DNA of 63,796 nt, filler included, from Olpidium bornovanus S191 (lineage: Eukaryota; Fungi; Olpidiomycota): assembly GCA_017911155.1 (NCBI GenBank). It is 26 parts of 26 records of this genome, joined end to end, with 100 filler letters (N's around TTAATTAATTAA, not from the genome) between each part and the next. Parts side by side here need not be neighbours in the genome. Positions count along the whole stretch, not along the records: positions 14,631 to 20,963 come from JAEFCI010000078.1; 25 more parts are not named here. The stretch is one strand, 5' to 3'. Each line of letters opens with the position of its first letter. The stretch's first letter is position 1. The position numbers were made by a program, and so were the translations under genes. A model generated the notes under the pieces. It did no database searches. It was not told where the DNA came from and saw only the letters and a program-made list of their open reading frames with translations. Shown here piece after piece: positions 1 to 63,796 of this stretch.

Positions 1-528
1 ACGACCGACGTCGAGCGCCGGCGGCTCCTGGGCGGTGAGGAAGAGGTGCGCGACATCGACGGCGAATCACGGACGACAGCGGTGGGCGGCGGCAGGAGGA
101 GCGTGGACGCTCGCCTCATGGTCCGGGCCGGGTGCGGTCGATGGGGGGCCGGTAGGGGTGACCAGCGGATCCATCGGGGCGGGATGGTGAACTCGCTCGG
201 CGGCAGTGACGACGGTGTGGCGGAGGTCGAGCCGCCGGCCCGTGGACACGGCGCCAGGCGGCGGGGGTGTCAGTGATGGTCCGCTCGAGCTCCGTCAGAA
301 CGTTGTGAAAGCCAACTGTCGGGTCAGCAACGACGGCATCAATCGCAGCGTCGAAATCGGAAAAACAAAACGGCGGCGCAATCGACGCCGGGTGCGGTCG
401 TTGCGCTGTCACGCCGATCGATGGTTATGGGCCTAATTGATGGTTATGGGTCACGAGCCATCGAAGGTGTCAACTAATCCGTGCACTATAGCAACTAAAG
501 CGAGCCACGGTCACGGCCGCGGTGCCGC

Positions 529-1260
529 TCAGGCTTCCGCGGCAGTGGTATCTATAGGAAATATGCTCATCTTCTTGCGGCACGCCTCGAAGCGGTTTTT
601 GCCCAGGCCCTTTGTGATAGCGCCGGTGGGGTTGAACTCAAACGGAACACGGGCCGATGACAACTTCACCATCGTCGATGGCGGGAAGTACGAAGCGCCA
701 ACAGACGTCGATGTGTTTGGTGCGTACAGAACAGACGTCGATGTGTTTGATGCGTGCAACATTGTCGGCACCATTGGCAAGCCGCTCAGTGCCCGGTGTT
801 ATCCGTGAAGGCTGTGAGCGGACCGCACGCGCTGATTCGGAAGAGAGGCGGCGAAGCAAGAGAGCCTCCCGAGCAATCTCAGACGGCGTGACGTGCTCGG
901 CTTCAACAGTTGATAAGGCGACACACCGCTGCCTGACGGAATGGTAGAGGAGCGCCGCTCCGGCGAGAAGGAAGATAAGGCCGGTTTGGATCTTGCGGTC
1001 GTCGATGTTGCCCACCACCCGGTTTGCATCAACGAATCTCTTGAGAGAAACAAGGAACTGAAGGTCACCATCCGCGCGCTCACGATGCTCGCGGATAATG
1101 GAAGGTAGCGCCCACTTTGGAGAGGGGCTCATCGCCGTTGGCCGGAACGGGCAGGGAGACTAAAATTGGCAGGGTTGCAGGTGAATGTCCTCAACGAAGG
1201 TAACGTCGCAAAGTAAGTCTGATTTCCGCTGCGCCGTCCTCCGGATCATCGGGGCCGGAG
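529..1260 (-). mobile_element. Degenerate Ty1/copia RT-RNase H fragment
   Basis: Copia RNase H motifs DRKIQTGLIF, RQRCVALSTVEAEH, ARIKHIDV and a frameshifted NPTGAITKGLGKNRFEACRKKM tail. Upstream RT residues are heavily decayed. Confidence 0.8.
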
Positions 1261-1420
1261 GCGAGTCTCCGCGCAAGAAGCAAACCAGGCGGCCGCCGCG
1301 CCGGACAGGAAAGCCTCCTCTGCTTTTTCTTTTTCTTCCCGCCTCGCCCTTGCGCCATAGTTCTGTTCTTCTTGGTCGCGATGTCTGGATTGGTTTCTGC
1401 ACGTGTGGGTGCGCGAGACG

Positions 1421-1464
<44 letters not shown>

Positions 1465-1610
1465 CCCCCTTTTCCCTTCCCCCCCCCCCCCCCCCCCCCC
1501 TCCCCCCCCCCCCCTCTCGCGCCCGCCCCCCCCCCCCCCCCCGCCCCCCTTTGCGTCGCCAAAGAAACGCCGGGAAAAATTCCGGCCGCGGACCAGGCGC
1601 GCAACACGCG

Positions 1611-1710
1611 NNNNNNNNNNNNNNNNNNNNNNNNNNNNNNNNNNNNNNNNNNNNTTAATTAATTAANNNNNNNNNNNNNNNNNNNNNNNNNNNNNNNNNN
1701 NNNNNNNNNN
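1611..1710. other. Artificial contig spacer (first of 25 identical copies)
   Basis: 44 N + TTAATTAATTAA (stops in all six frames) + 44 N. Spacers start at 1611, 4570, 6496, 8517, 12877, 14531, 20964, 24111, 26370, 28019, 31252, 32773, 35866, 37072, 38529, 39808, 42320, 43581, 46994, 48937, 50178, 52057, 54725, 56345, 60336. Confidence 0.99.
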
Positions 1711-1860
1711 ATTAAGGTAATTTATGGAGAACGTGGCCATAAACTGCAATCTCACCTGATCTGCTGGGACAACAGAGAGTGCACCATTGCGCTGGCAATT
1801 CTGGCAGAAGTTACTTTGCAGACTTACCATGTTGTACTGGCAGGGCCAACAATAAGCACG

Positions 1861-1978
1861 TCGCAAACAGAGACTTTCACCGCCTGCACCATTTTCCAAT
1901 CATCTGCCCGGGCAGATGATTGGAAAATGGTCAGATGCTTGGAGAATGGTGCAAGTGGGTGAGAGTCTCCGTTTGCGA
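1861..1978. repeat. Nested inverted repeat: perfect 44-bp palindrome inside a diverged ~46-bp inverted pair
   Basis: 1888-1931 is ACCATTTTCCAATCATCTGCCC|GGGCAGATGATTGGAAAATGGT, a perfect palindrome. 1861-1906 is an imperfect reverse complement of 1932-1978. Confidence 0.92.
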
Positions 1979-3121
1979 AGCAGGAAGAGCGCGGAGGAAA
2001 GTGAATTTGCAGCCACACACCTCCCCAAACAAGCCGCTATGTTTTTTCGAAGCTGCAGACGACCCGGCAAAGGCGGCAGTGGGTCAAGGCCACGCCGACG
2101 CGAGACGCCCTTCCGACGGATTTCGCAAACAAGGCCCCGGGCTTAGTCCTTTGCGCGGCCGCCAGCCGCCGAAGACTCGCGCCCGAGCGTCTGCTGCGGC
2201 ACTCCGCCTTCCAGATGCACGCGCCAATGGAGGATCGCCCCTCTGGCAGAGTTCCCAAATGAGACCATGGACTTAGCCCTTCGCGCGGTGGCCACCCGCG
2301 CCACCGCCGAAGGCCCGCGTCCGTGCGTCTGCTGAGGCGCTCTACCGGGAAGGCGCGTCTCTCCTCACAGGCTACGGCGAAGGGGAGCGCGCGGGCGGGG
2401 GCGCGGCGGGCGGGAGCGCGGCGGGACGCGGGCTGGTGACGGAGAGGCGCTGGCAGAAGGCGGCGTGCGCGGATGGCGGGCCGCGGCGGGGGCGACGGCG
2501 GAAGCGGGGGCGACGGCGGAAGCGCGGCGACGGCGGAGAGAACGCCGCGAAAACGTTTTTTTTTGTTTTTTGGAGTGGCGCCGGGAAGGGTTAAAAGAGC
2601 GGGCGCGGGGTCGCGAAGGCGCTATCGCAAGAGCGCTATCGCAAAGCGGGGCGCGGCGGAGACGCTACGGCGGCGGCGGCGCGTCGTGCGCGACAGCGGG
2701 GATGACGGGGGGGTCGCGGGCGGAAGCGCAGCGGCGGAGTTGCGACGGCGGGAGCACGGCGGAAGTGCGGCGGCGGCTGGGGCGCGGCGGAAGCGCGGCG
2801 GCGGCGTGACGGCGGAAAGCGCCGGTGGACGGCGCAGCGGCGGAGTTCAAGTGTTTTTTTCGTGGGACCGGTGAAAACAATCTGTCTGGGGGGGGGGGTG
2901 GTCAGCGTGTTTTTCTCCAACGAAGGCGAGATAGCACGTGAATGCACGTGTTATACCTAGATGTTTGGTTCCAGATTGCTATTACCGCGAATTATCGACC
3001 TGCCACGGCGGGGCTCGGGATACTACGTCATTAACGGAACTCCCCCGCTCGTTGTGGGGAGGCCAAAGAAAGAAAAGGAAAAAAAAAAAAAACGAGAGGA
3101 AGTTTAGAACGCCACCAACAC

Positions 3122-4569
3122 ATGGCGCCCGTCTTTAAGAAGTTGGTGGACCTCGTGAAGAAGCAGAGCCGTGCTGCCTATTTCAAAGGCGACTGGTCCG
3201 GCGTTTTCGCCAGCGACGTTGACGACCAAGCGCGATGCGGTGTACGCGGCCGTGCTGCCTTCGAGCCTATGGTTGTTTACGGTAACAGCAGCGAGGTGTC
3301 GGCAGCAGATTACGATCCCATTCAGGGAATGCTCGCGGTCGGGACAACGCACACCTCAGCCTCGGTCAAACTCTACGGGCGAGAACGCCTAACTGCCGTA
3401 CTTAAACCCAAAGACACAAGGCTTGCCACAGTCAAGTTTCTCCGTTTCAGGCCCGGGCTGCCTGTTCTCATCTCCGTCGACTCCGAGAATACTCTGACAC
3501 TCTTTGACCTCAAGCCCTGCCGCGAATATTACACCCACTCGGCACGCAACACCGTTACCTGTATCGAGCTTTTGCATGCTACCGATTGGCTGCTGGTCGG
3601 CTTCGCCGATGGGACTATCGACGTGTACGACGCCTCGCGGGGGTGGCGATCGCCGTATACGATCCTCGATCAGCATGGCCTTGTTCGTGGCGTCCGTGTG
3701 CCCAAGCAAATCCCGGAGGTTGTTGCGATGGCCGCACAGCCGGGGAGATTGGGAAAGGTGGGAGGTTCAGTTTTACCTCGAATATAACCGCGGTTTTCAG
3801 GGTACATTTACTCCAGGTCCACAATCCAAGTTAGACTTTCCTTGTCCGAAGAAGGTCCCTGAAAGCAGACTTCCGCCGCTATTCTTATCCAGCTCCTCAT
3901 AGGTTATTCCACAGGTTTGATTGTCCTGTGGAACTTCATTACCCGATCTCAAGCCATGAGTTTTTTCCCGCTGGACATTCCCTTCAACAACCCAATGGCA
4001 CCGAACGAGCCGCCGTCCGGCACGTTTAATCCTCGGCTGACAGCGATGGCCTTCCACCCCGACGGTACTCACTTTGCGACTGGATACGATGATGGCCACC
4101 TTGCCTTCTGGGACGCGGTTAAGGACCAAGGCGGTTGTCAGCTGGCTCTCTTGACCGTTCATCAGTCGGAAACTCCAGCGACACCTGCAGCTGAGCCAGC
4201 GAACCCCGTGATTCTTAGCCCAATATTCCGCCTGAGTTGGTGCTCCATCACTTCGGGGGCGCCGGGTGGAGCGACGAGGCTGGTGGTGGCAGGTGGAACA
4301 AATCTCGCCACGCAGCCGTCGCCAGCTCTGCACATCTTGGATTTTGAAACGCGCAAGAGTTTTACGGCCCCGCAGAACGTGCACAACCTGGTTCCGCCAA
4401 GGTCCCCCTATCCCGCGATGACCTCTTCGCGAGTTGCGGACGACGTCCCGCCGCCAGTATCCGACTTTCTGTTGCTGCCGGCGTCGCTACCGTGGCGGCC
4501 TGTGTATGACCCCGTCGGAATTTGTATCATAATTAATGGACAACTCCGGATGTTTAGATTTCCTGCATG
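3122..4569 (+). CDS. SRO7: Lethal giant larvae/tomosyn-family WD40 protein (Sro7/Sro77-like), 5' part; intron ~3758-3893; 3' truncated
   Basis: YDPIQGMLAVGT, VKFLRF, LISVDSENTLTLFDL, DWLLVGFADGTIDVYD, LLIGYSTGLIVLWN, AFHPDGTHFATGYDDGHLAFWD match the Lgl/Sro7 N-terminal propeller. Confidence 0.85.
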
Positions 4570-4669
4570 NNNNNNNNNNNNNNNNNNNNNNNNNNNNNNN
4601 NNNNNNNNNNNNNTTAATTAATTAANNNNNNNNNNNNNNNNNNNNNNNNNNNNNNNNNNNNNNNNNNNN

Positions 4670-6495
4670 GCCGTCGCAAGCTACCACGTCGTCAACCGCG
4701 TCAGATCGGCACATTCAGGCCGCGAGCAAAGAGCTCCTTGTCAATTACTCTGGTACGGTTACCAGAATCATCGACCCGACGATCGGCATGTTTGAGCTCG
4801 ACGGACGGCATCTTCTCTGCCTTGCACATTACCCTGGGTACGAGGGGGTCCGGGGTTGTTTCCGTCTCGGGAATGTATTGGAACTGCGGAACGCGCACGC
4901 TTTTGACCAGGAGACAGACATCAGCCTCGCAAAAACCGACGCGGGCCAACACCGTCGGTATCGTCGGGCCGAGAGGACGGTCGTGCTTGCTGCCTGTCCG
5001 TACAGCGATGTTTCCATCTCCGCTTTTGCCGAACTACCGCGCTCGCCTATGGATGAGGTCCAGTCCCGTCAGTCGGTCGTCTGGACGGACTGGTTTCCCG
5101 GGACCAAATGCAGCGGACTAAACACGTTCGACCTGCTAGTTTATCAAGAGGTTTACTACCGTTTTTTGGAGAAGCTTCCGGCATTGCTCACGCCTCATCA
5201 GCTGCTGGGAATCCCGGATTCCAGAAGCGGCCAATCTCTGGAATTAAGCCAACGGCCGTGCGTCATATACCACCTGATGCGCCAGCTGGGATTTGAGCGG
5301 TACGCAGTGGACATTCGAGGTTCGTTCTTCGGCCACGCCACCAGGTGCTGTCTGACGCGGCGGTCATACCGGAAACCGTCGTTTCCTACCATTGAGGAGA
5401 TTGTCAAATCGCCTGCACTGCAAATAAATACTGATGGCCTTGTCGTCGGCAGCGAAGACTTCCATTTCCGGGTAATCTCAGCCGACACCTTGGCGTCCGG
5501 CACCAAAAACCACTTCGCGAAGTCGCAGCGGAGGAAGTCGTCCTTGTGTCTGCTCGGTATTTTGGAGGGCGGCCCGGACGGAAACGTCGTTCTAAGGGAT
5601 TCGTCCGGCACCCTTCAGGTCGTCCAGAAAACCGAAGGATCTTCCGCAGCGTTGGCCCGGATAGAGCAATATCATCTCGGTAGCGCGTTTGTATTTCCCG
5701 CCTTCGACATCGTGGTGGAAGTAGTTGCTGCTCGCCTGGACGGAGCTTCGGCGGTCGCCCCGGTCACGAAGGTGTACGCCCGACTGGACATGTCCCGCGC
5801 CATCTGCGTCGCCAGAGGTCCCGGAAATCCCTCGATCCCGCCTCTCGTCACCGAAGATGACGGATTGAGGGAAGTGGCTGTCCTCGTCGAGCGCGCCCAA
5901 CCTCCAAGCGCAGAGGTGGACTTGGAGGGCCGGTGGTTCCTCAAGCGCTACGTAGAAGGTGTTGCGTTCTCCGTCGAGCGAACAGAGGATTTGGGATCCG
6001 GACGCTCCGAACGCGGACTGCGATACGTCCTGACGGACCCTGAGCCGGCTCTGGTGTCTGTCAGGGGGAACGCCGTCGGCGCGCTCGCCGCGGTGCGGCC
6101 GGGAGGAATCTATGTCTTGCGCTGTTCGGCGGGAAATTTCGACGACGGGAAAATCCTTAAAAGAAGTCGGATACAGGATGGTAAGCCGAGAATGGCAGGG
6201 TCGGACGAGCAGTTGCTATTCAAGCGCAGGATAACCTGCACTGACGGACGGTCATGCCGGGTATGCCAAGTCATTGCGCGAGAGAGGAGCGACGAGGATT
6301 GCGGAATCGCGGCAGGGACGCGCATGCCGGTCCTCGCTGGTGGCACCCTCTGTCCCGCAATCGCCGCTGCGGGTCATGGCACGACGATTTCGGTACCGCA
6401 GCGGACCAGACTGATGTCAGTGACTGAGATATTGGGTCAGACTGTGGACGTTCCGGCGAGCGAGTTAGGGGAAGGCAAGCGGTATTACGGCTCGC
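4670..6495 (+). CDS. CTC1: CTC1-like (CST telomere complex large subunit), internal fragment; frame open upstream of the ORF-track ATG at 4788
   Basis: YSGTVTRIIDPTIGMFELDGRHLLCLAH, GNVLELRNAH, LAACPYSDVSISAF and LLGILEGGPDGNVVLRDSSGTLQVV resemble OB-fold motifs of plant/animal CTC1 (recalled, not searched). Confidence 0.7.
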
Positions 6496-6622
6496 NNNNN
6501 NNNNNNNNNNNNNNNNNNNNNNNNNNNNNNNNNNNNNNNTTAATTAATTAANNNNNNNNNNNNNNNNNNNNNNNNNNNNNNNNNNNNNNNNNNNNCATGC
6601 GGCGACAAGGACGCGGATGACG

Positions 6623-7486
6623 TCAAATTGCTCCTGCGATTGGCGCGGTCAAAAAGGAAGATTCGGCCGGGAATCTCCCGAGATTGCGAGCATAATTTGA
6701 CATTACCTCGCGCACTGCCAGGGCCAGTATGCTTGGCTGCGCCTCGAGGAAACGGGCCGGCGTCCCTGGTCCGTCCCAGACCCTCTCGAGGAGAAACTCT
6801 TTGACGACCTCGGCGTGGCCCAGGGACACAGCGGTCTCGAGACCAAACTTGGGCAACAATCCCGGCCCGCGCTCGAGGATGGCGTGGACGACCGCGGCTT
6901 GGCCGGCGGTGCAGGCGGCTTGGAGCGCCAGGGACGCGCAGACGTTCCGATCCAGCAGGAACTCGACGACATCGACGTGACCCTCCCGCGCCGCAGCGTG
7001 GAGAGCGCGAACTGCGCTCTTACTCCGGCCGGAAAACGAAAACTCGTAGATGAGCCGCAGGGTGCCGAGGTACCCCCGGGCGGCGGCGATCTCCAGCGCG
7101 TCGGGCGGCACGAGGGCCCCACGCATGAGCAGCACGGCGGCGGCGGCCTCGTGGCCCCTCAGGGCGGCGGTGCGGAAGGCCAGCTTGAGGTCGCAGTCCG
7201 GGAGGCGGGCCAGGAGGCGCAACACGGCCGTGTTCCCGCAGCGCCGGCCGACGGCCCATGCAAGTGCGGCCCGCTCTCCGGCGCGGTCGACGGCGGCCCC
7301 GCACCACAGCGACGGCACGTCCAGCACCTCGTGTGTGCGGCGGCTGACCAAGTGCAGGGCCGTAAGGCTGCGGTGGCGACACTGTCGTGCGATCAGGACG
7401 ATGAGCTCCGGCGGCAGCGCAAACGTGCAGTTCCCGGTGTCGCCGCAGCCGCCGTCGTCTTGCCGTGGAGGCGGCCCGGGGGTCAT
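6623..7486 (-). CDS. F-box plus ankyrin-repeat protein
   Basis: Likely ATG at 7486. F-box LPPELIVLIARQCRHRSLTALHLVSRR followed by ankyrin-like units (AFRTAALRGHEAAAAVLL, ALHAAAREGHVDVVEFLL, ALQAACTAGQAAVVHAIL, LETAVSLGHAEVVKEFL). Confidence 0.75.
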   Translation of the reverse strand: MTPGPPPRQDDGGCGDTGNCTFALPPELIVLIARQCRHRSLTALHLVSRRTHEVLDVPSLWCGAAVDRAGERAALAWAVGRRCGNTAVLRLLARLPDCDLKLAFRTAALRGHEAAAAVLLMRGALVPPDALEIAAARGYLGTLRLIYEFSFSGRSKSAVRALHAAAREGHVDVVEFLLDRNVCASLALQAACTAGQAAVVHAILERGPGLLPKFGLETAVSLGHAEVVKEFLLERVWDGPGTPARFLEAQPSILALAVREVMSNYARNLGRFPAESSFLTAPIAGAI

Positions 7487-8616
7487 CGTAGCTCCGGGGC
7501 CTTGCGCGCTTGCGCTCGCGGGAAAGCGATTGCCCGAGTTGCTTCTGCCCCGAGGTCCGCCCAGTCCCCTCCTCCAAAGTGCCGGAGGCCTTTGCCGGCA
7601 GGGGAGGTGCGATCGTTGGTGTGCCGGGAAGGGGCGGAGGCGAGGCTCGGAGAAACTCCTTGCGTCGTCTTTGCGGGGGGGGGGGAGGAAAGGGGCAATG
7701 GCGGGGACCACCAGCAAGCGGAGCGGGTTGAGGCGGAAAGTAGAGCTACCAGCAACCTGCAACCGCCGGGCTCGTCGCCGTCGAAACGGACCCCCAACGT
7801 CACCCCCCGTCCCTCCCCGGGCGGCGGTGATCGCAGGCGCTATGATACGATTTGTTCCGTTGCAGGCTGCCCCTTGCTCGTTCTACAAACACCCGCCGCT
7901 GCACAAACTGGGGGACCCGGGGGTGCGCCCCCTGAAAGGAAAAAGGAACGCGGGGAAGGGAGGAGGGGAAGCGGGAAGCCGCTTCCAATCAAACTGGCCA
8001 GATGGTCGGGTTCCCGTCCTCCAAACAACGGCCGTTTCACGGCAGCGCATTTCCCCCGTTCTGTTTCTTTTGTCGCCCTTTTCGGTTCTACAAAATAGAA
8101 TCTCGCCTTGTCATTCCCGTTGACGTGGACGAAGAAGGAAGAGCAGCGGCATGCGGAGCCGGGTGGCTGGCCGCCTCCATCGTCGAAATAAAGTCTCGGC
8201 TGCCGGAGGACTTGCTGCCGCGCCCCAGCTGCACTCGCGTTGCCCAGGCCACGGAGCCAGCGTCACCCCTTAGATTAGGGGATCGCAGGTTCACAAGGGG
8301 TACCGTCACAATTTCTCGCGTGTAAACCTGTTGGCCCACCGGAGGGTGACAAAGTCCTGTCTCTTTCTCCAACTTCGCAAAAGCGATTCTTTGCTTCGCG
8401 TTATTTTCAGACCACTTTTCGTCGAAAAGCCGATCCAAACGAGAAGCGATCCAGAACCCCTGTGGTAATGTAATTACCAGGTATTACAGGGGTAGAGAGT
8501 CAATTTGCTTGCCATGNNNNNNNNNNNNNNNNNNNNNNNNNNNNNNNNNNNNNNNNNNNNTTAATTAATTAANNNNNNNNNNNNNNNNNNNNNNNNNNNN
8601 NNNNNNNNNNNNNNNN

Positions 8617-11138
8617 CATGGAGCACGGCTGTCCGCAAGGCGGCGGGGACGATTGCGCCCTGGAGACGGGCGCCGCCCGCGGTCCGGCCGGGGGCGAGTC
8701 CGCAAATTTCGCGGCCGCGGATGAGGCGGCGGTTCCGCGAGGGATAGGTACCGGGGATGCGACGGCGGCGGCGGCGGCCGCCGCCGCATACGCGCTTCTG
8801 CGCAAACTCGATGAAGTCGACGCACCCGACGCTGCCGGCGCGCTGATCCATCTGGATTCTTCCGGCGCCGGAACCTTCAGGCTGGAGCCGAAATCGTAAC
8901 GCCGGTATAATCCCGCACGTTGCTCCGGCCGCTTGATGGCCACGGGGATCTCGTCCGGGTCAATGTCGTCCACCAAGCTATCGCCGCCCAGGCGACCAGC
9001 CGCATGCGGAGTCCGTTTTCCGAAACCGATGGTCACGCGACGGGGAGCGGGCGGCAGCGCGGCCGCCCGCGCGGGAGCGAGCGGCGACGAGGCCCTTTCG
9101 CAGCAATATGCATTTGTCGTCCTTTCCGGCGCCTCGAGAAGGGTCGACGCCCGTCGCACGCGGATCTTGTAATTCTTGTCTGCGTTGTTGTCCCAGTATT
9201 CGCCGCCGGCAACGTGATACCTGATCGCGAACTCGAAATCGCACCGACATTCTGCGGCCGGCCCCAAGAAACACGTGCTCGTTTCCGTCCACCCCTCGTC
9301 ACAGGCGGCAGCGGGGTTCCGGCAGACATGTATCGAGAACTCGAACCGGTCGACGCCGGGGAAGTTCCCGTGCTTGGCCAAGACGGTCTCCTTGAAACGT
9401 GCCGGAACGTCTTTCTGAGTCCTCCAGTCGTCCACAGTGCATCGGACCCAGACTTGCTTCTCGTACGCGTAGTTGACAGCCTGTATTACCCCCCTCAGTT
9501 CGCAGCCGTTGGAGGAGAGCGAAACCGACTCCAGCAAGACCGGCTTGCCGTGGTAACACGTCGTAAAGGGTGGGATATTGTGCGCGACGATGGTTCCAAC
9601 AAATCTCGCCGGATCCGGGCCAATGTGCGTAGGAACGTTGACCACCGAAGACGGAGTCTCGGCCTTCAGAAACAAGCGGACGTGTTCGTACTTGTCCTCA
9701 AACTTGACGGACTTACGCTGTTGCTGTTCCAGCAAGCACGGCATGGACTTGGTCTTCCGCAGGGCAGGTCGAAGGGATACGGAGTCTTTCCGTAAAGTAT
9801 GCTCGGCAGGAGATGGAGTCAAGGATCGACGTACTGAGACCTCGCCGCCTTCAACGGGCGTCGAGCATCCCACAAACTCCGCATGGGCAGGCGCCGCTTC
9901 TGACAACAAAAAAACAGGCGGTCGATCTCCGTGTGAGGCTTCCGCCGCAGGCTCGAGAGACTCCTCCTTCCCTGCGCCCTCGAGGCCTTCTGTAGTTCGG
10001 TCGGACCCCACGCCGGCAACAGTCTCGGGGCAACAGGGCGGTATAAGATACCCGTCCAACGACGACGCAGGCGGCGGAGCTCCCCGTGAAGTTTTCGCAG
10101 CAGACAGGCGATCCGCCGCGGTCTCGAGAGCCTTGTCCCCTTCGGAGTACACGGAACCATTCTTCGCCGGTGCATCGAAACGCACGTCGGCCGCAGATCG
10201 GCGGTAGACAAGCGGTATAAAGTGGCCGGTCGTCGGGGCGGACGACGAAAGGGCCGGCAGGCGGCCCGAGATCGGCGACGCAGCTCGCAACAGCGCGGAC
10301 GGTTCCGCTTCCAGCGATGAAGAGGTGTAGCAATAGCTCGCGTCCTGCGGATGGGCGCGCGGGTTAAGCGGGAAAACGGGGAGATTGTGGCTCAATGTTC
10401 AGGCTCGATGTTATGGGGCGAGCGAAAAAACCAACCAAAAAAAAAAACGAAAAAAGCGAAGATGAAGAAAGGAAAAAGAAAAAAAGCAAGAAAGAAAAAT
10501 GGAAAAAGGAAAAAAAAAACAAAAAAGGGAAAGATTTTATAGCAAAAAAAAATGAAAAACGAAGAAAAAAGACAAAGGAGACAACGGAGAAACACGAAGA
10601 AAAAACAAAAAATTCAAAAAAGTGTAACGAAATAAAAAACGAAAAAAAAAGCCAAAAAAAAAGAAAAAAAAGGAAAAAGAAACGAAAAAAAAAAAACCAA
10701 ACAATAAAATAACCGAAAAAAAGCGAAGAAAACACGTTGAAAAAACGAAGGGAAAAAGTAATAAAAAAAGATCAAGCGCACAGCGAGGAAGGCCTAGTAG
10801 CCCGTGCTCACCCAGCTGGAGCCCAAGCGGACGGCGCCGGAAACGGAGATCGGGGCGGCGGCCGGCTTCCTGCGGGAGGTCGCGATCGCCGGCGACAGGA
10901 CGGGACGAGCGGCGGGAGGGGTGCGGGCGGCCTCCCGATTCGCTGCCGCCGCAGCAGCAGCAGCAGCAGGAGCGCGGGCCGGGCGGGCGTGGGCGAGCTT
11001 GCTCCGCAGCACGCTCATCGCCAACGGGCGCGGCGGGCGGGCGTCCCACGGCAGACCGGCGGCGACTTCCGCGGACAGCCGCGCCAGCGGCGGCGGCGCG
11101 GCCGACATCGGCCGCAGGTTCGCGCAGGTCTCCTGCAT
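8617..11138 (-). CDS. Protein phosphatase 1 glycogen-targeting subunit (CBM21; Gac1/Gip2/PPP1R3 family); exon 11138-10812, intron 10811-10345, exon 10344 to contig end
   Basis: RVxF motif KSVKF. CBM21 motifs VLLESV, GVIQAVNYAYEKQVWVRCTVDDW, DRFEF, EFAIRYHVAGGEYWDNNADKNY. A GTGAG donor at 10811 and a CAG acceptor at 10345 join in phase 0. Confidence 0.9.
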
Positions 11139-11374
11139 ATGAATCTATACTCCTCCAACCTCGACGTCCTTTGCCGCCGCGGGCGCACCCGACAGGGGAC
11201 GTGAGGAGGGCAGATGCGGGACCGACCGCCGGAATGAGGTGTTAGGCGTCGAACGGTGTTTTTTTTTTTTTTTTTCTTTTTTCCTCCGCGACTCGCTTTT
11301 TGAGGTTTTTTTTTTTTTCCTTTTTTTCCGGCAACGGAACACGCCTGCTGCGCGGCGCGGACGGGCGGGGGAGA

Positions 11375-11405
<31 letters not shown>

Positions 11406-11418
11406 GCGGGAGCGGGGG

Positions 11419-11476
<58 letters not shown>

Positions 11477-11504
11477 GGGCCCAGAGCGGAGAAACCGGCG
11501 GGCT

Positions 11505-12611
11505 TCAAACGTGCAGGACGGAGTAGACTTCGGCGTGGAACTCCTTCGCGAGCGACGCGCCCAGCTCCTCGGCCATCCTGGAGAAGATGGCCAGCGACGC
11601 GGCGTGGTCGTCGAGCCACGCGTCGTTGCGGCTGCATACGGCCGACAGGACCTCCTCGCAGAAGCGCGACACGCCCCGGGCCTGGGCGTCGAGGCGCGCG
11701 GGCCCGGCCGGCAGCGGCGAGGGCGAGGGCGAGGGCGAGGGCGAGGGCGAGGGCGAGGGCGAGGGCGAGGAGCGCGGCGACAACGCCGGCGGGCCGCCCG
11801 CGCGCGGCGGCGGCGGCGACGACGGCGAAGGCGGCGGCGAGCAGTAGTACGAGGGCTTCCTCGGGCGCGCGGCGGTCACGTCGGAGTCCGTCGCGAGCTC
11901 GCCCGAGTCTTCCCCGCGCCCGTCGTGGGAGCAGTCGTCGTCATCGTCGTCGTCGCCGCCGCCGCCGTCCGGGCCTTCCGGCCTGCCTCCCGTCCGCCCG
12001 TCTCTGGCGGCGGCGGCGTCGGCGTTCCCGCCGCGCAGCCGCACTCGCTTGCTGGGCGGCTGCTTCGCCCCCGCTCCGAGGCGCTCGCCGACGATCGCGA
12101 GGTAAGCCCTGCGCACCTCCGGGGCCTGGATGCTACGGACGTGCGGGTGTTCCTGGAGGCACCGCTCCCACACCTTTTTCCCGATCGCGGTGCCCTTCTG
12201 GCGGAACGCCCTCTCCAGGGCGAGGCAGCACTCCTTCTTCGACGGCAGCCTCCCGGCGTAGCCCTGGGCCTCCAGGACCATGTAGAGGCGGCCGCAGGCG
12301 GCCGTGCGGTCCATCTCCCTCTTGCAGCACCCGCGGGCGCCCGACTGGGCGGCGAGGGCCTCCACGTACGCCATGTACGTCCTGTGGTTGCCCCAGCGCG
12401 CCTCCTCCTTGAAGAGGTGCCACTGGATCGAGCGGCGGACGAACTCGGCGTGCTGGTGCGTTTCTAGGAGGACGCTCACGACCTGGACGCTCTTCGTCCT
12501 CCGCTCCGTCTCCGACCCGTCCGCGATGCGGAACCACTCCCGGTCCTCGTCGGACAGAGTCCCTGTGACCTGCCGGACGGAATCATCGAAGCTTTCGGGG
12601 AGCGCCGTCAT
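11505..12611 (-). CDS. Hypothetical 368-aa single-exon protein: helical N-terminal domain, acidic and (SP)n low-complexity linker
   Basis: ATG-started ORF with globular-looking composition over aa 1-180 and the last ~45 aa. (GAGGGC)8 at 11719-11766 encodes the SP repeats. Confidence 0.55.
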   Translation of the reverse strand: MTALPESFDDSVRQVTGTLSDEDREWFRIADGSETERRTKSVQVVSVLLETHQHAEFVRRSIQWHLFKEEARWGNHRTYMAYVEALAAQSGARGCCKREMDRTAACGRLYMVLEAQGYAGRLPSKKECCLALERAFRQKGTAIGKKVWERCLQEHPHVRSIQAPEVRRAYLAIVGERLGAGAKQPPSKRVRLRGGNADAAAARDGRTGGRPEGPDGGGGDDDDDDDCSHDGRGEDSGELATDSDVTAARPRKPSYYCSPPPSPSSPPPPRAGGPPALSPRSSPSPSPSPSPSPSPSPSPLPAGPARLDAQARGVSRFCEEVLSAVCSRNDAWLDDHAASLAIFSRMAEELGASLAKEFHAEVYSVLHV

Positions 12612-12830
12612 TCTGCTCTTTTCCGAGCGTTTTGACGGGTTCGGAGCCGAAAGGAGGAGCCCCCCGAGCTTTTTGACGTCCCGTAGCCGAGGGGAAAAGG
12701 GGGGGGGGGGAATTCCAGGGCGCGCAGGGCGACGGAGCTGGGCCCCTGAACTCGGCGCTTATTGGGCCGCGACGTCGGATCCCGCCGAGACCAACCCCTT
12801 GCCCCCTGCGGTGGGACGGACTCCGTCCCG

Positions 12831-12865
<35 letters not shown>

Positions 12866-13188
12866 CGGGGGCGGGGNNNNNNNNNNNNNNNNNNNNNNNN
12901 NNNNNNNNNNNNNNNNNNNNTTAATTAATTAANNNNNNNNNNNNNNNNNNNNNNNNNNNNNNNNNNNNNNNNNNNNCCCCCCCCCTTCCATCCTCGTCGC
13001 CCTCAATTGACCGCAGAATATAAAACAAAAATCCCGTGGATTCCATAGTCCAGCACCTCCGGGTATACTGGGCCAATTCTGCCACGGATCCGCGTTCCAA
13101 ATGCAAAATGTATTTGCGGTATGCATTTCGCTCTAAATACCCCGCAAAAGCCGTAATAAGAATGGCCCCCATTAATATACAAAGACCA

Positions 13189-14530
13189 TCAAATCCGAAA
13201 TAACGCGCCTACAAACGCCCGCGCGAAATTCCAGGAGGGCCAGATTCCGAGCCAGGTGGCGACCAGGGGCGCGTAGTTCGAGCCCTTGACGGGCAGGGAC
13301 GCCGGCCCGACCGCCGTCACCTGGCCCGGAAACCGGCCGTCACGGTAGAACGCATCCATGAGCTCGTCCTTCTCCTCCCACCGCTGCCGCAGCCAACCCG
13401 AGAACTCGTTCTCGTCCATCGGGAGCTCGGACGTTTTCCACCGCCGCACGTGCATATGGATATGCCGCGGGTACTTTTTCCGGAGGTACATGCCCCGGAG
13501 GGTGTATATCTGCGTGGGGTGGTGGGGTAGGGAGGAAACGGCGAAGTGGGAAGAAAAAAAGGACGACAAGAAGAGAAGTCAGCGGAAACTCTGGAAAATA
13601 GAAAGCGCCCGCAGGTAAAAAGCACATGGCAAATGCGGGAACCCAAACACCACGAAAACCTATTGTGTTTGAAATGCCGGCACACCTCATGCGGGAAGGT
13701 GCTGTCCAAGTACATCTCCGGGATGTCAGTCGGCACGGGCTCCAGGCCGTCGTATCCGATCGTGATGTCGTATAGGTAAGGCACCGTTTTCTGCAACTTC
13801 CGGAGGCAGAAAATCAGGCCTGTGATCCTCGGAAGTAAGAGGTGCTGGTGGTCCTTCTGCAAACGAAGAAAGCGCGGACAGACCTCTCGTGCGTTCAGTT
13901 GCGACCTGCTCTCGAACTGCTCCTTTCGCGAGGATAGCAACAAACCCGGAAAGAGCCGCACGTACCACATTCATCTTTTCCGCCCACTCCCTCGACCGGG
14001 TCCGCGTGCTCTGGCTGACGACTGTGCCCTCTGGAAAGATTAGCAGCCACATCGGCTCGTTTTTGGTCTCCTCGCCAGTGACCCGGCCCAACGAGGCATC
14101 AATTTTGCCGCGGTCTTCTTCCCACTTCCGGGACAGAAAAATGAAGTCGAAAAAGTGCATGCCCTGGCCAATCGGGGAGTCATTTTCCAACGGAGAAACG
14201 CAGGATGGCGATTTAAATTACTATTACCGACGGTCCTTTACGACGCGAGGGAATACGCATGAGGCGCAGTTTCACCGCGGTCAGATGTAGGACTCACCCA
14301 GCCGAAAAATGGGACGTATTTGAGAGAATCCTTTAAAATAATTTTCAATGCGCCATGCGCGTTTGCAAAGTACGCGTAGCACCAGATACTGCCGACGATA
14401 TCGCAATGCCATGAAGCAGGAAAGATAATGAAACGCGTTTCAGAAGCCGCGCATATACCGAGCTGTCGTCGGGTCCAACGGATAAGAGTCCCAAAGTTTC
14501 TTTCGGGCGCCGGAGCTGCAGAGGCAGGAA
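13189..14530 (-). CDS. Lysophospholipid acyltransferase (LCLAT1/Cst26-like AGPAT family), multi-exon, 5' truncated
   Basis: IILKDSLKYVPFFGW|GMHFFDFIFLSRKWEED, WLLIFPEGT, HLLLPRITGL, YDITIGY, FSGWLRQRWEEKDELM; GT-AG introns separate these blocks. Confidence 0.9.
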
Positions 14531-14630
14531 NNNNNNNNNNNNNNNNNNNNNNNNNNNNNNNNNNNNNNNNNNNNTTAATTAATTAANNNNNNNNNNNNNN
14601 NNNNNNNNNNNNNNNNNNNNNNNNNNNNNN

Positions 14631-15093
14631 ACATGATTCGAAATTGCTCTCGGCATTGCCAGATCAAGATAGGAGTTGCGGATGAGCAGCCAATCGCTGC
14701 GGAGACAATCAGGTCGTGGCCAAACGTGAGTCTCAGATCACCAAGTTTTACCGCTGAAATTCTACCGACATCCACAAACTACAAGACTATCCTGATAAAG
14801 GCATCGATTCGTACACTCGAACATTGGACAAGATTATTCAGGAGCGCCTGCGCGTTGCGGCGGGCAAGGCGTTTGCCATTATAGATGTTGAAGAGGAGGA
14901 TGTCAGCCAGGAAGCGACTCCTCTCCCGGGTACAGAAGCCGGCAAAATGATTGAGTCGCTTGAGACTTTTCTGGCTTCAACAGGACTAAGGAACTTTAAA
15001 AGTTTTATTGGTTTACGTATTGGTCCGGAGGCAAAACCAGCAAAAAAAAATAACTGAATTTTGAGGTTATTGTTTTAGGCAGGTGTTACTGTA
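14631..15093 (+). mobile_element. Probable 3' end of a degenerate pogo/Tigger (Tc1-mariner superfamily) transposon
   Basis: MIRNCSRHCQI resembles the pogo TIxNCFxH motif. An acidic EEEDV...EAGKMIESLETFL tail resembles the pogo/CENP-B C-terminus. The segment ends ...GTGTTACTG followed by TA (15092-93), i.e. a CAGTA-type TIR with TA target site. Confidence 0.5.
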
Positions 15094-15931
15094 GTAGCGC
15101 CCCTTTCGCCTCGTCAGATGTGGCGTGTTAGAAGGAGGCTGGCACGCCACGGCGCCAAGCGGGCTTTCCGCTTCTGCCGGTTTGGTGAATCTGGGAACTG
15201 GAAATGCCGACGAGGCTCGATGGAGGGGAGGAGGAACGGAGCCTTGTGTTGAATTGCAGAAGGCCTGCCGGAAATTCCGCGCCTTGTCTCAGCGATCGCC
15301 TTGCCGTTGGTCCACAGGGATGAAGCACGCGCCAAACACGGGGACTGCCTTGAGGAGAAGAAGAGATTGACGGTTTCACAATTCAAGTCGCGGCAAAGCC
15401 GAAAGCCGGTTTTTTTTTTTTCTTTTGCAAAATCGCTTTCGGAGCTTAGTCTAAGTCAAACGGCGGTTGCCTTTTTTTAACCACGGCGCCGGCTTGACCT
15501 TATGCTTGCGACTTTCCGTCTGCGACGCCCCGGAGAGGGAGGAAGGAAGCGCTCCGAAGCCAAGGTTATTTGCTCGCAGGCGCATCTTCGTCAAGGCTCC
15601 GCTAGCCGCAACGAAAAGAGGAAGACCCAACAGCCGGATCCGCCCTGCTGCGCTAGCCGGCGCGCTTAACGTAGTCTTCCGCGAGCAGGCAGCCGCCCCG
15701 ACGAACGCTTCCGCCGTTTATGCCTCCGAAGGGCAAGGACCCCCGGGCTTCCCGTGGTTTAAAACCCCCGCTCCCTCCCACCCCACCCACCTCCCACCCC
15801 ACCCACCTCCCACCCCGTCCGCCCCGCTCCGCCGTTTAGTCGGCGCCGCAATCAGCAGGTTTCACCCGTCGACGGGGCGTTTACTTCCCGCAACCCAGCG
15901 TTTTTTCGCGCGCTCGACAAAGGCCAAAAGA

Positions 15932-18277
15932 ATGCAGAAAATTGTGTGTGCCGCGGCCATCCTGGCTGCATTTTCATCCGGGACTACCGCATTTGGCAAG
16001 TTGGGAGAGCTCTTCGGCGCTCCAATGGCCGTCAGCACGGCGCAGTATCCGGCGATCGGCAAATCGCGATTGTACCACGTTCCGGCCCCCGTCGTTGCGG
16101 TAAAAAACGTCAAAAAGGTATGGCTAGGTACCTGGCCTCGGGAACAATAACGACGACCAAAACCAAGAAGCGGGGCGCCATCGATTCTAAACCCTTGGCG
16201 TGCTCTAGGTGGTTACTCTTCCCCCAGAAACCGTCAAGGTTTATCAGACGTTTGTCAAGACAGCAACGCCTGCTCCGCACACTTCTGTGGTTAACGTCAA
16301 ACAGGTGATTTTGTGGACCGGATGCTCCCTCCGTCGCCCATTTACCCCAACCCCCTACCAACCCCCCATTCCCCCCCCCCCCACCACCCAAAAGAAAACA
16401 GTCGACGCTAATTTCCTTAAAAGAAAACAGTCGACGCTAATTTCCTTCTTATTTGCGCAGGTCGTATCTCTGCCCGCCGAAACGGTGAAAATATACGAAA
16501 CGGTCCACTTGACAGAAACGCCGCCTCCGGTTGCGCAAACGATTCAGGTCACAAAGGTACGCTGGCGATATCCTTCTCAGAGGCGGACGCCGCACAGAGC
16601 GATGATTACCAGAAGCCAACATCAACGCCACCCCGCTTCTTGCAGATCGATCGTCTTGCCCCGCAAACCATTAAAATGGAGGAGACAGTGATGGTTACGG
16701 AGACGCCCGAACCTGTTATCGAGAAGGTTCCTGTCACCCAGGTATTTTTTTTGTTGTGCGGCGTGGTTGGGGGGAAAGGGGGGGGGGGGGTCTTTTGTCT
16801 GTTATTCCCCAGCTTCGAGGGTATGATTATCTAGCCCAAAGGTGTTGGTGATACTGAACGCACCCCGCGCAGACCAAGCATTTGCCCGCCGGAAAAAAGC
16901 AGGTGTACGAGACGGTCGTCGTCACGGAGACGCCGCCGCCTAATGTGGAGACTCTGGCCGTCACTCAGGTGCCATCGCGCCCGGGACTTGCGCTTTTTCC
17001 TATGTCGCAAAAATTGGCAGCGCACGCTGACTCGAGCTTGGGTGGCCCGACAGACCGCAGTTCTGCCGCCCGCGACGGAGACCGCTTATCAGACCGTGTT
17101 TGTGACGGAGACGCCTCAGCCTGCGGTTCACACCGTCGCGGTCACATCGGTGGGATAAAACGCAGGCGTTCTGTTTATGCTCCCCGCCGGCCCCAGCGTC
17201 GCCAAAACTTTTCGACGTCACGTTCTAGGTGGTTAAACTTCCAGCCAAGACGCAAGAGGTCACCGAAACGGCGATCGAGACGATCACCCCTCAACCGCAG
17301 GTCAGCGTTTTCACCCTCACTGAGGTAAACTGAGAGCTGTTGTCGATTTCTTTTTCTTATTTGGAAATTTACTTCCCGCGACGCCGCCCGAAAACGCTAA
17401 TTTCGTGACGACGAGCGACGGTGGAACCCGGTAGACCGTGAAACTGCCCGCTGCAACTCAGAACATCGAGTGCGTGTTGTACGTGACTCGCTCAGCGGAG
17501 CTGGTCTACGAGACCAAGATACGTACCGTCGAGTTACCGGCCGCGACAGGAGTCGCCGCGCCGCAAAAAAGCGCGCTTGTCGCCGGCAGTAAGTTTTACG
17601 CGGGTTTCCGGTCGTGTTGAATCGTCAGTTCGGCGGGACGCGCCAGCGGTCCCCCGTCGCGCCACCGCCGCACCCCGCACACCCAACCCGGCATTTGCGA
17701 CGAAATCGCAAACACAGGGAGGGAGGCGTGGTGGCGACGGGAGCAAGTCGCGAGGTATTCCTTTGCTGACGCTCCCGTGTTTTTGCGACCTCGCGGGTGC
17801 AAAGCGGCCGTCGGCGTGACTGCGGCGGCTGCCGAACAAGCGCCACCACCCGTCGGCGCGATGGGGACTTCGGCGGTCGCTGGCGTTGGAAAAGGCGAGG
17901 CGGTCGCCGGAACCGCGGCTCCCGAACAGCCGCCGTCTGCCGGCCCAGCGTTCGCGGTCGCAGGCGGCGGACGCGCCCAGGCGGACGTTGGACCCGCGGA
18001 TCCGGAGCTGGCCCCGGCTGCTGGTACCACGGGAGGAACGACCGCGGTTCTGGCTGGCGGAGAAGGCCAAGCCCAGGTGAGCGTCGGACCCGCCGTTCCC
18101 GAACTGGCGCCGGGTGCTGGTTTGGCGGGAGGAACAACCGCGGTCCCGAGCAGCGGAAAAGGCCAAGCCCAGGCAAGCGGCGGCGGCGACGGCGGCGGAC
18201 AAGCCCAAGCTACCGCCCCACATTTGTCTGTTTTGGCAGGCACTGGCAATCTGCCAGTGGCCCCCAACCGCCAGTAA
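15932..18277 (+). CDS. Secreted Thr/Val/Pro-rich repeat protein; exons 15932-16117, 16209-16304, 16461-16556, 16646-16741, 16873-16968, 17054-17149, 17229-17324, 17435-17588, then ~17810-18277 (last joins uncertain)
   Basis: Signal-peptide-like MQKIVCAAAILAAFSSGTTAFG. Six 96-nt GT-AG-bounded exons each encode a homologous 32-aa unit. Confidence 0.8.
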
Positions 18278-19154
18278 TTTTCAGTCAGACGTTCCACACC
18301 GCCCCGTTACGGCGTTCGTGACGCCCCGTCTTTTCCGGCAAAAGCCGAGCAATTTTGTTTCTTTTTTGCCCTTTTGGTCGGAATACGAAACGACGCGAAA
18401 ACGACGCGACCAGCCGAAGGGTGAAATTCTCATTTTTGACCCGTCCCCGGCGTCACGACGCCGGCATGACAAATCTCCTCGTCCTCATCACCGCAGCACT
18501 TTTCTCCCCACTAAGTGACGTGAACAGGAGATTAATCGGACTGAGAAAACTCACGTTCCGCGTATAACAGTACATGCGGGCTTCGCAAACAGCAGGAAAT
18601 TTTCGGGTTTCTTGCAGTAAGAATCAGAACCCGGGGGAGGAAGGGGCGTTTGCGGCAAGAAAATGACCTCAGAACTTGTTATGGAAACGCGAGGACACGG
18701 AGTATAATCCCCTAAACCCGGTACTCGTAAGGATAAAGTGCTTTCCCTCCCGTCCGCCTCTTCGCCGCTGAAATCGCCGGCGACAGTTGTGTACACAGGG
18801 CAGACAAAACGGGCTGCCGAAAACGACGCGGGACCTTGCGGGTACCGCGGGAAAAGATAACACCTCGCATAAAAAAAAAAAACAGGAAAAATTTCCGAAA
18901 ACGACAAACAATGTCCATTGTCCTGACGTTTGCCGATCGCCGGTTGCCGCATCCCGCCGGCGACCGGCCGTTCCGTCGGTCGCCTCCGGCGGCGGCAAAA
19001 GCAGTATTCCCTGTCGCCTACTGCTGCACGCCCGTCCAAGGTGGCGACGTCCGCAGGCGGCCGCGCGCGCGGAGGATCCGGGAAAGGGCGCGAACGCCGG
19101 CGCTCGGAGATGCGCGATCCTGGCGCACGCTCCGGCCCGACTCCGGCGCCTCAC

Positions 19155-19562
19155 CTCCTCGACGGTGCGGTACTGCTGCTCGTGGCGGATCTGTAAGGCT
19201 GCGAAACGAAGCCGCGCCTGAAGCTTTTCGGTCTCCAGAGGCGGGGTGAAGGGTGACAAGGGGGTTTCAGTTCGAGGCGGGCGTTTTCGGGCCGCGGCCG
19301 TCGGAGACGTGGTACTCCCGCAGATACCGGGCGCGCCAGGGGTCAGAGGGGAGAGGAGACTATAGACCCCTCGTCGCGCGCGCTCGCCCCGTGGTCCGTC
19401 GGGGCCAGGGCGGCCGAAGCCGCGTCTAGGGCGCCGCGGGCGGGAAAAAAGAAGAAACGGCGGCGGCGAATAACGGCGGCTGTGGCGGCGGCGACCTGGG
19501 CACGACGGCGCGGGCTGCTGCTGCTGCCGCTGCGGCGCCAGGCACGCGTCATGCGCCAGCAT
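19155..19562 (-). CDS. Possible Whi5/Nrm1-like G1/S repressor, first exon
   Basis: Cluster of SP/TP sites (LSPLTP, TSPT, ETPLSPFTPP) followed by KLQARLRFAALQIRHEQQYRTVEEV, resembling the Whi5/Nrm1 GTB motif. GTGAG donor at 19154. Confidence 0.4.
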
Positions 19563-19851
19563 CGGAAGGCTGGTCGGCAGTTTCCAGCAGAGAGAAAGCA
19601 GCCTAGAAAGGCGAACGTGGAGCGCGACTACGGCGAACCGCCTCCGCCCACCTCCTCACCGACACCATAACCACGTCCAAATCGCAAGCGAGACACAGCA
19701 GCGCGCCGGACAGAGAAACTCAATAAGGGTTCCCTTTCACAAACGCACTGTTGGCACAAAAAGACCGTTTGCCACCATGGCAACAACGTTCGCGAGGAGA
19801 ATAAAAACGATACTTTTCAAAAACGGACCGTTCCTTATTATTTCCCAGAAA

Positions 19852-19923
19852 CTCTCAAACCAAAAATAGAACCCGGGTCACCCGCGTGACAGGCGAGTAT
19901 AATCCCCACTATACGATCAAAGA
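19852..19923 (-). pseudogene. tRNA-Asp(GUC) pseudogene or tRNA-derived repeat
   Basis: Minus strand TCTTTGATCGTATAGTGGGGATTATACTCGCCTGTCACGCGGGTGACCCGGGTTCTATTTTTGGTTTGAGAG. The GTC anticodon arm is intact; the T-loop is TTCTA, the T-stem has three G-U pairs and the acceptor stem is weakened. Confidence 0.8.
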
Positions 19924-21077
19924 TTTTTGCGTGTGCCTTAACGCCGGCACTTACGAAAAAAATGCTGGTCAAGGGCTGTAGCCGTCGTTGCCTACGGGGG
20001 TGATTCCTCGATAATCTTGTCAAATTCAAAGCGCTGTGCATGCTGCAGGCTGTGACTCTGCCGACTCAAGTTAAAATGTTGTATGGCGTGCTCGAGCGGT
20101 CTTAGTATTTTTAAAACGGCCGGCCCCGTCGCCCGCCGGCGGGGGCGGGAGGAGGAAGGAGAGGAGGGAGGAAAGGTCCTTTGCCGGCGCTGGTCACGCG
20201 CTGCGGTAACGGGCTTTTCCGGCGACCAAAGAATTTCGAAGCAAGATCGCAGGCCGCGCGGAGCGGCGTCCTGCGCGGCGCGCTTCGCAGTTCGTTTCAA
20301 TGCGGCGCGTCGTTCGCCCCTGGCGGAATTCGGGCCGCGTGACCTCACATGCTTCCCCAAGTTCCCCGTCCGCACTTTTGGCGGACCGCAGCGGGAGCCG
20401 TCAAATAGATGCCTCCCGCGTGTGACACCACGACGGTATGGGGACCCGACAAAAGTCTCAGGACCATCGCCGAGAAAGTGTCCGCGCGCGGACGTCCGCG
20501 GTTCCGGGGGCTTGTGGTGGTATGCGTGTGTGTGTGTGGGTGTTAGGGAGGGGGAAGAGAGGGGCGGAAGCCTGACGCACGCGTTTGACAAACACGATGA
20601 GCACGTGAGGTGCAGAGCAAACACCTTGGCAGCTTTGCGGCACGTCTACCTCGAGGCTCTTGTTTGCGAAAGTAAGAAATGAGATCACAAGAGGAAGAGC
20701 GAGACGCGCATATCATACGAAGACCGTTCGTTCCGACTGAGAAACAGATTGTTCGCGGCGTTTTTGAACGGTTCTCGCCCCTTTGGCTCCCATAGTTTTT
20801 TGCAAAAAAAAAAAATTAAATACAAGAAAGAGACCAAAAAAAAGACAAAAAAGGAATTTGCCTGTGAACGCAGACGTTTGCTCTCGCTGTTGCCTCGCTG
20901 CTGCGTCCCGAATCCCTTGGTCAAGTCTTACAAAAAAGGGGTTCGGGGACACGAAAACATGGCNNNNNNNNNNNNNNNNNNNNNNNNNNNNNNNNNNNNN
21001 NNNNNNNTTAATTAATTAANNNNNNNNNNNNNNNNNNNNNNNNNNNNNNNNNNNNNNNNNNNNCCCGCCGGGTTGTT

Positions 21078-21129
<52 letters not shown>

Positions 21130-21314
21130 CTTTTTTTTTGTTTCGTCGCAGGATGTTTCTGCTTTGCGGCGGGGACAAAATTCCTCACAGGGACGCCCGT
21201 TTTGAGAAGATTTTTTTTCTTGTCTCGGTGCCTGTTCCACCCCCCCTTCCCCGCCCAACACCCCCAGAGGGAAAAAAAAAAAAAAAAAAAAAAAAGTAAG
21301 AAAGGGACCCCCCG

Positions 21315-22871
21315 ATGATCAGAGCGCAGGCGGCCGAACCCAACGACGTCGACGACGAGTCCGAGGCCGAGCGCCCCGTCTCGTCGTTCCAGTCCTACGC
21401 CGCCGAGGGGGACATCCTCGCGAAGCAGGGCGTCCACCGGAAGGCGATCGACGCATACACCAAGGTCCGTCCGTCCGGATCCCTCGGCTAGGGCATCGGC
21501 CCAGGCGGACCCCCGCACCCCCCTCCTCGGGCGACCAAATCCCAGAACCTGATGTCTTTTCGCTTCTGCTCTCGCTGCCGCCACGCCGCCGCGAACGCAC
21601 GCGCGCGCGCGCGCGCTCGACACGCACGCACTCCCACATCCAAACCCCCCCTCCCCCACCCCTTGGCGCCTGCGTCGCGCCGAAGGCGCTTTCTCTGCGG
21701 CCGGGGGACAAGACGTGCCTGGTCTCCCGTTCCAAGAGCTACCTCCAGCTGGGCGATGCGCACTCCGCCCTGGCGGACGCGGAGGAGTCGCTGAAGGAAG
21801 ACGCCAGCTTTTTCAAGGGCATGTACCAGAAGGCAGACGCCCTGTACGCGAAGGGAGACTTCGAGATGGCCCTGGTCTACTACCACCGCGGGAACAAGCT
21901 GAGGCCGGAGCTGGACGAGTTCCGCCTGGGCATCCAGAAGGCGCGGGAGGCAATCGACAACAGCATCGGAAGTAGGTTCGCAGCGCGGGGGGCCCCGCCG
22001 CCCGACCGACCCCCCCCGGTTCGTACCCTTTCCCGATGCGCTCCGCGGAAGACTCACTCCCGCGCGCGGGTGGGTCGGGCTTTCCCTTCGGTTCCCGAGA
22101 TCAAAACCACCACCCCGACTCAATTTCGCTTACATCAGGGGAATTTTTTTTTTCCCCCGCCCCGATCCCCGCCGCCTCCGGTCCTTAAGTCGGCATCAAT
22201 AAATTTTTGTCACGCACGCTCGCTCGCTCGAACGCGCGACCGCAATTTTTTGATTTATTTATTTATTTTGCTAATATCCCAGTTCCAACGCGTTTTCCAG
22301 AGCCGCGGGATTACAATCTCCATTCTCCGGGAAGCTGGCCCGCTGGAGGCGCAGAGAGGGGCCAGACCGGCGCGACCGGCGGCGCCCTGGCAGTGAAAGC
22401 GGGCCACGCGCCCGCCCAAGAACGGCGGACGGCGGCTGGCGCGGGCGCCGGCAGGGCCGGAGCGTCGGGCCTGGGCGACCACCGCGGCAGGGTCGCATTT
22501 TTGCCGACGAAGGGGTCGGGCGGAGGCGGCGGCGGAGCGGAAGGGGACGGCGCCGGGGGTCCGCCCGCGGGCGCCGCCGGCGGCGGCGCGGACCGGCGCC
22601 CGGCGTCCGACAAAGCCGTGAAGCAGCTCCTCGGCGAGCTGTACGCCGACAAGGAGTACCTCCAGAAGCTCCGCGACGACCGGGCCTTCCTCAGCAGCCC
22701 CGACGACCGCATCTGCGCCCTCGTGTCGCAGGGCCTCGAGTACCTCGAGGCTCGCACCGAGTTCTGGAGGCAGCAGAAGCCGATGTACGCCCGGAAAAAG
22801 GAGCACAGCAGGATCCAGGCCAGGGCGAAGCACGCCAAAGAGCGGCAGGAGGCCGCGCGGTCGCAAAAGAA

Positions 22872-22902
<31 letters not shown>

Positions 22903-22953
22903 GGTCCGGCCGGCCGCGCCGCCCTTGGTTTGATGCGCAGGCAGGCCCGTTAA
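21315..22953 (+). CDS. ODAD4: Outer dynein arm docking complex subunit 4 (TTC25), TPR protein; exons ~21315-21464, 21686-21970, ~22301-22953
   Basis: SFQSYAAEGD, CLVSRSKSYLQLGD, QKADALYAKGDFEMALVYYHRGNKLRPELDEFRLGIQKAREAIDNSIG and KQLLGELYADKEYL...FWRQQKPMYAR are characteristic of TTC25. Confidence 0.92.
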
Positions 22954-23283
22954 CGACTCATCATGTAACAACACTTACGCCTCGTCGGGGTTTCCCGGGT
23001 AGGCACAGCAAGAGATAAAACAACAGAAAAAAAAAGTTTGTCTTGCGCAGGCGCGCCTGGATTTTGATAACGCCTTCCCCTCGCGAGATGTCAGCAATTG
23101 TCCGCGGTCGGCCTTCGTCGAACGAATTCAGCTCGCTCGAAGGAGCGTTCAAACCGCTGTCGGATGGGAATTCGTTCCCCCCCCCCCCCCCTGTTGCTTT
23201 TGGAGACGGTTTTGGGAGCTGGAAGGAGGAAGGGCAAAGTGCGGCGGACGCAAGGACGCAGCGATCCAAGGCGGAAAGTAAGC

Positions 23284-23454
23284 TGTATCCAGAGTGAGGC
23301 ACCGCTATCTACTCCGGGGCTTTTTAGGGTATGGTTTCAATAGGGATTCGACCAGGGGAATACAGGGGCTGGTATGCGCGGTGCGCGCACGGTTCGGCTC
23401 CCCATCCACCCCTCGATTCCCTACACCCCGTCTCACTTAACGCACCACCCAACA
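23284..23454 (-). repeat. LTR-like dispersed repeat related to 34858-35045
   Basis: TGTTG...ACA termini on the minus strand. Shares CAGGGGxTGG..TGCGCGGTG and CTACACCCCGyCTCACT blocks with the LTR at ~34950-35020. No target-site duplication seen. Confidence 0.4.
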
Positions 23455-24058
23455 CCCACGGTACCTCTATGTCTACTCCGTCTACCTTCGACGTCGTGAA
23501 CCTTGGTTCAGTCTCACGTTTACCCTGAGCATCAGTCCTGCGCAATTGCGACGGGACGCAACCTTGACATGCCAGTAAAACTGAGGACCTGCGCCTTGTC
23601 CGAGGGCTTGGGCGAACAGGCCGCCGGGATTGCCCTCCGGTCCAACACGTTCAATCGCAACGACTCCTTCGGCGGCCAGTCGGCGCAGGTGATGGTTCCT
23701 GGTGGTCTATGTGTTTGGAACGCCGGGAAATCTGAGTGCCGGACGCGAGCTCGCCGGCTCCCGTGTTGTCGATCCGCAGAGCGGCCTGCGCAACGCCCGC
23801 TTGAGACTCGAGGTGCCGCAGAACGGAGCGGATCCACTGTGGTTTCCTGAGAGCGCGCGCGGAGCGGCCTTGGGGGGAGGCGGCGGGGAGGAGGAGGAGA
23901 GGCGGGGCGGCGGGGGCGGGGCCCGCCGAGGGTGGCGCGGGGGTGCTCGTCTTTTCGCCCGCCTCCGGATTTTTGTCTCCCGCCCCTTCCCCACCGCGCC
24001 GTTCGCGCCCCCGCACGCCGCGCGAGCCGCGTCTCCGTCAAGGCGGCGCCCCCCGCCC

Positions 24059-24095
<37 letters not shown>

Positions 24096-24583
24096 CGCGC
24101 CCCCCCCGCCNNNNNNNNNNNNNNNNNNNNNNNNNNNNNNNNNNNNNNNNNNNNTTAATTAATTAANNNNNNNNNNNNNNNNNNNNNNNNNNNNNNNNNN
24201 NNNNNNNNNNCATGGCGAAGTCGGCCGACGCGTTCGCATCCTGGACTTCCTCCCCAGTTGGGCCAATTGCTGTAGGTTTGGATGCTGGCGTGTTAAACAG
24301 TTGGCCGTCCGCCCAACTCGCGGCGGGATCACAGGGGCTGGAGGGGAAATGGGGAGGGAGGAAGGGGGCGGAAATAGGGGCGGAAAAAAAACAAACTGTC
24401 GTCCTTTCTAAATGGTTTGTACCCAGGCACGTTCCCAAGGCCTCCTCCTTCAAATGTTTTTCTGAGCTGCGGAACACGAAACCCCTCAGTCATAGCGACG
24501 TCTACAGGAGACGCTCGAGGTTACCGCAGGTCCCCTGGAAGCAGCAGGATGGATTTCCCTGTTGACGTTTCTCGAACTCAACA

Positions 24584-25090
24584 GTGACCGGCGTCGTTTT
24601 GAGTGGCCGTTTGCCAAATGGTGGGGGGGATCACTCCACGGAGTATTACTATGTAGCGGGGAGAACCTGGCCTCCGTGCGGGGCCCGGCCGGAGCCGGTC
24701 CGCTGCTATCATAGGGGAAAACCGGACAGAGCCGGCCCGACGCCACCTTCTTCCGCCGCTCCTTTCCCTCTGTACACGCACAGACAGACAGACAAACAGA
24801 CAGACAGAAAAAACACGTCCCGTCTTGCTCAGGACAGCTCGCGGCCCCTCTCCACAAATGAGGAGCTTCTGCCTTACCGAGGAGGCGAAATGCCATTTTG
24901 GAGCGCGCCTGAAATAATAACAGCCCAGGTGGTCAATATCCGAGAAGTCAGGCCCGCCAAAGTTTCAAGTGGTATTTATTCGCTCCACGTAGAGGACGCA
25001 GGTTGTCACCGGAAGCTCCCCTACAGTTACCATGCCGACTCTCGAGTGTGGACAGCCACTTGGGCATTCAGAAACAGGAGTTTTTTTTAA
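24584..25090 (+). CDS. 3' exons of an unidentified protein
   Basis: Coding-like blocks EYYYVAGRTWPP and RPLSTNEELLPY...VWTATWAF separated by an intron-like low-complexity stretch. No family recognised. Confidence 0.3.
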   Translation: MTGVVLSGRLPNGGGDHSTEYYYVAGRTWPPCGARPEPVRCYHRGKPDRAGPTPPSSAAPFPLYTHRQTDKQTDRKNTSRLAQDSSRPLSTNEELLPYRGGEMPFWSAPEIITAQVVNIREVRPAKVSSGIYSLHVEDAGCHRKLPYSYHADSRVWTATWAFRNRSFF

Positions 25091-25907
25091 ATGGACTTTC
25101 GCGCAAGTTCGGGGTTGGTCCTACGCTTTCCCGATCCGTTTGTCGCTTTTTCGTTATATGAAAAGCTCGGTTCAGGAAGTCCTCCTTCGGGACACGGGGG
25201 AGGGATCATAAAAAAAATAAAAATAAAAATAAAAAACTAAAAAAACCACTCTTCCTCCGCTTTTTCAGGTGATACTTGATGGCGATGATGATATAGCCAT
25301 CTTTCGTCCAGAGTAGGGGGGTGGCCTCCTCGGTTTCAGCACGGGAGTTAAGAAGGGTTTCTGGTGTCCGGTTTGGGGTTCCGGTAGCGGATTCTCCATG
25401 TTGGCATGCAGGCAGGAGTTGGAATTTGGCGAGGAGCGAACGCAATAAACAGTCTCGCAGCCTTAAGCTGGCCGGCAAATTAAAAGTTTACCTTGCACGT
25501 TTGCGGATAAGTTACAACAACTATTGGCCCCACAAAATTTGGTCACTGGCGAAAAATGCCTATAATCGGCAAATGCTGCTTTCTGCAAACACGCCAAGAC
25601 GCGGCTGGCCCTAGTTTCAGCCCGCCAATAACAGCGAGAGGGGAAAAGCAAACGTCAAACACTCCTTCCCGCTCCTCCCACCTATTCCCCAGCCCACTCC
25701 CCACGCCCACCCCCCCAACCTTCCAGACTTGGAGGCATCGGCAACTTGCGTGGTTACGTGAGGGCGATTCGGGAGCAAAGCGGCGCTGCCTTCCGAGTTT
25801 GTTTGCCAAAGACATTATCTGCAAAGAATCGGAAAGACCTTCTCCCTGCGTATACCCTTGGAGAGCGGAATCGGAGACGAACAATGCAGAAACCTCCAAC
25901 GAAGAAG

Positions 25908-25940
<33 letters not shown>

Positions 25941-26334
25941 CGGGGGGTGGGGGGGGGGGGGGGGGGGGGGGCCGTTGTTGTGTGCGGAATGATTGACGTT
26001 TGCGGGAGTGGAAAGAAGGGGGGGGGGAAATTAATTAATATTTTTTGTTTTTTTTTTTTGCTTGCTGCGCGAGGGATTTTTGCCCGTTTGCGGGGGGCCT
26101 GCGACATGGGGAGGGGGGGGGGTCCCGAGGCATTTTTATTTTTTCTTTTATTTTGGTTTCAGAAAAGAAAAAAAAAAAAGAACGCTTGAGAGACACCACA
26201 CTAGCCCTCGAGGGGAACGCCCCAGTCGGGCGAAGAGCGAGAGAGAGGGATTTTTGCCGCGGGGCCGAAAGAGAGAGAGGAGCGTTTTTTCTTTTTCTCC
26301 GAGAGAAGAAAGCTGGAGGAAACACACGCTCCGC

Positions 26335-26369
<35 letters not shown>

Positions 26370-26825
26370 NNNNNNNNNNNNNNNNNNNNNNNNNNNNNNN
26401 NNNNNNNNNNNNNTTAATTAATTAANNNNNNNNNNNNNNNNNNNNNNNNNNNNNNNNNNNNNNNNNNNNCACTCTTTGCCTCTAACCTCCCGGTGACATT
26501 GTGGCCGAGTATCTGGAAAACGGTCGTACATTGCTATAACCGTTCTCCGCACTCTTCCATTAATTTTCAGCTGCCGATCTCTGTTCTCGCCGCATTTACA
26601 AGAATGATTATAAGTCTCTACAAAAGTGGCTTAAAGAGAAGGGAAATTCCCTTTGGGAAAAGCCACCTTGCAAACTCAAAGCCAAGGCAGAATGCATGTG
26701 TGCTACACAAATTAAAAACGGTGAAAATGCCGATGATATTCCCGTAGAAATCACAACTGCAAAAGCAAAATCTATTCTCGCCAAGGTTAGAAGTAATTAG
26801 GTAGGTATATTTAGATGTAACTAAC

Positions 26826-27053
26826 TCAACATACAGGGATTGTTTTATTTAGTTTAGAACTTATCTTTAATTCCTTGCTTATCTTGTAAAATTGGTATCG
26901 TTTTATTTCTTGTCCTTTCAAGAGTTTCATTAGTGTTCTTGGATTGAGGCTGGTTTTTTGTGCCAAATCACGCAGTGAAGAAGCATTAACCATTGTTGGC
27001 TGCGAACCTTCGAAAGTGACAGTTAAGCAATAATTGTAGGAACTGCGAGGCAT
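26826..27053 (-). CDS. Small basic ORF (75 aa) in the AT-rich island, possibly HTH-like
   Basis: ATG-started, intronless, divergent from the polymerase-like ORF. SSLRDLAQKTSLNPRTLMKLL resembles a helix-turn-helix. Confidence 0.4.
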   Translation of the reverse strand: MPRSSYNYCLTVTFEGSQPTMVNASSLRDLAQKTSLNPRTLMKLLKGQEIKRYQFYKISKELKISSKLNKTIPVC

Positions 27054-27174
27054 CTTTGTAAGTTGTTAATCTATTCCTTATTGTTGTTAAATAGAATTAA
27101 AATTAATTCTATGACGCGTTTGTTACGTCATAGGATTTCAAACGCAAAGTATAAATACAAAAAAATATTTTATT

Positions 27175-27624
27175 ATGTACAAAGTAAACAAAAGTAAAAT
27201 GCCTTTGGAAGAAGTAGTTATTCGTCGCTGTGAAATTGTGTCAAAAGCAAAAATTAATCAACTTTTAGCCTGTCCTGATGTGGAGAAGCCAGTAAAACAA
27301 AAGTTACGTGCTTATTTGAAGAAATGGGATAACCAGAAAGAAGGTTTCAATATCATTTACCATTATTCAAAGAATACCGTCGACCCAGCAGGGCGAATGT
27401 TTGCCCAAGGAGACGGTCTACAAAACATTAAGGGAGAATATCGAAATTTCCTTGCCGAGGATGAATATATCGATATTGACATCGTAAACTGTGTTCCTAC
27501 TCTGCTGCTGAACTTGTGTAAGAAATATGATGTCAAATGTTCCCATCTTGAAGAGTACATAAATAACCGCAAGGACACAAGCCCTCACTGCCCTCAAAGT
27601 AGTTACCGCCCGAACCCAAAATAA
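27175..27624 (+). CDS. Truncated TV-Pol-like (DNA polymerase A superfamily) viral/transposon polymerase-primase N-terminus
   Basis: AGRMFAQGDGLQNIKGEYRNFLAEDEYIDIDIVNCVPTLLLNLCKKY...LEEYINNR follows the PolA pattern GRL..NLQNI..IR..F..D motif A. AT-rich, intronless; recognisable sequence stops at ~27572. Confidence 0.7.
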   Translation: MYKVNKSKMPLEEVVIRRCEIVSKAKINQLLACPDVEKPVKQKLRAYLKKWDNQKEGFNIIYHYSKNTVDPAGRMFAQGDGLQNIKGEYRNFLAEDEYIDIDIVNCVPTLLLNLCKKYDVKCSHLEEYINNRKDTSPHCPQSSYRPNPK

Positions 27625-27650
27625 ACCAAACACAACAAAACCAAACCACA

Positions 27651-27662
27651 GGTTATGAGCCC
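27651..27662 (+). mobile_element. Copia-type primer-binding site (half-tRNAiMet) directly after a ...CA LTR-like end
   Basis: CA|GGTTATGAGCCC, complementary to the GGGCTCATAACC anticodon region of initiator tRNA-Met. AATAAA lies ~30 nt upstream. Confidence 0.7.
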
Positions 27663-27759
27663 AACGGCGCCCTGCCCGTGAACGCTCCCGACGAGCGCAC
27701 CTCCGCTCCCCGCTCCGGACGAGAGCAAACGAGAACACGCGCTCCGCTCCCGAAGAGCG

Positions 27760-28018
27760 CAGCAACCATCCCTGCACCGCTGCTGCGCGCCCGCCGCTGC
27801 GCGCTCGCCGCTGCGCGCCCACCGCCGCGCCCACCGCAGCCGCGCAGCACCCGACCACCGCTGCGCGCCGCCGCCAACGCCGCTGCGCGCTTACCGTCGC
27901 GCCCCTGCGCCGCCTCGCAGCGACCGCCATCGCACCATCCCAACGCCCTGCGCGCGCCCGCCGCCGCGCACCTCTGCGCCGCCGCGCAGCAACCATCCCT
28001 GCGCGCGCCCGCCGCCGC
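27760..28018 (+). repeat. GC-rich degenerate tandem repeats downstream of the PBS
   Basis: Recurring GCAGCAACCATCCCTGC and CTGCGCGCGCCCGCCGCCGC units. Confidence 0.7.
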
Positions 28019-29104
28019 NNNNNNNNNNNNNNNNNNNNNNNNNNNNNNNNNNNNNNNNNNNNTTAATTAATTAANNNNNNNNNNNNNNNNNNNNNNNNNN
28101 NNNNNNNNNNNNNNNNNNCATGACAAACTTCGACAAGTTATAGCTCCATCAGTTTTCAATATTTTTGAAATACACTTAATGGGAATTGAAGAGCACACCC
28201 AGAAGCTTCAATTCCATTAATCAAATTCCAGGTATTGTGTTTGAGTGGGTGTCCATAAATCCTCAAAGTTGGGTGACGGTCGTGTTGGTTCTACGTTGAC
28301 GGCACCATAACCTCGGCGCGGTTAGGGAAATCAGTGTGCTGGAATTCGCCTCATCGTTGCACGCCTGCTCCTTCCCCTTCCCGTCTTCTCCGCACATCCG
28401 CGCGCCCGCGCACCCGCATACGCCAACGCCCGAGAAAACATAAGCACATCCGATCCTGGTAGCGGTACTGGCTGTGCCGGATATAACATAATAGTTTCGG
28501 AGAAATCCCATACGTCCACCGTATAGAGTGTCACATACGCGGTCCAAATCTTCAACTAGCGTCGCAAGTCCGCGAATGTTGACAGTCAGCCTCGCTAGTC
28601 GAGCGCCACCGCGACGCTGTAGCCACGCGCCCCTGCTTATGTGTCCGCATTTCGAGGCCAGGTGCTGAAAGCAGTCCCCTCGTGCCCCAGATCCCATAAA
28701 ACATGGAAAAATTCCAGGCAGTCCAGAAACAAACTTTAGTACCCAACGGCCATGTGCGGGAAAGCGATGCCTCGCCTACGAAGAGATCGTGTCGTTTAAG
28801 ACAGTGACCCTCCGCATAATGCCATTATGTGTTCGACTGACTGTCTTAGTGGGCAACCGGCGATGTGGGCCCGACGTCAGGGGCTGAGTTGGGATATCGG
28901 ACCTACGAACAGCAAGCGAAATGACGGCAAGAAACCCGAACCAAGGAGAAGAAGTGCAAGCGGTGAACGTATAATGAAAAATAATGTGACAGCACACGAT
29001 CCAGCGAGAAATAGCACAGTGCTCTTCCGCACCCAAATGCTGAAGGACCTGTCGGAAAACGTGTGAAGTCCACGGTCCCAGAAGCCCACACGGCCTTGTT
29101 CTTT

Positions 29105-30935
29105 TCACCGGCGGGCAAAGGGGACGTCGATGCCATCGTGGTCCCCCTTCATCTTAAACTTGTGCAGGGCCTGCTTTGCCATCCCTGCCTGCATCTCAGT
29201 TTCATACTCGACGAAAGCAAGGTCCTTCTTGCTCGGTACCAATCGAACTTCCTTAAAGCCATCGTACCTGGGTAGAAGGGGGAGGGGGGGGGGGACAGCA
29301 GAGTGAGTGCGTTACAACCAAAGCGTCGCGAGCAGTCGACAGCATCGTCAGACGTGCGGAATACACGCAGTCGGAATGAAATTTAGCGGGTGGCATGTCT
29401 GACGACACGTACTGATTGAACAATGCTTCCAGCATCTCCGCCGTGGCCTCCTCCGGCAAGTTCTGTATGAAAAGGATCTTGTTGGGCATGAGATAGGCTT
29501 CGGGGATACCCGCCTGGTAGCCGCCTGAGGGTAGCCGCAAATAAAAGACAAAGGTGTCACAATCAGATGATATTTTATCGTGCAATCGGAACAGGTCGAA
29601 ATTTGCCGTCCCGGGTAATAGCATTGAAATTTGCATCATACCTTGTGCACTTGCGCCACTCTGGTCAATGCCCATGGCCCGTGCAACAGCCTGCTTCTTG
29701 CTGAGCGGCACGCGTGGCTCATCTTTCCGCCGTTCTTTCGTTGCACGCGGGGGGATAACGAGATTTAGGAATTAGGGCGGGGCGCGGCGTAGTCTATTTT
29801 CGCTGAACGGCAAACAAAGTGGCACGTTCACCCTTTTCCTCGTCTCGCTTCCGCTTGTGCTCGTCCCAGGTGCCGTCAAGTTTGGCGACTGCATCAGACT
29901 TTGTGTTCGAGTATTGGATGGTCTTTTGGAGACGTGAAACACACTCAGCATTTCTGTGCCGTTATGCGGTGATTTGCCAACGTGCACTAGCGGTGGAAAT
30001 GCGTGTTCTCACCAGGGGCTTGTTATACAGCATTAGCCCTTGCAGCTCCTTAAGCGCCTTGTCCGCCGTCTCCTGCTCTTTAAACACGACGAATGCCTGA
30101 CCTCGCATACGGTACGTGTTTTTGGCGGTCACGTCCAGAACTTCGCCGTACTCGCTGAAAAGCGTCTTCAATGTTCGCTTGTAAACTGGATAACCACGCA
30201 AAACCAGCGCGGACCGGGAAGAGCAGGGGGGTTCAAGAGCAGTCGTAGTGAGAGTGAGATTTACAGTCTGGTTTTAAAAGCAGACGGAATCCGGCGCCGT
30301 GCGCTTGCACGCCCTGCAGACGGCGGTTCGCCCGGCACGCTGGTTCACGGTGCGCTTCCGCGTGTGTTTCACAGGACCGTGCGAACCGGACCGGCTGCGT
30401 GAAGAAACTTTGCCGCGGTTCTTCAGAGCAGGAAAGAGTTTCCGGTTCCGCTTGCCAAATCTTTCCAACTCGGACCATGTTTGCAAATCTGGCTTATTTC
30501 CCGCGTCCAACTGCCGGCGCCCGAGTGCAGGGCCCGCGGTTCGGTCTCGTGCATCGAACCCGCAAAACTCCGGCGCCCACCTTCCGGCTTCATTTTCTCG
30601 TTAAGGTTGCCAACGTAAAGCGTTTTGCTCTTGTTGGATATGTTGAAATGCAGTGGAACCTGCACTGCCGGCACGGAAGGCGGCGCGTTCACCAACATGG
30701 GGTTGAACGGAGACGCGATTGGCGGGACACCGGGAGGCGGGCCGGGCACTAAGCCCGGCATCAGTGGCGGACGCGGGCTTGGGGTTGTCAGGAATTGGGG
30801 TGGTGCTGCTCCCGCCGCTTGCGGCGCTATCGGCGGCGGGCCTCCTGCTCCGGCAGGCATAGGCGGCGGTACCCCCGCCGCGCCAGGGGTGGGCGCCAAG
30901 CCCTGCAACGGCGGTGGAGCGGCAGGCGCGCTCAT
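29105..30935 (-). CDS. U1A/U2B''/SNF-family snRNP protein (two RRMs) with Pro-rich N-terminus; about six exons; apparently complete
   Basis: SKTLYVGNLNEKMK, LFSEYGEVLDV, MRGQAFVVF, IQYSNTKSDAVAK, PNKILFIQNLP, GFKEVRLVPSKKDLAFVEY; stop at 29105-07. Confidence 0.92.
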
Positions 30936-31351
30936 CGCCGTTGTGTTCGTTTTCTTTCGTCCCGCCGCTGGCCTGCTCACGCGCGCGCCGGGGACGCATG
31001 AGGGAGGAAAAAACTAAATAAATAAATAAAGAAAAAACTAAAGAACAAAAAAACTCGATCATCTCTGTGTAACCGGGGCAATCACGTGATCAGTTATTGC
31101 TAACAACATGTCATAGGTTCTATTCTGTTCTAGTTTATTTCTATGTTGTATCAATCACACATTCGTAAAACCCAATGCCCTGCCACCGGCCCCTCTTTCC
31201 CACCACTTCACCACCACCCTGCCTATCCCACCTCGATCTCACCCCTCCCCCNNNNNNNNNNNNNNNNNNNNNNNNNNNNNNNNNNNNNNNNNNNNTTAAT
31301 TAATTAANNNNNNNNNNNNNNNNNNNNNNNNNNNNNNNNNNNNNNNNNNNN

Positions 31352-32121
31352 CATGGCTAAACCGCGACAAAATGACGAGACGTACTGTGCTTTTTTCAAA
31401 GTCGTGCGGCACGATCACGACCACCTTCCCAAGTTTGCCGGACAGATTTTCCCAGGACTTTCCCTCGTCTCCGGATCTCCACAAAATTCCGTCAACGTCG
31501 TGGAGTGCGATGACCTGTGCAGGCCGAGAAAGTGAGCAAGCTGCTTCTGACCCCGCAGCCCGCCGCTGCACCACCAGCGTGGGGTTTGAACAAGCCGACC
31601 TTGGAGTCCGGGAAATAGAAGAAGCTGTCTATCTCAATGTCGAACGGCGTCTTAAAAGAAGCGGCGTCAATAAACTGCTCGCGGGCGCGGGCGCACGCTG
31701 CGCAGAAAGGCCCGCGACCTACAACGGTGTTCTTGACCCTTTCGGCAACAGCACATCGGCCAAGCAGTACATGGATCAGTGCCGCGACCACGAGCGTCCA
31801 CCGCGCCGCGGCCAGCACGCTCCACGGCGGCGCTTGCCGGGCAGGCTCGCAGGTCCGCCACTCCTCCGGTCGTGGAAGGGCAGCGGCGGGCTGTGGCGGA
31901 ACCAGCTCTTTGCGCGGCGCCCCCAAGTCGCTCGCCGTTGTTCGAACACGGCAGCGCCCGGAGACCGCGGCCGGACGTCCAAACTGCGAGCCAGTTACGA
32001 TGCGGTTGTCAGCGGGCGTGGCCCCACCGCCTGTTTCCAACTTGCCGCGGCGGCTGCAGCGGCGGCGGGCGCCGGGGCAGGAGGAGCCGCCGCCGCCTCG
32101 ATCGGCCGTGGCGCGGAGCAT
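31352..32121 (-). CDS. VPS10: Vacuolar sorting receptor Vps10/Pep1-like, 5' exons, 3' truncated; start uncertain
   Basis: Hydrophobic leader WTLVVAALIHVLLG, then SFFYFPDSK|VIALHD..GILWRSGDEGKSW (BNR/Asp-box SxDxGxSW) and VPHDFEK. Confidence 0.6.
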
Positions 32122-32678
32122 CTCCCTGCAGCAGTCCCGCGGCAGAGCGGTTCGCGACGGCAAGGCGCGGGAGCAGCAGCGGCTCTGGCTTTTGTTCCCC
32201 GCACCGGCCGGAGAGGCGGGGGAGTGCGCGGGGGAAGGGATTTCCTTCCTTTCCGCCGGTGCCGGAGAAGGGGCGAAGGGGAAAAGGACGGGTGAGATGG
32301 CGGGCGCTCGCGCAGGGCGCCGAGGGTAAGCGGCGGCGGAAGCTCCTTGGCGCACGCCGGAGACTAGGAAGGAGAGCGCGCGCGCGTCGGAACGGCATCA
32401 GTACACTGCGATGTCGGTAACCAGCGGGCTCCGCGCCGCAGGTGCACGAGGCCCCCCCCCCTCCCCCCTCCCGCCGTCGATGGCTTCTGCGAGATCATGT
32501 TTGGCATCAGGACGGAGCAAGCCGAACTGCGCGGCAAAACCACTGGCGCCAGTACTGTTACTGGTTGGATTGACAGCCGAGGCGGCGCTGCCCGTGGTTC
32601 CGCCGAGAGTGAGGCGGCTACCTTTTATCGTGATCAGGCGCCGGCAGCGGTTTGGCGGGCGCGCTTGCGTGCGTGCCG

Positions 32679-32713
<35 letters not shown>

Positions 32714-33101
32714 GGGGGGAGGCGCCGGGGTGGGAGGAGGCCTCGGAGAGTTCGAGGTCTGCTGCGCCCATGNNNNNNNNNNNNNNNNNNNNNNNNNNNN
32801 NNNNNNNNNNNNNNNNTTAATTAATTAANNNNNNNNNNNNNNNNNNNNNNNNNNNNNNNNNNNNNNNNNNNNATGGTGCTTACGGAACGGAGGCTGAAGA
32901 TGGTACGGCGGTGGAAGAAGAAGAAGAAAAAGAAGAAGAAGAAAAAAAAGAAAAAAAATATTTTTCTCGCGAAGGGCCCGTCGTGGCTCGAAAGAACAAC
33001 CCCCCCCCCCCTTCCCACCAAGGCCGGACTGGAACAGCCTCAGTGCGCGCGCGTTCCCGGTAGACTTGATTTTTTTTTTTTCGCGAAACTCACTTTTTGC
33101 A

Positions 33102-33620
33102 GGTCAGGTACCGGCCGCTGACCACGAGCGAATTCCTAAACTGCATGAGCTCCAACGTTCCGCTGAACCTGGATGAAAACAAGTTGTTCAAGGTAAGCAA
33201 AGGGGGTCGGGGTGGGGGGGAAATGGGGGGAAGGGCGCGCGGACGGGCATGCGCGCGTGTGCGCCATGGGGCAGCCCCAGTGTCGTTTTCGGACGCGGCC
33301 CCCCCTCACCCCGTTTGCGCGCGTGATTTCATTTGCTTTCTCCCCAGGACGGCGGCGGGAAGGAAAAAAAAAACAATTGTCGGGGCGCGAGGGTTGGGCC
33401 GCTTACTTTTTCTTCTCTCTCCCTTCTCTCTGCTTCTCTCTCTGTCCTTCTCTCTCTCCCTCTCTCCTCGGCCAAGGACTGGACGGCGAAACTGCCCTTG
33501 TCGAAGAAGTGGCTCGCGTTGACGAATCCTCCGGAGGACGATGGGGCCGGAAAGAGGGGGGAGAAGGGCAAAGACAAAGAGAAGAAGGGCGCCAAAAAGC
33601 CCGCGGCTAAGAAAACCTGA
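33102..33620 (+). CDS. 3' exons of an unidentified gene with a Lys-rich tail
   Basis: AG/GT-bounded exon VRYRPLTTSEFLNCMSSNVPLNLDENKLFK and terminal exon DWTAKLPLSKKWLALTNPP...KKGAKKPAAKKT*. Confidence 0.4.
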
Positions 33621-34857
33621 TCGAGAAACCCCCCTTCCCCCCCCCCCCCACCCGAACGCGCGGGAAAAAAAGAAATTCGAAGTTTTGGTTTCTTCCCCTT
33701 TTTTACCCTTCTTTTACTTTTTTTTTTCTTTTTTTCATCCCCGCGATATCCGCAAAACAGCAAAATCTGATACCGGACGCGCACCACAAGTAACCCCCCT
33801 CCCCCTCCCAAACTTCCTTTCCCCCCCTCCCCCGGGCGCCCGCCCGTTGCTAATCTGTCGCCATAACAACGGCGTCCGGCGCGCCGGCCATCTTCTGGCG
33901 TCGAAGAGCTCACAAAGAGAGGAGTCCTCGGGTTTAGGGGGCGTGACACAGTCGTGGTCAGGCGGGGCGCGAGGCAGCGGTGTCCACCGCGCGCCTCTGT
34001 TTTTTTTCTGATCTGCGGGACTTTCCCCGGGGGGACGCAAGCAAGGGGGCGTGCGCAAACGACGACGACGGCCACAGCACCAGAAAAAAAAATATCTTGA
34101 GAGATTTTCCCCAGAGCCCTCCGAGAGACCAGCAGTCGACCCCTTCCGACAAGTGGAAGTCTTCAGGGTGGGGTTTTGATGCCGACGGCGCGCCAAGGCG
34201 CTTTCTGATTGTTGTTGCCCCTTCCGTCACCTATTTGCTAGGGAGCTTGTTGATTTGTAAGTACCGGTAAAGTCATTTACACTTGTTGTTGTCCGCAGAT
34301 AGAGTGTGCAATTGCGTTCGCGTTGGTATCGCATTGCCATATTTGGCAAGTCACACCGGTGATAGGAATGTGCAGGTCGACACGCTACAATTAGCCCGCA
34401 GCAGCTTCAGGTAGGCGCAGGGAAAGCCGGACATGCAGTATCCTGAGAGCTTTCACGCTAGCACCCACCGGACGTACCGGGGCATGACTGCCTGCGGCGT
34501 GTGCCGGCGCGTCTGCACGGAGAGAGGGAGCGAGTTTCAGCGGCCTCTGGGTACGTGTTGGTACTGTATTCCTCCCCTGGATAAACCGAGAACATTCTCT
34601 CGCCCGCGCGGGTGGTGGTGGGGGCTGGTGGGGGGGGACAAAATGCACGGTGGGAGCAGGGGCCGCGCGACCAGCTGTCCCCCGGCGCGCGAACCTTTCC
34701 GGATTTTCTCACTATGAACGACCCCCCCTCCCCACCCCAGCCACACCCCCCATTAAAGGTGTACTTTCTGCCCCTATGCCCCAGACACCCCCCCATTTTA
34801 TATTTGGGAATTGATAGGTACTCCCCCTGTACAACCCCCCCCAGCCACCTCTCCACC

Positions 34858-35045
34858 TGTTGACTTCGGGTTGAAAAGAGGAGCCACAGGGCTCTTTTAT
34901 TCCTTGATTTTACCCAGTTTTATAGAGAGAGATTTAGGGGAAAGTCTCCGGTCCAGGGGTTGGATGTGCGCGGTGTCATGCGTGCTTTGCCCCCCCTTTT
35001 CTACACCCCGCCTCACTAAGCACATCCTAAACCTGTCTAGCTAAA
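34858..35045 (-). mobile_element. Probable 3' LTR of the adjacent copia element
   Basis: Follows the RNase H stop on the same strand; contains TATAAAA then AATAAAA and ends in AACA. The 5' TG terminus and PPT are degenerate. Confidence 0.55.
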
Positions 35046-35119
35046 TGCCGCCCATGGTCATATATGAAAGGGTCATTTATCCTTGTTTTCCCTTTTGATC
35101 TTTTCTGGACTTGGCGGTT

Positions 35120-35865
35120 TCACGTTTCCGCTTGGTCAGATCGTACCCCAAGCATCTCTCGGAACTTGGTGAATTTGATTCTGTCCAGCGGTCTGGTAAA
35201 AATATCTGCAGGATTCTCAGCCGACTTGACTCGCCAAATTTTGATGGTACCTTCGGCGACGCTCCATCGAAGGTGATGGAATTTTATCTCGATGTGTTTT
35301 GACCGGCGTGTCGCCTTGGTGTTGGACGCTAGTTCGGCGGCACCGTCGTTATCCATTCTGATACTCGTCAGACTGGCGGTTACTTGGGGGTCCATCTCAT
35401 GTAGGAGAAAGCGTAGCCATTGCACTTCTTGCGTGACGGCCGAGCCCGCGACGAACTCAGCCTCGCAGGATGATGTCGCAATACATGATTATCGCGAGGA
35501 CCTCCAAGATACTGGTCCTCCATTGTATAGTATCAACATCCCGGTAGTTGAGGCTCGGGTTTCTTGACAACCGGCCCAATCTGCGTTGCTGGACGCTTCT
35601 AATCTTGCTCCTTTTAGGCCTTTGTTGAATTTGATTCCATGTTCCATGGTCCCCTTCAGGTATCGCATAATCCTTTTGACGGCTCCCCAATGGCGTTCGT
35701 TTGGCTTCGCCATGAAGCACGCCAAGAAGGATGTGGCGAATGAAATGTCTGGTCGTGTCATCCTCGCCAACCAAAGGAGGGATCCAATTGCCGCAGCATA
35801 CTCCTGAGGTCCCGCGTCAACCTCTACTTGGTAGAGAGTCTCCATCGCGTCCTTTCCGAGCGGAG
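35120..35865 (-). mobile_element. Ty1/copia pol (RT C-terminus plus RNase H), inactivated
   Basis: YAAAIGSLLWLARMTRPDISFA, HWGAVKRIMRYLKGT, ADWAG..TRASTTG, SCIATSSCEAEF, MDNDGA, RSKHIEIKFH, SAENPADIFTRPL. One in-frame stop at 35489-91. Confidence 0.95.
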
Positions 35866-35980
35866 NNNNNNNNNNNNNNNNNNNNNNNNNNNNNNNNNNN
35901 NNNNNNNNNTTAATTAATTAANNNNNNNNNNNNNNNNNNNNNNNNNNNNNNNNNNNNNNNNNNNNCCCCGGCCCCCCCTT

Positions 35981-36091
<111 letters not shown>

Positions 36092-38046
36092 TCCTCCCCC
36101 TCCTCCTCCTCCTCCTCCTCCGCCCTTCCCTCACCCCGCCCGCCCGCCCCACACACCCAAACCCAAGGCGCATCCCTCCCCCCCGCGGGGCCAGGAGCGA
36201 AGCGGGAGACGCCCGGCAGCCCGGGGCCCCCGCCCACGCCCGCACTGGGAGGAGAAGAAGAAAAAAAAAAAAACATAAGCCAAGGCCCGTTTACCGCCCG
36301 CCCGCACGCACGCAGGCCGGAGAAGCTGGCCAAGGTGCCCCGCGCCGTCCGGATTGTGAAACAGCCCCTCTCCACGCTTCTCGTCCGAGAGCGGCCGCCG
36401 CCTTCTCGCTGAGAGCTCCCGTCCGGCTGCAGGTCGCCTCCACCCGTCTCTTCCGCTCCCCCCTTCCTCCGCCACTTCCCGGGCGGACTCCCAAACATGA
36501 CGTGTGAGTCTGAGACGAGAGAGCAGCGGGCAACCTGCGGGCGCTCCGTTTCGCGGAGAGACGTGCCCGTCGCGTAGTTCGCAGTATCCTATTAGGATCG
36601 GGAGCTTCCCCTGGTGTCATCGCTGACCACAGGGCCTTCTCTTTATACTGAAACGCAACTTGATGGCCTTGTTTGTCTGTGTGGTCCGTACGAACCGGGC
36701 CGTCCGCCGCGTGCAGTCAGGTGAGAAAATTGCGTTTTCCGATAACGGACGCGGTGTGCTTGCTGGGGAGGAAAACGCCGTGGACTGGACCGCGCCACCG
36801 TGTATAGGCTTTTTATGCCTCCCTTCCTTGGACAACCCAGATTCCTCCACCTAATACGGCCTTTTATGGCCATATTGCCGGAGATAGCCGCGCCCGAGCG
36901 AAAGGTTTTGTGACGCGCTCCCCCCCCCCGCATATCGCCGCTTTTTGCTGTTGCTTGGAGTGGAGGAACACTTCTTCCGCGACTCGGTTCGCCCCACCGC
37001 CACCCGCCTCACTCCCTGCTTGTGCACCCGCTTCTCCTATGCACGAACACAGGTGCCTTTCCGGTCAAAGGNNNNNNNNNNNNNNNNNNNNNNNNNNNNN
37101 NNNNNNNNNNNNNNNTTAATTAATTAANNNNNNNNNNNNNNNNNNNNNNNNNNNNNNNNNNNNNNNNNNNNCCACAGATACGGCGCGGAATTAAAGGCTG
37201 CGGGAAGCGCGGCGAAGGTTCGCTCCGGCTGTGCTGCGTACCGGGCAAGCGCCGGGAGGCAATGTCACGGCTAGTTGTGCTGGGCCCTCATGATAATTAA
37301 TTTTCGTAAGCCCTCCCCAAAATAAATTTAAAGTTGTGGAAAACTCTTTCCGCCGCGCTGAGCGCCAAGTAACCACCCCTCCCTTCCCCCTCACTCCCTC
37401 GCGAGCGGAAGCGGCGGAAACTGACGCGCTTGCTAGCGATGGGTTGGGGGGGGGGGGGGGGGGGAAGGGGGGGGGGAGCGAGTGGGCGGGTGGTTAATCT
37501 CATTGTGCTAATATTTTCGCCACTAATAATTCGCGCACAACAAAGCAGCACAACCCGCCTACCCCACGCACAACGTTCAAAACCCCCCCCCGACTTCGTA
37601 ATGTCCTGTATACATCACGCTAATTTTCGTGACATTACGTACGTCGCGCCGCCTGTTTTCAGTTAAAACGCCTCGGCCTGCCGGCCCCTGTACTACCGTC
37701 TTCCTCCCCACTTTTTTTCCCTCGCCGCTGCGATGCAGGCAGCCTGCGTGGCTGGGTTTACCCACCCCGCTGTCGGCGCCCCTCTCAGGGGCGAGAAAGA
37801 AGGGGGGGTAGGCAGCTCGTGTGGCTTATCGCGTCTCGGTGTTGCTCCCGGTCCGGGAAAGGCCCGGTTTAATGGCGCAAAAGTATAATGAAAAAGTGTT
37901 ATTCAGTCACAACGAGAAATGTTCTCAGCGAAAGTATCCTACGGTTTTACGCATTCTCAGAGCTTGCGTCAAATCGTCAGATTCTGCGTCAGAGTCTGCA
38001 TCAAATTCGGCGAAGTAGGCCAAGACGAACGTCTCGTTTGCCGCAT

Positions 38047-38238
38047 TGTCCAATTATTTCTGGCGGCGGCAGCTATGACCGTGCGTAGTGCGGTAGCCGA
38101 GACCACCGGCGAAAAAAATGTCCAATTATTTCTGGCGGCGGCAGCTATGACCGTGCGTAGTGCGGTAGCCGAGACCACCGGCGAAAAAAATGTCCAATTA
38201 TTTCTGGCAGCGGCAGCTATGACCGTGCGTAGTGCGGT
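38047..38238. repeat. 72-bp tandem repeat, about 2.7 copies
   Basis: Units start at 38047, 38119, 38191 (TGTCCAATTATTTCTGGCGGCGGCAGCTATGACC...); one substitution in the third copy. Confidence 0.97.
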
Positions 38239-38628
38239 TCTAATTTCTGCACCCGGCTGGAAGATACTGACGAAAACTGGGAGACCGTGCGGATGGCCCG
38301 AGAGAGGACCACTTCTGTGGCAGACGACGTCATTCCTCCAAGCAAATCTGAATCGGACGAAGCAGCCGTGATGACAACAGAGACTGTACTTGTCCACACT
38401 TTCAATGGCATGACCGAGATGGAGGAATTGCGTTGCGGCGGTGAACAACCTGACGGCCAAGGCTCGCGCCGAGTATTTGGGAAGGACCAAATACGTGGCA
38501 AGAAGAAGTTCAACACTTCTTCTCAGAANNNNNNNNNNNNNNNNNNNNNNNNNNNNNNNNNNNNNNNNNNNNTTAATTAATTAANNNNNNNNNNNNNNNN
38601 NNNNNNNNNNNNNNNNNNNNNNNNNNNN

Positions 38629-39807
38629 CGGCGCGCGCTTGTGTAGCAGGCCGCCTACGAGGAGAAAACGCGCAAGTTGCCGACGCAAACGCGGGGAAAG
38701 AGAGGAGGGGTCCTCGTGCTCGAGAGCGTGACCGATGGTGACTAGATCGGCGTCCACGGGGTGAAACTTTGGTGAGATCTGAAGCGGGGACACTCGTCCG
38801 GGCGGCAACGTCCCTCGCGCGGCGACTCGGACCGCAAATACCGGCCAACGAGGGCTCCCGACAGCAACACGGTTGTCTGTGTATCCAAGTAGAAACAAAT
38901 CGAAATCCCGCGGAAAGGCGACGGGGTGGTCAATAGCATGGGCCGCGACGGCGGGAAACCAGTCTGCCGTCGCCCAGACGGGAATCAGGAGCGTGATCCT
39001 TGCGTCGTCAGACTTGACCTTGTTCAGGATGCGCCATAATGTGGCGGACTCGAAAGGAGGGTTGGCCCATCCGTTTTCGACCGACCAGTTGAGAGAGAAG
39101 GCGTCTGTAGCGACGGCGTCGGCCTCCGGCTTGAGCGAGGCATACCGGGGAAGCTGGCGGTTACGGGCAGACGCGAAAAGATCGATTGTATGTGGACCCC
39201 AACGAGCATCCAAAGCTGCGAACCAGGCTGGGTGCAACTTCCAACCAGTAGTGTGCGAACGTGAAGCGAGGAACGACGAAGCGTCGTCAGGGAGAGGCGG
39301 GCGATAGGCCACTGAAGAAACGAGAGGCTCCGGCATTGGAACAACACTTCCATCAGGGGGGCGAAGCCCGCCCCCGATGTCATCACTTACCGGCAAAAGA
39401 ACTTTGTCCTTGACGTCGTTTCTGTGTCCTTCTTTGAAGGCATCGTCAAGCGAGCGATCCGACATAAAACGATATGCCAAACGATATGACGACGCGGGCA
39501 AACGGTCCAACGCGGCGCTGGTGTTGTTGAGGCCGCAAAGAACCTTGTCCTCGACGCCGTCGTCGAGCAAACAATCCAAACGATCCAACGCGGCGGCGTG
39601 CTTCCAAGTACTTCCACGCGAGAGGCAAGGTGGCTACCTTCCCTTCTTCCTTCAGGTATTTCCATTCCGTGGCCGGGTTCTTTTCAAGTACGCCGCGCAG
39701 GAAGGCCAAGATCTGCTTTTCCAGACGCAGAGTGCGCTCATCTGCCGGCGCAGGCTGTCCTCGCGACAGAGGCTCTCTGTCAGCGATCGCTTGAAGGAGC
39801 TCCGGAC
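38629..39807 (-). mobile_element. DIRS/tyrosine-recombinase retrotransposon-like fragment: gag-like ORF overlapping a Dam-like N6-adenine methyltransferase ORF
   Basis: WKLHPAWFAALDARWGPHTIDLFASARN, DAFSLNW, WANPPF, ITLLIPVWATADWF match the DIRS MT domain. An upstream overlapping frame (39805-39446) is helical then Arg-rich, like gag. Confidence 0.8.
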
Positions 39808-39908
39808 NNNNNNNNNNNNNNNNNNNNNNNNNNNNNNNNNNNNNNNNNNNNTTAATTAATTAANNNNNNNNNNNNNNNNNNNNNNNNNNNNNNNNNNNNN
39901 NNNNNNNC

Positions 39909-41067
39909 ATGAAGCCGAAAGAGCTACGAAGGGTCTTGGCGGTGAGAAAATTGCATCCTTCCTCTCAGAGGGCGCTCTACACTCCGACGTCTGCTTGATC
40001 TGACCCTAGGAAATTCGAAAGTTATGCGGACTGAAAAACGATGACGACGTACCGTCAATGGAACGACGTCATCGCGAATTTGCGACGCGGTGGAACGCGA
40101 ACTGCGACTCGGCGACCCCGAAAAGCAAAGCGCGCATCGTGAAAGAAGTGGAGGCGTGGGAGCAGGTTCGAACGAACGAAGCGAAGACTAAGGGCGATGC
40201 GACGAAAGTCTCCGCGCCGGCGGGCAAGCTGGAGAGCGAGCTTGCCTTGAAGCAACATTATATCCTTATCTTATTGCTTGGCCTACTAAAATCGCCATTT
40301 TGCTTCAGTGAGTTGAGCTGTTACAAGGCCTCGACACGTTGCGTGTATTTTTTTTTGTTTCTCGTGTTCCACCAGCCAACTACAAGGACCAGTTCGACGA
40401 GCTGCTGAGGCAGGCGCGGGCGTCTTCCCACCGGCGTGATGCGGTACCTGCGAACCTGGAAGTGCCCTCGACTACCGCGGAGACACGCCCGGCAGCTACG
40501 TTGGGCGTCGGGCCGCCGCGCTCCACTGAGAACGACGACTCTTCGGTCGTTGTTACGCTTTCTGGCATCTCCTCTCCGCCGCCGCTCGGCGAAGCGCGAA
40601 GGAAAAGGTCTCGGTCCGGATCACCACCGCGTTCTCGCCCTGGCTCTCGGGAGACGTTGTCGAGCCCCGTGCCGCACGCTACCGCGGGACGAAAGCGTCA
40701 GGCAGTCGATGACCGGATTTCGAGGGGGGCAGACAGAGCGGTGCTGCAGCGTTGGGTGGAGGAGCACCACGGGCGCGACTGGTATCTGGGTGATGTCGAC
40801 AACGGACCCGTCCACTTGCGTGTCCTATCCGACGGCCTGGTGTGGCCGGGGTCGTTGGAAGGGGCTGACTTCGCGGTCAGGAACCGCATATCTGAGGAAT
40901 GGTGCCACCCGATTGGCACCACGGACGCGGGACAGTCGGTTTGTGTGGGGGCGAGCGGCGTGGTTTACGTCCTCGTCAAAGGCGCCGACAGTAATTCCCG
41001 GATGAAGAACGTGGGCACCTGGAGGGACATTTTCGAGCACAGATCACAGCGGCGCTTCGGCACGTAG
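39909..41067 (+). CDS. RAD18: RAD18 E3 ligase, SAP domain and C-terminal region, 5' truncated
   Basis: MKPKELRRVLA|EIRKLCGL...MERRHREFATRWNANCDSATPKSKARIVKEVEAWE matches the RAD18 SAP signature RRHxEFxxxxNAxCD; NYKDQFDELLRQAR follows in the next exon. Confidence 0.8.
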
Positions 41068-42419
41068 GGACATCATTTTTGCGGCCTGCTCTCTCTCTCT
41101 CCGGTTCTTTATCGGTCGTTTTCTTCCGCTGTTATATCTGCCGGTCTCTGCCCGGTTTTTCCCAACGCCTGTTTGTCGAAACCCTGCTGATTTTCGCGGG
41201 CCATATCCTCATTGGAGTTTCCACGTTCCGTTCGATAATTTGAGAGCCGGTCGGCTTTTGCGCAAGACGAGGAGGTTGATGCGCGCGGCGAACCTCTTGG
41301 GACTGCTGGTGGAATTTCGGCTTCTGCCGGTTTGCTTTCCTCGTCCTCGAATCTGACGAAAAGTCGCCGTTCGCGCCCTCGGATTCGCCTGGAAACCGAA
41401 TCCTGGATGACGAAAACAAAAAAAAAAAAAAAGAAACATGAACCCTGCAGGACAGAATGCGTGGCCGAATGGTGTTGCTCAGCAGCCCTTGCGGCGGAAG
41501 GAAAAAGGAAAAGAACCCGAACAGGCGAACGGTTTTGGTCCAGCTTTAGACAGGATTTTTTTTTGCCGCCCAATCTCAAGTTTGCACCCCTTGGAACGGC
41601 AGCCCTCCACACGTGCTGCTGCTGCTGTCCTCGTGTCCGGGGAGTTTCTTTCGTCCTGCCTCCGAGTCTCTCTCTGTTCGTTCTCCTCGAACAGAACTTT
41701 TTTTTTTTTGTTTCAAGAATACCGAGTTCGGACCCGCGAGGGTTGTTTGGTGGGTGTTTGAAGGGTTTTGCCAAACATTTGATGCGGGGCGGTGAGTGAC
41801 GTAAAAAGGAAGACAGGCCCGCACCACCCCTTCCCCCCCAAAAAAAAAAAATAAAATAAAATAAAAAGAAAAAACAGTTTCTCGGCGTTTGGCAGCGCCG
41901 AGGGGCGATACGGAAAATCCCTTTTTTATTTTGAAAGGCAGGAAAAGGTCGTGGTTGAAGGCGAACCGCGGGGTTGGGTGGGGTGCGGGGAGGGCAATCG
42001 TGCCCGTAAGCTCGCGCGCGCGAGGTCCCCCGGCCCCTCCCGTCGGAACACGGACACAGGGGGGGAAAGGCCGGGGCGTGCTCATTACCCTGTGATTATA
42101 TTTTTTTTTTCGACCTGCCAGAGGACACGCACTGGCAAAACCGGGTACAAAAACGGCCCGCTTCTCTTCTTTCGCGTCCCGCCGAAGTGCAGGTGATTCA
42201 TGTCCCTGAAGTGCCCCGCGAATCGGCACTCTCCTAGAAGTGACGTTTGAAGAGAAAACCCCGCAGGCGCGGCAGAAAGAAGAGGGAAGAAGATCACGGA
42301 GCCCTCGGACGGAAAACTCNNNNNNNNNNNNNNNNNNNNNNNNNNNNNNNNNNNNNNNNNNNNTTAATTAATTAANNNNNNNNNNNNNNNNNNNNNNNNN
42401 NNNNNNNNNNNNNNNNNNN

Positions 42420-43255
42420 CATGGTTCGCGCCAAAAGGTCGCTCGCTCTTGTCCCTGCGTAGTTTTGGTCTTCCGCGTGTTGCTCGATAGCGAGTTCCTC
42501 GATTGTGGCACGGTGGTCGGCGAGTTGTCGCTGCAGCGCTTCAACTTGTCGTTTGAGTGTGGCGTTTTCTGCATCCTTGCCTTCCGCCTCTCGCTTCGCC
42601 TTTTCCTTCTCTCTTTGGAGGAGAACGGAGTCCACTATCCGCTGAGAGCGGACGGACAGCCTTGACAACCTTGACGTTTGGGAGAGCGCGGAGATGGCCG
42701 AGTTCCGTGAAGTGCTGCGCTCCCGGGTTGACGTCCTTCTAGCCACTTGAGGGCTCTGGTGTTGTCTTCCTCTCTGCTCTGCTGGGGTTTCGAGGTCCCC
42801 GAGTAGAGCTCCGGCCTCTTCGTTCTCGCTCTTTACGGTCCTTCTCCAGCAACTTCCATGGCCGCGTCCATGGTTGCGTGGGACGCGTCCATGGTTGCGT
42901 GTGGCGAGTACGGCGGTGTCGTACTTCCCATGGCTGGTACCTCCGCCGCGTTCTTTCCTATGGCAGGGAGTCTACGGGTTGGGCTCATGGCTGGTACTTC
43001 CGCCGCGTTCTTTCCTTTGGCAGGGAGTCTACGGGTTGGGCTCATAACCTGTTAAAGCCGAGCGGGAGGAGAAGGCGAAGAAGATGCGCCGCGGGACCAC
43101 GAGAACGGCGGGGAGGAAGGAGAACTGTATTCGGGGCGTTTGTTTACTAGTCTCCCCTGGCCCTTTTTCTATATGGCGGGAACTAAGAACTCTACAAAGG
43201 GGCAACGGGGGCGCGCAGTGCGTCTCCGCCCCCTGGCGCCCCTTTATTTCCAACA
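42420..43255 (-). mobile_element. 5' end of a Ty1/copia element: 206-bp LTR (43255-43050), PBS (43049-43038), frameshifted gag-like region
   Basis: LTR begins TGTTG and ends TAACA with an internal TATAG..AAAAA. It is followed immediately by GGTTATGAGCCC. Downstream is a coiled-coil ORF (LQREKEKAKREAE...LQRQLADH). Confidence 0.85.
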
Positions 43256-43761
43256 TTTCCCCCCTCCCCTCCCCCCTCCCCCCACAAAAAATTGAACCAC
43301 CCCCGCCTCGCTGATACCCGCTCGGCTGGACTTTCCGGGGGCACTGATATTTCTCGCCTGGAGCAGGAACCTAAAAACAAAAAAGAAAAAAAAAAAAAAA
43401 AAAAGGAAAGAAAAAAGAAAAGGGAAGGACGTTGCTGTGTGTAGGCTGAGATGCGGGCCGAGGCTTTTGCGGGCTGAGGTGCGGCCCGAGATTACGAAGA
43501 CCGACGGCGGCGGAGTGGCGGCGACGGAACCAAGGACGGTACCGCGAGCTGCGTGCCGGCGGGGGGGGGGAGGGAGGAGANNNNNNNNNNNNNNNNNNNN
43601 NNNNNNNNNNNNNNNNNNNNNNNNTTAATTAATTAANNNNNNNNNNNNNNNNNNNNNNNNNNNNNNNNNNNNNNNNNNNNAAGGGGCCAAAAGCACACAG
43701 GCTTAGATTTAGGGACATGCGCGCGCGGTGCGCGCCGTCCAAAACAGTTGCTCAAAAATCA

Positions 43762-46450
<2,689 letters not shown>

Positions 46451-47565
46451 CCCCGATCGGTGGTGGCGCTGGTGGGTGGCGGGAATTACTGGCGGCGGCC
46501 GTTCCCGGCTCTGCTCGCTTCAGACCGGTGGCGCAGGTCACGTGATCCATGTCCGGCGTGGGAGTAGGCCGTCGCTTGGACGGGCGAAGAGACACACTGT
46601 CACTCACTGTCGCTTCGCTCGCGCTGTGCCAGACTCCTGATCGACTCGCTCAAGTTTAGCAATGTTTTCGTTTATTTTTAGTTGATTCCACTGATCGACA
46701 ACGACATCGCCAATCGGCAAAGCTTCAATATCGACCTTTCCCAGGTAACCGCCTGTACTGCTCTCTATTGTGCCTTCTATATCTAATATCAACTTGCGTT
46801 TGGGCGCACCCCTCCAGTTATGTCAGCAAACAATTGTTATCAGGGAGTCTTAGGTACTGCAGGGAGCTCAGCAACATTGGGAAGGTGGCAGGCAGGTGGT
46901 ATAGTATGGGCAATGGGAAATAGGCTTTGTTACTCTCAAAGGCGTTAAAGTGCGAGACATACACACCAAAAAGCGAACCAGACACCCACATGTNNNNNNN
47001 NNNNNNNNNNNNNNNNNNNNNNNNNNNNNNNNNNNNNTTAATTAATTAANNNNNNNNNNNNNNNNNNNNNNNNNNNNNNNNNNNNNNNNNNNNCATGAGA
47101 TAGCGATGCATCGCCAGGAATAAGGCAATGCACGGATAATGGTGTCAGAACGAGAGGTCTTTTGGGCCAAGGAGTTTGCTGGTTGGCGGCTCGTTGGGAG
47201 ACGGGTGGTGGCGTGGGCTGAGCTGTAGGCACTGCGCGCACGCAGCCCGCGTTACCCCTGCGTAGATTCCTTAGTCGCCGCCATATAACAAAGAGCCAGG
47301 GGAAACTGTCATAGTTAACAAACGCCCCGAATGCAAGTTCTCCTTTCTTCGCCTTCTTCTTCGGCTCCGCCCGCTCCAACAGGGAGGTGGGTGGGGGGAA
47401 GGGGCGGGGAAGCGGGGGCGGGGAAGCGGGGGCGGGGAAGCGGGCGGGGGGGAGTTCCTGTTCCCGTTTCCCCAATCACCCACTCCGACCGCCACCACGC
47501 CGGCGAAACGCGTGTCCGTCCCTTTGCTCGTCAAACATTATCCGGCAAGACGAAGAAAGCGAAAA

Positions 47566-48936
47566 TGATGTCCGCTGGCCGCAGCAGGTTCCTCCTTGCC
47601 TGTGGGGTTGCCTTTGCCGCACTGCCGCTGCCGAAAGCAGATGCCCTCACCATAGGTGCGGCGAGCAAAAGCGAGAACGGAAACATCGAAGAAGGACGGC
47701 CGAAGGCCGCAGAGGGCGGGCAGCGGAGGCTCCGTTTTAGGCGCGCCTTGCTTCCACGCGCGAAGCCTCGTCCCGGCCGGAGAAGTCCACTTGCAAGACG
47801 GCGTTGGAGGGTCGTATGCGATGGCAAACAATGCCAAAGTGCACGGTTTCCAGGACCGTGGCAGCGAAGCACGGTTAAAATGTATATCCTGACGTCCGCT
47901 GGCTAAAGACAACCCGTGATCCTTTTTCTGCCTGCGTCACGCCGTGTGCGCACCCCCAAATTCACACGCCCCAGATCTCGGCGCGTACGAGAAGCTCTGC
48001 TTCTTTGAGACTGCGGAGACCGCAGACTCGCTCACGTTCACGTTTCAGGTAGGGCCGGATCACCTGTAAATCAATGTCCGCGCGACTTCGCAGTGCCACC
48101 ACTATCTGGCACGTTATCACGACGAAGTTCTTGTTGTGCCACCTTCCCCCTGACGCGCTGGCGTGGAACTTACGAAAAGCACTGTCGCTTTCGCAGACTA
48201 GCAAAGTGCATAGTCAAGGCTTTATAGGTGCATAATAGGCTTTGGTTAGCTAGAGTGAGAGAAGGCCCGTCTGCACACTGACAAATCAAACAACCGGCCG
48301 GTCTGGAAACCGTCTGGAACTGCGCTGGCCAGATTTCACAGTAACTGGAGTGAACGGCGGTGTGGTGGCCGCGGCAATGAACAAGGCCGACGGCGTCCAG
48401 TACGTCTTCTCGCTTTTTAACCTCGCTTTATGAGCCGAAGAAGGCTGGAGCTGAACCCAGTGCTATAACGCCCCCACCTCCCTCTCTCCTCCCTTTCTTC
48501 CACAGCACCATTCAGGCCGACTTCCCCGGCAAGTACCAGTACTGCTTCAGTAACGAACGGTGGGCGGACGCAAACAAGCGGGTGTCGTTCAATGTGCACG
48601 TAATTCGCAAGGCAGACGACGTAAACGGTGAGTGCTTTCTCGAGGGTCGTTCTGCGGGCGTCTGAGACGTCTTGTCGCTCGAATTTGAATCAATGCTCCG
48701 AGCTTCGCTCTAATGAATGATGTTCGCGCCGCTAAACGCGCTGACGGTTCACCAGCCGTCACCGACCCCCTGGAGTCGGAGATCCGTAAGCTCTCTCAAG
48801 CCGTTTCATATATGGAAGACGAACAGCAGTACATTATGATGCGTGAGGCAGAACACCGGAACAGTACGCACCAATTTCGGCTTCACCTTTGTCTTTCCTG
48901 TTGTTCGCTACGTGATTGGCACAGACCAAGATCATG
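47566..48936 (+). CDS. EMP24: p24/GOLD cargo receptor (Emp24/TMED2-like), multi-exon, 3' truncated
   Basis: Signal peptide, LTI|DLGAYEKLCFFE, GKYQYCFSNE..KRVSFNVH, DPLESEIRKL...EDEQQYIMMREAEHRN. Confidence 0.88.
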
Positions 48937-49317
48937 NNNNNNNNNNNNNNNNNNNNNNNNNNNNNNNNNNNNNNNNNNNNTTAATTAATTAANNNNNNNN
49001 NNNNNNNNNNNNNNNNNNNNNNNNNNNNNNNNNNNNGCGCGGGGGGGGGGGGGGCGGGGGGGGGGGGGGGGGCGGGGGGGGGGGGGGGGGGCGGGCCCGG
49101 GGGGGGAAAAAGGGGGGGGGGGGGGGGGCCCCCGCGGGGGGGGGGGGGGGGGGGGGGGTGAAGAAGCCCGGCGGCGCGTGCAAGGTACACGGTTCGTGGG
49201 GCGCGGGCGCGGGCGGGTCGCGCTTCGCCATCTTCCCCCCTTCCTCCCCCTCCCCTCCCCCCCCACCCCCTTGGAAACTAAACTTCGGTCGCCAGGTCCC
49301 CCCATCCCCGCACTGAC

Positions 49318-50008
49318 CCGTAAGCTCTAACCGTATCCCCAGCTTATCGCTGCCGATCCTCGACGTGAGCTGGGCGGCCAATAGGCACAAGGCCTGTGTT
49401 GCGGCGGCGATGCCGAGCGAGACGGTGTTCCAGCCCTGCGCGACGTCGTTTCCGGCAAAGCACTGAGCGAGAGTCCAGGAGGCCGCAGGGGAGAGTCCCG
49501 TTATGCGCGCCGTGAGCGGCAGCATGGCGAGCGCGAACAGCGCCAGGTGGATGACGCCGACGCAAGGCGACGCGGCGAGATAGCGGTGCGCGGCGAACCA
49601 CGACCGCGTCCGCCGCCCCTCCCTCTCCTCCGCCGGCGAGCCGCCGCGACCGTCCCGCGGCGGGCCCAGCCAGATGGAGCCGCAGGGCTCCTGCAGCCTT
49701 CCAGCGAAACCGCTCCTGTCCTCCCCCGCGACCCGGTGGTTAAAGTAGAACAACGCGACCCGGACGACGTACACGCTCGAAACCAGCGTGAAGCCGACGT
49801 CCGGGAGGTACAGGCCCGGCGCGCACGCGACGTCCTCGACCAGGCCGGCGAGGCAAGTCGCGCTGACGCCGCACGCGCCGACGAAGAGGAGGACCATCTG
49901 CGAAGGGCGGCGGGCGAGGCACGGCTGCACGTTCCTCCGCCGGTAGAACACGGCGGCCGACGTTATTGCGGCCACGCAGTGCACCGACAGCATGACGATC
50001 CCGGTAAC
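49318..50008 (-). CDS. Multi-pass membrane receptor exon (GPCR-like; resembles the 7TM part of 7TM-RGS/GprK-type proteins)
   Basis: About five hydrophobic segments with FYRRRNVQPCLARRP after the first and DKLGIRLEL after the last. AG/GT-bounded exon. Confidence 0.5.
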
Positions 50009-50112
50009 CTGAGAGCGGCGTGCAAAAAAAAAAAAAAAAAAAGAAACGGTAAGCCCTCGGAACCTCAGCGGCCGAAGCTTCTCCCTCGACCGCTTCCACG
50101 TCGAAAGCAAAA

Positions 50113-50143
<31 letters not shown>

Positions 50144-51834
50144 GGCCTTCACGGGCCCCCCCCCCCCACGCCCGCCANNNNNNNNNNNNNNNNNNNNNNN
50201 NNNNNNNNNNNNNNNNNNNNNTTAATTAATTAANNNNNNNNNNNNNNNNNNNNNNNNNNNNNNNNNNNNNNNNNNNNCATGCACTAGGCGAACCTGAAGG
50301 TGGAGAAGGCGTGGGCCGTCATTCTGCTGCGCAACCCAACAGACTCCTGGCCGGTCTCATCTCAAAGACGCAATGCAGGGGTTGGCTGCCCGAAGTCGAG
50401 GACCTAAACGTTCGCTTTCCAGCGGTACTGGAAACGTACGACGATGACTTTTTGTCCTCCCGGACGCGATGGATAAGTCGTATAATAAAATTATCTCACG
50501 TTTATTGCCGGAGATGTCTTTCCCGGACGTCGCTCAAGCGGCAGAGAAATCAATGAGCTGGTTGTGATGCATTTGACAAGTGGATTAAGGACCCGAGGAC
50601 TGTACCGTAGAGCCCTTTGACATATTCCCAGCGTGTTGGGCTATTGGCGTTTGAATCCGCTTCCACAACAGAACGCGTTTGACATTACGAGAAATGCCTA
50701 GTTGACGCCCCTTGATCTATTTTTTCTTGGTCTCGGACGGGTTTGTCCAGTACATTGCGAAGCGAACACCCTGAGCGAAGGAAGGCGCCACGGTTTGCAG
50801 CACCATTAGATACTGGTCTAAAGGTACTTACATTAGTATATAAACGAATATTACACCAGCTATTATATTTGTTCCTAGTCTACTTCCTAATGTAATTGCT
50901 CTACGCACACTCCCATCAACAAAAACACCAAAACATCAAAAACACGGCCCGGTATTACAAAAGCCCGTGTTTTTACCCCCTACCGCGGGTGATACTTCTC
51001 TCCCTCGACGGACGCAGATCGAAGCCGACAGAGAAACGTTCGGCGACGGCGACCTCGGGTGGGAAGTTTGGGGGGAAGGGAGGGAGGGAAGCGTGCGGAT
51101 CAACGTGGAGATTCCCGCGGTGATGCCCCGCGAGAGCAGGCACATTGAAAGGCGGGGAAACAGCACAAGAGAGCAACGAGGAAACCGAGGTGCGGTGTTA
51201 GGGCTGCCGGGGGAGCAAGGTTGCGGGACGCTCCCCTTCGCAGCACCAGTCACGTGAGCTCCGGTCCGCCTTCTATTTTTTGCCGCGCGCTGCGGATTGC
51301 GCGGGACATACTGATTCTGGAAATGCGTGAGAACCGCCGATGAATCCTTTCTTTTCTCACAAAGGGGAGGTGGTTGCGGAGCACGGGACAGTGCCGCGGG
51401 TTCCGGGCCAATCGCAGGAGGCGTCTTCCCTTTCCCATTACCCCTTTCCCGGGCAGATGGTTTCGTCGCCCACGCGGGCCACCCTCCCCGCCGTCCCCAC
51501 GCTCCCCCTCCGCCGCCCCTCCCACACCCCCCCGCCCCCCCCTCTCCCCCCCGCCCCCTACACCGGGTCCACGCGCGCAGCGGAAACAGCGCCCCCTGCC
51601 CCTTCCTGCGTACCGACCCCGGTCCCCGAAACCACCTTCCACCCCACCCCCCCTCCTTCCCTTGTCCCCCTCCCCTCCAACAAGATTATATTCTGTACCC
51701 GGACCCTCCCTTTCCCCGCAATATCCCCTTTCAGAAGTTCACATTTGCAGAGCATTCCTCCCTTAGACAAACAGAAATCTCAGGAAAAAAACCCCCAAAA
51801 AAAACGAGAAAAGCCAAAAAGCGAACGAACAGAA

Positions 51835-52056
51835 ATGTCTTCCAAAGCGCTCCCGCCAACAGCGTCGCGGCCGTTGATTGCGTTGCTCCTGGCGCTCCTC
51901 GCGCAGTGCGCCTCGTTCGCCGCCGCCGAAAAAAATCCGGGGGACATCGGCGCCGCCGCCTCCGCCGTTGCCGAGGGCCTAACCGTGCCGTCGGTCGTTC
52001 TCGGCATCGCCGCGATGGTGGTGGGCTTCCTGTTCTGCTTTTTCGGCTCGTCCATG
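51835..52056 (+). CDS. TMEM198/TM7S3 (DUF4203)-like membrane protein, 5' end only
   Basis: Signal peptide then VLGIAAMVVGFLFCFFG, the typical first-TM GxxxCFxG motif. Confidence 0.55.
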
Positions 52057-52699
52057 NNNNNNNNNNNNNNNNNNNNNNNNNNNNNNNNNNNNNNNNNNNN
52101 TTAATTAATTAANNNNNNNNNNNNNNNNNNNNNNNNNNNNNNNNNNNNNNNNNNNNAATACGTGTGACCGCTGCGCCGAAGTCGTGACGCGCGAAGGTCC
52201 GCGGGGCGGCGGGAAAGGGGAAAAGGGGGGGGGGGGGTTGTTGGGCGAGCGCGCCGCGGCGTAATGCCTGAACCATGAGAGGGAAGCGGAGGGTGGAGAA
52301 GGGGGGAAAGGGGAGAGAAGGGGAGCGGCGGAGGTGGGGTGTGTGCGGCGGATCCCCGCGAGTGCGCCTCCTTTTTGCCGGTAGAACAGATCGACTGGTT
52401 TTTTTTTTTTTTTTTTCATTTATTGTATCTTTTTTTTTTTGAGGGGGACAATTTTGGGCCGGAATTTTTTTTGGGTTGTCGCCTCCTCGCGCCGGCGGCG
52501 GCTCCCGTCGTCGTCCTGCCCGCGTTTCCTCCGCCTCTTCTTTCCCTTTCTCTCTCTCCCTCACGCTCTCTTTCTCCCCGGCCTTTTTCCTCCTCCGCCT
52601 CCTCTTCCTTCTCGCTCCTGCGGCTGCCAGGCCCGCGTTTTTTATATATCCCGTCCGCCCGTCCGCCCGCCCGCCGGCGCTCCGCCTTTTCCCGAAGGC

Positions 52700-52715
52700 G
52701 TTGTTGTTGTTGTTG

Positions 52716-52756
<41 letters not shown>

Positions 52757-52762
52757 GCCGCC
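52700..52762 (+). repeat. Compound microsatellite (GTT)8(GCT)10(GCC)3 just upstream of the HPRT ATG
   Basis: Read directly from sequence. Confidence 0.9.
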
Positions 52763-52803
52763 GCTCCGGCCGCCGGGACGAGACGACGCCGCTCCGAAAC
52801 ACC

Positions 52804-53042
52804 ATGGCCACGCCAGCAGGCCCCCCCACGCACCCGGACTACGTGGACGTCACCAGGGTACGGAGCCGGGGGGAAAAGAAGCGCGGGGTAAAAAGAAGCG
52901 CGGAAGCGGCGGGGCTTCTGGAGAAGACCGCGCGAGCGCCGCTCCCCCGGCGCGCCCGCCCGCCCGCGGACGGCGCGCGGATACCGCGAGGCGAGGCGGA
53001 CGCGGCGGCGCTCTGCTCGTCTTGTCCCGCCGGCCTGCCCGG

Positions 53043-53076
<34 letters not shown>

Positions 53077-54054
53077 AAAGGGATGCCACGGGGTTTAGCC
53101 GCAAGGGGGGGGCGGGGCCGCCCCGAAGGAGAACGGGTTCCCCGCGTCGGAAGCTTCCCCCGCTCCTGTGCAACTCTTGTCCAAACGGCGCCCCGACTCC
53201 ACCTCACCCCCGTGTTTCTCTGGCGGAAATCGCCGCAAACCGCAGGAGCATTTCAAGTTCTCGCTCAAGAACTTCGTGATACCGCAGCACTACACGGAGG
53301 ACCTGGAGGAGATTCTCATTCCTTACGGGTAACGTTTTCGAGCCGCCTCGCCTGCCCCCCCAGGGGTTGTTTGCCGGACTTCAACCCGCGCGTGCAAAGG
53401 GGCCAACACCCGCCGACCGGCCTACCGCTCCCCCCCCCCCCGCTCTCCCAACGTGGTTATCACCAGACTTATCCTCGACCGCGTGGAGTACATGGCCAAT
53501 CAAATTATCAACGACAGCGAAGGCCCACTCCTGGTCGCCTGCGTCCTGAAAGGTGTGGCCCTCCCCTCGTATCTCCTTCTGTTCTGCTCCCTTGTGTGCC
53601 GCCGCTTTAAGTTTCGGAATCCCGGAGGGGCCTCTCTCTTCCCGCATTTCACATTTTTTTTCTTTTTTATTTGCAGGGGGCTTCCAGTTTTTCAACGACC
53701 TTGTCCGGGAAATGAAGAAGTTGAACACGCGGTCAGGGCTCGTCCGCGCCAAGTCGATTCCCTTGAGGTATCCCGCTTCGGCAGGCTCCCTCTCCCCAAG
53801 TTTTTTTTTGTCCTGGGGCTCGTCGCCCGGCCCCTTTCTCTGCCGGCTGACTTTCCGGCCGCGCGTCCCGCACCGCGGAACGCAGTCTGGACTTTTTGAA
53901 AGTGAAGAGTTACGAAAACGACAAGCCCACCGGCGACGTCACGATTTCTATGACGGAGGACGATCTGAACGCGCTCCGCGGCAAGGTTGGGTGTGTGTGT
54001 GTGTGGGAGGGGGCGGGGGGGGGGGGGGCGGGGGGGGGGGGGGGCGGGCGGGGG

Positions 54055-54113
<59 letters not shown>

Positions 54114-54724
54114 CCGGCGAAGCAGTTTGTACGGCGGCTGACGCTTTCTGGCTACTCGGTATCCTGCGGCAAGTGTACACATGTTCTCCTCGTTCCTTAC
54201 CAGGTTTTCCGTGCCTTTTTTTTTGTTAGCACATCCTCTTAGTAGAGGACATCATCGACACCGGAACGACGATGGTTAAGCTGCTAGGAAAGCTGCGGGA
54301 GTACCAGCCGGCTTCCATCCGCGTTGCCTCTTTGCTCTTGAAAAAGACGCCCCGGTCAAATGGTTACGTGAGTACAGCCCGCTTGTTAATTACATGTCCT
54401 TTCGTGATTCGAACCAAGTACGGGTCGAGGAACGGCCCGGACGCGGCGGTTCTTGTGCGACGTCTCAACAGAAATGACTTTCGGCTTTTCAAGGTTCCGG
54501 ACTACGTTGGGTTCGCCATTCCGGACGCATTCGTCGTCGGTGAGTTTTCAGCTCCCGAGTGCGCTTCTCGTTATCCGGCTCCTCTGTTTCCGGGGTGGTT
54601 TTTTGTCCTAACGTTTGCCGCTCTCCGTTCCCGGATGAATGTTTTTTTTGCAGGCTACTGCCTTGACTACAACGAGATCTTCCGCGATCTGAACCCGATA
54701 TGTATTATCAGCGAGAAGGGCATG
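52804..54724 (+). CDS. HPRT1: Hypoxanthine-guanine phosphoribosyltransferase, about nine exons, last codons truncated
   Basis: [89 protein letters not shown]. Confidence 0.95.
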
Positions 54725-55497
54725 NNNNNNNNNNNNNNNNNNNNNNNNNNNNNNNNNNNNNNNNNNNNTTAATTAATTAANNNNNNNNNNNNNNNNNNNN
54801 NNNNNNNNNNNNNNNNNNNNNNNNCCCGCGGCCCCTCACCCGAGGTCGCATAAGGGACGCCGGAGGTCCACGGGTGCCAAAGTGCGGGAGTGGGCCCGAA
54901 CGCTATCTCTGAGGCAGGACTGCTTGCTGTCCCCAACCATGCGGTGATGGAATTACATACTCTGCCCATGGAAACCCCCGTGTCTCGCCGTGCCCTGTTA
55001 ATCTCTTTAGACTGAAGCAGGCGTCCAACAGCGGAGACGGCCTTGAACAAAATCCGCCGAGGTTCGCGAAAAAGCATATCCGCACCCCGTCTGGGAGGTT
55101 GGATCTCTCGCTCAACATTCACGCTGAAATGACATTACATATTTATAATCTTATCTAATACATGGACGGGATGCGGTTGGAGCTGGAGCGAGAACCCCGG
55201 AAGAATAAAATTGACGGAGAAAAAAGCGGTGGCCGTGTTTGTGAGGCAGAGTTGAGAGGGGCCGCACTGCACGTCCTAAGCCGCAGCGCTGCCAGGAATG
55301 GGGGCGCTCTTTGCATAACCGTGGAGAAAATTTGTACGTGGAAAACGCTGGGTGACCCACTAACATTTTGAAATGCGGGATACCGTGCGGGACGCTGTTG
55401 TCCGAGTTTACCACGATACCCGCGTCGTTCTTTGTGGATTCAATGGTGGCGGAATTGTGCTCAACGGAGCGGCGCAAATATGGGTGGTTGGATTGGG

Positions 55498-56344
<847 letters not shown>

Positions 56345-56444
56345 NNNNNNNNNNNNNNNNNNNNNNNNNNNNNNNNNNNNNNNNNNNNTTAATTAATTAA
56401 NNNNNNNNNNNNNNNNNNNNNNNNNNNNNNNNNNNNNNNNNNNN

Positions 56445-59400
56445 CATGCCCCACACTCGGACTTCACGGCTGAGCTGTTCGCGTTAACACTATACTCACG
56501 GTGTTTTCTCCGGCCCGGAAATTAAAACTCGCAGCAGATCTACCCTGTCTTCAAACACACGCACGAAAATGCCTGGAGGCAGGTTGCCTTCAAGGATGGC
56601 GAACTCCTTATTGACCCGCTTTACATAAGCCGGAGAAGGCTTGAAGGCATGACGCAAGCGTCGCAATGAAACTGTCAGCTTCTACAAAGGTGAAACGCAG
56701 CCCGACTTTGGCTCGAGAATGGGGGTTGCACACACCTTGATCGTGTTGTTATAGAATTGGTGCTCTTGCGGTGCCTCCTCCAGCATCTTGAACGGCGTTA
56801 AGCCATTCGACACGTCCACAGACGCAGGCGGTTTGGGTTCTTCGTGCTCCGCCGAGTCCGTGCCACGTGCCTGAATTTCCTCACCGACCGTAAATCCTAC
56901 TGCAGCATCCTCTTCCATGTCCACGTCTTCGTCGACTTCGTCCGCAAACCCATTGACATGCTCATTGTCACCCGGGAATTCCATGTCCTGGTCATCACCT
57001 TCCTGTTCCTCGCCTTCCTCCGCCTCCCCGTCGGCCTCGTACTCCGCGGACATGGTCTCCCAGCTGGCCTGGCTGACATCGTCCTCGTCGTCCTCGTCGG
57101 AGACGATGACCAGCCGGCAGGCTGGAACCCGCGCAGTGACACCCGAGAGAAACCGGACGGAAATAGTACCATCAAAGTGAATGTCGCAGATCTCTCCGGT
57201 CCAATTGCGCCAGTCTGGCCCAAGCCGCCCGTTAAAAAATTCGCCCTCAACTGGTTCTGATGGCTCCTGCGATTCCGAGGAAGGAACGGCCCAGTCCGAA
57301 GGGCACTGGTATGGGGTGTCCGCAACGAGCACACGATCGTAGAGCCTGAATTGGAAGTATTCGTGTGCCGCAACCTCGTAAAAGCTCAACTCTTCGGCGG
57401 GTTCCTTTGGAAAAGCTAATAAGAACGGGCCCCCAGCTATTGTGGGCATACCAGAGATCAAGGGCATAAAACCTACCAAAAGTTTGTACTCAGTTTTCGC
57501 AAACCACTTAACGACACATGTACGGTGGGCGGAGTTGACGGATTGTACAAGGCCCGTCTGTTTTACCGCTTGCGGATCCGGGTCTGCAATGTCGTCTCCC
57601 TTGCGAACAACGAAGTCCAGCTGACATGTTATGAAGCCAGAACAAAGTAAATAAACACCTACAAATGTCTGGCTCGGGAAGCTGAACGTGACGCGCCCCA
57701 ACGTCTTCCCACTTGGTGCGCCATGCCCTACCGGCCAGACGTCCTGGTCATCCATGTTTAGATATGGATACAAGTTCCGTGCCAGCACACCTCTGGATAT
57801 GCTGTTGTCCTGCCACCGCACGTTTAACCGCGTTTCGCTCCTGATAATAGCCTGCGGTTAAAACTGTTGTGAGCGCAAACCAACAAAGTAGTCGCGCAAA
57901 AACGGCAGATTATGGTGAACGGCTTTCCACTCCCCATACATCCCGAATCATAGTCGCCTTTCGCTAGATGTTCTTCACCAATCCTAACATCAATCCCGTG
58001 TGCTAACAAGACAAACAAATGCGACACAAATCACCTGAGTCTATTTCCATCAAAAACGCGACCCGGACGTTTACAAAAGGATATCGCCCTACCTTTTGCA
58101 TCCTCTTCGTCTCTGAACACGACATGGTCACTAAGTTGGAATGATGCATGTTCCGCAAAGCTGTCAAACTTGATGTCTTCGTTGTATTCCGTAATTACGT
58201 CCTCCGGTTCCGGCGGCAGCTGCAGGCAACCAGTGGCCACGAAGACGAGGTCTCCGTCAGCACTGCTTTCGCCCAATGCACGTCCCGATACGACGACTGC
58301 GAGAGACAGGAGGAGTTACCTCATGGCCTTCCGGGAGTTTGTCCGCATGCCGGTAAGTTTTCCAATGCACAACGATGCTGTCATCCGTGGCTGCGAGGAC
58401 GGTTCCTTCCGTATGGCCCTCTTCGTAACCACCGCGGAACCACCGCGCCTGCTGGAGATTGTGTGGTTCATCGCGCACTTTCTGTTTACATCAAGAAAGG
58501 GCCCGACGCAGGGCGGTCAGGTTCCCACTTCACTGGCATAACGAGAATTTAGAGAAATTCTCGAAATCTATTTTATTTTATTTTCCGCCCGTACGAAGCG
58601 CACAGTACCAACCTGCCCCACCGAGTAGCGCTGAGAGTAAAAATATGAGTCTCTGTCCCAATCTGTTGTGCTCTGAAGCTCATCTTCAACAACGGCCATG
58701 CAGATAGAGCCGTTAGGAAACTTGAGAAGAACCTTGTCAAAAACCTGACAGAACCACAAACGGCCATTTAGAGCTGGACTTCGGTTGCCGCACATTTCGG
58801 TGAGTCTGCAACTGGAGTCCAAAATGCAACAAACCGGAGAAACGGACAGGAGGCCTGGGAAAGGCCACCTCGCCTATGTCTATGCCAACCCACATCGTCA
58901 ATAACGCCCAGCCAATCATCCCAGACAATGGAATTCCCTTCGACAAAGCGGCGGTAGTACCGCAGTCTCCTGGTGTCAACGCCTTTGACGACTTTCCCTG
59001 TCATGACGTGTTGCAGGTCGACCGTCATGGAGATGCTGATCCCCGTGCCCGACTGCGACTCGTCCTGCGGGTCCTTCACCACATCGCCGTACATCAGCGA
59101 CCGGTCAAGGACGACAAGTTCATCCTCAAAGACAAGCTCCGGTTTCCCGGTCCCGGTGTACCACGAGACGACAACGTGTTCTAACGGTATCTGCACAACG
59201 GGCAAAATGCGTCAACGGAAGCAAACCCGCAGGGTATTCCCCACCTGGAACAGGTAAAACATACAGGTCCTTTTGTGACATCTTCCTCGTCGCCGTCCTC
59301 ATGCACGTCATCCTCCGCATCACTGTCGTGCCATGTACCTATGATTCCAGGGTCAGCATTGCACTCGGCAGCCCCGAGCAAACGATGTACAGTCCTAGAG

Positions 59401-60193
59401 AGAATGCTCACGTGTGACGATTCCGAGGATAGATTCATTGCCGACGCGGTATACCTGTGCAGATGCAAGAAGTTAGCTCTCGCCGACACAGTCTATTGCA
59501 GGTTTAAGCAAATACGGGGGCCGGGGGAGGACGAGGGGGAGGGGAGGAGGGCAATGCGCAAAACGCTGCCGTGCGTAAAGCGTTGTATGATGGCACCGCC
59601 GCCAGACACCCAGACAACGACGGTCCCGAGTGTTGCTGGCACAAATCGAGCAGCCCGTCACTCCAGAAAACGTTCCCTTCTGCACCAATCTCTGCTCGCC
59701 ACTACGTCCTGTTACTCGCGGCTGCGCGTTCCCCGCCTTCCCCACCACGCCTCCGCAGCCCTGTGCCAAGAACGTTTCTTGTTGTAGGCGTGCCGCGGCG
59801 GCGACGCGTAGACACTCACCAGGTCTTCCGCAAACACCTAGAAACCAGGGAACAGATTGCGTGTGAGTCTGGGTGAAATGTAGGGAGCCGCGGCGGCGAG
59901 CCCAGCGGTCGTTAACTTCCCCAACTCACCTTCCTCGTCGACGGCACACCTGGCTCCGACCGCCCGCGCCCCTGATTACGCAGCTGCGGGTCGCGATGGT
60001 GGTGCGCCTCCCCAATCGCGGCCGCCCCGACAGCGGCCTTTTCGGGCCCCGCGACGCCCCTGGGCTGTGCGACGCCGGGTGCACTCTCTGGCGCCAACAC
60101 AGCAGCAGCTGACGACGACTCTGCCGGTGGTGGAGCCCCTTGGTTTTCTCCCCCGCCGACGGTGGCGACCGAACGTCGTCCGGTTTTCCTCAT
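56445..60193 (-). CDS. UBE2O: E2/E3 hybrid ubiquitin-conjugating enzyme UBE2O-like, multi-exon, 3' truncated within the UBC domain; start uncertain
   Basis: LDRSLMYGDVV, VRWQDNSIS, DVWP..DFV, GLVQSVNSAHRTCVVKW, YEVAAH, VNKEFAILEGNLPPGIFVRVFEDRVDLLRVLISGPENTP. Confidence 0.88.
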
Positions 60194-60220
60194 GTGCTGG
60201 CTGGCACTTTGCCTTTTTTT

Positions 60221-60260
<40 letters not shown>

Positions 60261-60898
60261 GGGGGGGGGGGGCGGGGGGGGGGGGGGGGGGGGACCGGGG
60301 GGGAAAAGGGGGGGGGGGGGGGGCCCCCCCGGGCCNNNNNNNNNNNNNNNNNNNNNNNNNNNNNNNNNNNNNNNNNNNNTTAATTAATTAANNNNNNNNN
60401 NNNNNNNNNNNNNNNNNNNNNNNNNNNNNNNNNNNGACGGGCGAAGACCGCACGCGCGGCCGGGGAGTCCCGCGCTTTATTCTCTTTTGCTTGGCCTCAG
60501 CGGTCAACTCCCCTCACCCCGCGGTTTCCCTTTCTCGTTTACTTTTTTTTTGCATGGTCACCGTCTGATATTTTGCTGCTCCTCGGGGCGTCCTGGGTCG
60601 GGGCGGGCCGCCGTTCGGCTGCGGCGTGTTCGGCCGAGGGGAGGCCGGGGGCCTGGGGCGTGGATCTTTCGTCTCGGGCGGGGAAAAAAAAAGGGGGGGG
60701 GGGGAAGAGCGGGGGCCGTGTGATTTTTTTTTTTCTTTTTTTTTTTTTTTCTTCTCTTGGCCCGGAAATTTCCATCCCGCCCTGTTTTTTTTTTTTTTCC
60801 GCCCCTCCCTTCTCCTCTCCTCTCCTCGCCCCTCGCCCCGTTCGCGCCCCCTTTCCTTCGGCGCGGGACACACGCACCGGACGGGGAAAAGAGACGCG

Positions 60899-63617
60899 AT
60901 GCCGCGCCGCAAGCTTCGCGGCTCGCGAGGGCGGAGGAAGGGCCAGAAGAAGAGCGACGGCAAGGCGGAGGCGGACCACACCCCCGAAAGCCCCGGCGCA
61001 CCCGACGCCGGCGAGGCCCACGATGGGGGAGCGGAGCAGCCGACCGCGGAGGACCCTCCGAACCCCGACTGGATGCAGTCCGCCCAAGGAGGCGCCGGCG
61101 GGGACGGCGGCTTCTACAGGCTGGACCCGGAGGTGCAGCAGTATTTCAAGTCCGTGGAGAAGACGCTCGAGAGCATGGAGCCTTCGTTGGAAGAAGGTGC
61201 GGGAAAGCAAAAAAAAACAAGGCACCGGAGGCCCGCCATTTCCTCCCGAACCCGGGCCGGCGGTTTTTTTTTTCTTTTTTTTTTTTTCGGGCGGGTGCAT
61301 CGTTTCCAGCGGAAAAGAGGGGGACAGCGCCGGTGGAAGACAAAAATGGGGTAACCGCGGGGAGTTTCCCGCAACGCCCTCTTGGGCTCCGGCATCACGA
61401 AAATCCGCACGCAGAGAGCAACCTGTTCCTCGGCAACGTCTTTTCCGAGATCGACGGGAAGGAGGCGGACTTGGCGACGGACCACGAGTGCTCGCGCGTC
61501 CTGGAGAAATTGCTGCGGCAGGCGCCGGACCAGTACCTCCGCGTGTTTTTTGACAAGCTGAACGGACGGTGCGTGTGGCGCTGCCTGGCTGCCGGTGCCC
61601 CGCGCTGTTGCGCTCCTTTTTTTTTCTCCTTTATTGATTCGACGAGGACTTCAACTTGGCGGCAAAAAAAAAAATCACCAGCTTCGTTGAGCTGTTCGTC
61701 CATAGGTTTGCGTCGCACGTGTGCGAGACCGTGATGACGCTCGCTGCCGTTGCGGTGAACCGCGAGGTATTCAGGAAGGAGTGGCGGATTTTGCGCGGCG
61801 GCGCGGGGGGTTGCTAAAAATCGGCCGCCTCGCGTTGAAATAGATGCTCCGAGGCCCGGCGCCGGCCCCCGGCGAAGGCGGCGTGGAAGGCGACGGGGAC
61901 AAGGGCCCCGTTCTGAGCGTCGAACAGCTGGTGGTGAACATGTGCAAGGTCCGCGCCACCAAACGTGTCGTTGCGCGCGCGCGTCCGCGGGCGAATCGCT
62001 CACGCACCTTTCGCTCACGCACCTTTCGCCCCCCAATTTTCTCTCTTTCTCTCTCTCTTTCTCTTTTTTGGTTTTGTTTTTGCCAGCAAATTCTGCCAAG
62101 CTGGTCTGCGCTCATGGCCGACCCGTACGGGTCGCACGCGCTCCGCACGCTGCTCACGCTGCTCTCGGGCCGTCCGTTCGCGGCGGAGAGCAGGGACGGC
62201 GCGCGGAGCAAGAAGAGCATCAAGTACAACGAGAAGAACAACAACACCGCGGACGTGCCGCGGGTCCTCGCGAAGGCTCGCGCCGTTCCCGCTTCGTTCG
62301 CGTCCGCGCTGCGCGACGTTTTCAAGGAGATCGCCGGCGTCAGCGACGCCGTGATCCGCAGCTCGGCGGGGAGCCTCGTCGCGAGTCCCGTGCTCCAGGT
62401 CCTTTTTTATTTCTTGTCGCGCAGATCGTTTCCCATGAATGTTTTTTTTTGGTCGTCGTCGCCGTCGTCGTCGTCGTCGCCCGCTTCGGCTCCCTCACGC
62501 GCGCCCGTTTCTTTTTTTTTTTCGCCTGCCCGCGCGTTTGCAGCGGTTGCTGACTCTGGAAGCTGAGCACAAGTCGACTGCGCTGCTGGACCGCGTGCTC
62601 ATGGGGCTGGCATCAGGAGACGAGGCGAACGAGGATCCGAAGGCAAAGCTCGACAGAGACTGCTACATGGAGTCGTTGTTGAAGAGTGCAATAGGATCGC
62701 ACCTCCTCGAGACGATCATCGAGGTGGCCTCCACCGACGTGTACCTGCGACTATACACGACGTACTTCCGGAACCGCCTCCCGAGGTTATGCGCGCACCC
62801 GTTCGCGAATTACGTCGTCCAGCACTTGCTGAGGAACGCAAAGGCCAAGGTCGTGCTGGAGTTGATGGTCAAGGAGGTCGTCCCGGAGTTCGAGGGTTAC
62901 CTAGGTAATCTTACGGCGAAGGCAAGAGCGCGCGCGGAGGGAGGGGGAGGGGGCCGTCGTTGTTGGCCCGGCCGTTTGTCCGGCAGCGGCTTATTCTCTT
63001 TTGCCGTCAACAGCAAATCGGAGGTCCGGAGTTATTCGGAGCCTCGTGGAGGCTGCTGTCCGTTTGAAAGTTTGCGAGGAAGAGATCGTGGATGGGGTGT
63101 GCAAGGCTTTTCACGCGACCGACGAAGAGAGGAAGAGGGTGCTGGTTCCGCTCATCCTCCGGATGGAAACCTACGAGTCGTACGAGGAGCAGAAGAACGA
63201 GCCGAAGAAGCTTGACACCCAGGGCGCGCTAATCGTCCAGAAGATGCTGGAGCTTCCAGATAAGCACAGCGGCGACGTTCTCAAAAGGTGCGGAGCGGTC
63301 AAGTTTTTGATTATTTTTTTAGAGAGAAATGGGACTGGTGGGGGGGGAGGGGCGGGGGCGTGAAACGATGCTAATACGACCGTGTTTGCGGGTTTCCAGC
63401 TACTTCGCGCAACCCCGCGAGTTGATCCTCGCTTGGGCTAAAGACCCAACAGGGTCGCGCGTCGTCGACGCGGTTTTGTCGTCACCAACCGTCTCTTTGG
63501 ACGACAAGCGGAGAGTGCTTTCGCAGTTCGGCGGGAAGTTCCACGAGCTGGCGCTCGACAAGTACGGCAGCCACGTCGTGGACCGGTGCTGGGCGGTCGC
63601 CGACATCGACTCAAAAG
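60899..63617 (+). CDS. NOP9: Nucleolar protein 9 (Pumilio-repeat 18S maturation factor), multi-exon, 3' truncated
   Basis: FYRLDPEVQQYFKSVE, EIDGKEADLATDHECSRVLEKLL, HRFASHVCETV, DPYGSHALRTLL, GSHLLETI, HPFANYVVQ, DKYGSHVVDRCW. Confidence 0.92.
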
Positions 63618-63710
63618 TGAGTCGCGGGCGCCAGGGACCGATTGCCCGTCGCGCGCTGCTCCTCCCGCGTTGGCGCGCGAGATATTTATCTCGCGCGCGG
63701 CTGCGGACAC

Positions 63711-63768
<58 letters not shown>

Positions 63769-63796
63769 ACCCCCCCCCTCCCCCCCGCGCCCCCCC

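What the first reader, a model, noticed from the sequence alone, without database searches (positions are those of the whole stretch)
16209..17324. One repeat per exon: six consecutive exactly 96-nt, phase-0 exons build a secreted Thr/Val-rich array
Seen: exons 16209-16304, 16461-16556, 16646-16741, 16873-16968, 17054-17149 and 17229-17324 are each 96 nt and GT-AG bounded. They encode VVTLPPETVKVYQTFVKTATPAPHTSVVNVKQ, VVSLPAETVKIYETVHLTETPPPVAQTIQVTK, IDRLAPQTIKMEETVMVTETPEPVIEKVPVTQ, TKHLPAGKKQVYETVVVTETPPPNVETLAVTQ, TAVLPPATETAYQTVFVTETPQPAVHTVAVTS and VVKLPAKTQEVTETAIETITPQPQVSVFTLTE (consensus LPxxTxxVYETVxVTETPxP). A seventh partial unit opens the next exon. The introns are unrelated in sequence, so the array is old. 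The six-frame ORF track misses it. Inference: a beta-strand-rich stalk like fungal adhesin T-rich repeats. Symmetric exons allow any subset to be skipped in frame, giving a splice-tunable surface protein, possibly a zoospore or cyst coat adhesin.
Basis: partly seen in the sequence, partly recalled or inferred. Interest (0 to 1): 0.8.

Follow-up and report, generated by a model that had tools for sequence, protein, structure and literature searches.

The report
Secreted repeat protein, one repeat per exon
This is a real, transcribed nine-exon gene for a probably secreted 462-residue protein in which six exons of exactly 96 bases each encode one Thr/Val/Pro-rich repeat; it is a clean case of tandem exon duplication with no detectable relatives, and nothing yet shows that splicing varies the repeat number or that it is an adhesin.

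Summary
Exons 16209-16304, 16461-16556, 16646-16741, 16873-16968, 17054-17149 and 17229-17324 are each 96 nt, phase 0 and GT-AG bounded. All eight splice junctions of the gene appear in assembled transcripts from two studies.

The full model is ATG 15932 to stop 18277, nine exons, 462 aa. It has an N-terminal signal-peptide-like segment and no other hydrophobic stretch.

The units recognise each other in leave-one-out profiles at 18-38 bits. Second codon positions are conserved and third positions are near saturation. Introns are unalignable. The array is therefore old, made by duplication of an exon-plus-intron unit, and kept under purifying selection without a single indel.

No relative was found. 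Searches covered 1.84 billion representative proteins, Pfam, PDB sequences, JGI metagenome contigs and the ESM Atlas.

Secretion is plausible. Only the all-exon form was seen. AlphaFold2 gave no strands. No membrane or GPI-type anchor segment is present. The source organism was not identified.

Verdict: an orphan member of a well-known gene architecture, of modest interest.

The parts
15827..15931 (+). 5' UTR (minimum extent)
   Evidence: Transcript contigs start at 15827 (X1) and 15849 (X5); there is no depth upstream of about 15784.
15932..16117 (+). Exon 1 coding part, 186 nt, 62 aa. Residues 1-22 (15932-15997) look like a signal peptide. The last 12 residues (16082-16117) resemble the C-terminal half of a unit.
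   Evidence: ATG and phase 0. Junction 16117/16209 in X1. Only hydrophobic window of the protein. The end of exon 1 is 93% identical over 14 nt to the end of unit 1 (D4); the profile match is weak at -0.6 bits.
16209..16304 (+). Repeat exon 1 of 6 (96 nt, phase 0-0)
16305..16460 (+). Intron 2 (156 nt, in frame, no stop). It contains a perfect 29-nt tandem duplication at 16390-16447 that includes a branch-site-like GACGCTAAT.
16461..16556 (+). Repeat exon 2 of 6
16646..16741 (+). Repeat exon 3 of 6
16873..16968 (+). Repeat exon 4 of 6 (closest to the consensus)
17054..17149 (+). Repeat exon 5 of 6
17229..17324 (+). Repeat exon 6 of 6 (most diverged)
17435..17588 (+). Exon 8 (154 nt, ends in phase 1). 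It holds a degenerate seventh unit and the start of an eighth: a TV(K/E)LPAAT motif occurs twice, 30 residues apart.
   Evidence: Junctions 17324/17435 and 17588/17805. Profile matches to positions 1-12 and 1-8.
17805..18277 (+). Exon 9 coding part with stop at 18275-18277. It encodes an Ala/Gly/Pro/Gln-rich acidic tail of 157 aa. It contains its own intron-less tandem repeat of 96-nt period (17975-18174, 2.1 copies, 79%).
   Evidence: No relation to the Thr/Val units.
18278..18525 (+). 3' UTR (minimum extent)
   Evidence: An X5 contig reaches 18525; there is no depth beyond 18567.

Best explanation
The region is the core of a real nine-exon protein-coding gene on the + strand (ATG 15932, stop 18277, 462 aa).

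Origin (inferred from the anatomy). An ancestral segment of one 96-nt exon plus its intron was duplicated in tandem at least six or seven times, long ago. As a result, every 32-residue unit sits in its own phase-0 exon with the intron at the same place in each unit. Since then the introns have diverged beyond recognition. The exons have been held by purifying selection on the peptide (consensus about xVxLPAxTxKVYETVxVTETPxPxVxTVxVTQ) and have not changed length.

Expression (shown). The transcripts seen include all six exons.

Function (inferred, moderate to low certainty). The signal peptide sends the product into the secretory pathway. With no transmembrane or GPI-type hydrophobic segment, it is released or laid into an extracellular layer rather than anchored in the membrane. 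The Thr/Val/Pro-rich array acts as an extended, semi-rigid spacer or matrix element. Its short beta-branched stretches are broken at fixed points by LP(P/A) and TPxP, and it is probably O-glycosylated on the invariant Thr residues next to Pro. An acidic Ala/Gly-rich flexible tail follows. Expression looks condition-specific: the transcript was assembled in two studies and gave no reads in two other RNA runs with the same species label, which is not a controlled test.
For: - Gene model and splicing. All eight junctions are GT..AG on the + strand, and the spliced frame is open for 462 codons.
- Repeat reality: leave-one-out profile scores of 18-38 bits. Six columns are invariant: L4, T14, T18, T20, P21, P23.
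- Age and selection: between units, identity is 0.47-0.78 at second codon positions but only 0.25-0.53 at third positions. Of 28 intron pairs, 26 lie within the shuffle range.
- Same intron position and phase in every unit. The intron-exon boundary sequence is shared between units 1 and 6, and exon ends are shared between exon 1 and units 1-2 (D8 and D4).
- Secretion: the only 19-residue hydropathy window above 1.6 is at the N-terminus. There is no C-terminal hydrophobic tail and no NxS/T sequon.
- Composition of the array: T 19.8%, V 18.8%, P 12.0%, G 0.5%.
- AlphaFold2 gives an extended chain without secondary structure, which is compatible with an extended spacer.
- Expression: transcript contigs at word depth about 6-11 in X1 and X5. 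Four runs of study P1 hold 79-91% of the last-exon words. X19 and X13 gave 0 reads.
Against: - No experimental or homology-based evidence for any function. Every search for relatives was empty.
- The signal peptide is judged by rules of thumb, not by a trained predictor.
- O-glycosylation is assumed from composition only.
- The strict retention of 32 residues in all six old copies fits a regularly folded repeat better than a loose spacer. AlphaFold2's failure may simply reflect the lack of an alignment and the fact that the natural multi-unit array could not be submitted.
- The zero reads in X19 and X13 are not a valid negative: only about 6% of each run was read, and the organism's presence in those runs was not shown.
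Confidence: 0.6

Rival explanations
1. This is the reader's model: a splice-tunable surface adhesin. Different subsets of the six symmetric exons would be skipped to vary the length of a beta-rich stalk that presents an adhesive surface on a zoospore or cyst.
For: All six exons are 96 nt and phase 0-0, and the flanking exons also meet them in phase 0, so every skipped form stays in frame. The product looks secreted. The composition is rich in beta-branched residues. Known precedents for one-repeat-per-exon arrays that are varied by splicing are tau exon 10 (cited in PMC6404306) and titin PEVK (from my own knowledge).
Against: Only the full-inclusion form was assembled in two studies, and no alternative junction was reported. 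There is no anchor (no transmembrane segment, no GPI-like tail) and no recognisable binding domain. There is no match to adhesin repeat families. AlphaFold2 gives no strands. The organism and life stage are unknown.
Confidence: 0.1
2. The protein is a self-associating, functional-amyloid-like matrix or wall protein. Each unit carries one aggregation-prone stretch of beta-branched residues (TV[VMF]VT) flanked by Glu and Pro gatekeeper residues. The fixed 32-residue spacing would put these stretches in register, so that molecules stack into a cross-beta or single-layer beta-sheet assembly outside the cell.
For: There is an invariant T-x-x-x-T-x-T-P-x-P frame around a hydrophobic core at unit positions 15-17, with Glu at positions 13 and 19 in four of the six units (Gln at 13 in the other two). 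No indel has occurred in six old copies, which argues for a register-dependent structure. The only library hit aligns this stretch to the last strand plus Pro linker of a bacterial Ig-like repeat. That hit shows the sequence looks like a beta-strand followed by a linker; it does not show homology.
Against: No aggregation predictor or experiment was available. AlphaFold2 shows no strand pairing between two units, though on an artificial intron-retaining construct with a shallow alignment. Dense O-glycosylation, if present, would oppose stacking.
Confidence: 0.15
3. The protein is a secreted, lineage-specific repeat effector or host- and environment-facing decoy whose repeats bind an external partner, rather than a structural element.
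For: It is an orphan with a signal peptide, tandem repeats and apparently condition-specific expression. These are features common to repeat-containing secreted effectors of eukaryotic microbes (from my own knowledge).
Against: The repeats are old and conserved in length rather than rapidly varying. No host-targeting motif or partner is known. It is not known whether the organism is a pathogen.
Confidence: 0.1
4. There is no functional protein: the locus is transcribed and spliced, but its coding appearance comes from repetitive sequence.
For: No homologue anywhere. The tail is of low complexity.
Against: The spliced frame is open for 462 codons across nine exons. The conservation pattern by codon position is that of selection on the peptide: second positions far more conserved than third. 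Splice sites are precise in two studies.
Confidence: 0.03

Closest known systems
Tau (MAPT) microtubule-binding repeats
   Same: Repeats of 31-32 residues, each in its own exon. Skipping one of them (exon 10) gives 3- or 4-repeat isoforms. This is the textbook case of one repeat per exon with repeat number set by splicing (31-to-32-residue repeats and 3R/4R isoforms: PMC6404306, found; exon layout from my own knowledge).
   Different: Tau is cytosolic, basic and Gly/Lys-rich, and binds microtubules. There is no sequence similarity. Here the product looks secreted, and no skipping has been seen.
Titin PEVK exons
   Same: Many short symmetric exons, each encoding one repeat of about 28 residues rich in Pro/Glu/Val/Lys. 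Together they form an extended unfolded spring whose length is set by exon skipping (my own knowledge). In the array here, P+E+V+K make up 46%.
   Different: Titin PEVK is intracellular and lies within a giant muscle protein. Here Thr is the commonest residue, the protein has a signal peptide, and there are only six to eight units. No homology was found.
Candida Als adhesin tandem repeats (36-residue Thr/Val-rich units)
   Same: Thr/Val/Pro-rich units of similar length in a secreted protein. In Als these units are O-glycosylated, beta-rich and hydrophobic, and they serve as a stalk and in aggregation (my own knowledge).
   Different: No Pfam match to the Als repeat or N-terminal domain. No GPI-type C-terminus. 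Als repeats lie in one exon and vary in number between alleles. Here each unit is a separate exon and the copies are old.
Mucin-type PTS domains and the PMEL repeat domain
   Same: A Pro/Thr-rich extracellular repeat region with Thr next to Pro, likely to carry O-glycans (PMEL repeat domain: PMC8273697, found).
   Different: S+T+P is only 34% and Val 19%, so the array is far more hydrophobic than a mucin. Mucin repeats are usually in one large exon and vary in length. Here length is strictly fixed.
Tandem exon duplication arrays in general (collagen 54-bp exons, leucine-rich-repeat exons)
   Same: Identical exon length, identical phase and one structural unit per exon, all arising from duplication of an exon-intron unit (my own knowledge).
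   Different: A different peptide family: no Gly-X-Y triplets and no LRR consensus.

Membership tests
Als-type fungal adhesins | Match to the Als tandem-repeat and N-terminal Ig-like domain models in Pfam | tested here: not met
   hmmscan of exon 1, three repeat exons, exon 8 and exon 9 against Pfam-A at E<=1 gave 0 families.
Als-type fungal adhesins | C-terminal GPI-anchor signal (hydrophobic tail) | tested here: not met
   The only hydropathy window above 1.6 is N-terminal, and the C-terminus ends in a polar ...LPVAPNRQ. This is a heuristic, not a GPI predictor.
Mucin-type PTS repeat proteins | Ser+Thr+Pro dominate the repeat (typically well above 40%), and the repeats are length-variable and disordered | tested here: not met
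   S+T+P is 33.9% and Val 18.8%. All six units are exactly 32 aa.
Mucin-type PTS repeat proteins | Dense O-glycosylation | not testable with these tools
   No glycosylation predictor or data. Three invariant Thr residues sit next to the invariant P-x-P.
Exon-duplication repeat arrays (one unit per symmetric exon) | Consecutive exons of equal length and equal phase, each encoding one homologous unit, with the junctions used in mRNA | tested here: met
   Six exons of 96 nt, phase 0-0. Junctions seen in transcripts. Units recognise each other in leave-one-out profiles.
Splice-tuned repeat arrays (tau, titin PEVK type) | Isoforms that differ by inclusion of repeat exons | tested here: inconclusive
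   Only the full-inclusion form appears in contigs of X1 and X5. Contigs drop rare variants. The raw runs X19 and X13 gave no reads.
Secreted proteins (classical pathway) | N-terminal signal peptide with a charged n-region, a hydrophobic core and small residues at -3/-1 | tested here: met
   MQK, then an 11-residue hydrophobic core, then ...TAFG before K23. Hydropathy maximum of 1.69 at residue 4. This is rule-based only; no SignalP was available.
Bacterial Ig-like (Big) tandem domains (the only library hit, P0001) | Full-length match to a domain of about 80-100 residues | tested here: not met
   The match covers profile positions 10-31 only, at E 3.4e-5 across five stretches. It falls on the last strand plus Pro linker of each bacterial repeat. 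Judged compositional.

The most novel reading that the evidence does not exclude
The 32-residue unit may be a new, length-locked beta-structural repeat, forming a single-layer sheet or solenoid built from two long strands per unit broken at LP(P/A) and TPxP. On this reading it lies in a stage-specific secreted coat or matrix protein, and the number of units is varied by in-frame skipping of the symmetric exons. That would make it a microbial, extracellular counterpart of the tau or titin-PEVK principle.
Probability: 0.08. Interest if true: 0.55.

Novelty: new member of a known kind. Interest (0 to 1): 0.3.

Why it matters
The gene is a very clean record of how a repeat protein grows by tandem duplication of an exon-intron unit. 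It has six old copies with the same length and phase, unrecognisable introns and a peptide still under selection.

It also appears to be missing from the large protein collections searched, so it may be unannotated in its genome. Ordinary ORF-based calling cannot find it.

If the array proves to be a folded periodic structure, or if its exons are skipped in some life stage, it would be a compact model for extracellular length tuning by splicing in a microbe. As it stands, it is an orphan secreted repeat protein of unknown role.

Tried and rejected
**Searches for relatives (all empty)**
- A profile of the six units against 1.84 billion representative proteins gave one compositional hit to a bacterial Ig-like repeat protein. 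The gene's own product would have scored 264 bits, so it and any close relative are absent.
- Pfam on every exon product gave nothing.
- The last exon against 5.8 billion proteins gave nothing.
- A PDB profile search gave only a chance 11-residue match at E 0.9.
- ESM Atlas best score was 0.55, which is meaningless.
- JGI metagenome contigs gave nothing by the exon 1 protein or by a 40-bit degenerate DNA motif.

**Attempts to identify the organism**
- The upstream gene's last 89 aa gave no Pfam, Atlas or homologue hit.
- Exact look-up of three long ORFs of the piece found nothing on record.

**Idea tested and rejected**
- I tested whether the Ala/Gly-rich 96-nt-period repeats of the last exon are degenerate copies of the Thr/Val unit. 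hhalign gave probability 0.09, and a circular-shift profile test gave p = 0.79.

**Structure**
- One unit with its six paralogues as alignment gave an extended chain with no secondary structure (pLDDT 75, pTM 0.15).
- Unit 1, the in-frame intron 2 and unit 2 as one chain gave pLDDT 47.6 and no strands.

**Other**
- Rfam found only the tRNA.
- Literature searches found analogies but no description of this gene.

Full report
**1. Observation**

The six exons are 16209-16304, 16461-16556, 16646-16741, 16873-16968, 17054-17149 and 17229-17324.
- Each is exactly 96 nt, preceded by AG and followed by GT.
- Each translates in phase 0 to the 32-residue peptides quoted.
- The intervening introns are 156, 89, 131, 85 and 79 nt.
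- They are flanked by a 91-nt intron upstream and a 110-nt intron downstream.

**2. Gene model and transcription**

An ATG at 15932 opens a 186-nt first exon that also ends in phase 0. After the sixth repeat exon come exon 8 (17435-17588, 154 nt) and exon 9 (17805 to the stop at 18275-18277). Joined, the nine exons give an open frame of 1389 nt, or 462 aa.

Public runs that hold this DNA were found, and two contig runs and two raw runs were laid on 15300-18900.
- Contigs of X1 carry all eight junctions at exactly the predicted places. All are GT..AG on the + strand.
- Contigs of X5, from a different study, carry seven of them.
- Both runs cover only about 15827-18525 and leave the introns nearly empty. 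X5 is therefore cDNA in practice, despite being guessed as 'DNA?'.
- The only departure is a 135-nt X1 contig that retains intron 6, which would stop translation after two codons. It looks like unspliced precursor.
- No exon-skipping junction was reported. However, assembled contigs drop minor isoforms.
- The raw RNA runs X19 and X13 yielded no reads from the roughly 6% of each run that was read, and the organism's presence in them was not shown. They are not a test.
- A second index search with the last exon found the transcript only in the four runs of study P1 among indexed RNA runs.

**3. The repeat is real, old and constrained**

- Six columns are invariant: L4, T14, T18, T20, P21 and P23.
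- A profile built from any five units detects the sixth at 18.4-38.0 bits.
- A six-frame scan of the whole piece finds no further hidden units. It finds only a 12-residue start of a seventh unit at 17435-17470 and very weak echoes at 16082-16117 and 17525-17548.
- Between units, identity at second codon positions is 0.47-0.78. At third positions it is 0.25-0.53. Silent sites are close to saturation while the peptide is held.
- Intron pairs score within the range of shuffled controls, with two exceptions. One is a short match between introns 2 and 7 that covers a branch-site-like GACGCTAAT. The other is a marginal value for introns 3 and 4.
- A few boundary strings are still shared. TCTAG|GTGGTTA occurs at units 1 and 6. 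AACGTCAAA(A/C)AG|GT occurs at the ends of exon 1 and unit 1.

Together with the identical position and phase of every intron, this is the signature of tandem duplication of an exon-plus-intron segment, followed by long divergence. It is notable that no insertion or deletion has been fixed in six copies that are only 28-53% identical as peptides.

**4. The protein**

- Residues 1-22 have the form of a signal peptide: MQK, an 11-residue hydrophobic core, then small residues at -3 and -1. They hold the only 19-residue hydropathy window above 1.6.
- There is no second hydrophobic segment, no hydrophobic C-terminus and no NxS/T sequon.
- The array (residues 63-254) is 19.8% Thr, 18.8% Val, 12.0% Pro, 9.4% Glu and 0.5% Gly. 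Its pI is 5.3.
- Each unit has two proline breaks, LP(P/A) at positions 4-6 and TPxP at positions 20-23. Between them lie stretches rich in beta-branched residues. The longer stretch has a hydrophobic core at positions 15-17. Glu or Gln occupies position 13 in every unit, and Glu occupies position 19 in four of the six.
- The last exon encodes a 157-residue acidic Ala/Gly/Pro/Gln-rich tail.

**5. Search for relatives**

Nothing was found.
- Pfam gave no family for any exon product at E<=1.
- The unit profile against 1.84 billion representative proteins gave one hit at E 3.4e-5. It is a bacterial protein of tandem Ig-like repeats. Only the last strand and Pro-rich linker of each of its repeats aligns to unit positions 10-31. 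I read this as compositional resemblance (a beta-strand followed by a proline linker), not homology.
- The gene's own product would score 264 bits in that search. So neither it nor anything like it is in the library.
- The last exon, the PDB, the ESM Atlas and JGI metagenome contigs were also empty.
- Exact look-ups of long ORFs from the piece, and a search with the neighbouring gene's C-terminus, found nothing. This suggests that the genome is simply not represented in those collections. The lack of relatives therefore shows an orphan with respect to what is indexed, not necessarily with respect to sister species.

**6. Structure**

The natural spliced array could not be handed to the predictor, because it has no reference.
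- One unit, with its paralogues as alignment, came back as an extended chain without secondary structure (pLDDT 75, pTM 0.15).
- An artificial chain was also tried: unit 1, the in-frame stop-free intron 2, and unit 2. It gave pLDDT 47.6 and no strands.

This neither supports nor excludes the beta-rich reading.

**7. What it most likely is**

Shown:
- It is an expressed, precisely spliced gene.
- Its core is six one-repeat exons under purifying selection.

Inferred with fair confidence:
- It arose by tandem exon-intron duplication.
- Its product enters the secretory pathway and is not membrane-anchored.

Inferred with low confidence:
- The array serves as an extended, probably O-glycosylated spacer or matrix element in an extracellular layer.
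- Expression is limited to some conditions.

The strict length conservation keeps the self-stacking beta-structure rival alive. The adhesin, zoospore and cyst labels have none: there is no anchor, no binding domain, no family match and no identified organism.

The piece has 58% G+C, CpG observed/expected of 1.23, 79-216-nt GT-AG introns and CTRAY-like branch sites. That fits many fungi and protists and does not name one.

**8. Comparison with known systems and novelty**

The architecture is well known from collagen, leucine-rich-repeat genes, titin PEVK and tau. Tau even has repeats of 31-32 residues, each in its own exon (PMC6404306, found; the exon layout is from my own knowledge). The composition recalls fungal Als repeats and mucin or PMEL repeat domains. 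The tested membership criteria for Als adhesins and for mucin-type repeats fail; PMEL was not tested.

I therefore class it as a new, orphan member of a known kind of gene architecture. It is a tidy example worth annotating, but not surprising to a specialist unless exon skipping or a new fold is later shown.

Noticed in passing
window 17975-18174: The last exon has its own intron-less tandem repeat with the same 96-nt / 32-aa period (2.1 copies, 79% identical, Ala/Gly/Pro-rich), plus two more degenerate copies upstream. No relation to the Thr/Val units could be shown (hhalign probability 0.09; circular-shift test p = 0.79), so the equal period is unexplained.
   Followed up: yes
window 16390-16447 (inside intron 2): A perfect 29-nt tandem duplication doubles a branch-site-like GACGCTAAT. 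Intron 2 is also the only intron that is a multiple of three (156 nt) and free of in-frame stops, so retaining it would add 52 residues in frame.
   Followed up: partly
window 19852-19923, minus strand: A tRNA-Asp (GTC) gene about 1.6 kb downstream of the stop codon. ARAGORN calls it; Rfam scores it 28.7 bits, just under the gathering score of 29. A short stretch at about 18696-18715 shares GAGTATAATCCCC with it but is not called as a tRNA.
   Followed up: partly
window 14631-15057, plus strand: The 3' end of an upstream gene on the same strand, with its stop at 15055-15057. Its last 89 residues have no Pfam, Atlas or homologue match. Its exon structure near 14720-14787 could not be resolved.
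   Followed up: partly
window 15771-15830: A C-rich tract with a roughly 20-nt direct repeat (CCCACCCCACCCACCTCCCA-like), 100-160 nt upstream of the ATG and just upstream of the first transcript contig base (15827). It may be a promoter element or just low complexity.
   Followed up: no
window 17124-17257: One X1 contig retains intron 6. It differs from the window by one substitution (17176 T>A) and one inserted A after 17203. The spliced contigs carry A>G at 17494 and 18343. The sequenced samples are therefore a slightly different strain or allele from the window.
   Followed up: no
window 18300-20963: Apart from the tRNA, 2.7 kb downstream shows no convincing coding frame on either strand, despite long GC-driven ORFs of up to 297 aa on the minus strand. 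It contains purine-rich and (GT)n low-complexity tracts.
   Followed up: partly
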